From Guillardia theta CCMP2712 (taxonomy: Eukaryota; Protista; Cryptophyta), in contig NW_005434649.1 in NCBI RefSeq assembly GCF_000315625.1, forward strand, positions 624,968-688,967: a DNA stretch of 64,000 nt, written 5' to 3'. The position numbers were made by a program, and so were the translations under genes. Positions 1 to 64,000 of this stretch are shown here, piece by piece. The notes beneath the pieces were generated by a model. That model was given only the letters and a program-made list of their open reading frames with translations, made no database searches and was not told the DNA's origin. The first letter of the stretch is position 1. Every line of letters starts with the position of its first letter.

Positions 1-469
1 CTGATTCTTGTCTGTTGCTGCTGATCGCTTAGTCGGGATCCCGGCAATGAGAGCGCTATGTAGCCAGGAAGAGACCGAGCTCTTGCTACCTTCTTTCTGC
101 AAAGGCTCATCAGGAAGTCTACGTCTAGTATGACGTGGAGGATCCTGTGAGCTCCATGTGAAGTGCTGAATGAATCCAAGCTCCTGAGTTGTTGAAGGAA
201 TTGTATTCTTTTCAGGTACGCGAATGCAAACGTCCGTTGATGGGGTGGAGCTCGGCGGAACAGGTGACACTTGGTTGTGCAGTATGGCCGCTATACATGC
301 TATCTCAGTTTCTGACCATGAGCGCGCGCCATGGTTTCCTGGCCATCTTTCCCTAGGGAGATTGGACTTAAAAAAAGAGGAAAGCGACCGGCAGCATTCT
401 TTTTTCAAGAAAAAAAGAACTGTAAAATGGAATTTCAGGTTGTACATCATGGCAGGGCAGTAGGAAGGA

Positions 470-3400
470 ATGTCTGCTGATGCCGGCAGAGAGTTCAAGA
501 GTCCGATGCTTCTGCTCCCTCTCCTCCTCTCCCTTCTCTCTTGTACATCTGTCCTTCACTCTACCGCCGCCTTCGTCTCCCCTTCCCCCGCCATGCCAAG
601 TGGATTATCGATCAGGGCAACGAGGCCTTCGTGGAGAACCGCAGGAAGGTGTCCCTCCCGTCCTGTGTGGATGAGCTTAGCTGATCAACCGAGCCATGGC
701 AAACGCAATCTCAGGAATGAGAAAAAGGATAATGCGACTGTTTCGCAGCTGATCAATCAAGGGATTCTTAGAGCAGAGCTGGGGGATTTCCTGAAAGCCA
801 GCCATGTGACCGAGTCGATCTTAGAAGAATCGGTTCTTCCCGAGGAAGATGCTAGTGTTACAGTTGTGAACTTGGCCCTCCAGCGCGCCCTGTCCTCTTC
901 GCTGAACCTCACTCTCTGGAACGAGATCGCCAGTGATCCATTTGTGAGCGACTAGACGCTAATCTCGAAAACCCAACGGGGCATGACTTTTCTTGCAGCT
1001 GCAATCACGTTGGAGAAATCAAGAGACCTTCAAGTCTATCCTCTATGGATATGACAGGATCTTCAGTTCTATTCCTGTTGAGAGCTTGCCGCGAAAAGAC
1101 CTTTCAAAGGCGATCTCAACGCTAGCAGATCTCACCGTTACTGTTGTGCTGCACAACAACCTTGAAGAGCGCGAGGTGATGGTGAGACTGATCTCTCAGA
1201 CAAGAGAGAGAATCTTGCGACATGACGTGTCCTCCTCGTCCCTTTACGTTTCCGAGTTCATGTCGAAACTGAAGAGGCTGCAGAAACTTGGTCGTCGCAG
1301 CTGCTCTTTTGTGTGTGTGACCTGATCACCTTGCAACAGAGACCAAGGAAGGCATCATGCTCCTCTTGACCATGTTGGATGCGGTCTATAACTTCCTGCA
1401 TCTTCCATGTCGTGATGGTGAGCAGATGTTGGTCGCCAATCAAGAGACTTCCAGCTGCTTCGCCATGGTATGGTGCTGAAAACTACAAGTACTGGTAGCT
1501 GAGGCTGAAGACGCAGACGAGGATCGTGAGGGAGGAGCTCGAAGAGTTGGATGGGTGTTTGCATGAAATGATTCTACCTTCTGCCATCACACTGACTGCA
1601 AGTCCATAGACAAACATTTGCAAGTGAAAGCAATCAAGTCCTGCAACTGATCTTCAAAGTTGCCTCCTTACCTAGAGACACCGACCAAGTCGTCTCAGTG
1701 CGCACGACCCAAGAATTGTCTCAGAAGATCAACAAGATCGAAGCACTCAAAGAGGTAGAAAGACAGATGGATACAAGTCTTGGAGACTGACGGTCCCCCT
1801 GCTCCGTCAGGGAAACGATCTCCTGCGGAACATGCTCCGTCGCAACGTGCATGTCGACACCAAGAGTGAAGAATCGATGTGCGAGGCCTTTCTTGCCTGT
1901 GATTATCGTGCGAGCGAGGCTCTAGAGGTTTCTGGGCCCATGAGATGGTGAGGAGAGGATAACGCGCATGCAGATCGCCTTGGGAGCGATGGAGGAGTTC
2001 GAACGGTCAGAGGTGACGAGGAGTGATCTCTGGTGACGACACGTGAACATGTAAGGGAGGGATTGACTCGGCTGTCAGTGTGAACATGCTGGTGAAACTC
2101 ACGCGGCGGCTGCTGAGGCAGAACGACGGTCAAGTCTTCCCCTCTTGCAGAAGTCGCGATGATGCTCAGGCACAGAGTCGGACGTGTCGGCGATCGCGGG
2201 GCTGATAGAGGTGACAGCAGCTGCTTCTTCCTCCTCCTCTAAAGATTGTGAGCAGCGAGCGATGAATCGGATCCGGAAGATGATCATCGAAGAGAACCTG
2301 ATGGTCAGCCATTCCAGTGCCCCTCATCCGCAGCCCGGCCCCCCCCCGCCCCCCCCCCCTCCCCTCCTCCTCCTCCTCCTCTCCTCCTCCTCGTCTTCTT
2401 CCTCCTCCTCCTCCTAACTCACTCTCAGCCGGACATGATTCCTCTTACCCAACTGCTGGACGCTGCCGGTCGGCATGTGCCGGGTCAAGGGATCGTCGAG
2501 CTCGGCTGGTGCTCCTCCCCATCCTCCTCGTAGAGGGTTTATGACCATGTGCGGGCGGCAGTTTCCTGCTTGACCACGCGGATCAGTCAAAGCTCCCGTT
2601 CGATCTGGTCCTCTGCAACGTACTGGTCAACAACGTAGTGAGAGGGCAGACGCAGACAGAGAGCGAAGAGGTTGGGGAGTTGGGAGTGAAGACAGGAAGT
2701 GACTTGCTTGCCAGGCTGTCAAGATGTCGATCTTAGAAGTCAAGGACCTGCTGTTCGCAATGCAGGCCAAGGGAATAGCGCCTGACATCTACACAGTCAC
2801 GATGGTTCGATTGGAGGAAAATGCGAAGTGATTACCTGACGAGGATGCATTGAAGATCATTGGTCTGCTGAGACGATATGCGATCTTGGGGAGTGGAGAT
2901 AAAGCGATGAAGGTGAGCTGTTTGTATCTGCCGGGATTCTGATGTGAATTTGGTTGTCAGGAAGCTGATTGGGTGTTGACGATGATGGTAATGGAACTCT
3001 TTTCGACGATAAGAGAGAATGATGCAATGAAAGGATCGATATGACATCGCTGTCAACGATGTCTTTGCCAGGTGACTCGCGCTCTTTTATTCTGCCATGA
3101 TGGAAGAAAGGTTGAGAATGGCGAGTAAAAAGAAGGCAATGTTTCAGAACACAAAATTATCATGAGGGTCAGGAGGAGAGAGGGAGCGGAGTAGGGCAGA
3201 GGTTTGTGCCCGGGGGGGGGGTGAGGAGGAGGGGGAGGAAGGAGATCTACGAAGACTGACTCCAATGATGGCAGGCAATATGCAGACTTGTGCTCGATAT
3301 GCTGCTCTCAAAGAGCGGACGCATTAGTCTGTCTCAAGGTAGAGGAGGAGCAGGAGGAGGAGGAGCGAGCAACTGATTTTGTGTCCTTTCTCAGTTGTCC

Positions 3401-6400
3401 TCGTACATCTTCGAGAAGTTGTGGGAGGTGAATCGATAGATAGGGAGGTTTTGTGGGAGTCACCTGACAGCTGTGGAAGAAACAACCAGTCTGCAACTCA
3501 ACGCTGACGTCCTACCTGCAAGTTTGCAGCGAGACGGCAGGTCGGGGTCTGAGGTGAGAGGGAGCGTCCTGACGCGGTGCCATGACTTGTTGAAGGATGT
3601 CGCTGACGAGGGGGAGGGCTGCGTTTCTTCGATATGCGAGCGAGCAGAACTCAAGCGCTGTGGAGCCCCTCAACTCCCTCCTCGACTGCATCGCCCAGTG
3701 ACGAGCCTGACGTGCCCGACGACCATCATGACAAGCTGCGCAGGAGCGTCGGCAGCGGCATCGACTTCGGCTTCCCGCTGGCGATCAAGCTGATGAGGGG
3801 GGAGCGAGCGCGGGGAGTCCAGCTGGACATCGTGACCTTCAACACCGCCATCAAAGTTTGCGTCAAAGTCGCGCCGTCTCTTCCCAGCTGCCTGCCAGCT
3901 GATGTTGAGCTGTAGGACATCGCAATGGGTCACAAAGGGATCTCGAACATCCTCGTGGTCCTCCATGAAATGGATCGACAGGCTATTGGTGACTTGACCA
4001 TCCCCTCCCCTCCCCTCTCCTCTCCTCTCCTCCCCTCTCCTCTCCTCTCCTCTCCTCTCCTCTCCTCTCCTCTCCTCTCCTCTCCTCTCCTCTCCTCTCC
4101 TCTCCTCTCCTCTCCTCTCCTCTCCTCTCCTCTCCTCTCCTCTCCTCTCCTCTCCTCTCCTCTCCTCTCCTCTCCTCTCCTCTCCTCTCCTCTCCTCTCC
4201 TCTCCTCTCATCTCATCTCATCTCCTCTCCTCTCCTCTCCTCTCCTCTCCTCTCTCCCCATAGATCTCTTTCTCTCTTTCTGCATTCCTCTTCAATCATT
4301 TCCTCATTCTCAGTGAGACTTTTTCTTTCCTTCTCGTGTTTCTTTTTCTTTCACCTGTCAACTCCTCTTTGTCTTCCTCCACTGACTTGCACCCCCACAG
4401 CACCTGATCTCATCTCCATCAATTCCATCCTCAACGCTTGCTCCAAGTCTGCTGCTGCTGGAAACCCTCACGCCTTCCCTGCTGCTTCCAGGAAAGTTTC
4501 TCACTTCTCCTTTTCCTCCTTCCTCCCCTTCCGCCCTCCCCACCTCCTCCCTTCCCATCCCCTCCACACCTCCTCCATCCTCTCCTTGCCTCCCTTGCCT
4601 CCCTCCTTTCCTACATTCCCTCCTCCCGACCTCGCTTCCTTGTACAGAGCTTCGACTGCCTCCCTCACTGTCCTTCCCCGACTTTCTTTCCTTGCCGGAG
4701 GATCGCTGACGACCATGACAGGATCGCTCAGCTCATGTTCAACGTCTGTCCCCACCCGCTTGTCCAGCAGAACTCATCCTTCCCGCAGGCCTCGCTCGAC
4801 ATCAACCCGGATGACTTCTCCTTCAACGCTCTCCTCCAGACCTTTCAAGCTCATGCCAAGCTCACGGTTCCTCCTCCTCCCTCGTCCTTCCCGTCCTCTC
4901 CCTTACACTCAGCTCCCCACCTGCTGCCTCTCCCTCTCCCCACACTTTCTCCCACTCTCCCTCTGAGCTCCTCCTCCTCCTTCCGCCCCTCATTCGCCTT
5001 GTCTCGCTCCTCAGGGTCGGACGTCTGGATGCTTCTCCTACTGCCGGCAAGTTCTATCGATCATGGACGAGATGGGGGTACGTCCTGCCTCCTCTTCCTT
5101 CCCTTCAGCTCCTCCTGATCTCTTCACCTGCTCTCTCTTCCTGTCCTCTCCTTCCTTTCACATTCCTCCTCGCCGTCCTCCCGCTTTCTGCTTCCTCATG
5201 GTCCTCCCCTCCTCTTCCGTCTGCTTGTCCTCAAACTTTCTCCGCGTCCTCCCTCCTGTCCACTCGCTCCCCTTGTCCTCCCTCCCTCCTCTGCCACCTC
5301 TCAATGAAGCACAGGTCCCTCCCACAGCTCCAACTTTCGCGCTCATCATCAGCAGCAGTGAGATCGAGGTGTTTGTGATGTTTCTCTTGCCCCCTCTGAC
5401 TCTCATCCTGCAGGGCACACAGGAGGCAGTAGAGTCTTCCTTCGCTGTCTTCGAGGTCTGAACCACCCTCGCCCCTCCTCTTTCTCATCTTTCCTCCTCC
5501 TCCTCCACGTCATCCTCTGCTTTGATTCTCCTCTCCTTCTTCCCTGCTCTGTTTCTCCACAAGTTGCTTCTCTTGATTGCTTCTCGTCTCATCTGTTCAC
5601 TTCTCATCGCTTCTTCACTCTTCACTCTTCTTCACTCTTCACTCTTCTTCACTCTTCACTCTTCTTCACTCTTCACTCTTCATCTCTTCTTCAATCTTCA
5701 TCCCTTCTTCACTCTTCATCGCTTCTTCACTCTTCGCTCTGCTCCTTTTCTTCTCTCGCGTTCTACTATGAAGAGATTTTCAGTCCATCCCTCGCAAGCT
5801 CAAGACCCGACAGACTTACTTGGCAATGATGAAGTGTCTGATGAAGGAAAGTCTTCTCTCACCCTCGCTGCTTTCCCGCCTCTAACAGCCGAACAGGTCG
5901 GACGTAACAGCGAAGCTATGAACTTGCTGGTCAGACAGGATCCACCATCATCCTTCCTCCTCCTCCTCCTCCTCCTGCACTTTCCCTCCCTTCCCCCGCC
6001 TCCTCTCCCGCTCCTCCTCCCTCTTTTCTCCTTGATCGAGATTATTGCGTCGATCTTGAACGTGCTGATTTGCTACGATTTTCATACAGGATAGCAGTGC
6101 AAGTAGCGGACTAAAACCCAACCTTTACATGTACTCAGCTGCTCTGAAAGCATGCAAGGTTTTATCCTGCCCCTCCTTCTCCTCCATTCTCCTTCTCCTT
6201 CACTCTTCCTGACTTTTTCTCCTTCAGACTTCCGAGTCGCTCCAGTGGGTGCTCAATCACATGAAGAAGAACAGAGTAGAGCTCAGCGCTAACATGAGGC
6301 GACAGGCAGGAACAAAATCTTCTTCTGCTCCCTCCTTACTCCTCCCAGGTGGACAAGATGATGCAAAGTTATCGTTGAGACGCTCATGGCGACTTTCTTC

Positions 6401-6694
6401 ATTGATCCTGCAGCCAACAACTGCGGACAAGAGGGCCGAAGGCACAGAGCAGAAGCAGCGCGAGCGAGTCCTGCTGAACAGATGAGGAGGGGCGGAGGGA
6501 GAACTGGAGACCTGAGGAGAAAGCCGACTTGCGGCACCTGCAGCAAGTTTGAGAAGAGCTCAGGAGCAAGCGAACGAGATCAGCAAGAGGAGGAGGAGGA
6601 GGAAGTGAGGAGGAACAGGAGGAGCAAGAGGAGCAGGAGGTTTGATAGGCGAGCTCACTTGTTTGACCGGAGACAGAGAGCAAGACAGCGGTAG
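470..6694 (+). CDS. Multi-exon pentatricopeptide-repeat (PPR) protein, probably plastid-targeted; 3' end approximate (6485-6694)
   Basis: The N-terminus has a hydrophobic signal peptide followed by TAAFVSPS (ASAF-like bipartite presequence). Exons encode several PPR-type motifs: DLVLCNVLVNN, QAKGIAPDIYTVTM, GVQLDIVTFNTAIKVC, APDLISINSILNACSKS, NPDDFSFNALLQTF, PTAPTFALIISS and GLKPNLYMYSAALKAC. Confidence 0.8.
4003..4258. repeat. (CCTCT)n pentanucleotide microsatellite, intronic
   Basis: Near-perfect CTCCT/CCTCT tandem array inside the PPR gene; it produces spurious SSPLL/GEERR ORFs. Confidence 0.95.
5590..5735. repeat. Degenerate CTTCACTCTT-type tandem repeat, probably intronic
   Basis: Repeated cttcactctt/cttcatcgctt units visible in the sequence. 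Confidence 0.8.
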
Positions 6695-7073
6695 GGAGGC
6701 CCTGCGGGACATGTGAGGAGGTGAGGGAAGGGGAGCAGGAGAACCTCGGCCTTGAGGTTGTCGTTGAGCCGCCGATCCGTCAACCTCGCGACGATCTGGA
6801 ACGAACAGGAAGGAGCTGAGAGGCAGGACGAAGAGGAGGCGACTTGACATCGTGAGAGGAGAGGCGAGGAGGGCGAGAGAAGGGAAAGGGAGAGAAGCGA
6901 GGAAGAGACGATAGAGAAGCTAGTAGGCATGCTTGTTACCGTCTTGGATAAATCCTCTTCTTGACAGAGCACCTGCCGCTTGCAATGTTGGTGCTGCAGT
7001 AGCTGCTGCAGCTGAAGTACCTTGCACTCGATGATGGTCTCGGTAGATAGCGACCTGCCATCACAAGCATCGC

Positions 7074-7149
<76 letters not shown>

Positions 7150-9003
7150 TCACCCGGACGAAGCGTCCATGCTCACAATCATCACCTGTAAGAGACTTGA
7201 GACAAGGAGGAGGAGGAGGAGGTGGTGGTGGTGGTGGTGGTGATGATGGACGTTTGCAACTCACGTTGCTGTCGAGGGTCTCAGCTGTGAGGGCGACAGC
7301 ATGGATGAAGTGAGCTTGAAGGTCTTGAGAGGTAGAAGGATGAGCATCTACTGCGGACATAAACAAGCAGACAACCTGATGTGAAGTCGATGAGAACGAT
7401 GGCGAGCTGAATCAGCACAGTGACGTCGAAGTTGATGGTCGGGACTGACTTCACACTGCGTCAACCATGACAAGTCAAGGCTACAAGCTTGAATGCCACT
7501 GGTTGCTCACATCGGAACACAAACTTGATCTGCGACCGAGCACCCGCCCTCGGATGTTTCTGTTGACTTGCACACTGTGACGAGACAAAGACAGGAGGAT
7601 GTCTTCAGCAACAAGGTAGAACAGGAAGGGAGATGATGGAGAGAAGGCAGGAGGGATCTACCTGTACAAGGAAGACAGGATGTGGTGTACTGCGTTGAAC
7701 TCGAGAAATATCCCTGCAATCACCTCAACACGTCCTCCTCCTCCTCCTCCTCCTCCTCCTCCTCCTCCTCCTCCTCCTCCTCCTCCTCTATCCCTACCGT
7801 AGGGCATGCCTTGCACTCGCCAGCGGACATACCAGCGCAGCCTGCCAGCAACTCAGCGGGGGGGGAGAGGGCGAGCTGGAGGAATGTGGGGACCGTCTCT
7901 GTATTGGCCGAGGGCACACGGGGAGCACTGGACGCAAGTTCCAGCTGTCATTCAGCTGTCACATGCCACGTCAAGGCCTCTGCCTCTGCCTCCGCACCGT
8001 GAGAGGCTGTCACGTTGCAATCGGTCAAGAACTGTCCCATCTCACACTTCGAGCAACTGCACGCCCATCATCACCCGCTCTACAAGCCCCCTGCCCTCAC
8101 TTGGCAGGGATGCAGACGCGATTGGTTGTGGCTGAGCCTGCCAACAGGATCAGCTCTGCTTCACGCCTTTCAGACCCCTTACAAGCGACGATCTCCTTCT
8201 CCCCTTCAGCGCATGTGCTGCGACAGGCGACACAGGCGGAGGAAGAGGACGCTGCAGTCAGAGTCGAGAAGGAGCCTGTTGGACATGGCGAGCATGCTTC
8301 AGACCCGACTGTCGGCTTGTAGGATCCTGCAGGACACGCTTGGCAGGAGCCTGAGGAGGACGTGTATCCCGCCAGACATTGACAGGCATCAGCAGAAGTG
8401 CTCTGAGCAGGGGAAGTTGAGTACGTGGGGCAGCTGACACACTCCCTGCAGGAACCTGCTCAGCACGCAGCAGCGCTAGAGGTCAACCCACCCGCTGTCG
8501 AGGTAGAGCCCTGCTTCGCATCCCTGGGAAGGCATCACAGTGTAGACGCAGTCAGGGGACTTGAAGATGGCAGCACTCCTGGACGTTGACCATGCGGCTC
8601 GGATGGTGATGGTGCCGTCGGGAGGGACGGTGACGGAGCCAACATTGTTGTCCAGCCTCTTGCCTGTGCATCGTCCGTTGGTGAAAGGAATCGCAGAGGA
8701 AGAGGACGCGACGACTTCAATCAGGTACTCGCTACCGGTAGGCGCGGTGAAGCTGACAGGCAACAATGAGCCAGCATCGACTGTTTGTCCGCAGTCGACG
8801 GGGCTGCCACCAGAGGTCAGGCGGACAAGAGCAGCAGTGCTGTCCTGCACTGCTGTATGGGGCGAGTAGGTCGTGCTCAAGCTCAAGGACATCTCGCAGA
8901 CAAGATTTTCAGGATATCCGGATGCGGTAGGCCATAAGAGCAGAGGAAGCAAGAGAAGGAGATTGAGCGTTGGCATGCGAGAGAGGAACAAGACCAGAAC
9001 CAT
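6655..9003 (-). CDS. Secreted/surface Cys-rich protein: signal peptide, Reeler-like N-terminal beta domain, then Cys-rich CxxG(Y/T)-type repeats; multi-exon, 3' end approximate
   Basis: Exon 1 ORF 8476-9003 has a clear signal peptide (…LLLLLPLLLWPTASGYP) and a Reeler-like pattern (YLIEV…GRC…ITIRAAWS). Downstream exons are Cys-rich (CEAGLY, CLPCTG, CAGMSAGECKAC, CKSTETSEGGCS). Confidence 0.6.
7075..7148. repeat. (CAT)n microsatellite, intronic
   Basis: Perfect trinucleotide run. Confidence 0.95.
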
Positions 9004-10274
9004 GTGAGCTTGGGAAGGAGAGAGGAGGGGCTGTTGTAGGGAGGGAGGGCAAGGAGTGAGGAGATGCTGGTGTAGGGAGGGGAGGGAGACGAGACGTAAT
9101 TTACCTTCGCTTACGTTTACTGTTTCACCACCCCTCCTCTACACTTCTTCTACCCACCCCTCCAACTTGAACAGTTGCTTTGACGTCAGCCGTGCGTCAC
9201 GTTGCCCACCCCTCCCTATCCCTGTAAAGAGTACCCCTCCTCCTGTAGCGCCTTGACGGTCACGTCGCTGCACCTGCTGCCTCTGACACGCTCGTTGCCT
9301 CCCCTACTACTGATTATGACTAGACTAGTACGGTAAAGTCTCGGACCAGTGCCAACTTGGCTGCACAGCGCAAGGCCGTGGCAGGCCGAGCCCGCCGGGC
9401 CCTGATGCTGAAGCCATGCACAGGTGACGCCGATCGTTAGCCGTCCGATGGTCTTGCTAAGGTCCTCTCATGGTCTATATCTCTCATGTGCTCCTCAATT
9501 CTAGTTTCGTGTGGCGCAATGATTAAACTCGGTCTTGACTCCGAGTCACTGAGCACTGGCAAAAACGGTCTTGTTGCAGCTGAGGTCGATATGATGGCAT
9601 TTTGGCATAGTCACTACGCCGGGTACAAGTCTAATGCTCCGTCCGTCGGGCCGTATGGGCCCCAAGTGTGTTTCCGGGAGTCCGGTTGTTTTTCAAGCCC
9701 TAGAAAACATTCGAAGATCAAACTTGACAAACAAATCAGCCGATGATGGCCCTGGGATGAGAGGCCTAAACAAGGCCGCAGTTTTGCAGGAGACAACAGT
9801 CGGCGGCGGCAGTGAGGTACAGTACCACAGCCCAGGCCGCAGTGACGGGCGCATGCTACTAGTTCGGCAGGGCCCGGCCCCGGTAGCGGCAGGCTGTCGG
9901 AGCCGGGCCGCGAACCGTACACTCTGAGGCTGGCTCGGCTCTCACCTTCCGAGCTGAGCGAGTGTGAGGGGATGAGGGGCAGCTAGGATTCATGCAAGGG
10001 CGGGACGTGGAGTTGCGAGGGGTTGAAGGAGAGGGAGAGAGAGAGGGGGAGAGCTTGTGGTAGGAAACAGGAAGGAGGGAGAGAGGGAGAGAGGAAAGGG
10101 GAGAGAGAGCTTGTGATAGTGAAGAGGAAACGGAGAGGGATGGAGGGAGAGAGAGGAGCTCCTAAGATGAGACGTCAGTGAGAGGATGATATGAGAGGAT
10201 GACAGGAGTGTGCTGGATAAAAGATCTGCATCCTTCACGCTTGGTTGACTGGTGGTGAAGCTTTTTCCTTTCAG

Positions 10275-11515
10275 ATGTCAGAAGCTTCACTTGATGCGGA
10301 TCAAGTGAAACAATACGATCGGCAAATACGTCTTTGGGGATTTGCTGCCCAACAAAAGATAACTCAGGCTCGGGTTCTGGTGCATGGCTGCTGTGGGATG
10401 TCTGCAGAGATTGTGAAGAACTTGGTTCTTGCTGGTCTGATCGACGATGGTGGGATTGCGATCGAGATTGATGGAAAGGTTTGCAGGAGTTGGGAACGTT
10501 TGCTTGATGGACGACGCCATTGCTCAAGAACAGGACCTTGGGAGCCAATTTCTGATACCTGCAGAGTGTGTCGGCAAGATGTCTCGTGCAGAAGCAAGCA
10601 TCAAATCCTTACAAGAACTGAATCCCAAAGCTTCTATCAGATGCGAAAAGGGTGAAGAGAGAATTCTCGATGAAGCTTTGTAAGTTTGCCAATTCGCAAG
10701 CGAATTTGGACTTTTGACGAAATGTTTGTATGCGCGGTGTAGGTTGAAGCAATTCGACCTTGTTTGTGTTTCAGATGGAGCACCAAACATGCAGAAGCAG
10801 GTCAATGAGATCTGTCGGAAAAACAAAATCAAGTTTTTCAGCGTCAATTCGCATGGCTTCTTTGCATGCTTTTTTCTTGATCTTAACGAGCATGATTATT
10901 ATGTGGAGAAGAAGGAAGGGGTACGCGATAGCCTATCCCCAAACCATTGAAGTGAGCTTGCTTCCAGGATACACAGAAAACGACAACTGAGCAGTTTCAG
11001 CTGAGATACCCTTCGATGGAGCAAGCCATGAGCACAAGCTGGTCCAAGCTCACAAAGGGAAAGGCACAAGTCAACAAACTATTCTACGCACTACAGCTCC
11101 TTCATGCCATGCAGGAGCGAGCCGGTGACGCGTGTGGGTATAGCGACAGAGTCGGGTGACGAGGCTGGCAGGATCTTCGTCTGCACCTGTGGAGAACGCT
11201 GAAGAAGTGCACCTCGTGAGAGATGAGCTTTGCAAGCGCCACTCCCTCTCGGCCTCGTGCTTCGAAGACGATCTCTTCCGCAAGCTCGCGATGCAGGTGA
11301 ACAAGTGTGCGAGGAGCATGCCAAGTCTGACACTCATGGGGCAGGTGAATCTTCACGTGAGCATGGTCTGCTCTATCGTTGGCGGGATGGCCGCGGATCA
11401 CATGGTCAAGGCTCTCACAGGGAAGGAGAAGCCCTTGAGGAATTATTTCATCTACGATGGCAGGGACGGGTCTGGCATTGTGCTGGATCTCGGAGCATCA
11501 GAGGACGATACTTAA
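10275..11515 (+). CDS. SAE1: SUMO-activating enzyme E1 subunit 1 (AOS1/SAE1, ThiF family), multi-exon
   Basis: Signature motifs YDRQIRLWGFAAQQKI…ARVLVHG…AEIVKNLVLAGVG, GSQFL…SRAEAS…LQELNP and VCSIVGGMAADHMVKALTGKEKPLRNYFIYDG; short GT-AG introns. Confidence 0.9.
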
Positions 11516-11675
11516 TGCGGGTTGAAGATATAAATGAAATGCAGATTTGGTTGAGATGAAATTCTTTTAAGTTTACACGGTCGAAGCCTCATCCAAGTAA
11601 GATAGCACTCCTCACGAGATGTCGACCTTCTGTTCCAAGAAGATGCATTTTCCCTCTTGTTCCAGCATCTGTCAG

Positions 11676-12412
11676 CTAGTACAGCTGCATGTACTTGCAG
11701 ATGCTCTTGAACTGGTCGCGAGTAAGGTATTGCGCGTTCTCATCTTCCGACTCCGAGCAGTATCGGATGATTTCCTGCGAGCTGATCAAACTTGAGAGCT
11801 CGCGGCATGCGACTCTTACCTTGAGCTCCAAGTCTGTACATCCTGCCTGAATCACTTCCGAGATGTTCTTCAGACCAAGCCACGTGATGACTGTTGGGCA
11901 GAATTACTGGACGACACGTGAAGCCTGGTAGATACCTTTCTTGCAGTCTTCAGGTTGATGATTGCATTCCTCTGCATTACGATGCTCCAAGCAAGAATCT
12001 GCGAAATTTTCGAATTGCTCGTCAACCATCTTGCTGTTATCCTGTTCCAAGATCTTGGGTCTCATGAAAGCAAGAAATTCGGAGAATTCGATCTCTTTAT
12101 TCCCGCTTGAGTCAAGTTTGTCCATGATTTGCTCGATCTTGACATTGAGACACGCATCAGTACCACACCAAGAGGGGCAAGTGAAGTCACACGTCTTCGA
12201 GCGAGTTCTTGACCTCGGGCATGAGAATGTTCATAGCGTATCTCATCTCGCTGACGTCGATGGCCTGGGGAAGCGGGTGAGCAGGAGAGGAGGAGGACTT
12301 GACGAGTTGCGCTCACCCCGCTGCCATCGGAGTCGAAGGTCTCGAAGACCTCTCGGATCTCCTGCATTTGCTCCTCCGTCAGCTCCGTTCGAACCTTGCG
12401 CCGCTGCGCCAT
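11676..12412 (-). CDS. Divergent centrin/caltractin-like EF-hand protein
   Basis: ELTEEQMQEIREVFETFDSDGSG (EF1), MDKLDSSGNKEIEFSEFLAFMRPKI (EF2) and C-terminus FKSICKYMQLY*, like the centrin ending; short introns. Confidence 0.8.
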
Positions 12413-13099
12413 CTTCTGCTTGTCTGCCAGTGGTCAAACGTCAGGCTGCGCGGGGATGAGGGCGATTGCTGGGAATGGCGGCTACACAATCGATTCGGGG
12501 GACGATGGGGAGGAGGAGGGAGGGAAGGAGGGAGACGAGCGATGGAGAGCGATGGAGAGGGAGGGAGAGAGAGAGAGAGAGAGGAGCCAGGGTGAAAGAG
12601 CGACGAAGATAGAAGGAAGGCGAGGGAGGGAGCAGACTGAATTCTGAGCTGCCGTTAAGTATGAGGGGTAGAGGAGTGGGTGGAGAGCTGAGAAATATGG
12701 GGAGAGAAGGGGGAAGAGACAGGACGTGAAGGATGAGAAGAGTTGAAGGAGGCAACAGGAAGATGAGGGGAGCCAAGATCTGATAACGAAAGCACGCATT
12801 GGAAGCAAGGTTGCTGGGAGGGCAGTGAAATATGAACAGGGGCAGGTAATCGAGAGTGAGCAGGAGATGGTCGGAAAGGCTGTAGGAACGTAAGACGCAA
12901 GAGTTGGAAAGGAGGAGGATGCAAAGAACGACAGCGCTGTGTCGTATCTGAATCATCGACTTGCTGAAGGAAACTTAAGAAACTTTATTTGCAGGTTCTC
13001 TCTGGTGAAATTCAAACTATCCAGGCGACGGCAGAGCCACAGAGCGATGGACGTTGTAAGATAGGAGCCCTCGCCCGTGTCACTTTCTCCAGCTGAACT

Positions 13100-13870
13100 A
13101 TGGCGAGCTCGCTCAATGCGAAGCAGGAGAGGCAGATCTTGAAACTCATGCAGGGAGGCTGCTCTAACCTGGACATCATGAACCACCCGAGCACAGAGGA
13201 TATTGAGGTGACCCTCGAGCAGCTCCAGCGCATGAGAGAGTTGTCGGGCCTTGAGGACGAGGAAGGGAAGTCGCGCAGGGGGAGGAGAGGAGAGGAACCT
13301 GAAGCTACGCGCGTGAGCGAGGTTGAGACTTCCTTGGTTCATCGAGCTCCTCCCAAGGTCTACGCCAAGATTCACTACAAGGACGAAGAGGGGCCGCTGG
13401 TGCTGAAGCGAGAGAGAAGCATCGCTGCCTCCTCCTCTGCCCGATACACGTCCTCCTTTCTCATGTCCTTCAGTCAGCAGCTCGGTCCTCTTCAGGGGAT
13501 GCACACTCTTGTGGGGGTGGGCCTCTACTTCATCGTCCTGTACCTGCTCCTCCTTCTCTGTGCGCACCTGGTCTTGGCCCTTGCTAGTTGGATCCTCTCT
13601 CACAAGCTCCTCTCCCTCTTTCTGACAGCCTCTTGCTGCTACGCGTATGCCGTGCAGGTCAACGGGGAGCCGCTGACGCTGTCGGAGGCGACACGAGACA
13701 AGGTCAGGTCCTCCCTCCTGCTGCTCGTCGCCATGGCCTGCGAGAGGAGCGCGAAGATGCTCGCAGTGGCACGAGTGATGCTGCAGGGGGGCGATGAAGG
13801 CAAACCAGTGGCATCGAGCTTGCGACAAGCGAGCGAACGATCAAGTGAAGCTGCTCACGCGGCGTCATAG
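13100..13870 (+). CDS. Hypothetical membrane protein
   Basis: ATG-started 256-aa ORF with natural composition and a hydrophobic stretch (VGVGLYFIVLYLLLLLCAHLVLALASWILS…). Confidence 0.55.
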   Translation: MASSLNAKQERQILKLMQGGCSNLDIMNHPSTEDIEVTLEQLQRMRELSGLEDEEGKSRRGRRGEEPEATRVSEVETSLVHRAPPKVYAKIHYKDEEGPLVLKRERSIAASSSARYTSSFLMSFSQQLGPLQGMHTLVGVGLYFIVLYLLLLLCAHLVLALASWILSHKLLSLFLTASCCYAYAVQVNGEPLTLSEATRDKVRSSLLLLVAMACERSAKMLAVARVMLQGGDEGKPVASSLRQASERSSEAAHAAS

Positions 13871-14019
13871 AAGCTTTGACCACTGTCTTTATTTACTTGT
13901 ATTGCTCGTTGTCTTTGAACTAATTGGTTCTTTGAAAGTGAATACTCTCACGACTTCTTCCCTGTCCCCTCCCTTCCCTCCTCTCATCCTCTTGCTGCTC
14001 TTCCTCAACCTGCGCTGGT

Positions 14020-16231
14020 CTCAGTGTCGACCGTCTCCAGCCCCCTCGAAACTTTCACCTCAATCACGTTCCTGCTGTTGGAAGAGACAAGCTGCTTTCT
14101 CTCAACTCTACATCTCTCTCTTTTCAGCATCAATACCGATCTCAATCAGCGATCAGGTTGTAGATAGACCTTGCAGGCGCGGGATCAAAGAACGGGAACG
14201 ACGGACAAGAGCCTTGTCCTGTTCTATATATGTCGTTGATGTTGTTGCTTCCTGGGCTGCTTTGGTTGCTTCTTCAAGCTCTCGGATTTTCCTCCAACAC
14301 CTATGAGCACACAACATGAGATATCATGAGACCAGAACCTTCTCTTCCACCTTGTATGCTCAGCCGCAGGTTCCTAACGGACTTGGCTTTAGGGTCGCAG
14401 GCCCAAATGTCCTTCAAGTCCATCAAAAGTTGGAGAGGAAGAGAGAGCAGTGGGAGAGAGGAGGAGGAGGGAGAGAGAGCATTGGAAGAAAGGAGGAAGA
14501 GGGAGGTACCTTCATGTTGTCATCCCAGCAGATATTCGTCACGCTCGTCCTGATGAGACATCAGAAGCGCAGTTAAGTGAGCGTGCAGGCGGCTAGAGCG
14601 CACATGTATCTCTCGCATGACGACCCCAGCCATCTCACGCCTTCCCTTGTCATCTCGAACGCCTGGATCCTCCTGTTCCTTGACTCCGCCACCTGCCCTC
14701 TGGGGTCAAGACCCTCAGAGTCTCCCCAGCTGCTCACGAGCAAGACTCCATCTGATCGCATCGCGAGGCCTGTCGGGTAGTTCAATTCGCCGACAAATCT
14801 GCCCCAGCCGCCAACGGCCGCTCCGAGCTCAGCTCCGTTGGTTGCATTGAAACTGAGACTCAACTTCAACCCATGGCACAACTTTGACATGGCTCACAAT
14901 CTCAAGACATGATTCCCGCTGTCCGCTACGATCAGCAGCAGAGGACACACTGGAGTATCTTTCACGACCAATACTGCATTGGGTAATCGCAAAGTCGTTG
15001 AAATCATCTGATACGCTTCCGCTACTTGGTTTGACTTTCAACCCAAAGTCATCTTCAGGTCCAAGAATGACTTCACTCACTTCCTGAGAGAGGTTCATGG
15101 GTAGATCTCTCCATCTCACAAACGAGCCATCTTCCTGCATGTCTGGTCAAGCAACAAGCTAGAGATACTCTGCAAGCACTCACCGGCACTTTCACTCGCA
15201 TCCCTGTCAAGTTGGCATGGATGAGATACTTGCAGGTCCCGTTGAGGTACAGAGCTTGCACACAGCAGCTCTCGGGATCGCAGACCCAAACCATGTCATC
15301 AACAGTTGAAACCATGTGACTGAGAAAGCAATCAACGCACTTGTCACTTGATCTCCTACTTGTATGCATTGTCAACTCACGGAAAGGAGAAGTTTCCTGG
15401 GGTAGGAATGTGTCGTCGCTTCCGCGGCTGCAGCCTGCCTGGCAGAGAGATTGAGAGGAGGATACAAATTTGAGGTCCAGCTCACCGAGACTCAAGCAGG
15501 AGAGGGGTTCTCCCTGAAATACCCGGATGACTCCACTACCACTGCATCGTCTCAGAGCTTGTGCCCTCCCTCTCCCCACACTCCAGCACCTGTCGGCAAC
15601 AAACATGCTTCCCTGCTCATTGATCGAGATCGAAGTCGGACCACGAAAGCAGTCGCTCTCGGTCCGGTATGCTATCGACTCCGTCTGGAAAGAAGATTGT
15701 GAGGGTGAAGAACAATCGCTGGAAGTAGATTGATCTTACTGCTCTGCCGGTGGACTTGTTCAACACGATGATTCTATTTCTATCTCGACATGTCAGAGGG
15801 TTCACCATGGCCGCTTGTCTCACCTGGAAACTTCAGCAACGTAGAGGTTTCGATCTCGTCCGATCTTGCAGTCCCAGGGCTCGTTCCTCAATACAACCTT
15901 CCTCACCTGCGCCCCCCGTCACCACTTGCCAGCCTCTGCAGCGCTCACGTGATGAAATTCACAACGAGAAGGTTGTGCCCGTCCTCCCACGTCTGCACAG
16001 TGTCAGAAGGAGACGCTAACAAGCTTGCGAGAAGAGCTGGCAGGATCCGAGTCCGAAACAGAAGCAGCGAAAACAAGATCGAGAGGGACAGCAAGGGAGG
16101 AGAGACAGGGAGGAGACACAAGGGAGACACAAGGGAGAAGCAAGGGAGATGATAGGAAAAAGATCCTCGTCTCTCTCCCCACCTGCCATGGACGTTTCTC
16201 TCGCCATTGCGAGTAGTAGCAGCCATAGCAT
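14020..16231 (-). CDS. Secreted NHL-repeat (beta-propeller) protein, multi-exon; 3' end approximate
   Basis: Exon 1 MLWLLLLAMARETSMAG then a GT donor. NHL-like segments GELNYPTGLAMRSDGVLLVS…AESRNRRIQAF, CRDRNRIIVLNKSTG, MFVADR and MVWVCDPESCCVQA. Confidence 0.65.
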
Positions 16232-16672
16232 CCGGCGTTAGCTGAGGCCCGGCACTGCACGTGACAGCTATGTGACTCGGACGTGCCCGGCATCGCCCCG
16301 CCCGGCCGGGCCGCCGGCGGTCAGTCACTCCGGGCATCCACCGTGACTGAAGGCCGAATGTAACGGTTAGTAACGACTCAGTTACTACCGGGAGGCCCCT
16401 AAAAAGTGATTTAGATAAGCCTGAAGGGCAGAAGTTGCCTGTCGATCTATTTTGGGGAGAATGCAGCAAGAGTCGGAGTAGCGGCAGAGGGCGAGCATGT
16501 TAGAACCTGGCTCGAGGGGAGAGAGGGAAGGTGGGAGAGGGGCCGGGGAGGTAGGGGAGGCCCTGACCTCGGAGGGAGCGGCAGAAGGCAGGTAGGAGGA
16601 TGACAGCGAAGAGGAAGGAAGAAAGGGCTGCGAGAAGGAATGTGCCTGGGGTAACGATGTGCTCAACGCAGC

Positions 16673-16956
16673 ATGTTCGCTCTTATCCGACAAGCTACTT
16701 CTTTGCTCTACATCGGCTCTATCGGAGTCGAGGGAGGACAGGGTCCCTCTGATTACCTCTACGGTAAGGGCACGAGACAGTGTTGCTCTGCTTCGCTGAC
16801 GCTGCTGCAGGCGACTACGACCTCACCGAGCGCAGAAACGTCAGGTCGGGCCTCGGAGACGACGAGGGCATGCCCGAGTACGCCACGGGAGATATCTATG
16901 TGAGGCTGAGGAGAGAAGCTCTGCGAGCCCCTGACTGTCTGCTGCAGGACCCTTGA
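16673..16956 (+). CDS. 62-aa acidic Gly/Asp/Tyr-rich micropeptide; exons 16673-16763, 16811-16899, 16948-16956
   Basis: Two canonical introns (47 and 48 nt; GTAAGG/GTGAGG donors, CTGAC branch, CAG acceptors) splice in frame to MFALIRQATSLLYIGSIGVEGGQGPSDYLYGDYDLTERRNVRSGLGDDEGMPEYATGDIYDP*. Confidence 0.7.
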
Positions 16957-19900
16957 AGCGCCCGCGCAGTAGACGCAGGTGTTGTATAGATTGAAGCTTG
17001 TCCTGAGTATCGAGAAGTTCTCTATCAGACGAAGATGAATCAAAGCTTGAAACTAGATCACTGCTCCGCTCCTCTAACCTAACGCCACTCCCTCTATCAT
17101 CTGCTCTGTGAAGTCCTGGCGCAACCTCAAAACCTCCCGAGCTTCCTCCGCTGTCAGTGCTGCTCCATCCGTCTCCTGCATCACATCGACCGCGTCTGCG
17201 ACCTGGGACAGCCATCACAGCATGACCGAGTGACGGCACGCGAACTCACCCTAGTCACTGAGAGAAGATAGGAGATCACGCGCAGTCGGTAGAGCACTTG
17301 ACGACCGTCAGCGTCGCTAACGTCCCCCCCCTGCAAGTCTTGAGACCCTGAGCACAGAAAGGCGGGCCAACCTCCTCGTCCTCGTCCTCGTCTTCCTCTC
17401 CTCCCACCCCCTCAGCTTGACGGACTTTCGATCCTCCGCAGAAGAGATTCGCGATTCCTCTGCTCGCTCGTCGCTCAGCTCGAAACTTGAGCATCTCCCT
17501 CAGACCTGATCTGAGCCTCCAGGCAGTGGCCGCCAGCCTCGGAGAACTTCTTCTGCTTCACCGCCTGCACAGAAGATGAGGAGGAGGGAGGGAGGAGCCG
17601 AGAGAGCGACCGCTTCCAGTCTGCTGGCAATGAGCCTCAGCATGTCGAGCAGGAGATCTCTGAAGACAGATCTCTTGCAAACAGCCTGCAGGAGCTTCAC
17701 GTAGGTGAACAACAAGAGCAAGTAGCTGACGGACCCGCAGGGGAACGAGAATCTGCGAGGAGTCAGCGAGAGGGTCGACAGTCTCCTCGTCTCACCTCCT
17801 CTATCGCTCGCTCAAGTCGTTTGATCAAGACGTCACCAGAGGATTTCTCGCTCAGCTGCAGGCAGATGTCAGCTGGGCCTCAGGTAAGCGCAGGAGGGTT
17901 ACAGGAGGAGCGTTGCTTCCTGTCTTCTTCATCACTGAGAGGATTGATCGAGTCGCCTGCTCCTGCTGTACGAAAACCTGACAACACAGTCAACATATGT
18001 TGAGCTCAGAGCCGAGTAAAGGTGAAGAGAAGAAATGTGAGTAGAGGAGAAGATGTAAGCACAACTTGATCTTGGTGGTCAGCCGCAAAGTTGGCACGAG
18101 AGACGATTCTATCAATGTGTCCGACCACGTCTGCTAGGGATGTCAACACGTCTGTCCCTCTCACCCGCTGCTCCTCCTCCCCTCGCTGTCACTTCACCTG
18201 GTGCGATCAAGTCCACCACCGTCCTCATCGATTCAGTCCTCAACTTCTCCAGCCCTGCAGCCTCTCCCTCACCTTCCCCACCATGCCAGCCAGCAGCTTC
18301 TGCTGCCACCTGACTTTATGTCGTCCAGCTCAGTCTGCATGGCCATGACGGAGCCACTGGCGGTCTGAGAGCAGGCAGATGAGAGGAGGACGAGAGAGGG
18401 AGATGAGAGACGAGGGGAGGAAGAAGAAAACTACAAGGAGCGCAATGCTGAGGACAGGACCGGGAAAGTTGACATGAAGTTGGCGGACAAGAAGTTTCTT
18501 GTCTTGACTGTGTATTCCACTGCCAGCGACACGTTGTTGAGATGATCGGTGAGCTGAGAAGCCTGTTGACACCATCTCAATCTAGTTGGGCGAGGTTCAG
18601 ACTTACCTCTCTGCTTGTTAGCTTCCTTGCCTTCACTTTCATCTCATTTCCTTCTCTGTATGGATTTTCAGCCTCCTCCTCCTCCTCCTCTTCCTCCTCC
18701 TCCCTTCCTCCTCTCAGGAGCAGTCCTCACCCGAAGAGTGGCTGCTGAATCTTGTCGCGGACGATCTCTACCACACTGAGCAGGACAACCTCAGCTGACT
18801 TCCTCGTTCTTCTCCCCCACCTGTTGGCGATCGGCAGCGCGGCGATCAAGGTAGAGCAGCGGAATGCTCGCATGCTGGAGGCAAGTGAGACAACACCGCT
18901 GGTGAGACAACAAGTTTCGTGCTCTCACCAGCACTTGCGGACGAGGAAGAAGAAATCTTCAAGCAGACTGCTCGAGTTGCTCTCCTCAATGTTCTTCTTG
19001 GCTCCTGACGCCTGAAAAACATCTTACTTCTCATCTCCCTCTTCACTCATCCTCCCTTCCTCCTCCTCCTCCTCCTCCTCCTCCTCCTCCTCCTCCTCCT
19101 CCTGTTACCTTTTCAACACACGTATTGAAGTAGAAGGTCTCGAGGAGAACATAATGTCCAGAGAGAGTCTGAGGACCCTGTCATCCCCGCATCCCCGCCC
19201 TCTCTTCGTTTTCTCCGTCAACCTGAAGTTCGTCGCTCAGCCTCTTGCTGAAGATGATCTGATTTCTCGCGCCTGCTGCACGTCAACCGACCGACTAAGA
19301 ACAGCAGCAGACTACCCATGTGCTTCCCAGCGAAGCCTTCGAACTTGTAGCAGATCTTGAGAGAAATCAGATCCCGGGGGAGAGGAAGAGGGGAGGAGAA
19401 AAGGGGAGGAGAAGAAGAGGAAGGGAGGGGACGGAGGGGAGTGAAGTGGAGGGAAGGGAAGGAGGGGAGAGAGGGGAAGGAGGAGACCTTCAAGAGCTGG
19501 CTGAGCTCTTCCAATCGTTCATCGACTTCATCGCAGTGAGAGGAGAGGAGGAGGAGAGCAGTCGCGAGGTACCTCTGAGAATGGAAGCTTTCAACTCGGC
19601 AATGCTCTCCTCGCTGAAGAAGACGAGGAGTGAGAAATCTTAAGGTGAAGGCAAAGAGTAAGAGACCTGCCCTCTTGTGTCTGCTGTACGAGAGCGGAGA
19701 TGTCTCTATCTTTGATGAAGAGCTCAACGAGCTTCAAAATGCCCTTTATCACAAGTTTCAGCTCCCAGACTGCGCATGTTCGCTCGCTGTTCACCTCTGA
19801 AGCTGTTGTCAAAGTCTGCTGCAAGAAGATTTCGAGAAGTTGACGGTCATTGATATCACTTTCTGCCTGTGACCAGAGAAGAAGATGAAGAGTCAAGAAA

Positions 19901-21450
19901 GCAAGGAGGGAGGAGTGAGGGAGGAGGGAGGGAGGAGTGAGGAGGAGGAGGAGGAGGAGGAGGACACGTCCCCATGCAACTCGAACTGCTGTAAACTGGA
20001 CGCGAAGATCATTTCCCTCCATGTACTTCATTTCCTCATCAACATGATTTGATGCATCACCGAGCATTTCTGTCTGCTCATCGAAAGAACGTCTGCCCCG
20101 TGCTCGCAGACTTGGGAATACCGTTTGAAAGAGCCTTTCCTTGCGATGCGATGNNNNNNNNNNNNNNNNNNNNNNNNNNNNNNNNNNNNNNNNNNNNNNN
20201 NNNNNNNNNNNNNNNNNNNNNNNNNNNNNNNNNNNNNNNNNNNNNNNNNNNNNATCGGGGCCGTGGAGGAGGGAGATGCGTTATGACACACCTGAGAAAT
20301 GATGGAGGCGACAACGTTGAGCGTTTCCTGTACAGAAAGGACATAGAGAGGATCATCGCTCTTTAGGTGCCCTCCTCCTCCTCCTCCTCCTCCTCCTCCT
20401 CCCCCCACCCCCCCCTCCACGCTCCGCGCGAGTCTCAAAGCTCCTTCAATGCGCTGAGCTCGAGCAAGAGCTTCGGATGAGATGGTCTTGAGAGTGACGG
20501 CAGATAGGAGGAGAAGGAAGATGTCGTCATTGCACAGGCAGGCTGACATCTTGAACAGCCCGAGCGCTTTTCCAGTCTTCCACGAGTTTGACTCACTCGC
20601 CTTGTCCGTGACAGTCGCGACATCTCCCAGCTTGTCTTTCATCTTCACCAGATCTTCTTCATCGCAGATCTCTACAAAACTTCTTTTGATGGCTCCGATG
20701 GCTTTCTGCTTGCATGCCTCCGCAAGCTCTTTCCTGACTTCGTCTTCAACTTCACTTGTCTGCACAAATCTGTCCAGCTCCAGGGCTAGAGAGACAGCCT
20801 CTTCTAACTTGGAAGGGTTCCCGTTGAGAGAGATGTAAAAGTTCTCAAGAGTTGATTGGAACTCGTCCTTCTCCTCCTCCTTCTCCTTCTCCCTCTCTTC
20901 CTCCTTCTCCTCTGCGACATCGTCGACGCCATCGCCTCTTCGCTGCTCGTTTCCTTGACTTTCCTCCACTGCTCCTTGCTCGTCCCGATTCGATTGTTGG
21001 CTTCCAGCCGGACTCGCCACATCTTCTGCTCGCACAAACGTCAGGTCTCCTCCTGATATCGTCTTCCATTTCTCCACTGCTCGGCCAGCAAACTTCTTCA
21101 CGTCCTTGAGGATCGAACGTCGACTGACCGCGAGACCGACCTGCTGCTGCATATCATTGAGACTGCCCTGCTCCATCGCCCTCTGCGCTCGCTGCGAGGG
21201 TTGAAGGAGCAGCGACATCTCTCTCTTGATCTCACGAGCTCGCTCGTAGCTCTCCTCCGTCATTGCCTCGTGCAGCTCCTGCTCCAGCTGCATGAGGTAG
21301 CCTCCCCCCGACGACGCTGCCGAGAAAGTCAGCTCCGACGAGTCCGAGAGCCCGAGAATCTTCTCGAGCGCCTTGGAGTCTTTCAGGAACTTCATCGTCA
21401 TGAGCATCTTGCTCGCCCTCCTGCTCGACCTGCAGAGTGAACGTCTCAGC
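16841..21450 (-). CDS. Large multi-exon alpha-helical hypothetical protein with an N-terminal UVR (UvrB/UvrC)-like motif; limits approximate
   Basis: Long ORF 20028-21767 containing QLEQELHEAMTEESYERAREIKREM (UVR-like), followed by a chain of minus-strand coding-like exons down to ~16.9 kb; contains an N gap. Confidence 0.5.
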
Positions 21451-21722
21451 ATAGCATGGCCCTCTCCCCTGTCCATCTCAACAACACCCTCCTGCTCCAT
21501 CTCCCTCACTCTACTTTCCCTGCCTGCCCTCCTCCTCCTCCTCCTCCTCCTCCTCCTCCTTTCCATCAACTCCAACATCCTTCCTGGCTCTCCTCCCCTT
21601 CCCTGTCTCTCCTGTCCCTGCCCCTCTGCTTCTTCCTCCTCCCCTATAGTGCATGTTTCTCGAAGAATTTGTCGGGGAACAGGGGAGTGAGGGGGATGAT
21701 TTTCGTGACAGGGACATCGAAA

Positions 21723-22533
21723 ATGCAGACAAGCCGGCTTGCGGTGGTTGCGATGCTCATACAGCATGCTGCGGGACTTGTAGCGCCCTCATCCCTTCCT
21801 CCTCGTCTTACCCTCCTCTCTCCCCTTCCGTCCTCGGCCTCTTCTCGTCTCTCCTCCTCGCCCGTTCGACCAGCAGCAGTGGCAATGTTGCGGGCAAGGA
21901 GGTTGACTGCTGCAGAGGAAGCCGAAGTTTCTCAAGTCCGAGCGAGGCTGGTGGAGGTCTTCAAGAAGTATGACAAGAACAGAGACGGGTGAGACTGGAG
22001 GGAGGACGAGGACGAGGGGATGATGTGGAGGAGGGGGAGGGGGAGGGGGAGGGGGGGGAGGAGGGCGAGGGTGAGACTAAACTCAGGCACTTGACACGAG
22101 ACGAGTACAACCAGTGGTGCATGGACACGAAACGAGGAGCGAGGATGATCACTAGTGATATTCGATATCTTGCGTTCTGCAAGGTCATGTACCACACTCA
22201 AGATTGCACGATGACGGCTGATACTGTTCTCTCAACAGACCATCAACTCCGACCCCTCCGTCGGCCTCTCCCTAGAGGGATTGGTCGGGCTGTATGCTCA
22301 GAAAGACCAGCAGGGAGACACCAGCCCTCTGCTGCGAGGGAACCTCCTCCTCCTCGCCTCCTCCTTGATCACATGCGTACTTACACTTCTTGCTCCATAT
22401 ATCTTGCCTGACGCACTTGGCAGCTTCTCCTCTCGGTCCCGTACTACCTCCCGAGCTGCACAGAGTAAGAGGAAGTGTCTCCAGAGGTTTCCTCACCACC
22501 TCTTGTAGGTACTGCAGGAAACTTCCGTTCTGA
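21723..22533 (+). CDS. EF-hand protein with signal/transit-like presequence, multi-exon
   Basis: MQTSRLAVVAMLIQHAAG followed by a Ser/Pro/Arg-rich transit-like region. EF loop split by an intron (VFKKYDKNRDG|HLTRDEYNQW). Last exons read LLLSVPYYLPSCTEYCRKLPF*. Confidence 0.65.
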
Positions 22534-22535
22534 GC

Positions 22536-24016
22536 TCAAGGCCGGAGGTGAGGAGGAAGGCTGTCTGCTGAAGGATACGAGTTCTGCGTGCCTTTCGATT
22601 GCACTGAGAAAGCAAACTGAGAGGCTCGGCCTTGCTTGCCCTCTCTTCACCTGTGATGGTTGCGATCTCTCCCGCCGCTTCCATGGCCTGAGAAGCACGT
22701 GAGCCAAGAGCTCCTTGCCAGAGGCCGAGGGAACCTGCTCCATGCTCTTCCCCGCTGCCACGTGGCTCGCCAGGGCTCCGAGATACGCGTCACCCGCTCC
22801 AGACGTGTCGACCACTTGCACCCGCTGCTGCCCAGCCGGCACACGATGAACTTTCACTTCCCTCCTGCTCCGCTTGTCAATCGCTCTGAGAGCCGTCAAA
22901 AGGCACAAACGTGTCTCCATCACCCGGTCGCACCAAGCAGCTTCCCCGCTCCCCGAGGGTGAAGAGGATTTGACTCGCTCCCAGCTCCATCCTACCCCAT
23001 GAAGTGAGCGAGAGGTGGCGGGGAGGAGGAGAGCAAACAATGTCAGCGATGCTCTCTTGATGGAATCCATCAGAGAAGACTCGTCTTCGCCCTCCACCTG
23101 CAACTTGGACATCTCCCTCGCCTCTGACTCGTTGACCTGGCCGACATGGTTTAGCAAGAGCGTCGCGCACGTGCGGCATGTGAGGTTACGCAGAGGACGT
23201 CGCACATGGAGAGCATCTCCTTGAAGTCCCGCCACTCGCCCTCCCTCCAGTTGGTCCCAACTCTAGGAGCAGGAGCAGCGTTGAGGATGACGAGGGGAGG
23301 GCTCTTGGACCCTCGAGCTATTCTCATGGCAGTATACGTCGTCGCTGGGGATATCTCATTCTGACAGAGAAGAACTTTACAGCTCGATATCGCCTGCTCA
23401 ACCAGCGAGCGAAGAAAACCATCAGCACCATCTCTCTGCCCGCTACTCCTCACCTCAGCCGCCCGCTCCACATCCTCCGGCTCAAGGCAAAGGTTGGCGC
23501 CGGGCACGATGACGATGCAGTTCTCCCCGCTCTTGGAGCTCACGGTGATCTGAGCGACACCAGAAGAGACTCCTTCTTTCACGTACATGTGGTCGAGACT
23601 CACGTTGCTCCTCCTCAGATTCTCTCGGGTCATGCTCGCAATCGCATCGTCCCCTAGCGCTGAGATCATCGTCGCGCTGCTCCCCAGCTTGGCCGCCATG
23701 ACGCATTGATTCGCTCCTTTCCCTTCCCACATCCCACGTCAGTCAACTCAAGTCCCACAAGTGCAACAGAGGGCTACCTCCGAACCCGGTCACGTAGGAG
23801 GAGCCATGGACGGTCTGACCTGGTGCTGGGATATCCTGCACGTAGACGGTCTGGAGGAGGAAGACAGTGAGAGGAAGCAGAAGCTTCTGCACCCCCACAA
23901 GAGTGTGCAAGACAGAATGAGAGCGAGTGAGCTCTCATTCACTGCCCCTCGCCTTCTCCTCCTCTCTCCCTCACCTGATCAAAGTTGCATGACCCCACCA
24001 CACACACCCCCGCCAT
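22536..24016 (-). CDS. RBKS: Ribokinase (PfkB family), multi-exon
   Basis: MAGVCVVGSCNFDQ; GKGANQCVMAAKLGS; LGDDAIA; SGVAQITV…GENCIVIVPGAN; LLCQNEI; ILNAAPA; VNESEA; VVDTSGAGDAYLGALA; VQSKGTQNSYP. Confidence 0.92.
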
Positions 24017-24356
24017 GATCCGCCTGCCTGCGGTAGTAGGGACTGAGAGCTGAGGCGGGCTGGGATTATGTCAAACTGACAAGATGGTAGCAAACTGAGC
24101 TTGGGAAGGAAAGCTCCTCCTCCTCCTCCTCCTCCTCCTCCTCCTCCTCCTCCTCCTTCCCATCTTGCTCCTTCTCCCTCTCCTCACCCTCTTGACCCTA
24201 TGGCTCCTGCTGCTTCAAATCTCCTCTAAGCCTCTTCCTCGTCCTCTTCCTCTTCCTTCAAGCCTTGTGCTCCTGCAGCAGATCTCTTTGAATGGTCTCT
24301 CGGTCTTCAGATTATTCGACATGGTGACTTTCATATGATACAAGGATCACAACCTG

Positions 24357-30200
<5,844 letters not shown>

Positions 30201-30842
30201 TCAACTCATGCTCTCACTGCCGTCCAACTTCATGAGCATCCCATCCAAGCGAGCATGCAGCCGAGTGTGTTTCTTTCCCAGCACTCGTACCTTGCCATCC
30301 TTGCACGCGAGAGTAAGCGATCGCTTCCTTTCTTCGATCACAGTTCCCTCCACCCCGACCAGCGAAGGTTCCCCCGCCTCCACCACCATGATGTCGGCTC
30401 CTATCCAATCCATCCTGCCTGCGTCACTGTAGCTGAGCATCTTCTTCCCTCTACTCTTTCCTTCTCTCAGACGCGTCAGTGTCTCTTCCTTCCACCACCT
30501 CCTGGTCGCCTCCAGCCCTTCTCCTACGTCAGCCTCTTGCGACCTGCCTCGCTTGAGACCTCGTGACTTGCGGGGCCTCTGCTCCTCCTGCAGTCGCTTT
30601 CTCTGCTTCTCGCGCTGCTTTCGTCCTCGTCTCATCAGGGACTCCACAGGGGCCTCTAGCAGAAGTACTTTCCCGCATACCTTCCCTTCATAGACTCCCT
30701 TGCCAAACTCACCCACACGCCTCTTGAGAAGCTGTTCAAGGTCTTGCTGATACGCCTCGTCTCTTGTCCCTGCAGCTGAGCCTTGTCCTTGTCCTTGTCC
30801 TCCTCCTGTTCGCTCCGCAAGCTTCTGGTACACGCTCGCCAT
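30201..30842 (-). CDS. POP4: RNase P/MRP subunit Rpp29/POP4
   Basis: C-terminal domain DWIGADIMVVEAGEPSLVGVEGTVIEERKRSL…GKVRVLGKKHTRL matches Rpp29; basic N-terminal region; apparently intronless. Confidence 0.82.
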   Translation of the reverse strand: MASVYQKLAERTGGGQGQGQGSAAGTRDEAYQQDLEQLLKRRVGEFGKGVYEGKVCGKVLLLEAPVESLMRRGRKQREKQRKRLQEEQRPRKSRGLKRGRSQEADVGEGLEATRRWWKEETLTRLREGKSRGKKMLSYSDAGRMDWIGADIMVVEAGEPSLVGVEGTVIEERKRSLTLACKDGKVRVLGKKHTRLHARLDGMLMKLDGSESMS

Positions 30843-31478
30843 GCGCTTCTTGCTTCTCCTTTTGGTTCTCTTCAAAAGTCTCCGACGAGGAGGGGATGAG
30901 GGGTGAAAGGACGGGTAGGGGTAGACCTCAGATGTGTGGGATACAGGTGGTAGGGGTAGGGGTAGGGGTAGGGGGTAAGGGGAGGGAAGTAGCTAATCAA
31001 GGCACGTGCGGTGGAAACGGAGCAGAGAAAGAGGGGGGAACAACTGAGATGTCTTGACTCAGAACCTGAGAGGTCTTGATGGCCTCCAGTCGAGTAACAA
31101 GATGTTCAACCATGATGTGAGTTGCTCTTCATTCCTGTCTCTTGCCTTTCCCTCTCCTTGCCTGGCCGGTGATTAATGCAATTTTGGTAATTTGCGTCCG
31201 ATGCGTGCTGAAGACACTACTGCTGCCTTCCTACTGAGGCCTCTCACTACCCCCATCCTTCAGCACTTCGTCTGACTGCCCATTCTCTGACACTTCTGCG
31301 CAGATAAGGCGATAGTGTATGGTGGTGATGTAGCATAATGAGATTTATTTGTACATAATAACGGAAGGTTATCCCAACTTCTTGCAGTTGAATCGAGTCA
31401 GAGGTCTGTTATAGAGTAAACACTTGCGAGCTCGCAGCTTCTTGCGTCACCCCCGATCGAATCTCCTGCTCGCACCAT

Positions 31479-33350
31479 TCACTCGCCTCGCCTTCCTAAC
31501 TCGTCTACGCACCTTGCGTATCCTCGCGAGCTTGCGTGATCCCGACGTCCTCTCCACGAACCCTCCGCTGCTGCTTTCTCGTTGTGCGCGGATCGCCAAC
31601 CTACCGCACCAGTCACCTTTCCCTCTTCACCACAAGGCCTCTCCTTACTTGGCTGAGTTCCAGTCCCCCGATGGCAGTGAGTCCCAGCGCAGGCTACCAA
31701 CACTGCTTCTCGCCGAGCTGTGGGTCTCGGTCACCTCCTGCTCTTCTGTCCTGCTTCCCCTGCTTCCACTCCGAGACTCCGCGGCGTCTACGCCCTCCAC
31801 CCTGCTGACTCGCGAGGGGCTCCCAGCGAGGGGAGGGAAGGAGCGCAGGTGTGGCGGAGGCAGCGCTTGGATGTTGTGCTGCATGAGCTTGTTCCTGTAC
31901 CAGAGAATCTGCAGCGACATGAAGAGAGGGGGGTGGGGACAAGACGTCTTACCGTTCGCTCCTGCTGAGCCACCGTTGACTTGAGGCCCTCGATCTCCCG
32001 CTCTTTCATGACGATGTCAGCCTGGTGGGAAGTAAGCTGAGCAGCAGGTGAGGGGGAAGGACCTGTCGCTCGCTGAGAACCTGATCCCTCTTGTTGATGG
32101 ACTTTTGCAACATGTCGACCTGATGACTCACGCTCGCCTTCAACAACATCATCACAACCGGACGAGACACAGCGATGAGGACGAGCAAACGGAGCTTCGA
32201 GTTCACCTGAGCCAACATGGAGGAGGAGGAGGAGGAGGAAGCTCTCGTCAAGCCTTCTGCTCTTGATGCCTCCCTCTCCTCGTGCTGCCGCAACAGTCGC
32301 TGCTGCTCCCGGATGATCTTGGTGCATCGGATCAGCTGCCGCTTGAGGTCTGCGGGGCCCGTGCCATCCATCCTCTTACGAGGGGAGGCAGTAGGCGTGA
32401 CGCCATGCTCAGACAGCATCCGCCGCAGTCGTTGGTTCTCCTCCTCCAGTTCCACCACCATCTCCTCCTCATGTCGCTCTGTTTGTATGCTCAGACTGTC
32501 CACCAGCGAGCCCAGCAGAAGGGCCGTCAGCTCTTCCTGCGAAGGAGCAACTTGAGAGTTCCACAGCAGCTCGTGCAGGCTGGCGACTTCGCTTCTCTTC
32601 TCCCGCAGCTCCTGCACTAGCCGCCTATTCTCCTCCTGCACCTCTTGCAACTCGTCGACAACCTGCGGCCCTCGGCGACCAGCAGGCTGCTGCTCCTGCT
32701 GCTGCTGCTGCTGCTGCTGCCACTCGTCCTTTCTCGCGTCCTCCTGTCTGCTCGCGCTACTTGCATGGTTAAGCTGAGGATCCCTTGGCAGCACCAGGCC
32801 CTCGATGCGATGTGGAAGGTAATCCAAGGAGCTGGAGATGGACAGGCCCTCGAACACCCGCACGAAGTCTTGCTTGCTCTGATGTGTCAGCATTCCTCTC
32901 CCTCTCCCGCTTCCTCTCCCTTACCCTCTTCCTCTTCCTCTCCCCACCATCTCTTCTTTTCCTCCGCCTCGCCAACCCGCCCCGTCAGTTAGGCCCAGAG
33001 CGAGAAAAATGCTGTCGGGGGACCAGGGTGGGGGGAATGGATGAGGCGAAGAGAGATGGGAGAGGAGAGGAGGGGAGGGGAGGGGAGAGGAGAGAAGAGG
33101 AGAGGAGAGGAGAGGAGAGGAGAGGAGAGAAGAGAAGAGGAAAGAAGATGAGGGAAGGGGAGAGGAGGGAAGGGGAGGGGGGAGAGGAGATGGGAAACGG
33201 TTCAAAGCAAACCACTGAGAAGTGTGAGTAGTTTCAACACAGACGAGACAAAGCCAGCAGAAGCCTCCAATGATGTCTTGACGTCTGATCCCTCGCAGAG
33301 CAAACCTGAGGATACATCAGCGTCCGCCTCCTCTGCTTCCTCTGTCTTGC
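31479..33350 (-). CDS. Coiled-coil hypothetical protein, multi-exon; limits approximate
   Basis: ORF 32006-32893 with heptad-rich segments (ELQEVQEENRRLVQELREKRSEVASLHELL) and further minus-strand exons. Confidence 0.5.
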
Positions 33351-33586
33351 CTATAGGAGGAGATGTTGCAACGCGAAGAGATGGAAAGAGAGAATTGATA
33401 AGAAGATGGAGGACAAGGAGGGAGGGAGGGAGAGAGAGGGCGATGGGGCGGAGAAAGTGGGGGAGGAGGGGGGGGAGGAGGATGAAGCAGGGGGAGAGGT
33501 CGAGAGAAGGTCTGAAGAGACAGGAGACGACGAAGGAGATGAGGCTGGAGCTCCTGCTGAGGTGAGAGCGAGATGAGAAGTCAACG

Positions 33587-36380
33587 ATGACGGTAGGGCA
33601 GGTCCAGCTGAGCAAGGAGGAGCTGCAACAAGGAGCTGCTTCTCTCCTGCTGCAGCGTTGTTATCGCGGTCATCTCCTCCGCCGTCGCTTCTTGTTCCTC
33701 CCTCTATGGGTCAAGTCTCCCGAGCTCATCGGAGGCTTCACGTGGGGCCTGCAGCTGCGTCGCTTCCGCAAGCGCGTGGAGGAGCTCCAAGCGAGAGAAG
33801 ACTACAAGGACAAGATGTTCCTGCTGGGGCAGGTGCTGGAGAAGGGAAGCAGCGCTCTCCCGCGCCGTCTGCAAGTTATTCGAGGAGGCGATGTGGTACG
33901 GGAGAGCGCGCGAGGAAGCGCTATGCATGATCTCATGGTGTTCTGCTTGGAGCTGGCGTCTTCGTACCATGAGGACGGGCTGCTGCTTCAAGCTCAGTTC
34001 CTCTACGAGGCCGTCGTGAAGGTGTGTGGGGACGCGACGGCGCAGGGAGGGAGGAGGATGCGAGGAGCACGACACATGGAGCTGATGGCAGTCGACCAGC
34101 TGTCACACATTCACCTCAAACGCGGAGACGTGGAAGGAGCGCTGAGGATGAACGAGATGGGGGTAAGGAGACTGAGAAAGGAGCATGGGAGGCTTCCTTG
34201 GGTCCTCCTGCAGCTCCACAGAGCCGTGATCCTCTCGACCATGAGCGAGCACGAGGAGGCGAAGGCCATCATAGACGCGGCGCTTCGCTGCATGGATGAG
34301 GTGAGGCATGACATGCTGGGGTCGGAGCAGATGCTGGAGGTAGAGCCTGTCTTGCATCACTTCCTCCTCCTCGCGCTTCACAACCTCGCTGTCGAGAACT
34401 TCTTCTTGCAGGACCACAAGGCCCTCACCACTGCTTGCCAGCATGTCATGAGCATGATCCGCTTCGTCCATGCTGCTCAGCCGGTCTCCCGCTTCCTCGT
34501 CTTCGCCTTCGTTGCATCTGCTCGCTCAGCGACGCTCCTGGTCAAGCAGGGAGGAGGAGCTCATCGTGCCGTCATGGCCTCAGACTCCAGGAGCTCTCCA
34601 GCTGACTCCAGTCCCTGGACAAGCACTCGGTCACTGATGCAGGAGCTGATCGCGTCGGGCAGCCTCGACGCGATCTGGTTCGAGCTGCCTGACACGTGGA
34701 AGGAAGAGATGAGTTTGCCAGCAGATGCTCCAGCTGAGGTCCAGCTGCAGGACAGCAGGAAGATAGTGGAGCTTGTGAAAAGAAGTGACGTGCTGGACGC
34801 TTCTCTGATCCTCCTCTTTGTTGCGACCATGCAGCAAGAGATCAGTCAGCTGAGGGAGGGCAGGGGGCAGGCGGAGGACGAGGGGACAGAGGAAGTCTCT
34901 CCCCAGTTGACGTGGCAATCTCTTCGAGACATCATCGGAGATCCGCTGCTCTATGCCCCTCACAAGCTTCCTCGGGAGCTGAAGGTCGTGCTGGGCATGA
35001 AGATGGCACAGGCCCTCTTTCAGCTGGGGAGGAACGAGGAGGCTGTACGGGAAATGGACCAGCTGAGCCCGGACTGGCTGTACGAGCAGGACGACTCCAT
35101 CCTGACCAAGGACCGCAAGCGCTTCCTGGTCCCCTTCTACGAGGCTGCTGTTGCTCTCAACTCGGCCGCGTGTCTAGTGCGCCTTGCTGACTTCCAGCAG
35201 GCAACCGAAAGAAGCTCTAGAGTCATTGAGTGGCTCTCCAGCGTGAGGTCCAGCAGAGATCGAGCTGGGCTGGGAGACGAGGAGCTTGAAAGCATGCTCG
35301 TTGCCGTGAGCTACCTCATGGGTCTCGCCCTCGCCGCACAGGGGCACCTCCTTCAGGCTCTCGACCTCACCCTCCTCGCCCGGCACCACCTGAGCAACTT
35401 GCCTCCCGGGACCTGCAGCCGCTGGAGGATGAGGGAGAAGGTCTTGCGCTTGCAGGCGCTGCTCGCAAGTCTCTTGCATGGCAGGGAGCAGCAGCAGGAG
35501 GCCGAGGACACGGAGCGACCGGCGAGGGCTGTGAAGACAAGCAGGTTGATACCAAGCTCTCTAGCCCGAGTGTTGCGTGAGAGCACGGGTAGGGACAAGG
35601 AGGGGGAGGGGGAGGAGGAGAGACGATACCGATGGACAGGCTGGTGGCAGCGAGAAGATCCGAAGGAAGACAAGAGGGCGGCGAAGAGAAAGCAGCTGAT
35701 GCTGCCGTACAAGAGCCTCACAAGGGCGCGAGACCGGCGAGACGGGATGAGGACGGCGAGCAAGAGCCACGGAGAAGCAACAGAGAAGAGCAAGACCGGG
35801 AGCAGCTTCGCTCTGCCCTTGGCTTCCTCTCCGAGAATGATGGATCGAATCGATCTGAGGACAATCAGGATGCATTCTCGCATGCTCTACGATGAGGTCG
35901 TGACGACGAGTGACCTCTGGAGTTTCAAGAGGAAGGTGGGTAGCCTGACGTCTCCTCCTCCTCCCTGATGTGGAAGGTCAACACCCTCACTCACGCTTGC
36001 AGGAGTCTCTCCACGCCTCGAGTGCCGTCAACGGAGGGTCTTCCCTTCCCCCCTTGCAGCGAGTCAAGAACGAGCGCGTGCTCGACCTCGCCTCTCGTCC
36101 CTTCTATTGGGCGCATCCTCCCCCCCCGGTCCCTCTCCCCTTGAGCTTTCTGCCGCTCATCTTCTCTGCAGGCCTCTCAGCTGGTCGTCGCTCCTTACGG
36201 CCTCAAGCCTTCGCTCGTCTATCAGCAGCTCTAGACCAGGAGGAGGCTTGTCGCTTTATTCCACTACGACCTGCTGCCTCCCCCTCTGCTGCTCTTCTAG
36301 ATTACACTGCCATCATCTTGTCGACGCGCCTCCCTTCCCCTCCTTCCCCTCCTCGTCGCTCTCGAAGTACTTCCAGCTAG
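33587..36380 (+). CDS. IQ-motif plus TPR-like helical repeat protein
   Basis: 793-aa ORF 33587-35968 with an IQ motif (AASLLLQRCYRGHLLRRR) and TPR-like helices (LALHNLAVE, MAQALFQLGRNEEAV, YLMGLALAAQGHLLQAL); probable extra 3' exons to ~36380. Confidence 0.65.
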
Positions 36381-37881
36381 CTGCGTCTGGGTTCAGCGCC
36401 ACCACCGGCCCATCCCCGAAGCCTCTTCTCGGCTTCAACGAGTTACTGATCCCCGGCCGAGGCTCCGACGCATCGCCGTATGCCGCAGCTTCGTCGCCTC
36501 CTTCACGAGGGCCCCACGAATATCCTCCAAGGATGTGCATGCACTCCTCTAGCTCGGGGAAGGAGCCCTGCAGCTCGTCGGGCTCGTAGTCTCCGTAGTG
36601 GGAGTAGCACCAGAAGTAAGCTTCGCGCTTCCCTCGCGCCTTCGCCGACCTCACAGCTGAAGAGCTCTTGTCCATGTCCTTGTCTGCGCCAAAGTACTTC
36701 TTCCACTTGTGAAACTTTCGCCGGAGCAATCGGAATCGACGCAGCTTCTCACGCACCTTGTCGGAGGCTCCATCCTCTCCAGCAGTACTTATTCGAATGA
36801 TCGTTGACGGTGAGGCAGAGAAAGTCGAAGCAGCGCTCGCCAACATCGCCACATTGACCTGCTTCATGCTGTCATCCGCTGATGTGCCAGCATGGCCTCC
36901 CTGAGCTGCCCTTGGAGATGACTGAGAGACCTTGGAGGAGGAAGGCAACAACGAAGCTCCCTCCTTCTGAAGCAGCTGCTGTCGCTCTTGCTGGTTCAAC
37001 TTGTTGAGCGAACTTGCTAAACTCTGTTCTCTCCCTTGCCAGCGCTGCATCTTTGCTATGGAAGTTCGCAGCCGATTGTTGATGGCCCGCAGTGACTGCG
37101 ACACTGAGCTCGCCTGGTCTGCCGTCGTTACCAGTCGCTTGCCCGCATACAGCCCTTGAGTCATCGGGCTGAGCCCATTCGTCTGCGACGTTCCTGGCGC
37201 GTTTCCGTAGCTTCGCTTGACCTCAGCGCTGAAGGGCGCGGCTTGACCCGAGTGAAAGTCGGAGGTGTAGTAATTGTCCTTGTGCCCAGGCACAGGAACG
37301 ATCGAGTTAGAGTGAGCCTGGTTCTCTGTCGCGCTCCTCTCGCCCTGCGGACTTTGATAGTAGGCGGCAAGCGATCCCTTGTACTCGTTAGGTAGATAGT
37401 AAGCTAAGGCTGCGTCCGGAGCCACCCCGGCCCACAACCCCTTGGTCAGTTTTGCGTATTCTTGTCGTCTCTTGAGACCCTTCAGGTCCTCCTTCCACAG
37501 GTTGTCCCAAGTCTTCACATTGAAGCCGAGTTTCGGTCGCAGCTTGTCTGCGCTCACGCCGTGCGAGCTAAGAGAAACGTCTTGGCAATTGCCTCCTGCC
37601 TGCCCAGGAGCGTAACCAGCTCTATACCTGCCCCACAAACCTTCTGTCGGGCACTGAGGTAAGTCTGGAAAGCCCGCATGCTTCTCGAGCACTCCTCGCT
37701 GAACGTCTCTCTTGTAGTCGTTGTCGTCTACCGTCAGGTAACTCATCCCTTCCCCTCCCACCTGCAGTCGCGACAGACGTTCTCCCTCGCTGCTCCACGT
37801 GACCACTAAGATCCCGAGCATGAGAAGCGCGACCGACGACATGCCTATCGCTGAGCCTATCAGACTCGCTCGCCGCATCAT
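36313..37881 (-). CDS. Lineage-specific type II membrane/secreted protein with coiled coil
   Basis: Long intronless ORF; signal anchor SSVALLMLGILVVTW; coiled coil SLRAINNRLRTSIAKMQ…; Cys/aromatic C-terminal motif. Confidence 0.6.
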   Translation of the reverse strand: MMRRASLIGSAIGMSSVALLMLGILVVTWSSEGERLSRLQVGGEGMSYLTVDDNDYKRDVQRGVLEKHAGFPDLPQCPTEGLWGRYRAGYAPGQAGGNCQDVSLSSHGVSADKLRPKLGFNVKTWDNLWKEDLKGLKRRQEYAKLTKGLWAGVAPDAALAYYLPNEYKGSLAAYYQSPQGERSATENQAHSNSIVPVPGHKDNYYTSDFHSGQAAPFSAEVKRSYGNAPGTSQTNGLSPMTQGLYAGKRLVTTADQASSVSQSLRAINNRLRTSIAKMQRWQGREQSLASSLNKLNQQERQQLLQKEGASLLPSSSKVSQSSPRAAQGGHAGTSADDSMKQVNVAMLASAASTFSASPSTIIRISTAGEDGASDKVREKLRRFRLLRRKFHKWKKYFGADKDMDKSSSAVRSAKARGKREAYFWCYSHYGDYEPDELQGSFPELEECMHILGGYSWGPREGGDEAAAYGDASEPRPGISNSLKPRRGFGDGPVVALNPDAASWKYFESDEEGKEGKGGASTR

Positions 37882-38059
37882 CCCTCCTACGACGCCTGCA
37901 ACGATGCTGTCAACACTACGCCACCATGCACAAGAGTTTGTCTTTCTCCCTTTCAAAAGGCATGGGAGGCCCTGTCACCACTTCTTACAGGTTCTGCCAA
38001 TCATCATATATCTCAACTCATCCCTTTTCTCTCACTCCCTCCATTCCACCATTTGTTGA

Positions 38060-38260
38060 CCTCCTTCGTTCCTTCTCCTCATCCTCCCTCCCTCCCTCGC
38101 TCCCTCCCCCCTCCCTCGCTCCCTCTCACACTCCCTCGCTACCTATCACACTCCCCTCGCTCCCCTCCCTCGCTCCCTCGCTCCCTCCCCCCCTCCCTCG
38201 CTCCCTCTCTCACTCCCTCGCTCCCTCGCTCCCTCGCTCCCTCGCTCCCTCCCTCCGCTC
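38060..38260. repeat. (CTCCCTCG)n-like low-complexity repeat
   Basis: Repeated ctccctcg units. Confidence 0.8.
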
Positions 38261-38462
38261 CATGGCTGTTTCTTCTTTCATGCACCACTCTGAAGAGTCA
38301 ACCATGCCCGCAATCGCACGACCGTTACAATCGGTTATGGGTTGTTTATCCAGCCCGCCTCGGTACCCCGAGAATCACTGACGACTCTGCTGACGGACAC
38401 GCCTACTCTCGTCGCTTGAAGCCTTCAAGCCTTGTCATGCCATCAGCCAACGTTGAACGTGA

Positions 38463-39050
38463 CTCCGAGACTGAGAGCATCTCCTCCCTCCACTTAGAGC
38501 ATCTCCTCCCTCCACTTAGAGCATCTCCTCCCTCCACTTAGAGCATCTCCTCCCTCCACTTAGAGCATCTCCTCCCTCCACTTAGAGCATCTCCTCCCTC
38601 CACTTAGAGCATCTCCTCCCTCCGAGACTTAGAGCATCTCCTCCCTCCGAGACTTAGAGCATCTCCTCCCTCCGAGACTTAGAGCATCTCCTCCCTCCGA
38701 GACTTAGAGCATCTCCTCCCTCTACTCCGAGCTTAGAGCATCTCCTCCCTCCACTTAGAGCATCTCCTCCCTCCGAGACTTAGAGCGTCTCCTCCCTCTA
38801 CTCCGAGACTTAGAGCGTCTCCTCCCTCCGAGACTTAGAGCATCTCCTCCCTCTACTCCGAGCTTAGAGCATCTCCTCCCTCTACTCCGAGCTTAGAGCG
38901 TCTCCTCCCTCCACTTAGAGCATCTCCTCCCTCCGAGACTTAGAGCATCTCCTCCCTCTACTCCGAGACTTAGAGCGTCTCCTCCCTCTACTCCGAGCTT
39001 AGAGCGTCTCCTTCCTCTACTCCGAGCTTAGAGCGTCTCCTCCCTCTACC
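38463..39050. repeat. Modular minisatellite of about 23 units (22/25/29/30 bp), core CTTAGAGC(A/G)TCTCCTCCCTC
   Basis: Tandem units share the core and differ only by reuse of a few short linker modules. Confidence 0.95.
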
Positions 39051-39316
39051 CCCTCCTCCTCCATATCTCCCGCGCCCATGCTCCTTGACGCCCAGCCGCT
39101 GACTCGGGCATCCATCAAACATTGACTGGCATGTTCAGTTATCCTCTGCCACCATCGCAGGGTAATTGATCGACTCACGAGTTGAGGCACTCGATCAGAT
39201 AGCGAGGACTGGAAGTTACACAGACACGGACCGGGAGCCAGCGAGACAGATCGCACACTTCTTTCCAGTCCTGCAAGTTTATCACCAAGGCTATGAAAAT
39301 ACTGTTTCGGGTCCAT
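39017..39316 (-). CDS. Possible small hypothetical gene running into the minisatellite
   Basis: ATG-started 99-aa ORF that terminates in the first repeat units; no recognisable domain. Confidence 0.3.
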   Translation of the reverse strand: MDPKQYFHSLGDKLAGLERSVRSVSLAPGPCLCNFQSSLSDRVPQLVSRSITLRWWQRITEHASQCLMDARVSGWASRSMGAGDMEEEGVEGGDALSSE

Positions 39317-39436
39317 GTATCAACATTCAACTATCTTCAGCATTGTTTATGAAAGAAAGTTAGCAAATACAGAGAATAGCAAAGAAGCACTGAGAGAAAT
39401 ACAAAGCAGCACTGAACTGGGGCTGTGAAACCGAGC

Positions 39437-39943
39437 TTAAGGAGGGCTCACTATCTTCAAGTACTTGTCGCTCGGGTCTCTGAACACATGCTTCGGTAAA
39501 CCAAGCTTGTCATAATTTACAGCATTTCTCCTCGTCGTCAAATTAATCTTATGCATCGGCTGGGATTCTGATTTTGTCTTCTGTTCACTGTACGTCATCC
39601 TAGGCTGATGAAGAGCAGGATGAGCTACACGCTTTCTGTACAGGCGCGAGTGTGATCCCCAAAGGTTCTCGTGCTCTTCGATCTGATTAGCAACTTTTTC
39701 CAACGCGCTCATCTTCGCAAATGTCGCCCGCATGTCCGGTTCCTGCGGCCTGCCGCCATTTTGATGCCCGATCGATCTATAGGCGAAACGGTTCGCAGCA
39801 TTTCTTGAGAACCGAGGGTCGGGAGCGAGAGAGGGTTGGAAGATGTTGTATTGCAGCATGGAGGTCGGACGTGCCGACCAGTAGCTCAGGCCTATGGCCG
39901 CGCATCCCGCCATCACCAGCGCCGCCGCCACCGCCGCTTGCAT
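39437..39943 (-). CDS. Lineage-specific signal-anchored/secreted protein, 168 aa
   Basis: Intronless ATG ORF; hydrophobic N-terminus AAVAAALVMAGCAAIGLSYW followed by RPTSMLQ. Confidence 0.65.
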   Translation of the reverse strand: MQAAVAAALVMAGCAAIGLSYWSARPTSMLQYNIFQPSLAPDPRFSRNAANRFAYRSIGHQNGGRPQEPDMRATFAKMSALEKVANQIEEHENLWGSHSRLYRKRVAHPALHQPRMTYSEQKTKSESQPMHKINLTTRRNAVNYDKLGLPKHVFRDPSDKYLKIVSPP

Positions 39944-40112
39944 GTTCCTCAGCGAAGGGTCAGACTAGATCCCACATTGGTGGAGGGGGTGGTTTCTGGA
40001 TCAAGAGGGGGTGGGGGTAGGTCTACCTGGGGTTGGAGGAGGCGGTAGGGGTGGTGATGGGAGACGGAAGGGGTAGACGGGAAGCGATTGGGTCGGATTG
40101 AGTAGTCGCAAA

Positions 40113-43100
40113 ATGTTGCGCGGAATGCGAGACGCGGCGAGGAGGATGAGGGAGATGCGAGGCTTGAGAGGAGGCGGACCAGTGAAGAGAAGCAGAAGCG
40201 ACCCCCATGCCTCCAGCAGACGACCAGCTGAGAAGTTGCAGGCAAGACGTGACGCTCTTAGCCTGCTGTCAGGTAACAATCAGTTGATGCCATGGCGAGC
40301 AAAACAAGAAAGCTTGAGCTTGAGAGAGAAGAAACAGGACAGCCTGAGCATGAAAGACAAGCAAAAATACAGCCTGATACCCTTCCACCATGCAAGCTCT
40401 GCTCTTAGCATGATCCGAGGCGGGACTGATGCTCTTTGCGTCATGAAACGGCAAGAAGCCCTGAGTATCCTTCGGAGACGCAGGGACGCTGTGAGTACAA
40501 TAGCGCGACGGAAGGATGCTCTGAGCCTCATCAGAAGAAGGCAGAATGAGCTCAAGCTCGTGGACTCTAAACAGAATGCCCTTTGTCCCATCAAGTGGCG
40601 GAAAGACGCCCTCGTTGCTATTGAAGGCAGGAGGAAGTTTTCTATTCTTGCAACACCTTTTGCACTGAATTCGAGAGTTTGGTTTGACATGGAAGCTGCT
40701 CGCCAACAATCTCAGCCTTCATCCAAAACCATGTTCATAACAAATGAGCTTCGCAGGAAGGTAACACGTGCTGCTGTTTGGGATATGTTGTAGTAACCGT
40801 ATCACTAGTTCACATCAGAATCGAAGTCCCCGAAGAAGATCAAGGCTGTCATCTTTGACCTTGGCGGAGTCTTGTTGCAATCTCCTTTCCATGAGATTGA
40901 AGCTTTTGAAAGGGATGCTGGGGTACCCGTCGGGAGCATCTTTGGTAACGCCGCTAAGCTAGGAGAGTCGGGAGCATATTTCCGCCTCGAGCGCGGGGAA
41001 GTCACCTTGGAGCAATTCTTGCCTTTGTTCCAGCAAGAACTTGAGTCAGGCGGTATTCATTTGCAGCGTGACGTGAGCGAGTTGTTCGTTCGCATAGAAA
41101 GAGCTCTTTTTCCTGTTCGACAAGATATGATTCAGGTGATCAGATCCTTGAAAGCAGAGGGAATCAAAACGGCTGCTTTGACAAACAATTGGAAGAGAGA
41201 TAACGGAGATACTTTTACTCACGCTCTTGGAGATCTTCAGAACCTCTTCGACGTAATTGTAGAGTCAGCTCTTGTTGGAATCCGTAAACCTGATGCAATG
41301 ATCTTTCAACTTGCACTTGAGAGGCTGAAGCTGAAGGACAGCGGAGAAGTCGTCTTCTTGGATGATATGGGGCCAAATTTGAAGGGAGCATCTACTGTTG
41401 GAATGAAAACGATCAAGGTCGAAGTCGAGTACATGCAAGCTATCCGAGAGCTCGAGATTTTGGTTGGTTTTCCTCTATTGGAGTATGTTGCTGGAACAAT
41501 CAACGTCAGGCCGCATTTGCAGATACACAAAGACAGCCTGTCAAACTACATCTCTCAGACCGGGCCTTCTGTTTTAAGAATGTCAGGACCAGTCTCCCGG
41601 ATTCGGCAGTTTGGCCATGGACAATCGAATCCGACATACCACGTGACGCTTTCGGACGGAAAGGAGTTAGTGTTAAGGAAGAAACCGCCAGGCAAAATTC
41701 TGAAGGTGATGTAGGGTCATTCCATGCCTGACTTGTTGAAATCTGAAATTTCTTCTTCACAGGGAGCTCATGCTGTGGAGAGAGAGTACCAAGTTCTGTC
41801 TGCTCTGAAGAAACTCAACTTTCCGGTTCCAACTTGTCATCTCTTGTGTGAAGAGGATCATGTTTTGGGAACACCTTTCTACGTAATGGACTACATTCAG
41901 GGTATTTCTCTCGATTTCAGTCTTCGTGCAACTGATTGTTTTTGCAGGAGAAGTACATAAGAATCCGTCGCTTAAGATGCTCTCTCCTAGCCTTAGAAGT
42001 TCAATCTACGAATCCATGTGTCAGGTTTTGGCTGACCTGCACAGGTAGAAAAACTGCTTGAGCGGTGTCATGAGTAGTGTCACGTGATATGATTAGAAGT
42101 CTGATTTGATCCGTTGTAGTGTCGATATAGAGAAAGCTGGCTTGCAGGCATATGGAAAGGTTTGAATTGCCTGAGGCGAACAGTCCTTGACCCAGCTTTT
42201 AGCAAGAAAACTTTTTTCAAAGACAGATAGGAACGTGGACAAAACAAGTGAGCTTAAACAGACCTGTTGATAATGCCTCATGAATATTGATGCAGTTTGA
42301 AGCATCGAAGACTGAAGGGGGCGACTATTCTAAAATGGAAGAATTGATCCAATGGCTGAATGCGAATATTCCGCCTGAAAACAAGGTCCAAGGCATAGCT
42401 AGAGGCTGCGGCGCACTAACGTCCTTCGATTTGTAGGCTACCATCGTGCACGGAGATTTCCGTCTGGATAACTTGATCTTTGAAGAGAAGTCAAGCAAAT
42501 GGTTGAGTTCGTGATTTACGGCAATCACATTCTGAACATTAGTGCAGTCTCGCGGTGCTTGATTGGGAGTTATCAACGTTGGGAGATCCTCTAGGTTCAC
42601 TTTCTGATGTCCACGAGTGTAAGAGTCTAGACTGAACATGGCTCAGCTGATCTCGCCTACAACTGCCTCGTCTACCATCTCCCTCCAACTTTCCCGTGAG
42701 ATTGCCATGCATTCACTTGTGTGCGTCTGACAGCAATCGCTACAGTCAAGTACCAGGCTTTGCTGGAGCTCAGCTGCCAGAAGGAATTCCAACAGAAGAG
42801 GTGGCTAGCTTATCGACGCTGCTCGTGTGCTAAGAAGGTGACTACAGGAGTACGTCAAGTCCTACATGCGGCGGACGGGGCGTCAGAGCATCCCCGCGTG
42901 GAACTTCTACCTCACCTTCTCCTTCTTCCGCATCGCCGCCATTCTTCAGGTGGGCCCCAGGCAACAGGGGAGGGGGATTCTTGAGGGTGATTCTGCTGAT
43001 GATTCGTCTTCAGGGTGTGTACAAGCGCTCGCTGCAGGGGAACGCGAGCTCAGACCGAGCTAGGGACGTTGGGGCTCTGGCGGACCAGATGACGAAGATG

Positions 43101-43142
43101 GCTCTAAAACTGTCCAAGAAGGCTCGCGCGATCGAACTTTAG
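40113..43142 (+). CDS. ACAD10-like HAD hydrolase + APH/choline-kinase-like phosphotransferase, with no acyl-CoA dehydrogenase domain; possible N-terminal decapeptide-repeat extension
   Basis: HAD motifs KAVIFDLGGVL, ALTNNW, RKPD and VFLDD. APH motifs QFGHGQSNPTY, VLRKKPPG, AHAVEREY, GTPFYVMDY, VHGDFRLDNL, DWELSTLGDP and AAILQGVYKRSLQGNAS. Stop at 43140-43142. A 48-nt intron (40761-40808) joins ELRRK to FTSESK in frame. Confidence 0.85.
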
Positions 43143-43229
43143 CCGCTGAAACTTGAACCCAACAAGTTTACTCGCTCAACCCAACAAGTTTACTCGTGTG
43201 CATGGCAGTCAATGCTTGTCCCACGCTCA

Positions 43230-43717
43230 GGATTTTTGACCAGCATGTCATGCGCCACTACAAGAGATCAAAAGAATCATCTCGCACGAGCGTTGAGAAA
43301 TATCAGAACAAGTGACACAATAATGGCGCAGCCGATCCAGATAGGCAAGATCGACCTGCAATATCAGGCAAGGCAATCAACCTGCGAAGCTATCGCCGGG
43401 TGGGATGGAAACACTAGCAAGGCAAGTCATGAGGTAGGGGATAGCGGAAATGCGATCTTACGGTTTAGTTGTAACTCGTCTGCTGACCATTCGACCTTCT
43501 TTAATCTCGCCCAAACCGACGTTGTTTGTTGTCGCAATAGTGTACTTCTCCCCTGTCGCTCTATACATTCTTCTTCTTGCTGATCTGGGTTGTTGGTTTG
43601 ATCTTCCGATTCTTCTAAGAGGATAGATCCCGGCGCCTCCTCCTCCCTCACTTTCTCCTCCCCCTCCCCCTTCTGCATCTTCTCGATACCTCCGGCGGTC
43701 ATCCTCAGCATCTTCAC
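43230..43717 (-). CDS. Possible small multi-exon hypothetical protein
   Basis: Coding-like ORF 43427-43717 plus downstream exon-like segments; no domain recognised. Confidence 0.3.
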
Positions 43718-44161
43718 TGCATTGACTTGGCCCTCTACCCCCTACCCCTTACCCCTACCCCCTACCCCTACCCCCCCTTGCAATGACAATAATAACCATA
43801 TATAGCCAAAGTGTTCAAGTACCCCCTTGTTTCCATGGAGAGAAGCTAGAAAGAAGGGGTGGTCGAATAGTCCTTCCGTCCCTAGTTGCAGCTTTCCTCC
43901 TCTTCCCCCTCCTCTTCCCCCTCCTCTTCCCCCTCCTCCTTCCCCCTCCTCCTTCCCCCTCCTCCTTCCCCCTCCTCCTTTGTCTTTCTTCCTACGCCAT
44001 TTCCCCGTCAAATTTCTCCTTTCTTCCCATCGCTTTCGATTTTGTGCTTTTCTTGGCTCTGCCTGTCTTGTCCCTTGCGTCTTGCTTTCAATACCTTTGT
44101 TGCCTTTCCTTCTCCGACTGTCTCACTCACAACCAGGAGCAGACAGTTCCTCGAATTCGGC

Positions 44162-45223
44162 ATGGCGCAGGCCCGCATCCTTCTCTTGTTTCTGTTCGCT
44201 TGCACTTCATGCGTAGAGCGCTGCAGCAGCTTTGCAACTGGGAGGTTGCTGCCATGGGGTGAAGCTACCAGTCGGTTGTCATCTTCCGCGAGGAACCTGC
44301 CAAGAATGGAGGTGAAGGCGAAGCTGAGCCCGAGGATGTCTCCAGCTAGCATCCCTCAGCTCAACGATCCCTTCGGTCCGTCGCGAGCTCTGAGAGATCT
44401 CGTGAAGATGACGAGACCTCAAAACATCCCAGCTGAGCTCGGGCTGAGTCTCGCAGGCAGCCTCTTCGCCTCCCGGTCTCTCGCGTGCCTCGCTGACCCG
44501 CTGGTCTGGCTCGTCGCTCTCTTCAGCGCGTCCGTGGGCGTCGGCTCCATGCTCATCAACGACTACTTCGACTATCGCTCAGGTGCGGACGCCTACAAGA
44601 GCAACCCGATGGCAGAGGGGACCGTACATCCAGAGCAAGCTCTTCTCGCAGCATCCTCATGGTATCTCATGAGCTTCTTCTTCGCCTGCATCCTCCTCGA
44701 GTCATTCCAGCTCAGAGCGCTGGTGAGCGTCTCGCTGCTCCTCACCTTCCTCTACACGCCGTTGTTGAAGGGGGTGCTCTTCCTCAAGAACTTGGTCGTC
44801 GCTTTTGTCATCGCCCAGGCGATCGTTCTGGGTGGTCTTGCTGTTGGAGACGTGAGGATGCAGAGCACCTTGCTCCCCTCCCTCTACATGTTCTGCCTCA
44901 TCCTATGGCAGGAAGTCCTCATGGACATCCGCGACGTGCGGGGAGACGCGGAGGCTGGCATCAGAACGATCCCCGTCGTCCTCGGCTGCAAGTTTGCGGC
45001 TCTCCTTGCGCTCCTCTCTGCTGGGCTGGCTGCATTGCTTCCGCTCTTGGCGTCCGGTTCGACGGTGGCACGTCTTGCTCTGCCTCTGGTGCAGCTTCCT
45101 CTGCTGCATTCGACCTGGCGGCTGGTGGTGGCGGAGAAGGTGAAGGCGGAGGAGATCGCGCGAGCCCTCGGCCTGTGCGAGCGCACGGGCGCCCTCGCCA
45201 TCCTCCTCCTCGCTGCTCCTTGA
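44162..45223 (+). CDS. UbiA-family prenyltransferase (DGGGP-synthase-like), intronless, with bipartite plastid-type presequence
   Basis: Motifs MTRPQN, MLINDYFDYRSGAD, FLYTPLLK…KN and EVLMDIRDVRGDAEAGIRTIPVVLG; many TM helices; N-terminus MAQARILLLFLFACTSCVERCSSF. Confidence 0.85.
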   Translation: MAQARILLLFLFACTSCVERCSSFATGRLLPWGEATSRLSSSARNLPRMEVKAKLSPRMSPASIPQLNDPFGPSRALRDLVKMTRPQNIPAELGLSLAGSLFASRSLACLADPLVWLVALFSASVGVGSMLINDYFDYRSGADAYKSNPMAEGTVHPEQALLAASSWYLMSFFFACILLESFQLRALVSVSLLLTFLYTPLLKGVLFLKNLVVAFVIAQAIVLGGLAVGDVRMQSTLLPSLYMFCLILWQEVLMDIRDVRGDAEAGIRTIPVVLGCKFAALLALLSAGLAALLPLLASGSTVARLALPLVQLPLLHSTWRLVVAEKVKAEEIARALGLCERTGALAILLLAAP

Positions 45224-45338
45224 TGATGCCGCGAGCCTGCATACCCCATGCGAAGAAACCTGCTTTTAGGGATAGACCCAGGGGGAGGGGGTTAAAATAA
45301 ACTAAAATGTAGGGGTAGTCCATAAGGCGCATTTCGTA

Positions 45339-46558
45339 ATGCGACCTTTGTCCTTGCCGCTTGTTGTGCTACTGATCCATTGCTGCGCCTCCTCCTCCTC
45401 CTCGCTCTCTCCTCCTCTTCCTCCTCCTTCCACTTCTGGATCCTCCTCCTCCTCCTCCTCCTCAACATTATTTCTCCAATCCTGCTTCTCCCTGCTTCCG
45501 ATTTCTCGTATCTCATCGCGATGTGGCTTTGGCAGACCTCCCTCCTTTCAGCCCCGTCACTTCAGTCGCACGCTTTCATCGAGCATGGCGGGTTGTGAAG
45601 CAGCTGACGACTCGCAAACTCCAAGTCACAGCCGCATCCTGTTGGCCCCAGCAGCTCCTCGCGTGCATGCGCTTGAAGCTAAAGGAGGAACACCCTGGAG
45701 GTTCAACAGCTCTTGGCACCTCTTGCATCGCCAGCAGCGATTGTCGTCCTGCTGCGAGGTCTGGACCAAGGAGGAGAACACGCGGGTCTTCAAGTCCTTC
45801 CTCTCCCACAGCACCGCCGGGACCAGTCAGGTGGGGGTGAAGTTGAGGTGGAAGAGATCCCCTTTGCTGGATCTGGCGTCGGTTGCCAGGTCTGGGAGTC
45901 CTCGGTGGCTTGCGCGCTCCTCCTCGCCGCCATGCCTGCGGGCTGGCTATCGGAAGCTGGTTCTCTCCTCGAGCTTGGCTCGGGGGTGGGGTTAGGAGGA
46001 GGAGCAGCGGCTGAGCTGAGAGACCACCTCGGGTTGGATCAGATACTGCTGTCGGACTGTCAGAGCAGCCTCGTTGAGCTGTTGAGGAGGCGGCGAGGTG
46101 AATCGGAGGGAGTGGTAGAGTTGGACTGGAACAAGGAGGAGGAGGTCAAGGCTGCGAGCAGCATGGCAGAGGGAGTGATGGCCTGCGATTGCGTTTATTA
46201 CCATCCTGACATGCTCGCCTTGCTTCGAGCTGCTGCTCCCGGTGGCCTCCTCCAGCCCAAGCTGGGACTCTTTCTTGCCCCTCAGCATCGCTCGTGCTTC
46301 CAAGAGTTCCGGCGACACCTGCGGAAGAAGGCGGAGGAGGAGGGGCAGCACTGGTGCTCCTTCGAGGTGAAGCTGGAGGGGAGGCACGACTTCCTTCCTC
46401 GCCCCAGCGAGACCATCCTGGGCAGCTTGTCGGGCAGCCTCGACCGTGAGAACAGAACGTCGATGACGCGCGTGTCCGGCTTCATGTTCTCCTCCTCCTT
46501 CAAGGTCATCCACGAGCTCAAGACAAGGCTGACGGAGGGAGATGCTCGCAATGTCTGA
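45339..46558 (+). CDS. METTL21/family-16 protein lysine methyltransferase-like; 5' exon structure uncertain
   Basis: GCQVWESS, LLELGSGVGLGG (motif I), LLSD, VELDW and ACDCVYY (DxxY). Confidence 0.8.
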
Positions 46559-46569
46559 GCCTCATCTGC

Positions 46570-49500
46570 TCAACAAGTCGAAGGCGCTTGAGGTCGACAG
46601 CGGAGGAAGCGACTCGTGCGAGGGCGATGAGACCTGCGAGGGGTGAGCAGTCCTTCTCTTCCTCCCCGTCTTACTGTCGCAGACTCGACGTGCTTCAAGA
46701 GCTCGTCCAGTCGCTCCTTCCAATCAACGAACGACGTCGCAGCTGACGGTACATGAGACAAGTGGAGAAGCCGAGGAGAGGCAGAGGAGGCGTTACCTGC
46801 TCCTGCTCTTGTCAGCGCTTCCTCTGCCCTGGTCTTGCTGCTTGCTTCCCCCTCATGCTCGCGTAGAGGAGGATTGAAGTCCCGCGATGCTGGCGGAGAG
46901 AGCTCGACGGTTAAAGGAGGAGGGAGAGAAAGGCTGGCGCGAGCTCGAGGCTCTTCCTGTTGGAGGGTGTTGGGGTTGGTAAAGGCTGAGGAAGAGGAGG
47001 AGAGGCTTGTTCGAGGGTGCGAGGTGGGAGGAGGCGGGACGGGTGGAGGAAAGGAGAGGTAAGGAGGCTCGACATTGGCGAGGAAGGAAGCATGAGCTGT
47101 GTGCAGGCTCTTCAAGATGCTCGCGGGAGCGTCAGGGTGATGGGGGTCGAGAGAGATCTGCGAACACTCAAAGAAGAAAATCGAAGAGAGAGTGGATGGA
47201 GAAGGTAGCGAGAGAGGGGAGGGACCTCTGCTGAAGAGGTTGCAACTTTACCTCGCAGTCTTGACAGGCAGCAGAGAGTCTCGTCAGCATTGTCTTTACC
47301 TGCCGCTCCAGTCTCGTAAAGTTGTCCTCCATCCTCCGCGCTCCCTCCTGTGCAATCGCCCTGTACGGGGTCAGCGAGTGAGGAGAGACGGAGCCCTTCC
47401 CCTCCTCGAGCTACTTTACCTTCCCTTCCCCTCCTCGAGCTACTTTACCTTCCCTTCCTCTCCTCGAGCTACTTTACCTTCCCTTCCCCTCCTCGAGCTA
47501 GTTTACCTTTCGTGTCGTTGCAGCTGGAGCTCTCGGGTCAGGGTTCGCAGCTCAGCCTCCTTCTCTTCCACCAGGGTCTGCCGCGGCCTCTCACTTCCTC
47601 CTCCTCCCCGCCTCTCGCCTGCCTCAAGCGTGCGAACTCGCGAGCCGAAGGCAATCTCGCCGGCGGTGACGGCAGCAGAGGAGCGTTGCTGGAAGAGAAG
47701 CTCGCGAGCATGCTGGGGAAGGCAGTGAGAAGAGAGAGCGAGGCAAGCAGACGAGGATGAGGAAAGAAGAGTGGGAGGGTGAAGGCGAACAGTTGGCACC
47801 CGCTCATTTCTTGTTAGATTCGCTTCCGTCACTCCGAGATCTCTGCGCAGGTCGAGCACCATCTGACCCTGATTGAGAAAGGAAGGGGAAGAACAAGCGA
47901 GGAGAAGTACAAGACAGAGAGGAGGAGGAGAAGTACAAGACAGAGAGGAGGAGGAGAAGTACAAGACGGGAAGGAGGAGAAGGAGCACAAGACAAGAGGA
48001 GGATTAGGCTCAACCTCCTCTGCGGACTTAGTTTGCTGCTTGTATTTCTCCAGCTCCTCCAGGAGCGCCTGAAGGGACTGAGTCTCCTCCTCCCTCCCCC
48101 TCCCCCTCACCTCGCGCTCTTCCACCATATCATGGCACATGTCCAGCAAGTTGAAGAATTCTGCTGACCCTCGCGCCAGTCGCACCTGAAACAACTTCAC
48201 CGACACTCACGTTGCCTCCTTCCTCCCTCCTCTCGTCGCTACCGTGAAGTAGTGCCACAAGTCCTCGTCCTCCTCCAAGTCGCTGCTGTTCTCCGAGTCC
48301 GAGTCCTCCCACTCCTCAGCTTTCTGCGTGTCTTCATTCGTCTCTTCCTCTCTCCTGGAGCTTTCTGCTCCCCTCCCTCACTCCTCTCTTGCTCACGCTT
48401 CCCTCACGCTTCCAGCTCCTGCTCTTCCCCACGCTCCTGCTCCTTCTTTTCAGCCTCTTTCGTGGTCTTCCTACTCCCTCTTATCCTCTTTTCTCATCCT
48501 CCTCCACTCCACACCCTGACGAGTCTACTACGACCACTGGCTACTCCAACTTTCTCCAAACCAGCTCAAATCCTTTCTTTCCTCCTCCTCCTCCTCCTCC
48601 TCCTCCTCCTCCTCACTTTCTTCTTCGACGCCTGGCTCAGGGATCTCCGCATGACCAGAGACACGCCGGAGCCAGGGGGGCCGAGCAGGAGCATGTTGAC
48701 CTGAGGAAGCAGCAGAGGCGCCACGTCCACCCCCTCCACCCGCACCAGCTCGTCTCCGATGCTGTCATCCATGTCAAAACCCCAGCAAATCCCCAGCTAC
48801 CCCAATCTCTCACCAGATCGATGGATTCTTCGCACGATCTGCTGCAGTTCCAGGGAGAATTTCTTGAACGCGAAAACGCTTGACAGGAGGAGGCTGAACT
48901 CGGACAACAGCTTCCTCCTCCTCCTCCTCCTCCTCCTCCTCCTCCTCCTCCTTGTTTCTTTTGTCCTTCCCCAGCTTGTCTTTCACACCAAGGTTGAGGT
49001 TGACAAAACCTGCTGAGGGTCAGCTGGAAATTGAGGGACGTTTGGCTCACGCGGAGGGGAGGAAGTTTCGAGGTGAGAGAGGATCAGCCCGACGCCGTTG
49101 ACAGTGAAATGCGAAGCATCCGCCCGCACGTGAAACATCATTTCCTGTCTACATCTTCACTCCTCCTCCTCATCCTCCTCCTCCTCCCTCACCTTAAACT
49201 TTTTAGTCTCTTCTTCCCCCTCCTTTCTTTGTCTTTCACCATTCGAATCTTTCTCGTGTCTCTCCTTGAGCGAGCTGTTGAGACAAGATCAAAACTTCCT
49301 CGTCATTTCCTCTTTTCTCTTTACCGAACTGTTTTCAGCTCTTCGATACACTTGGCATTTACGCTTGAATCAGCCCAAGAAGCTTTCGAGGATATTTCGC
49401 GATCAAACTTCTTAGAAGCCTCTGCCCTGCAAGCAAGCCATAAGGTCTCCCTCCCTCCCTCCCTCCCTCCCTCCCTCCTTCGCTTCACCGCATGTTGAAT

Positions 49501-50759
49501 TGTCGAGATGGCAACGTCTCTGCTTGCCGACGAAATGGATTTCTGACGACGCGACCAGCAGCATCGAGGCCAGGGAATGCTCGTTCCTCCTGAGGAAGCG
49601 AATGAAACAGGGAGAAGAGGGCATGGGCTCACCTCCTTCTCCTCTTCCCACTGAACTTTCTTGTCCGTTTCCTTGGGCATCCCAGGAGCTCCGTTGAAGG
49701 CCCCCCGTATCCCCCATAGGTCGAGAGGAACGGGTTTCCCGTCGATCCCCTCCTCCCCATGCTGCCGCTTCTTGTCAGCTCGAGCACATGCAAACCAGCA
49801 GGACCCCAGCTGTGAGCGTGCTGAGAGGGACGGGCACATGCTTGGGATGTCGACGCAGCAAATGACCGACTGGATGGCCTGCAGCAGCAGAGAGAAGAAC
49901 TGAGCAGCAGCAGCAGCGGAGGAGGAGGAGGAGGAGGAGGAGGAGGAGGAGACCTTGACGGACAGGAATCTGAGAGGCGAGTGAGTGTCATGCCAATGCA
50001 GGAGAACAATCACCTTGGTGAGGACACGATCATAGGCATCTCGGAGAACAGGCGGCGGAATCACGATCTCCTCCTCTTCGCCACTGAGGGACGAGTAGGA
50101 GGAGGAGGAGGAGGAGGAGGAGCATCGTTAGAAGAGATGAGAGGCAGACAAGGCTTACAGTCTTCTGCTCTTAATCGTCTCCGCCAACCGTCTAGCTGCT
50201 GTGGAAGCTTTCTCAGCCTCCGACCTGTGGCCTTGGACGAGTCAAAACAGTTGAATTCGCTCCTATACCCCCATTTTCCCTCTCCTCCCTTCTAAGTCCT
50301 CTCTCCTCCCCTCCCCTCCCGACCCCTCTATTCTCANNNNNNNNNNNNNNNNNNNNNNNNNNNNNNNNNNNNNNNNNNNNNNNNNNNNNNNNNNNNNNNN
50401 NNNNNNNNNNNNNNNNNNNNNNNNNNNNNNNNNNNNTCCTCCTCCTCCTCCTCCTCCTCCTCCTCCTCCTCCTCTCCTCCTCCTCCTCCTCTCCTCTCCT
50501 CTCCTCTCCTCTCCTCTCCTCTCCTCTCCTCTCCTCTCCTCTCCCTCTCCCTCTCCCTCTCCTTACCTATCACTTGCTCCGCTATCTGCGCTATATGACC
50601 CGACATTTTGACTACCTTGATCAAATCATCGGCAATCGAATCGAACCGATTCATGTTGATTCGATTCGATTCAAAGCAGGTTGACTCAGTGAGGTCACAG
50701 GAGCTGGGCAACAAGGCACAAAACAGTACAATTGATGACCAGTTGGTCACGTCATACAT
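46570..50759 (-). CDS. Large multi-exon hypothetical protein(s) with coiled coil and a degenerate P-loop-like segment
   Basis: Chain of minus-strand coding-like exons (LVEEKEAELRTLTRELQLQ, VNMLLLGPPGSGVSL, MYDVTNWSSIV…); may represent two genes. Confidence 0.4.
47396..47510. repeat. 29-bp tandem repeat, about 4 copies
   Basis: cctcctcgagctactttaccttcccttcc repeated. Confidence 0.9.
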
Positions 50760-51308
50760 GGAAGAGGACGGTGATGAGGAAGAGGCCTCCGGTGATTGGC
50801 ATCCCGTCTTTCAGCTTGGCAGATGCGGGGCGCGGCAGCTGCAACATGGAGGGCGTCGGGGTTGATACTGCTCAGACCCACGATCGCAGATTCCAAGATC
50901 TGAGTTTGCGGCCATGAGGATGGGAGGCGTCTGAGTTTTACTCGCAGAAGGTAAAAAGTGCCTCACAAGCAGAAGAAAGCAGCAACAAGCAAAACCGGCA
51001 AGCATAGAGGATGGGAGGGTACCTGCGGTCGAAAGGTGACCGACGATCCCCAGCTGGCATCGCCTTGACTGTTGTCATGCGCTATAGGAAGCTTGGAGGA
51101 TCCAGAAGCATCAAGCGGGAAAGCCTTGAGGGGATTAGTTTTACTCGCAGATATGATCCTTCCTCGTCCAGCTATCAGACCCTTGTTCTGCTCTTTGAGC
51201 ACCTTCCCGCCTTACTGCTTCCCGTACCCAACGTATGTGCCGCTGCGCCCGCTGAGGATATATAGCCTAAGGGTAAAGCGTACACTGGCGGGCAGTAAAT
51301 CCTATAGA

Positions 51309-54300
51309 GGATTTACTGGCAGAAGATAAAAAGTGCCTCAAGCAAGACAAAGCAGGAACAAGCTGAACCGGCAGGTACACAGTCCACAGCGAGAAGCTGC
51401 ACAAACACACACAAAACACAAGCCCGAAAAGAACCAGCACTGCTGGCACCCAGACGCGGCAGCGCCAGCCCAAGCGCGAAGCCGCGCAGACAAGCAGCCT
51501 AAGGGTCAGGCAATCAAGCAACAAGCAGCAGGAGCATGCAGGAGGAATAAAATCCCTTAGACGCGATACCCGGAGGCAGCCGACTGACCACTGTCAGTCG
51601 AGACGTCCGCTGCCGCCACAAAGCGGGCGGCCGCGGACGGAGAAAGGGCAGCCGCCGACAAGGAGCCGGCGCTGCCCGGGTGTCCGCCTGGGGCAGCGGA
51701 CGGAGGGAGGCTGGACACATGAACACGGTACCGCTCGAGGTAGTCCTCCTCGCTAGCCTCCGAGTCAGCGGTAGCCAAGTCAGTGGTAGCCGCCCGTGAC
51801 GGCGGCGACGCCGCGGCAATGCCCAAGGACCGGCGTGACCCGACCGATGCCGGGGAGGAAGCAGGCGAGCTCGGACCAGCAGCAAGCACCCCAGTGGTGT
51901 CGAGCTCTCCGGAGGCACCCGACGTCACAGTGAGGGACGGAGACGCCTCGCCAGCTCCGCGCCGATCGTCAGCGCCACTCGAAGGGTTTCCCCCATCGGA
52001 GTCGGAGACCTCCGGCGAAGACTCCTCGGGCGACTCGACAAAGTCCGAGGAGGAGCTGTCCTCTGGCTCGAGAAGTGCTTGCGCCCGCAAGGGCGTCATG
52101 CGCCTCGCACCAGACAAGAGCGCTTCCAGCGTCAGCTGCATGGTGAGGCGCTGATAGGTGGCGGCGCGTTTGCGAGCCAAGACCTCAGCAGCAGGGCCGT
52201 CATCAGGCACAAAGTGCCGACCAAACGCCGCATCCTCAAGAGGCATTGAGCGCTGAGCAATGATGTCCGCCAAATACCAGAGGAAGCGGAGGGTGTCAGG
52301 ATGCAGGGTACCGTCCGTCGAGATGGCAAGAGGGATGAACGCTCGAGGAGGAGTAGTCATGGCATATGCAGCGCGATGTTTGCGAATCTTCTCAGACGCT
52401 GCAACATGGAGGGCGTCGAGGTTGACCTCCCCCCACTTGGTCAGGTCGGCAGAGCTACCAATGTAAGGGTGGACCAACGTCACGTCCGCCATCAAGTGGA
52501 CCGCACCCGGAGTCCCTCGATCGCGGATTCCAGGGATGTCCGCCAAATACCAGAGGAAGCGGAGGGTGTCAGGATGCAGGGTACCGTCCGTCGAGATGGC
52601 AAGAGGGATGAACGCTCGAGGAGGAGTAGTCATGGCATATGCAGCGCGATGTTTGCGAATCTTCTCAGACGCTGCAACATGGAGGGCGTCGAGGTTGACC
52701 TCCCCCCACTTGGTCAGGTCGGCAGAGCTACCAATGTAAGGGTGGACCAACGTCACGTCCGCCATCAAGCCCTCGTACTGCTCGGACCCTCGATCGCGGA
52801 TTCCAGGGATGTGGATATCGCCCTTCATCTTGCGGCCATGAGGATGGGAGGGTACCTGCCGTCGAGAACGAGGATCCCCCACTGTATCGATGACGCTCTG
52901 AAGACCAGCTTCGTTCAGCATCGACCGAATCGTACGAGTAAGGTTGTCATGCGCCGTGGGAAGCTTGGAGGATCGGCGTTTGCAGGTCTGGAGATGATGT
53001 GCAGCAACGGAGGGATCGAGCTCGCGCTGACATCCATCACATTTCGTCGGACACTGGCAGATCGGCATGCCATGGAGATAGCAGTCGAGCATCTGAGCAT
53101 AGCGGTGCGGGAAGGCCTTGAGGGGGTAGTAGCTCGAGACTCGCATCGGAGAGTGGCTCAGGTCTCGCTCAGGAAAATGAGCGAAGATGGTAGACTGCAA
53201 GACCCTATCCTGCGACTTGAGCGAGTGTGTCCTGCGGCTGTGCAAGGTGAGGATATCACGCTGCTGATCGGTCAGCGCAGCGCGAGCATGCACATGGCGA
53301 GGGAAGACGCGCATGACAAGAGGAGTCACATTTCGCTGCGCAGGGGGGAGGAATGAAGTGCTCATGAGACGAGTCGACGAGAGCGCGCAAACCAGGGATG
53401 TGTACCACAGATGCCGGGGGGCGTCCTGCGTCATCAGGCACAGCAGCCGGGGCAGGTGGGATCGCCGCGCCATCTGCAGCCGGTGCAGGAGCCTGGACAC
53501 GACGGTAGAGGATCGCTCCAGCATTATGAACGAAGTCGTGCGCCTCAACGAAGAAGGTCGCCAGAGGATGCTTCTGGGCACGGAGAGATCTCGAGCAGTG
53601 AACGTCCAGGCTATGAGGAGAGGTCAGCGTCCGGGACATGGGCTGGTCAGAGTACCAAGCGAGGAAGCGAGCGATAGCCGTATAGTAAACAGCGGGGTGT
53701 AGACCCTCAGAGGGCGTGAACTCGTCCCCTCCCCGACTATGCGGAAGCTCCCGCTTGAACCTCGCAAACTCGAGCAGGTCGGGATGCGCGGCGAGGTACT
53801 GCGAGGAAGGCCAGCGGTGGTATTTCTCTAGCGCCAGGTGGACAGAGAGGTCAAAGCGACGAATCTGTGATTGGACCCGCGGGAGAAACGGAGAAGACCC
53901 CTGGAGGAAGAAGCGCAGCTTCTGGAGATGGCTCGCCCTCACCAGCGTCTTGAACATGAAGCCATGCTGGACGAGCCCGAGCTTCGAGAGCTCTTCGTTG
54001 AGGGTAGAAACCTTCGCTCGGAGCTGACTAGCATGAAATCCATCCGTGCCGATAGGCAGGCCGCCAAGTGTAATCCCGCCAGTGACGACCTCGAAGTGAA
54101 GAAGTTGAGTCTTGAGACGGCGCTTAAGGCTCTTCTTCAGCTGCGAGAGATCAGGGTGTTGATGCCAGGAGGGGATGTAAACTTTCGACTCGCGAGGTTG
54201 AATCTCTAGCTTCAGATCAGCTAACATGTACTTCTTCATAGCGGACGTAGCTGCAACGGCATCCTCGAGTGGACCGACAAGCACGACGTTGTCAGCATAG

Positions 54301-54350
54301 GCCAAGACTCGAACAGAGGGAAAAAGCTGGCGCTTGAGAAATACCACCGC
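51309..54350 (-). mobile_element. Main 5'-truncated CRE-like element copy; 3' UTR 51309-51556 ending …CTTCTGCCAGTAAATCC, no poly(A) tail
   Basis: RT C-terminal half, Zn knuckle and RLE ORF followed by a ~250-nt TG-rich UTR whose end recurs identically in other copies. Confidence 0.85.
51557..54350 (-). pseudogene. RT-Zn knuckle-RLE polyprotein remnant (5'-truncated, frameshift near 53345)
   Basis: RT motifs VLAYADNVVLVG, LKLEIQPRESKVY, ITLGGLPIG and ELPHSRGG. CCHC knuckle CDGC…HHLQTC followed by AHDNL. RLE motifs KGDIHI, ADVTLVHP, EKIRKH and FIPLAISTDG. The frame switches in a C-run between ORFs 53256-54365 and 51557-53581. Confidence 0.85.
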
Positions 54351-57300
54351 TTTTGCTTGAGGCACTTTTTCCCTCGTGTGTCCAGCCTCCCTCCGTCCGC
54401 TGCCCCAGGCGGACCCCCGGGCAGCGCCGGCTCCTTGTCGGCGGCTGCCCTTTCTCCGTCCGCGGCCGCCCGCTTTGTGGCGGCAGCGGACGTCTCGACT
54501 GACAGTGGTCAGTCGGCTGCCTCCGGGTATCGCGTCTAAGGGATTTTATTCCTCCTGCATGCTCCTGCTGCTTGTTGCTTGATTGCCTGACCCTTAGGCT
54601 GCTTGTCTGCGCGGCTTCGCGCTTGGGCTGGCGCTGCCGCGTCTGGGTGCCAGCAGTGCTGGTTGTTTTCGGGCTTGTGTTTTGTGTGTGTTTGAGAGTA
54701 TAGGATTTACTGGCAGAAGGTAAAAAGTGCCTCAAGCAAAACAAAGCAGGAACAAGCTGAANNNNNNNNNNNNNNNNNNNNNNNNNNNNNNNNNNNNNNN
54801 NNNNNNNNNNNNNNNNNNNNNNNNNNNNNNNNNNNNNNNNNNNNNNNNNNNNNNNNNNNNNGGTACACAGTCCACAGCGAGAAGCTGCACAAACACACAC
54901 AAAACACAAGCCCGAAAAGAACCAGCACTGCTGTGCAGCTTCTCGCTGTGGACTGTGTACCTGCCGGTTCAGCTTGTTCCTGCTTTGTTTTGCTTGAGGC
55001 ACTTTTTACCTTCTGCCAGTAAATCCTATATATAGCCTAAGGGTCAGGCAATCAAGCAACAAGCAGCAGCAGGAGCATGCAGGAGGAATAAAATCCCTTA
55101 GACGCGATACCCGTTTTACTTTCTGCCAGTAAATCCTATACATTCCCGGAGGCAGCCGACTGACCACTGTCAGTCGAGACGTCCGCTGCCGCCACAAAGC
55201 GGGCGGCCGCGGACGGAGAAAGGGCAGCCGCCGACAAGGAGCCGGCGTTGCCCGGGGGTCCGCCGGGGGCAGCGGACGGAGGGAGGCTGGACACAGGAAC
55301 ACGGTACCGCTCGAGGTAGTCCTCCTCGCTAGCCTCCGAGTCAGCGGTAGCCGAGTCAGCGGTAGCCGCCTGCTTTGTTTTGCTTGAGTCACTTTTTCCC
55401 TTCTGCCAGTAAATCCATTGAAGGCCGCCCGTGACGGCGGCGACGCCGCAGCAATGCCCAAGGACCGGCGTGACCCGACCGATGCCGGGGAGGAAGCAGG
55501 CGAGCTCGGACCAGCAGCAAGCACCCCAGTGGTGTCGAGCTCTCCGGAGGCACCCGACGTCACAGTGAGGGACGGAGACGCCTCGCCAGCTCCGCGCCGG
55601 TCGTCGGCGCCACTCGACGTGTTTCCCCCATCGGAGTCGGAGACCTCCGGCGAAGACCCCTCGGGCGACTCGACAAAGTCCGAGGAGGAGCTGTCCTCTG
55701 GCTCGAGAAGTGCTTGCTTGACCCTTCGGCTGCTTGTCTGCGCGACTTCGCGCTTGGGCTAGCGATGCCGCGTCTGGTTGCCAGCAGTGCTGGTTCTTTT
55801 CGGGCTTGTGTTTTGTGTGTGATTGTGCAGCTTCTCGCTGTGCGCTGTGTGCCTGGAGGTTTAGCTTGTTCCTGCTTTGTTTTGCTTGAGGCACTTTTTA
55901 CCTTCTGCCAGTAAATCCGTAATCCGAGCAAAACCTAAGGGTCAAGCAATCAAGCAACAAGCCAGTAAATCCAGAAGCAGCAGGAGCATGCAGGAGGAAT
56001 AAAATCCCTTAGACGCGATACCCGGAGGCAGCCGACTGACCACTGTCAGTCGAGACGTCCGCTGCCGCCACAAAGCTGGCGGTCGCGGACGGAGAAAGGG
56101 CAGCCGCCGACAAGGAGCCGGCGTTGCCCGGGGGTCCGCCGGGGGCAGCGGACGGTGGGAGGCTGGGCACAGGAGCTCGGTATTCGCTAGCCTCCGTAGC
56201 CACCCCAAACCCCCCGGTCGCGGGTAGCCGCTGCAATGCCCAAGGNNNNNNNNNNNNNNNNNNNNNNNNNNNNNNNNNNNNNNNNNNNNNNNNNNNNNNN
56301 NNNNNNNNNNNNNNNNNNNNNNNNNNNNNNNNNNNNNNNNNNNNNGCGTGACCCGACCGATGCCGGGGAGGAAGCAGGCGAGCTCGGACCAGCAGTAAGC
56401 ACCCCAGTGACATACCCAGTGGTGTCGAGGGAGTGAATGGATTTACTGGCAGAAGGTAAAAAGTGCCTAAAGCAAAACAAAGCAGGAACAAGCTAAACCT
56501 CCTGGCACACAGCACACAGCGAGAAGCTGCACAATCACACACAAAACACAAGCCCGAAAAGAACCAGCACTGCTGGCACCCAGACGGAGGCACCCGACGT
56601 CACAGTGAGGGACGGAGACGCTTCGCCAGCTCCGCGCCGGTCGTCGGCGCCACTCGAAGTGTTACCCCCATGGGAGTCGGAGACCTCCGGCGAAGACTCC
56701 TCCTCGGGCGACTCGACAAAGTCCGAGGAGGAGCTGTCCTCTGGCTCGAGAAGTGCTTGCGCCCGCAAGGGCGTCATGCGCCTCGCACCAGACAAGAGCG
56801 CCTCCAGCGTCAGCTGCATAGTGAGGCGCTGATAGGTGGCGGCGCGTTTGCGAGCCAAGACCTCAGCAGCAGGGCCGTCATCAGGCACGAAGTGCCGACC
56901 AAACGCCGCATCCTCAAGAGGCATCGAGCGCTGAGCAATGATGTCCGCCAGATACCAGATGTCGAAAGGCGAAGCCGCGCAGACAAGCAGGGAGGGTCAA
57001 GCAACAGTCTGTAGGAGGGGTAACAAGCAGCAGGAGCATGGGGACTTCCGAAATGAAACCCCCTTAGACGCGATACCCGGAGGCATCCGACTGACCGCTG
57101 TCAGTCGAGACGTCCGCCGCCGCCGCAAAGCGGGCGGCCGCGGACGGAGAAAGAGCAGCCGCCAACAAGGAGCCGGCGTTGCCCGGGGGTCCGCCGGGGG
57201 ATGCGGACGGAGGGAGGCTGGACACATGAACACGGTACCGCTCGAGGTGACGCATCCAGTCCTCCTCATTAGCCTCCGAGTCAGCGGTAGCCGAGACCAA

Positions 57301-57595
57301 CACCACCCGTGACGGCGGCGACGCCGCATCGATGATGCCCAGGGACCGGGGCTGTGCGGCATCGGAGGCAGGCGAGGAAGCTTGGAGGATCGAGAAGCAT
57401 CAAGCTTGCGCTGGCAGCCATCATGCGTCGGACACTGGCAGATCGGCATGCCATGAAGATAGCAGTCGACCATCTGAGCATACCGATACGGGAAAGCCTT
57501 GAGGGGATAGTAGCTCGAGACTCGCATCGGAGAGTGGCTGTGTGTTTGTGTGTGTGTGTGTTCAATTATGGGAGGAGGTTCACCAACACGACAAC

Positions 57596-59799
57596 CTAAG
57601 GTGAGCATCTGCTGGGGTCGCGAGGAAACATGGACGCCTTCCTGACGTTGTCGAGTCCGAGGTAGAGGAAGACGACGCGCTGGAGTGAAAGTGAGAGGGG
57701 ATGAGGAGAGGATGTCTTACCTCCAGCCCGATGCCAGCTCCTGCATGCGGCGACACGCCATGCTGGAAGGAGGTCACGTAGGCCTGTAGGGGCTCCAACG
57801 GCATCCCCTTCTTCTCAACCTGCCCCCTCCTCGTCAATCTCCTCCTCTTCCTCCTCCTCCTGCACTGGACTTTCCTGTGAGATCAGCAGGGCTGGGTCGT
57901 GTACTCTTTGCGCGCCAGAGCAGATCTCTTGTCCTCGGAGGAAGACATCGTAAGAGTTGGTGAACCTCTCGTCGTCTGCCAGACAACCTTGAGCTGCTTC
58001 CTCTCCCTCCCCTCTCTTCGCACTCACCAGGGCAAGGCATGGTGTAGAAGGGACGAACAGCTGCCGGAAAGCGATCGAGAATGAAAAAGTCAGTGTCGAA
58101 CTTGTTCTTGACGAGCTCTCCCAGCCTAGAAGAAATCAAAGAATGAAGGAGGAGGAGGTGGCTTACTTGAGCTCGAGCGAGCTTGACAGGTCCTCCAGAA
58201 GCTCTGCCTCCTCACCAGCGTCTCGCAGCATCTGCTGGCTCCTTCAGGCAAGGCAGGCAGGAAGGAAGGCGGGAGGGAGGGAGGGAGGGAGGGAGGGGGG
58301 CGGGGCGGGGGGGGTCGCACCTGGATCGCCTCCTCCCAGTGGAGGATGCAGGGCTCCTCAGTGAATTGAACGGGGAGGGACTTGTACTGGGAGCGGACGA
58401 CGGAGAGTTCAGAGGAGAAGCGGCTCTCGAGGCCGAGGAAGATGTGCTTGAAGAGGGAGTGGAGGAGGAGGAGGGTCTCGTTGTAGTGCTCCTCTATCGC
58501 CATCTCCAGGTCCAGCCCCGTGAACTCGCACAGATGACGGCGGGTGTTGGACTTCTCGGCGCGGAAGACAGGTCCGATCTCAAACACTCGACCGAGGTCT
58601 CCCGAGATCGCCATCTGCTTGTACAGCTGCGGCGACTGAGCGAGGCAGGCCGAGCGACCGAAGTAGTCGGTGCGGAAGACTTCGGCGCCTCCCTCGCTCT
58701 CCCCGGAGATGAGCTTCGGCGTGTGGATCTCGATGAAGTTCTCCGCATAGAGCGCTTCTCGGAACAGCTGGCAGATCGCCGACTGGACCCTCATGATCGC
58801 GTGGTTGGCGGGCACGCGCAGGTCAAGCCAGCGGTTGTCTAGTCGAGCTTCCTGGTAGACGGGAGAGAAAGGCTTCTCGCTCCCTTGCGACGCTGCGATC
58901 TCCTCCTCCGATCTCGCCGCGTCCTCCATCAGGAACGGGAGGATGGCCGGCGCCTTGGACAGCACGTAGCATCGCTCGATCTGAACCTCGACGGAGCCTT
59001 GCGAGCAAGACTTCACCTCGGCAGCCGCCACCAGCCCCTTGACGTCCACAATCGACTCAAGCGTCAGGTCGTTGAGGAATCGCAGGAAGCGCTTGCTGCC
59101 TTCCGCGTCCTCCTTGCTCTTGAAGTAGCATGCTTGGACTGTACGTGACGGCGAGTCGATGGCTCTGAGCACAAGGAAACAAGAGGAGCCCTTCCCGCGT
59201 ATCGCCGACACTCTCCCTCTCAGCCAGACCGTCTCTCCCGCTCTCACTCCTCCCTCCTCTCCGAGCGTCGCGATCTTTGCGAAGGTTCTGCCAGTCTCTC
59301 CTCTCGACCGCATGACCTCATACTGCCCGAACATCCTCTCGGGCTCCTGCTGCACCGACGTGTAGACGATCGGCGTCTTGAGCGCCTCCATCGCCTCCTC
59401 CTCAGCGGCTGCGAGCGCTGCTTCCTCTGCCTGCTTCTTCGCCTTCTTCAGCTGCTTCTCAGCTTCCTTTGCAGCCTACAGTCACGTGCCGTAAGAAACA
59501 GTCCAGTGATAAGCGGCGGGAAGGGAAGGAGGAACGAGAGGAGGAGGAGGGAGAGGAGGAGCAGGAGCAAGTGGCTTTACCTTGCGAGCTTCTCGTTCCT
59601 CTTTGATTTTCTGCTTCTCTTCCTCTGACTTGTCGCTGGCGACTGGATCAGATGACATCATCCGAACGACTGGATTGAGTCGCCGCTGGTGCCTGGAGGA
59701 CAGCAGGAGGGTCGAGCTTCTCCCCGTGATCAGCGACAGATGTCGCGGCATCCTCGTCACCGCCGGGAGAAACGCCAACGTTGGACGAGCCGTCTGCAT
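57596..59799 (-). CDS. DARS1: Aspartyl-tRNA synthetase, eukaryotic cytosolic type, with an N-terminal transit-peptide-like extension; multi-exon
   Basis: Anticodon OB fold (VWLRGRV…RGKG…FLVLR…VQ); [17 protein letters not shown]…[79 protein letters not shown] and MFPRDP. Confidence 0.95.
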
Positions 59800-59949
59800 C
59801 TTCAAAGTCGTAAGAGAGGGGAGGGGAGGGGGGCAGATGATTTAGCAGGAGCATGAGTATCAGGAGGATAGTGGAACTCAAAGTAGCTTGAGGCGAGGGA
59901 GATTGGCGAGAGGCAAAGATAATGAGGAGGAGGATCATGAGGAGCACAA

Positions 59950-60009
<60 letters not shown>

Positions 60010-60032
60010 GATGATGATGATGATGATGATGA
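59950..60032. repeat. (GAT)n microsatellite beside an N gap
   Basis: Trinucleotide run. Confidence 0.9.
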
Positions 60033-60539
60033 AGGATGGAGGAGGAGGAGGANNNNNNNNNNNNNNNNNNNNNNNNNNNNNNNNNNNNNNNNNNNNNNNN
60101 NNNNNNNNNNNNNNNNNNNNNNNNNNNNNNNNNNNNNNNNNNNNNNNNNNNNGCTTGTCCTTCTCTCACCCCCCCGGATGTCCCAAAGTCTCCTCTTCCC
60201 TCTTTTGACCGTCGCTTTTCTTGCCTTTTCCTGTATGCCGAGGTGGGAGAGGAGGGAGGGGAGGAGGAGGGAGGGAGACAAGGAGGGAGAGCAGGAAGGG
60301 TTGGTTGGGGGTGGGGGAGTTGCTGGTGTTTCTCACAGCCATGGCGACGGCTATCCAGGTCCTCGCCTGCATTTCGGCCTCCTACGCTTGCAAGGAAAAA
60401 AAAAAGAAAAATTCTGTAAAAGTATCGACGATGCGTGGAGGCGAGAGAGAGAAGGCGATGGCGCGAGCGAAACAAGCGGAGGGAAGACAACAAGACAAGT
60501 GAGCGAGTCGAGCTAGAAGAGCACAACTGATAGTAGAAG

Positions 60540-61175
60540 ATGTCTTTCGGGTTCGAGACGATCTCTGCAGGAAAGTTCAAGCTTGCTTGGTTGATCTTTC
60601 TTCATGTGCTTTCAACCAGCAGCAGCTTCACTGTCACGCTCTCTGCCGTCTACTTGAAGCCATGGACGGCTCGCGCTTCTCCTCAGGTCAAGCCGCTGAG
60701 ATCAACGGCAGGGAACCACACGCTGACGCCCACGACCTTTCGGTTTCTCAAGGAGATCGAAGAGGAAGGCAGCGGGTTCATGGGGGTTCAACGTCCCAAC
60801 CCCCCGTCCCTTCCCAAGCACGGCAAGCCGTCACAAGGCAACGAAAGACAAGCAGACGTCAGTGCTGTAAAGCTTCCTCCTACTCATACTCCTCCTTCTC
60901 CTTCTCCTACTCGTGCTCGTGCTCGTGCTCGTGCTCCTACTCCTCCCACTTCCTTGTCAGCGACACTTAGGCGATCACCCCAACGCGCAGGAGCTTCTCG
61001 ATCATTGCCAGATAGGGCGAAGCAGGTGAAGCTTCCAGCTGCTTCCGAGCAGGTGGGTTTCTCTTCTGCTGCGAATCGCCAGCTTGCAGAAGCGTTGAAG
61101 GAGGCGGCAGCGTACGAGGAATGGCAGGAGGAGGAGGAGGAGCGAGGGGGGGAAGGGCGAGAGAGGTTCAAGTGA
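60540..61175 (+). CDS. Hypothetical protein with a possible bipartite presequence
   Basis: ATG ORF of 211 aa; LAWLIFLHVLSTSSSF (signal + SSF); low-complexity body. Confidence 0.45.
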   Translation: MSFGFETISAGKFKLAWLIFLHVLSTSSSFTVTLSAVYLKPWTARASPQVKPLRSTAGNHTLTPTTFRFLKEIEEEGSGFMGVQRPNPPSLPKHGKPSQGNERQADVSAVKLPPTHTPPSPSPTRARARARAPTPPTSLSATLRRSPQRAGASRSLPDRAKQVKLPAASEQVGFSSAANRQLAEALKEAAAYEEWQEEEEERGGEGRERFK

Positions 61176-61199
61176 GATTAACAGAGAAACAGGGATATT

Positions 61200-64000
61200 T
61201 CAGCTGCTGCACATTACATCCTTTGCCTCCTGCATCTCAAGCGCTGGAGGGGTCGCGTAGGGAGCCGACGCGTCTCCTCCTACCAGCGCATCGACTCGCT
61301 GTATCTGCAGGCAGGATCTTGCCTGCTGCTGCTTGGCAATGACGTTGAGTGCATGCCACCACCTTCCTCTCAGTCCGTTCACCGTCCGGCTGCTGACCTG
61401 CTGCCTCTGTTACCTCCTCCCCGCCTCCTCTCCCTCCGCTGCTTGCTCTCACCGTCACTCGTTCCTTTGCTTCTGTCGCGTTTCCCCAGTAGGCAGCGAC
61501 AGTCGCTCGTCCCGTCTCAACCGCAAACGTTCCCTCAGCCTCTCGCACTGTCGCGTACACGCGGTAGACGCCGGGAGGGAGCGCTGGCAGCATCAGCACA
61601 GACTCTGCTGCTGGTCAGCTCTGAGCCCAGCTGAATTCTCAGCTCACCGACTCCGAACGGTGAGGCGTCGGAGCGCTGAAGTCGGATGATCCCGCTCGCG
61701 CTGGCGACCAACTTCACGTCCTCTGTTGCCACGTCACTTTCAAAATGTGAGGAGCAGAGCCACCGGAGGAGAGCGCGAGGGCCGAGCTGCCTTTGGGCAT
61801 CTGTCGCTAGTCAACTGGGAGGAGAAAGCAAGAGAGGAAGGAGGAGAGGGAGCAGGAGTCACCCAACCTGAATCCAACTTCCTCCTGCGCTTCGGCAAGC
61901 GAGCTCAGAGTCCGGATCGAGCCAGGTAGTGCTGCCATTGACTCGCAGACCGCAAGAGAAGAGCTGCTGGTCTGAGCTGCCCTCAATCGTCAAGGAAAGG
62001 TAAGAGAAGAAAAGGAGAGGGAAAAAGACGACGACGAAGCAGTTGAAGAAGAAGCAGTTGAAGAAGAAGCAAATGATGATGATGAAGCTAATGATGATGA
62101 TGATGACGATGATGATGATGACGATGATGATGGTGATGAGGAGGAGGACGAGGGAGAGCAGAAGGAAGGAGCAGAAGACTGACTCAAGGACTGGTAGGCT
62201 GACGAAGAGATCGAGGTTGGAGGGCTTTGAGCCCCATTCTAGAGCTGCAGGAGCGTGAGGGCGGAGGAGGTCGCAAGCTGCCTCACTGATCACGAGCGTC
62301 GGTGCCTGCAAGCCTGTGAGGGGGCGACGCTGAGGGGCGGGAGGGACAGCAACCTGCTGGAGGGGAACCAGGCCCGCGAAGATGAAGCTGCCGTCGCGTC
62401 CAGTGTAGTGAGTGCGAGAATAGGGATAGAAGCCTAACAAACAGCTCAGCAAGGCAACACGGGAAGATTGAGAGTCAGCAGAAGAGATGGGCGTGAGGTG
62501 GTTGGACAAGGACCTGAGATCTGCAGGCGAACGAGAATGTCTGTGTTCCCTCGCGCTTGGAAGGATCTGCAACCGGTCGGGTCTTGCAGCTCGTCAGGGG
62601 ATGACGAATGAGAAGGAGGATAAGAAGAAGGGGAGGAGGGATGGAGGAGGGGGAGGAGAAGAGGGACGGAGAACGAGGAGGAGGAGGAGGAGGAGGAGGA
62701 GGAGCTCACCCAAAGCCCACAGGAAGATGTTGAGGAGAGGGTCAGCCTGCTGGAGAGAGGGGGTGAGGTCATAGACGTCTGCTCGCGTTTCGTAGGGTGG
62801 CAACGTTTGTCCTTATATCCATAAGAAAGTGAGTGCGGAAGAGAGGAGAGGAGGAGGAGAGAGGAGCGAGGAGAGGAGAGGAGAGGAGCGAGGAGCGAGG
62901 AGAGCGGAGAGGAGAGGAGAGGAGGAGAGAGGAGGAGAGAGGAGGAGAGAGGAGGAGAGAGGAGGAGAGGAGAGAGGAGGAGAGGAGGAGAGGAGAGGAG
63001 GGACTGGAGGAGCTCACCGGTGAAAGAGTTCTTGACGAGGAGCGTGTGTGCGCCGGAGGAGTTGAGGGAGCAGAAGGAGAGAGAAACCTCGTTCAAAGGC
63101 GCGATGACTGATAGCGCTGAGTTCCAGCCCCAAAAATGAAACTCTCCTCTAAAAATTGAAATTTCAGGGAAAAGTTTCAGTCCGAAACAGCAGACCGTAT
63201 CGAGCTGTACTTGAAACAGCTCAAGTCGTTGCTGGAGGAGAATCAGCGAAGATCTTGCGTTCCCCTCCATCTCAGCTACTCCCCTCCCTCATGATTCCTC
63301 CCCTCCCTCTCCCTCCTCTCCCTCCCCTGCTCCTTCTTCCTCTTCCTCTCCCTTCTCTCCCCCCCATACTTACATCAAACTGGACGAACAATTTGACGGC
63401 ACCACACAAGCCCACGTCACATGCTCCACGTCTGCTCCTGACTTGAGCCCTCCAGTGAACCCTCGACCTGCCCGCCCGTCAGACTCGCCGGGGCTGAGAG
63501 GGTCGACCGAGTCGCTGGCTCTCCAGCACCGCGTTCCAGGTCAGGAAGGGAAGGGTCGCGCCCCCTGCTGGCTGTCAGCAAAGAAGCGACGCAGCCACGA
63601 GGACCGTCAGGGACGGAGAAGTGAAGGCAGGAGGCGCTACGGGGAGGTGCGAGGCGAATCGACTGCAGTTGGTCAGGTCCAGCTAGAGGCCAGCTCGTGC
63701 TCACGTCAATGAAGGAGGTGGTGCCGTCAGAGCTCCGAGTCAGCTCGAGGATGCGGCAGTGTGAGGAGGGACAGGAAAAGTCGCTGCTGCTGTTCCATCA
63801 GGTCCCGTGTGCTGCTCCTCTCTCACCTCAGACAGACGGTCGTCAGCCTCTCAAGATCTCCCGCGGTTGGAACCCCAGCTGCTTCCTCGTCAACAATTCG
63901 CCCGCTCAGCTCGTCTCACCCACCAGTAGTCAAGGCAAACGGCCCGAGGACGGTGGAGAGGCTTGCTTCGAGCGATAGGCACTGCAAGAGGAGTGTGAGG
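61200..64000 (-). CDS. 3' part of a large multi-exon hypothetical protein with Ig-like beta-sandwich segments, continuing beyond the window
   Basis: Coding-like exons such as RTHYTGRDGSFIFAGLVP, DVYDLTP…NIFLWALG and LPPGVYRVYATV, separated by microsatellite introns. Confidence 0.45.

Follow-up and report, generated by a model that had tools for sequence, protein, structure and literature searches.

At one locus of Guillardia theta CCMP2712, minus-sense fragments of a retrotransposon are interrupted by minute plus-sense copies of the element's own 3' end. The locus thus raises two questions: whether such inserts are genuine and, if they are, whether they reflect a special activity that adds short tips to the element's own DNA, as the initial annotation proposed, or ordinary retrotransposition. 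We examined these inserts within the whole 64,000-nucleotide stretch of DNA that was analyzed (the window) and searched the G. theta CCMP2712 assembly (87.1 Mb, 669 scaffolds) for others. A natural near-full copy of the element (L014:2679-7587; 4,909 nt), rather than a consensus, served as the reference. The inserts lie in a nest of element fragments flanked by ordinary genes, such as that for a class II tRNA synthetase (58126-59391), and specifically in a 1,384-bp contig (54862-56245) with a 100-N gap at each end. The nest is composed as follows.

50838..57539: the whole nest of element fragments, 6.7 kb, ~89% element-derived; the sole cluster found on its scaffold (C25)
50935..51000, minus strand: a 64-nt fragment with the second tip variant (CTGCGAGTAAAAC) and an 11-nt direct repeat, AGGATGGGAGG, on both flanks
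51138-51150: a stub of ~14 nt, also of the second tip variant (CTGCGAGTAAAAC)
51293..51302, plus strand: a further 10-nt tip followed by TAT, facing the tip of the main copy across 6 nt (a convergent pair)
51309..54328, minus strand: the main copy, a 5'-truncated 3' part of the element (C terminus of the putative reverse transcriptase, zinc knuckle, restriction-like endonuclease and tail), with its 3' tip at 51309-51320
54862-54937, minus strand: a tail piece, mapped onto the reference copy
54932..55033, plus strand: a 95-nt tip fragment (54932-55026) followed by TATATAT(AG), mapped onto the reference copy
55034..55717, minus strand: host copy A, spanning 4722 to 4131 of the reference, broken by micro-inserts 1 and 2
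55114..55144, plus strand: micro-insert 1, TTTTACTTTCTGCCAGTAAATCC (23 nt of the 3' tail with 1 mismatch) and then TATACATT, a TAT tag plus ACATT
55371..55423, plus strand: micro-insert 2, 46 nt of the tail (2 mismatches), an ATT tag and GAAG
55711..55933, plus strand: a 208-nt tip fragment (55711-55918) of a second tail variant and then 15 extra bases (GTAATCCGAGCAAAA)
55934..56182, minus strand: host copy B, spanning 4720 to 4488 of the reference, broken by micro-insert 3
55963..55974, plus strand: micro-insert 3, CAGTAAATCC plus AG, a 10-nt tip (12 nt if the GC of the host is counted as microhomology)

The three micro-inserts are confirmed as real. As first reported, each is a plus-sense copy of the exact 3' end that breaks a minus-sense copy of the element, and each is bounded by a target-site duplication (TSD): CCCG for insert 1 (55110-55113 and 55145-55148), GCCGCC for insert 2 (55365-55370 and 55424-55429), and AAGC for insert 3 (55959-55962 and 55975-55978). 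Excision of an insert together with one of its repeats restores a site that is found uninterrupted at two or three paralogous positions per insert in the same window, the main copy (51309..54328) supplying the empty site for all three. Thus, insert 1 is missing from three paralogs (55988-, 51544-, and 54500-54552 on the reverse strand), which read ...gatacccggaggc... across the junction; the site of insert 2 is intact in the main copy at 51764-51815; and the exact empty form of site 3 is seen at 51496- and, on the reverse strand, at 54550-54602, while a third paralog (55034-) has one extra AGC. In every insert the 3'-end copy is followed by 2 to 8 further bases. The other fragments of the nest are less tidy. 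The tip fragment at 54932..55033 adjoins the minus-sense tail piece (54862-54937) head to head, ~47 nt of host sequence being missing at 54937/55034, and the DNA around the fragment at 50935..51000 does not match the reference copy.

To what class the element belongs can be judged from its predicted protein. The match to reverse transcriptase (RT) is weak (RVT_1, E=1e-5, 25.8-26 bits vs the Pfam cut-off of 29.6 bits); a YADN motif is present in the window open reading frame (ORF) at 53256-54365, and homologues bear a reverse transcriptase annotation. Proteins of other copies have GUITHDRAFT_... names. Very long open frames (1920-2559 aa) are artefacts of runs of N. Downstream lie a CxC..H..C knuckle and a domain in which D106, D126, and K158 are invariant among 30 distant relatives (alignment A1). 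The single-sequence fold of this restriction-like endonuclease (RLE) region was unusable (pLDDT 35), and a model from the 30-sequence alignment (pLDDT 83) was used instead. The best 7 PDB matches of this model were all R2 proteins (R2Tg, R2Pm, and R2Bm, from zebra finch, turtle, and silkworm; probability 1.00, E 1e-5 to 2e-3), with other PD-(D/E)XK nucleases ranking next. A C-terminal zinc knuckle with a PD-(D/E)XK restriction-like endonuclease is present, as in the R2 superfamily; in keeping with that superfamily, the element also has no AP-type endonuclease (Exo_endo_phos gave no match in the ORFs of 977-1019 aa), no LTRs, and 3'-anchored, 5'-truncated copies. A phmmer search against PDB sequences returned nothing for either the RT ORF or the RLE ORF, an Atlas feature search returned generic RT clusters only, and the longest relatives showed no N-terminal DNA-binding domain. 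The fold model, the knuckle, and the three invariant residues support the assignment of the element as a probable R2-like, RLE-bearing non-LTR retrotransposon; the premise of the initial annotation that this is an element of the RLE type therefore holds at the level of fold.

The distribution of the element in the genome is highly restricted. Its 12-mer tip, GCCAGTAAATCC, has 816 exact matches genome-wide, 408 per strand, compared with 2 matches for the reversed control, and against these 816 tips there are 713 matches to at least 30 nt of the tail (up to 2 mismatches) and 466 to at least 60 nt (up to 3 mismatches). Each of the ten largest scaffolds (C1-C10) carries one tip cluster of 2-29 kb, and on the scaffolds listed the tips lie within ~30 kb of each other, forming nests of 2-30 kb. 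The exceptions are a stray bare 12-mer (C6:1111858) and a 30-mer (C21:590292) that lies ~60 kb from the nest of the same scaffold. On a given scaffold, in other words, nearly all insertions of the element fall within a single small nest of its own copies.

A sample comprising the window and 28 loci (~254 kb of unique non-N DNA) yielded 163 tips, or ~20% of those in the genome. Two of the loci (L033 and L034) share ~9 kb with the window, which reduces 263 kb to the ~254 kb that is unique, and no tip was double counted. These tips are not chance matches, since a 10-mer tip would be expected 0.5 times in the sample and was found 163 times. Tail length ranges from 10 to >700 nt, with a median of 63 nt (quartiles 32/63/187); tails of 60 nt or less make up 46% and those of >690 nt only 4%. 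The genome-wide counts of longer tails point the same way. Fragment density likewise declines with length: for every nt there are ~2 fragments in the range up to 33 nt, 1.3 from there to 68 nt, and 0.3 among longer ones. The micro-inserts of the window are the short end of this ordinary spectrum of 5'-truncated copies and represent no new activity. The initial annotation had pointed to enrichment within element copies, and to TSDs, as the features by which tips elsewhere should be judged, and both were found: element DNA follows the tip in 160 of the 163 cases, and where a host copy could be seen to resume across the insert (37 clean nested inserts from 18 loci, with a median length of 48 nt), the host overlap was 0-6 nt, mostly 1-6 nt, with a few small deletions. 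The extra bases at clean inserts have a median of 6.

Insertion points within the host are dispersed. They run from reference position 1267 to 4885, a spread of at least 3.6 kb, in proportion to copy coverage, which in the sample climbs from 2 copies at the 5' end of the reference to 78 at the 3' end. Neither junction shows a base preference that would indicate a nick-site motif (n=34), a hotspot near reference position 4720 was no better than chance, and there was no strong hotspot. Convergent tip pairs, like that formed with the main copy, also showed no excess beyond chance (13 tips flagged vs ~7 expected).

The bases that follow the tip deserve separate comment, as they were initially taken to be non-templated. 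The first three are TAT in 89 of the 163 tips (55%), ATT in 21 (13%), and ACT, GAC, or GTA in 6-7 each; given the recurrence of TAT and ATT, these bases behave as a templated or subfamily tag. Beyond this tag the bases vary, so that the TATACATT and ATTGAAG of the initial annotation each resolve into a tag and ~4-5 variable bases, and wholly non-templated junction bases are not supported. The second tip variant (CTGCGAGTAAAAC) is rarer and accounts for the two fragments at the left edge of the window nest.

Exact 3' anchoring, TSDs, a few added bases at the 3' junction, and a smooth spectrum of 5' truncation together indicate target-primed reverse transcription (TPRT) at staggered nicks. We consider it probable that the inserts are normal TPRT products of an R2-superfamily (RLE-bearing) non-LTR retrotransposon of G. 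theta. The endonuclease, presumably that of the element's own protein, would nick DNA within a nest of older copies, at no detectable motif. The resulting 3'-OH would prime cDNA at the exact 3' end of the RNA (...GCCAGTAAATCC plus the 3-nt tag), after a few untemplated bases. Synthesis would mostly end within ~70 nt, and the short cDNA would then be joined to the far side of the staggered break, giving duplications of 0-6 nt. Because new copies land almost exclusively in a nest that is nearly pure element, the element itself would be the target of most insertions, whichever their orientation. In this regard, the suggestion that the micro-inserts arose by TPRT from the RNA 3' end fits well: 3'-anchored inserts with short duplications and a few extra bases, in hosts of the same element, are what TPRT ended early would leave. 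Later deletion of longer inserts is an unlikely source of the short ones, because host continuity and the duplication would have had to be restored dozens of times. A structural block to the RT as the cause of the early stop is not supported, as the last 152 nt of the RNA fold no more stably than their shuffles (z = -0.63). The very early end of synthesis and the strict confinement to one nest per scaffold are both unusual.

Alternatively, fragments of element RNA or cDNA may have been end-joined into random double-strand breaks of a fragile, repeat-rich region, independently of any endonuclease. The extra bases do look like filler DNA, some junctions have lost a little host sequence (e.g., the ~47 nt at 54937/55034), two tail fragments have no tip (L024:2723-2781 and L016:1346-1388), and 9 of 34 clean inserts have no duplication. 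Random capture, however, would not place the ends of the fragments at one point, and of the 48 small interruptions seen in host copies, 34 have the exact tip at their end and at least 5 others a mutated one, so that at least 39 of the 48 stop precisely at the RNA 3' terminus. Most inserts, moreover, carry duplications of 1-6 nt, and no other RNA species was observed as a patch. As a general account we therefore find such patching improbable, although the inserts without a duplication and the few small deletions suggest that a minority may be endonuclease independent.

Less probable still is the stronger proposal of the initial annotation, a dedicated, telomerase-like activity that adds only short tips, antiparallel to the element's own DNA. 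All three window inserts are indeed antiparallel to their hosts, but the rule did not survive the wider sample, in which 22 of the 37 clean inserts are antiparallel and 15 parallel (p=0.32). Very short tips are common, with a tail of 10-17 nt in 17 of the 163; however, they belong to a continuum of lengths that extends up to full 3' halves of the element. Tandem tip pairs also exist, but those inspected could be traced to nested insertion, each insert having a duplication of its own, or to a 29-nt local duplication rather than to reiterated copying, and TSDs imply staggered internal breaks, not addition to a free end. With lengths from 10 to >700 nt, internal duplications, and no reiterated unit, the sample gave no sign of reiterated copying of a short template without TSDs. 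The orientation and length counts led us to reject this proposal, which we regard as very improbable, in favor of ordinary TPRT.

Read support for the junctions comes from short Logan contigs only, which are too short to span the repeats; there was no long read spanning the region. Word depth is above zero in the bins of all three inserts in the 2011 and 2021 studies, and in the 2023 study only the bin of insert 2 is covered, again at a depth above zero. The insert bins are covered far less deeply than the multicopy sequence on either side, which is what junctions of low copy number should give. Logan contigs also contain site 2 in its empty form, as a joint from 55364 to 55424 with 6 shared letters that correspond to the 6-nt TSD; this too is expected, because other copies carry the intact site. 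Scans of metagenomes with the 3' junction of insert 2 and with a 27-nt piece of the tail gave no match, and records of this genome may be absent there. Overall, the word depth lends partial support to the insert junctions. That mis-joined Sanger-era contigs of a collapsed repeat produced merely apparent inserts is scarcely credible: the local piece does sit between two 100-N gaps in a highly repetitive region, with read evidence confined to short Logan contigs, but mis-joins would not make inserts of 12-53 nt with exact flanking duplications in otherwise collinear copies, the same anatomy recurs at at least 37 sites in 18 loci, and words in the insert bins have depth in two separate studies (2011 and 2021), with insert 2 seen in 2023 as well.

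What holds the element within its nests is a separate question. The signal may be centromeric chromatin or the element's own DNA, and since the nests are 89% element, targeting of its own DNA and targeting of one chromosomal domain predict nearly the same outcome. Real tips abut unmatched DNA in only 2 cases, compared with ~18 expected under uniform insertion within the nest spans, a difference that leans toward own-DNA targeting, although nest edges and history confound it. Even tiny inserts are nearly absent from the rest of the genome, which speaks for active targeting and not for selection alone. One nest per scaffold makes the nests candidate centromeres, directly testable as such across the ~90 Guillardia chromosomes or scaffolds. 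A more ambitious, and unlikely, reading is that the nests are the centromeres of G. theta, built and renewed by an R2-type element that recognizes centromeric chromatin or its own DNA and not a fixed sequence. Were this so, sequence turnover at the centromere would come mainly from TPRT products that are frequent and very short. Within the centromere reading, recognition of its own DNA could run via pairing of the element RNA with resident copies. Our literature search found no paper on cryptophyte nuclear centromeres or on this element.

Irrespective of the role of the nests, the ~800 tip-anchored fragments offer a natural record of TPRT by an R2-type enzyme, with respect to the extent of synthesis, the stagger of the cuts, and the junction bases. 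R2 enzymes are under development for gene insertion, and an R2 relative that has no fixed target sequence yet is held to one domain is of practical interest.

The closest parallel to these nests is found in green algae. Zepp of Chlorella and Coccomyxa inserts into existing copies of itself and, through 5' truncation, gives rise to nested arrays rich in 3' ends (PMC3446292, PMC8226300). Zepp/ZeppL clusters, of which there is strictly one per chromosome, measure 1.5-42 kb and are taken as the centromere (PMC3446292, PMC8226300, PMC9940879), and ZeppL in Chlamydomonas follows the pattern of Zepp (PMC9940879). The Guillardia nests are alike in size (2-30 kb), in being 89% element, in containing new copies inside older ones in arrays rich in 3' ends, and in number, with one per scaffold among the scaffolds listed, a correspondence to one cluster per chromosome that applies at the scaffold level only. 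The elements themselves differ; while Zepp is of the L1 clade, that of Guillardia is of the R2-type RLE class. The endonuclease of Zepp is of the AP type and its tail is poly(A), whereas the Guillardia element is without poly(A) and has a 3-nt tag plus a few extra bases. Its host is a cryptophyte, not a green alga; its copies are truncated further (to a median of ~50-60 nt and to as little as 10 nt); and they are found in both orientations.

With regard to its protein, the Guillardia element resembles R2, R4, NeSL, CRE, SLACS, CZAR, and Genie, in which a CCHC knuckle and a PD-(D/E)XK endonuclease come after the RT, as they do after the putative RT here, and it shares with RLE elements 5'-truncated copies and the lack of poly(A). 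Extra bases at the 3' junction are also known from R2 biochemistry. RLE elements, however, are mostly site specific, each using a single site within a multicopy gene (28S rDNA or spliced-leader genes), whereas insertion points of the Guillardia element cover at least 3.6 kb of its host copies (positions 1267-4885) and share no motif. Insertion was thus not tied to a single sequence in a multicopy gene, and the targets of the sampled tips are element copies, not spliced-leader genes. Like truncated mammalian L1, the Guillardia fragments are 3' anchored and have target duplications, and the twin-priming inversions of mammalian L1 resemble the head-to-head arrangement at 54862-55026. The endonuclease is of a different class, though, and L1 inserts genome-wide at a loose T-rich site, its truncated copies typically being hundreds of bases to kilobases long, not tens. 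If the centromere reading is true, Guillardia would provide a second, independent origin of the Zepp pattern, one that relies on another endonuclease, and a mode of targeting that is new to RLE elements. As they stand, the Guillardia nests are a convergent variant of the Zepp pattern, in an R2-type element of a cryptophyte.

On each scaffold, a single cluster of 2 to 30 kb holds the element's tips (its exact 3′ ends) together with RT fragments, a pattern seen genome-wide, and on scaffolds of 1.1 to 1.4 Mb this cluster is often positioned near mid-scaffold. Read across scaffolds, the cluster positions map candidate centromeres of Guillardia theta. The cluster (nest) in the window and the fragments of a second tip variant at its edge are as follows.

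Nest and second-variant fragments (window positions)
50838-57539: nest of element copies (G000:C25:675805-682506 in scaffold coordinates)
50935-51000: second-tip-variant fragment, 64 nt
51138-51150: second-tip-variant fragment

A (CCT)n/(CTCCT)n microsatellite (50437-50560) immediately follows a 100-N gap and lies about 280 bp outside the nest on its left side.

The sample (the window plus 28 loci; about 254 kb and 163 tips) contains 12 sites with the second tip variant, CTGCGAGTAAAAC. Its 64-nt fragment carries the 11-nt repeat AGGATGGGAGG on both sides, and the DNA around it has no match to the reference copy (L014:2679-7587, a natural near-full copy); the fragment would have inserted, at the edge of the nest, into DNA that is either very old or not derived from the element. 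Sample-wide, the length density of tip fragments is roughly fourfold lower beyond about 68 nt. The tail RNA has a predicted but statistically unsupported hairpin whose foot falls at this same point.

In sequencing runs X7-X10 and X14, guessed to be RNA, some 38 to 40% of the stretch's words are present, and their contigs include one of 618 nt covering window 55427-55717. The element may be transcribed, or these runs may contain carried-over DNA.

In the main copy (minus strand), about 91 codons within the RLE domain are duplicated in tandem and in frame at window 52535-52823 (L014 positions 6352-6629, present twice), and the ORF remains open across them. In its 5′ part, the long ORF contains a variable, polyglutamine-type trinucleotide repeat (L012:5391-5920, L009:4539-5096, and L014:3285-3716), which produces spurious TFIIA matches. 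A 74-nt internal 3′-tail piece lacking the tip (L014:3445-3518) lies within the 5′ region of the otherwise near-full L014 copy and is missing from the corresponding place in L009.

Tip fragments of 95 and 208 nt adjoin minus-sense host copies at 55026/55034 and 55918/55934. Their host junctions are nearly equal in position (reference 4722 and 4720, respectively), and their tail variants and extra bases differ; across the sample, the site at about 4720-4722 is not significantly hot for insertion. At 54862-55026, minus-sense and plus-sense tail pieces are joined head-to-head, with a 30-nt inverted repeat (54862-54891 and 54932-54961). Although its left arm continues into an assembly gap, this arrangement looks like the product of twin priming or fold-back.
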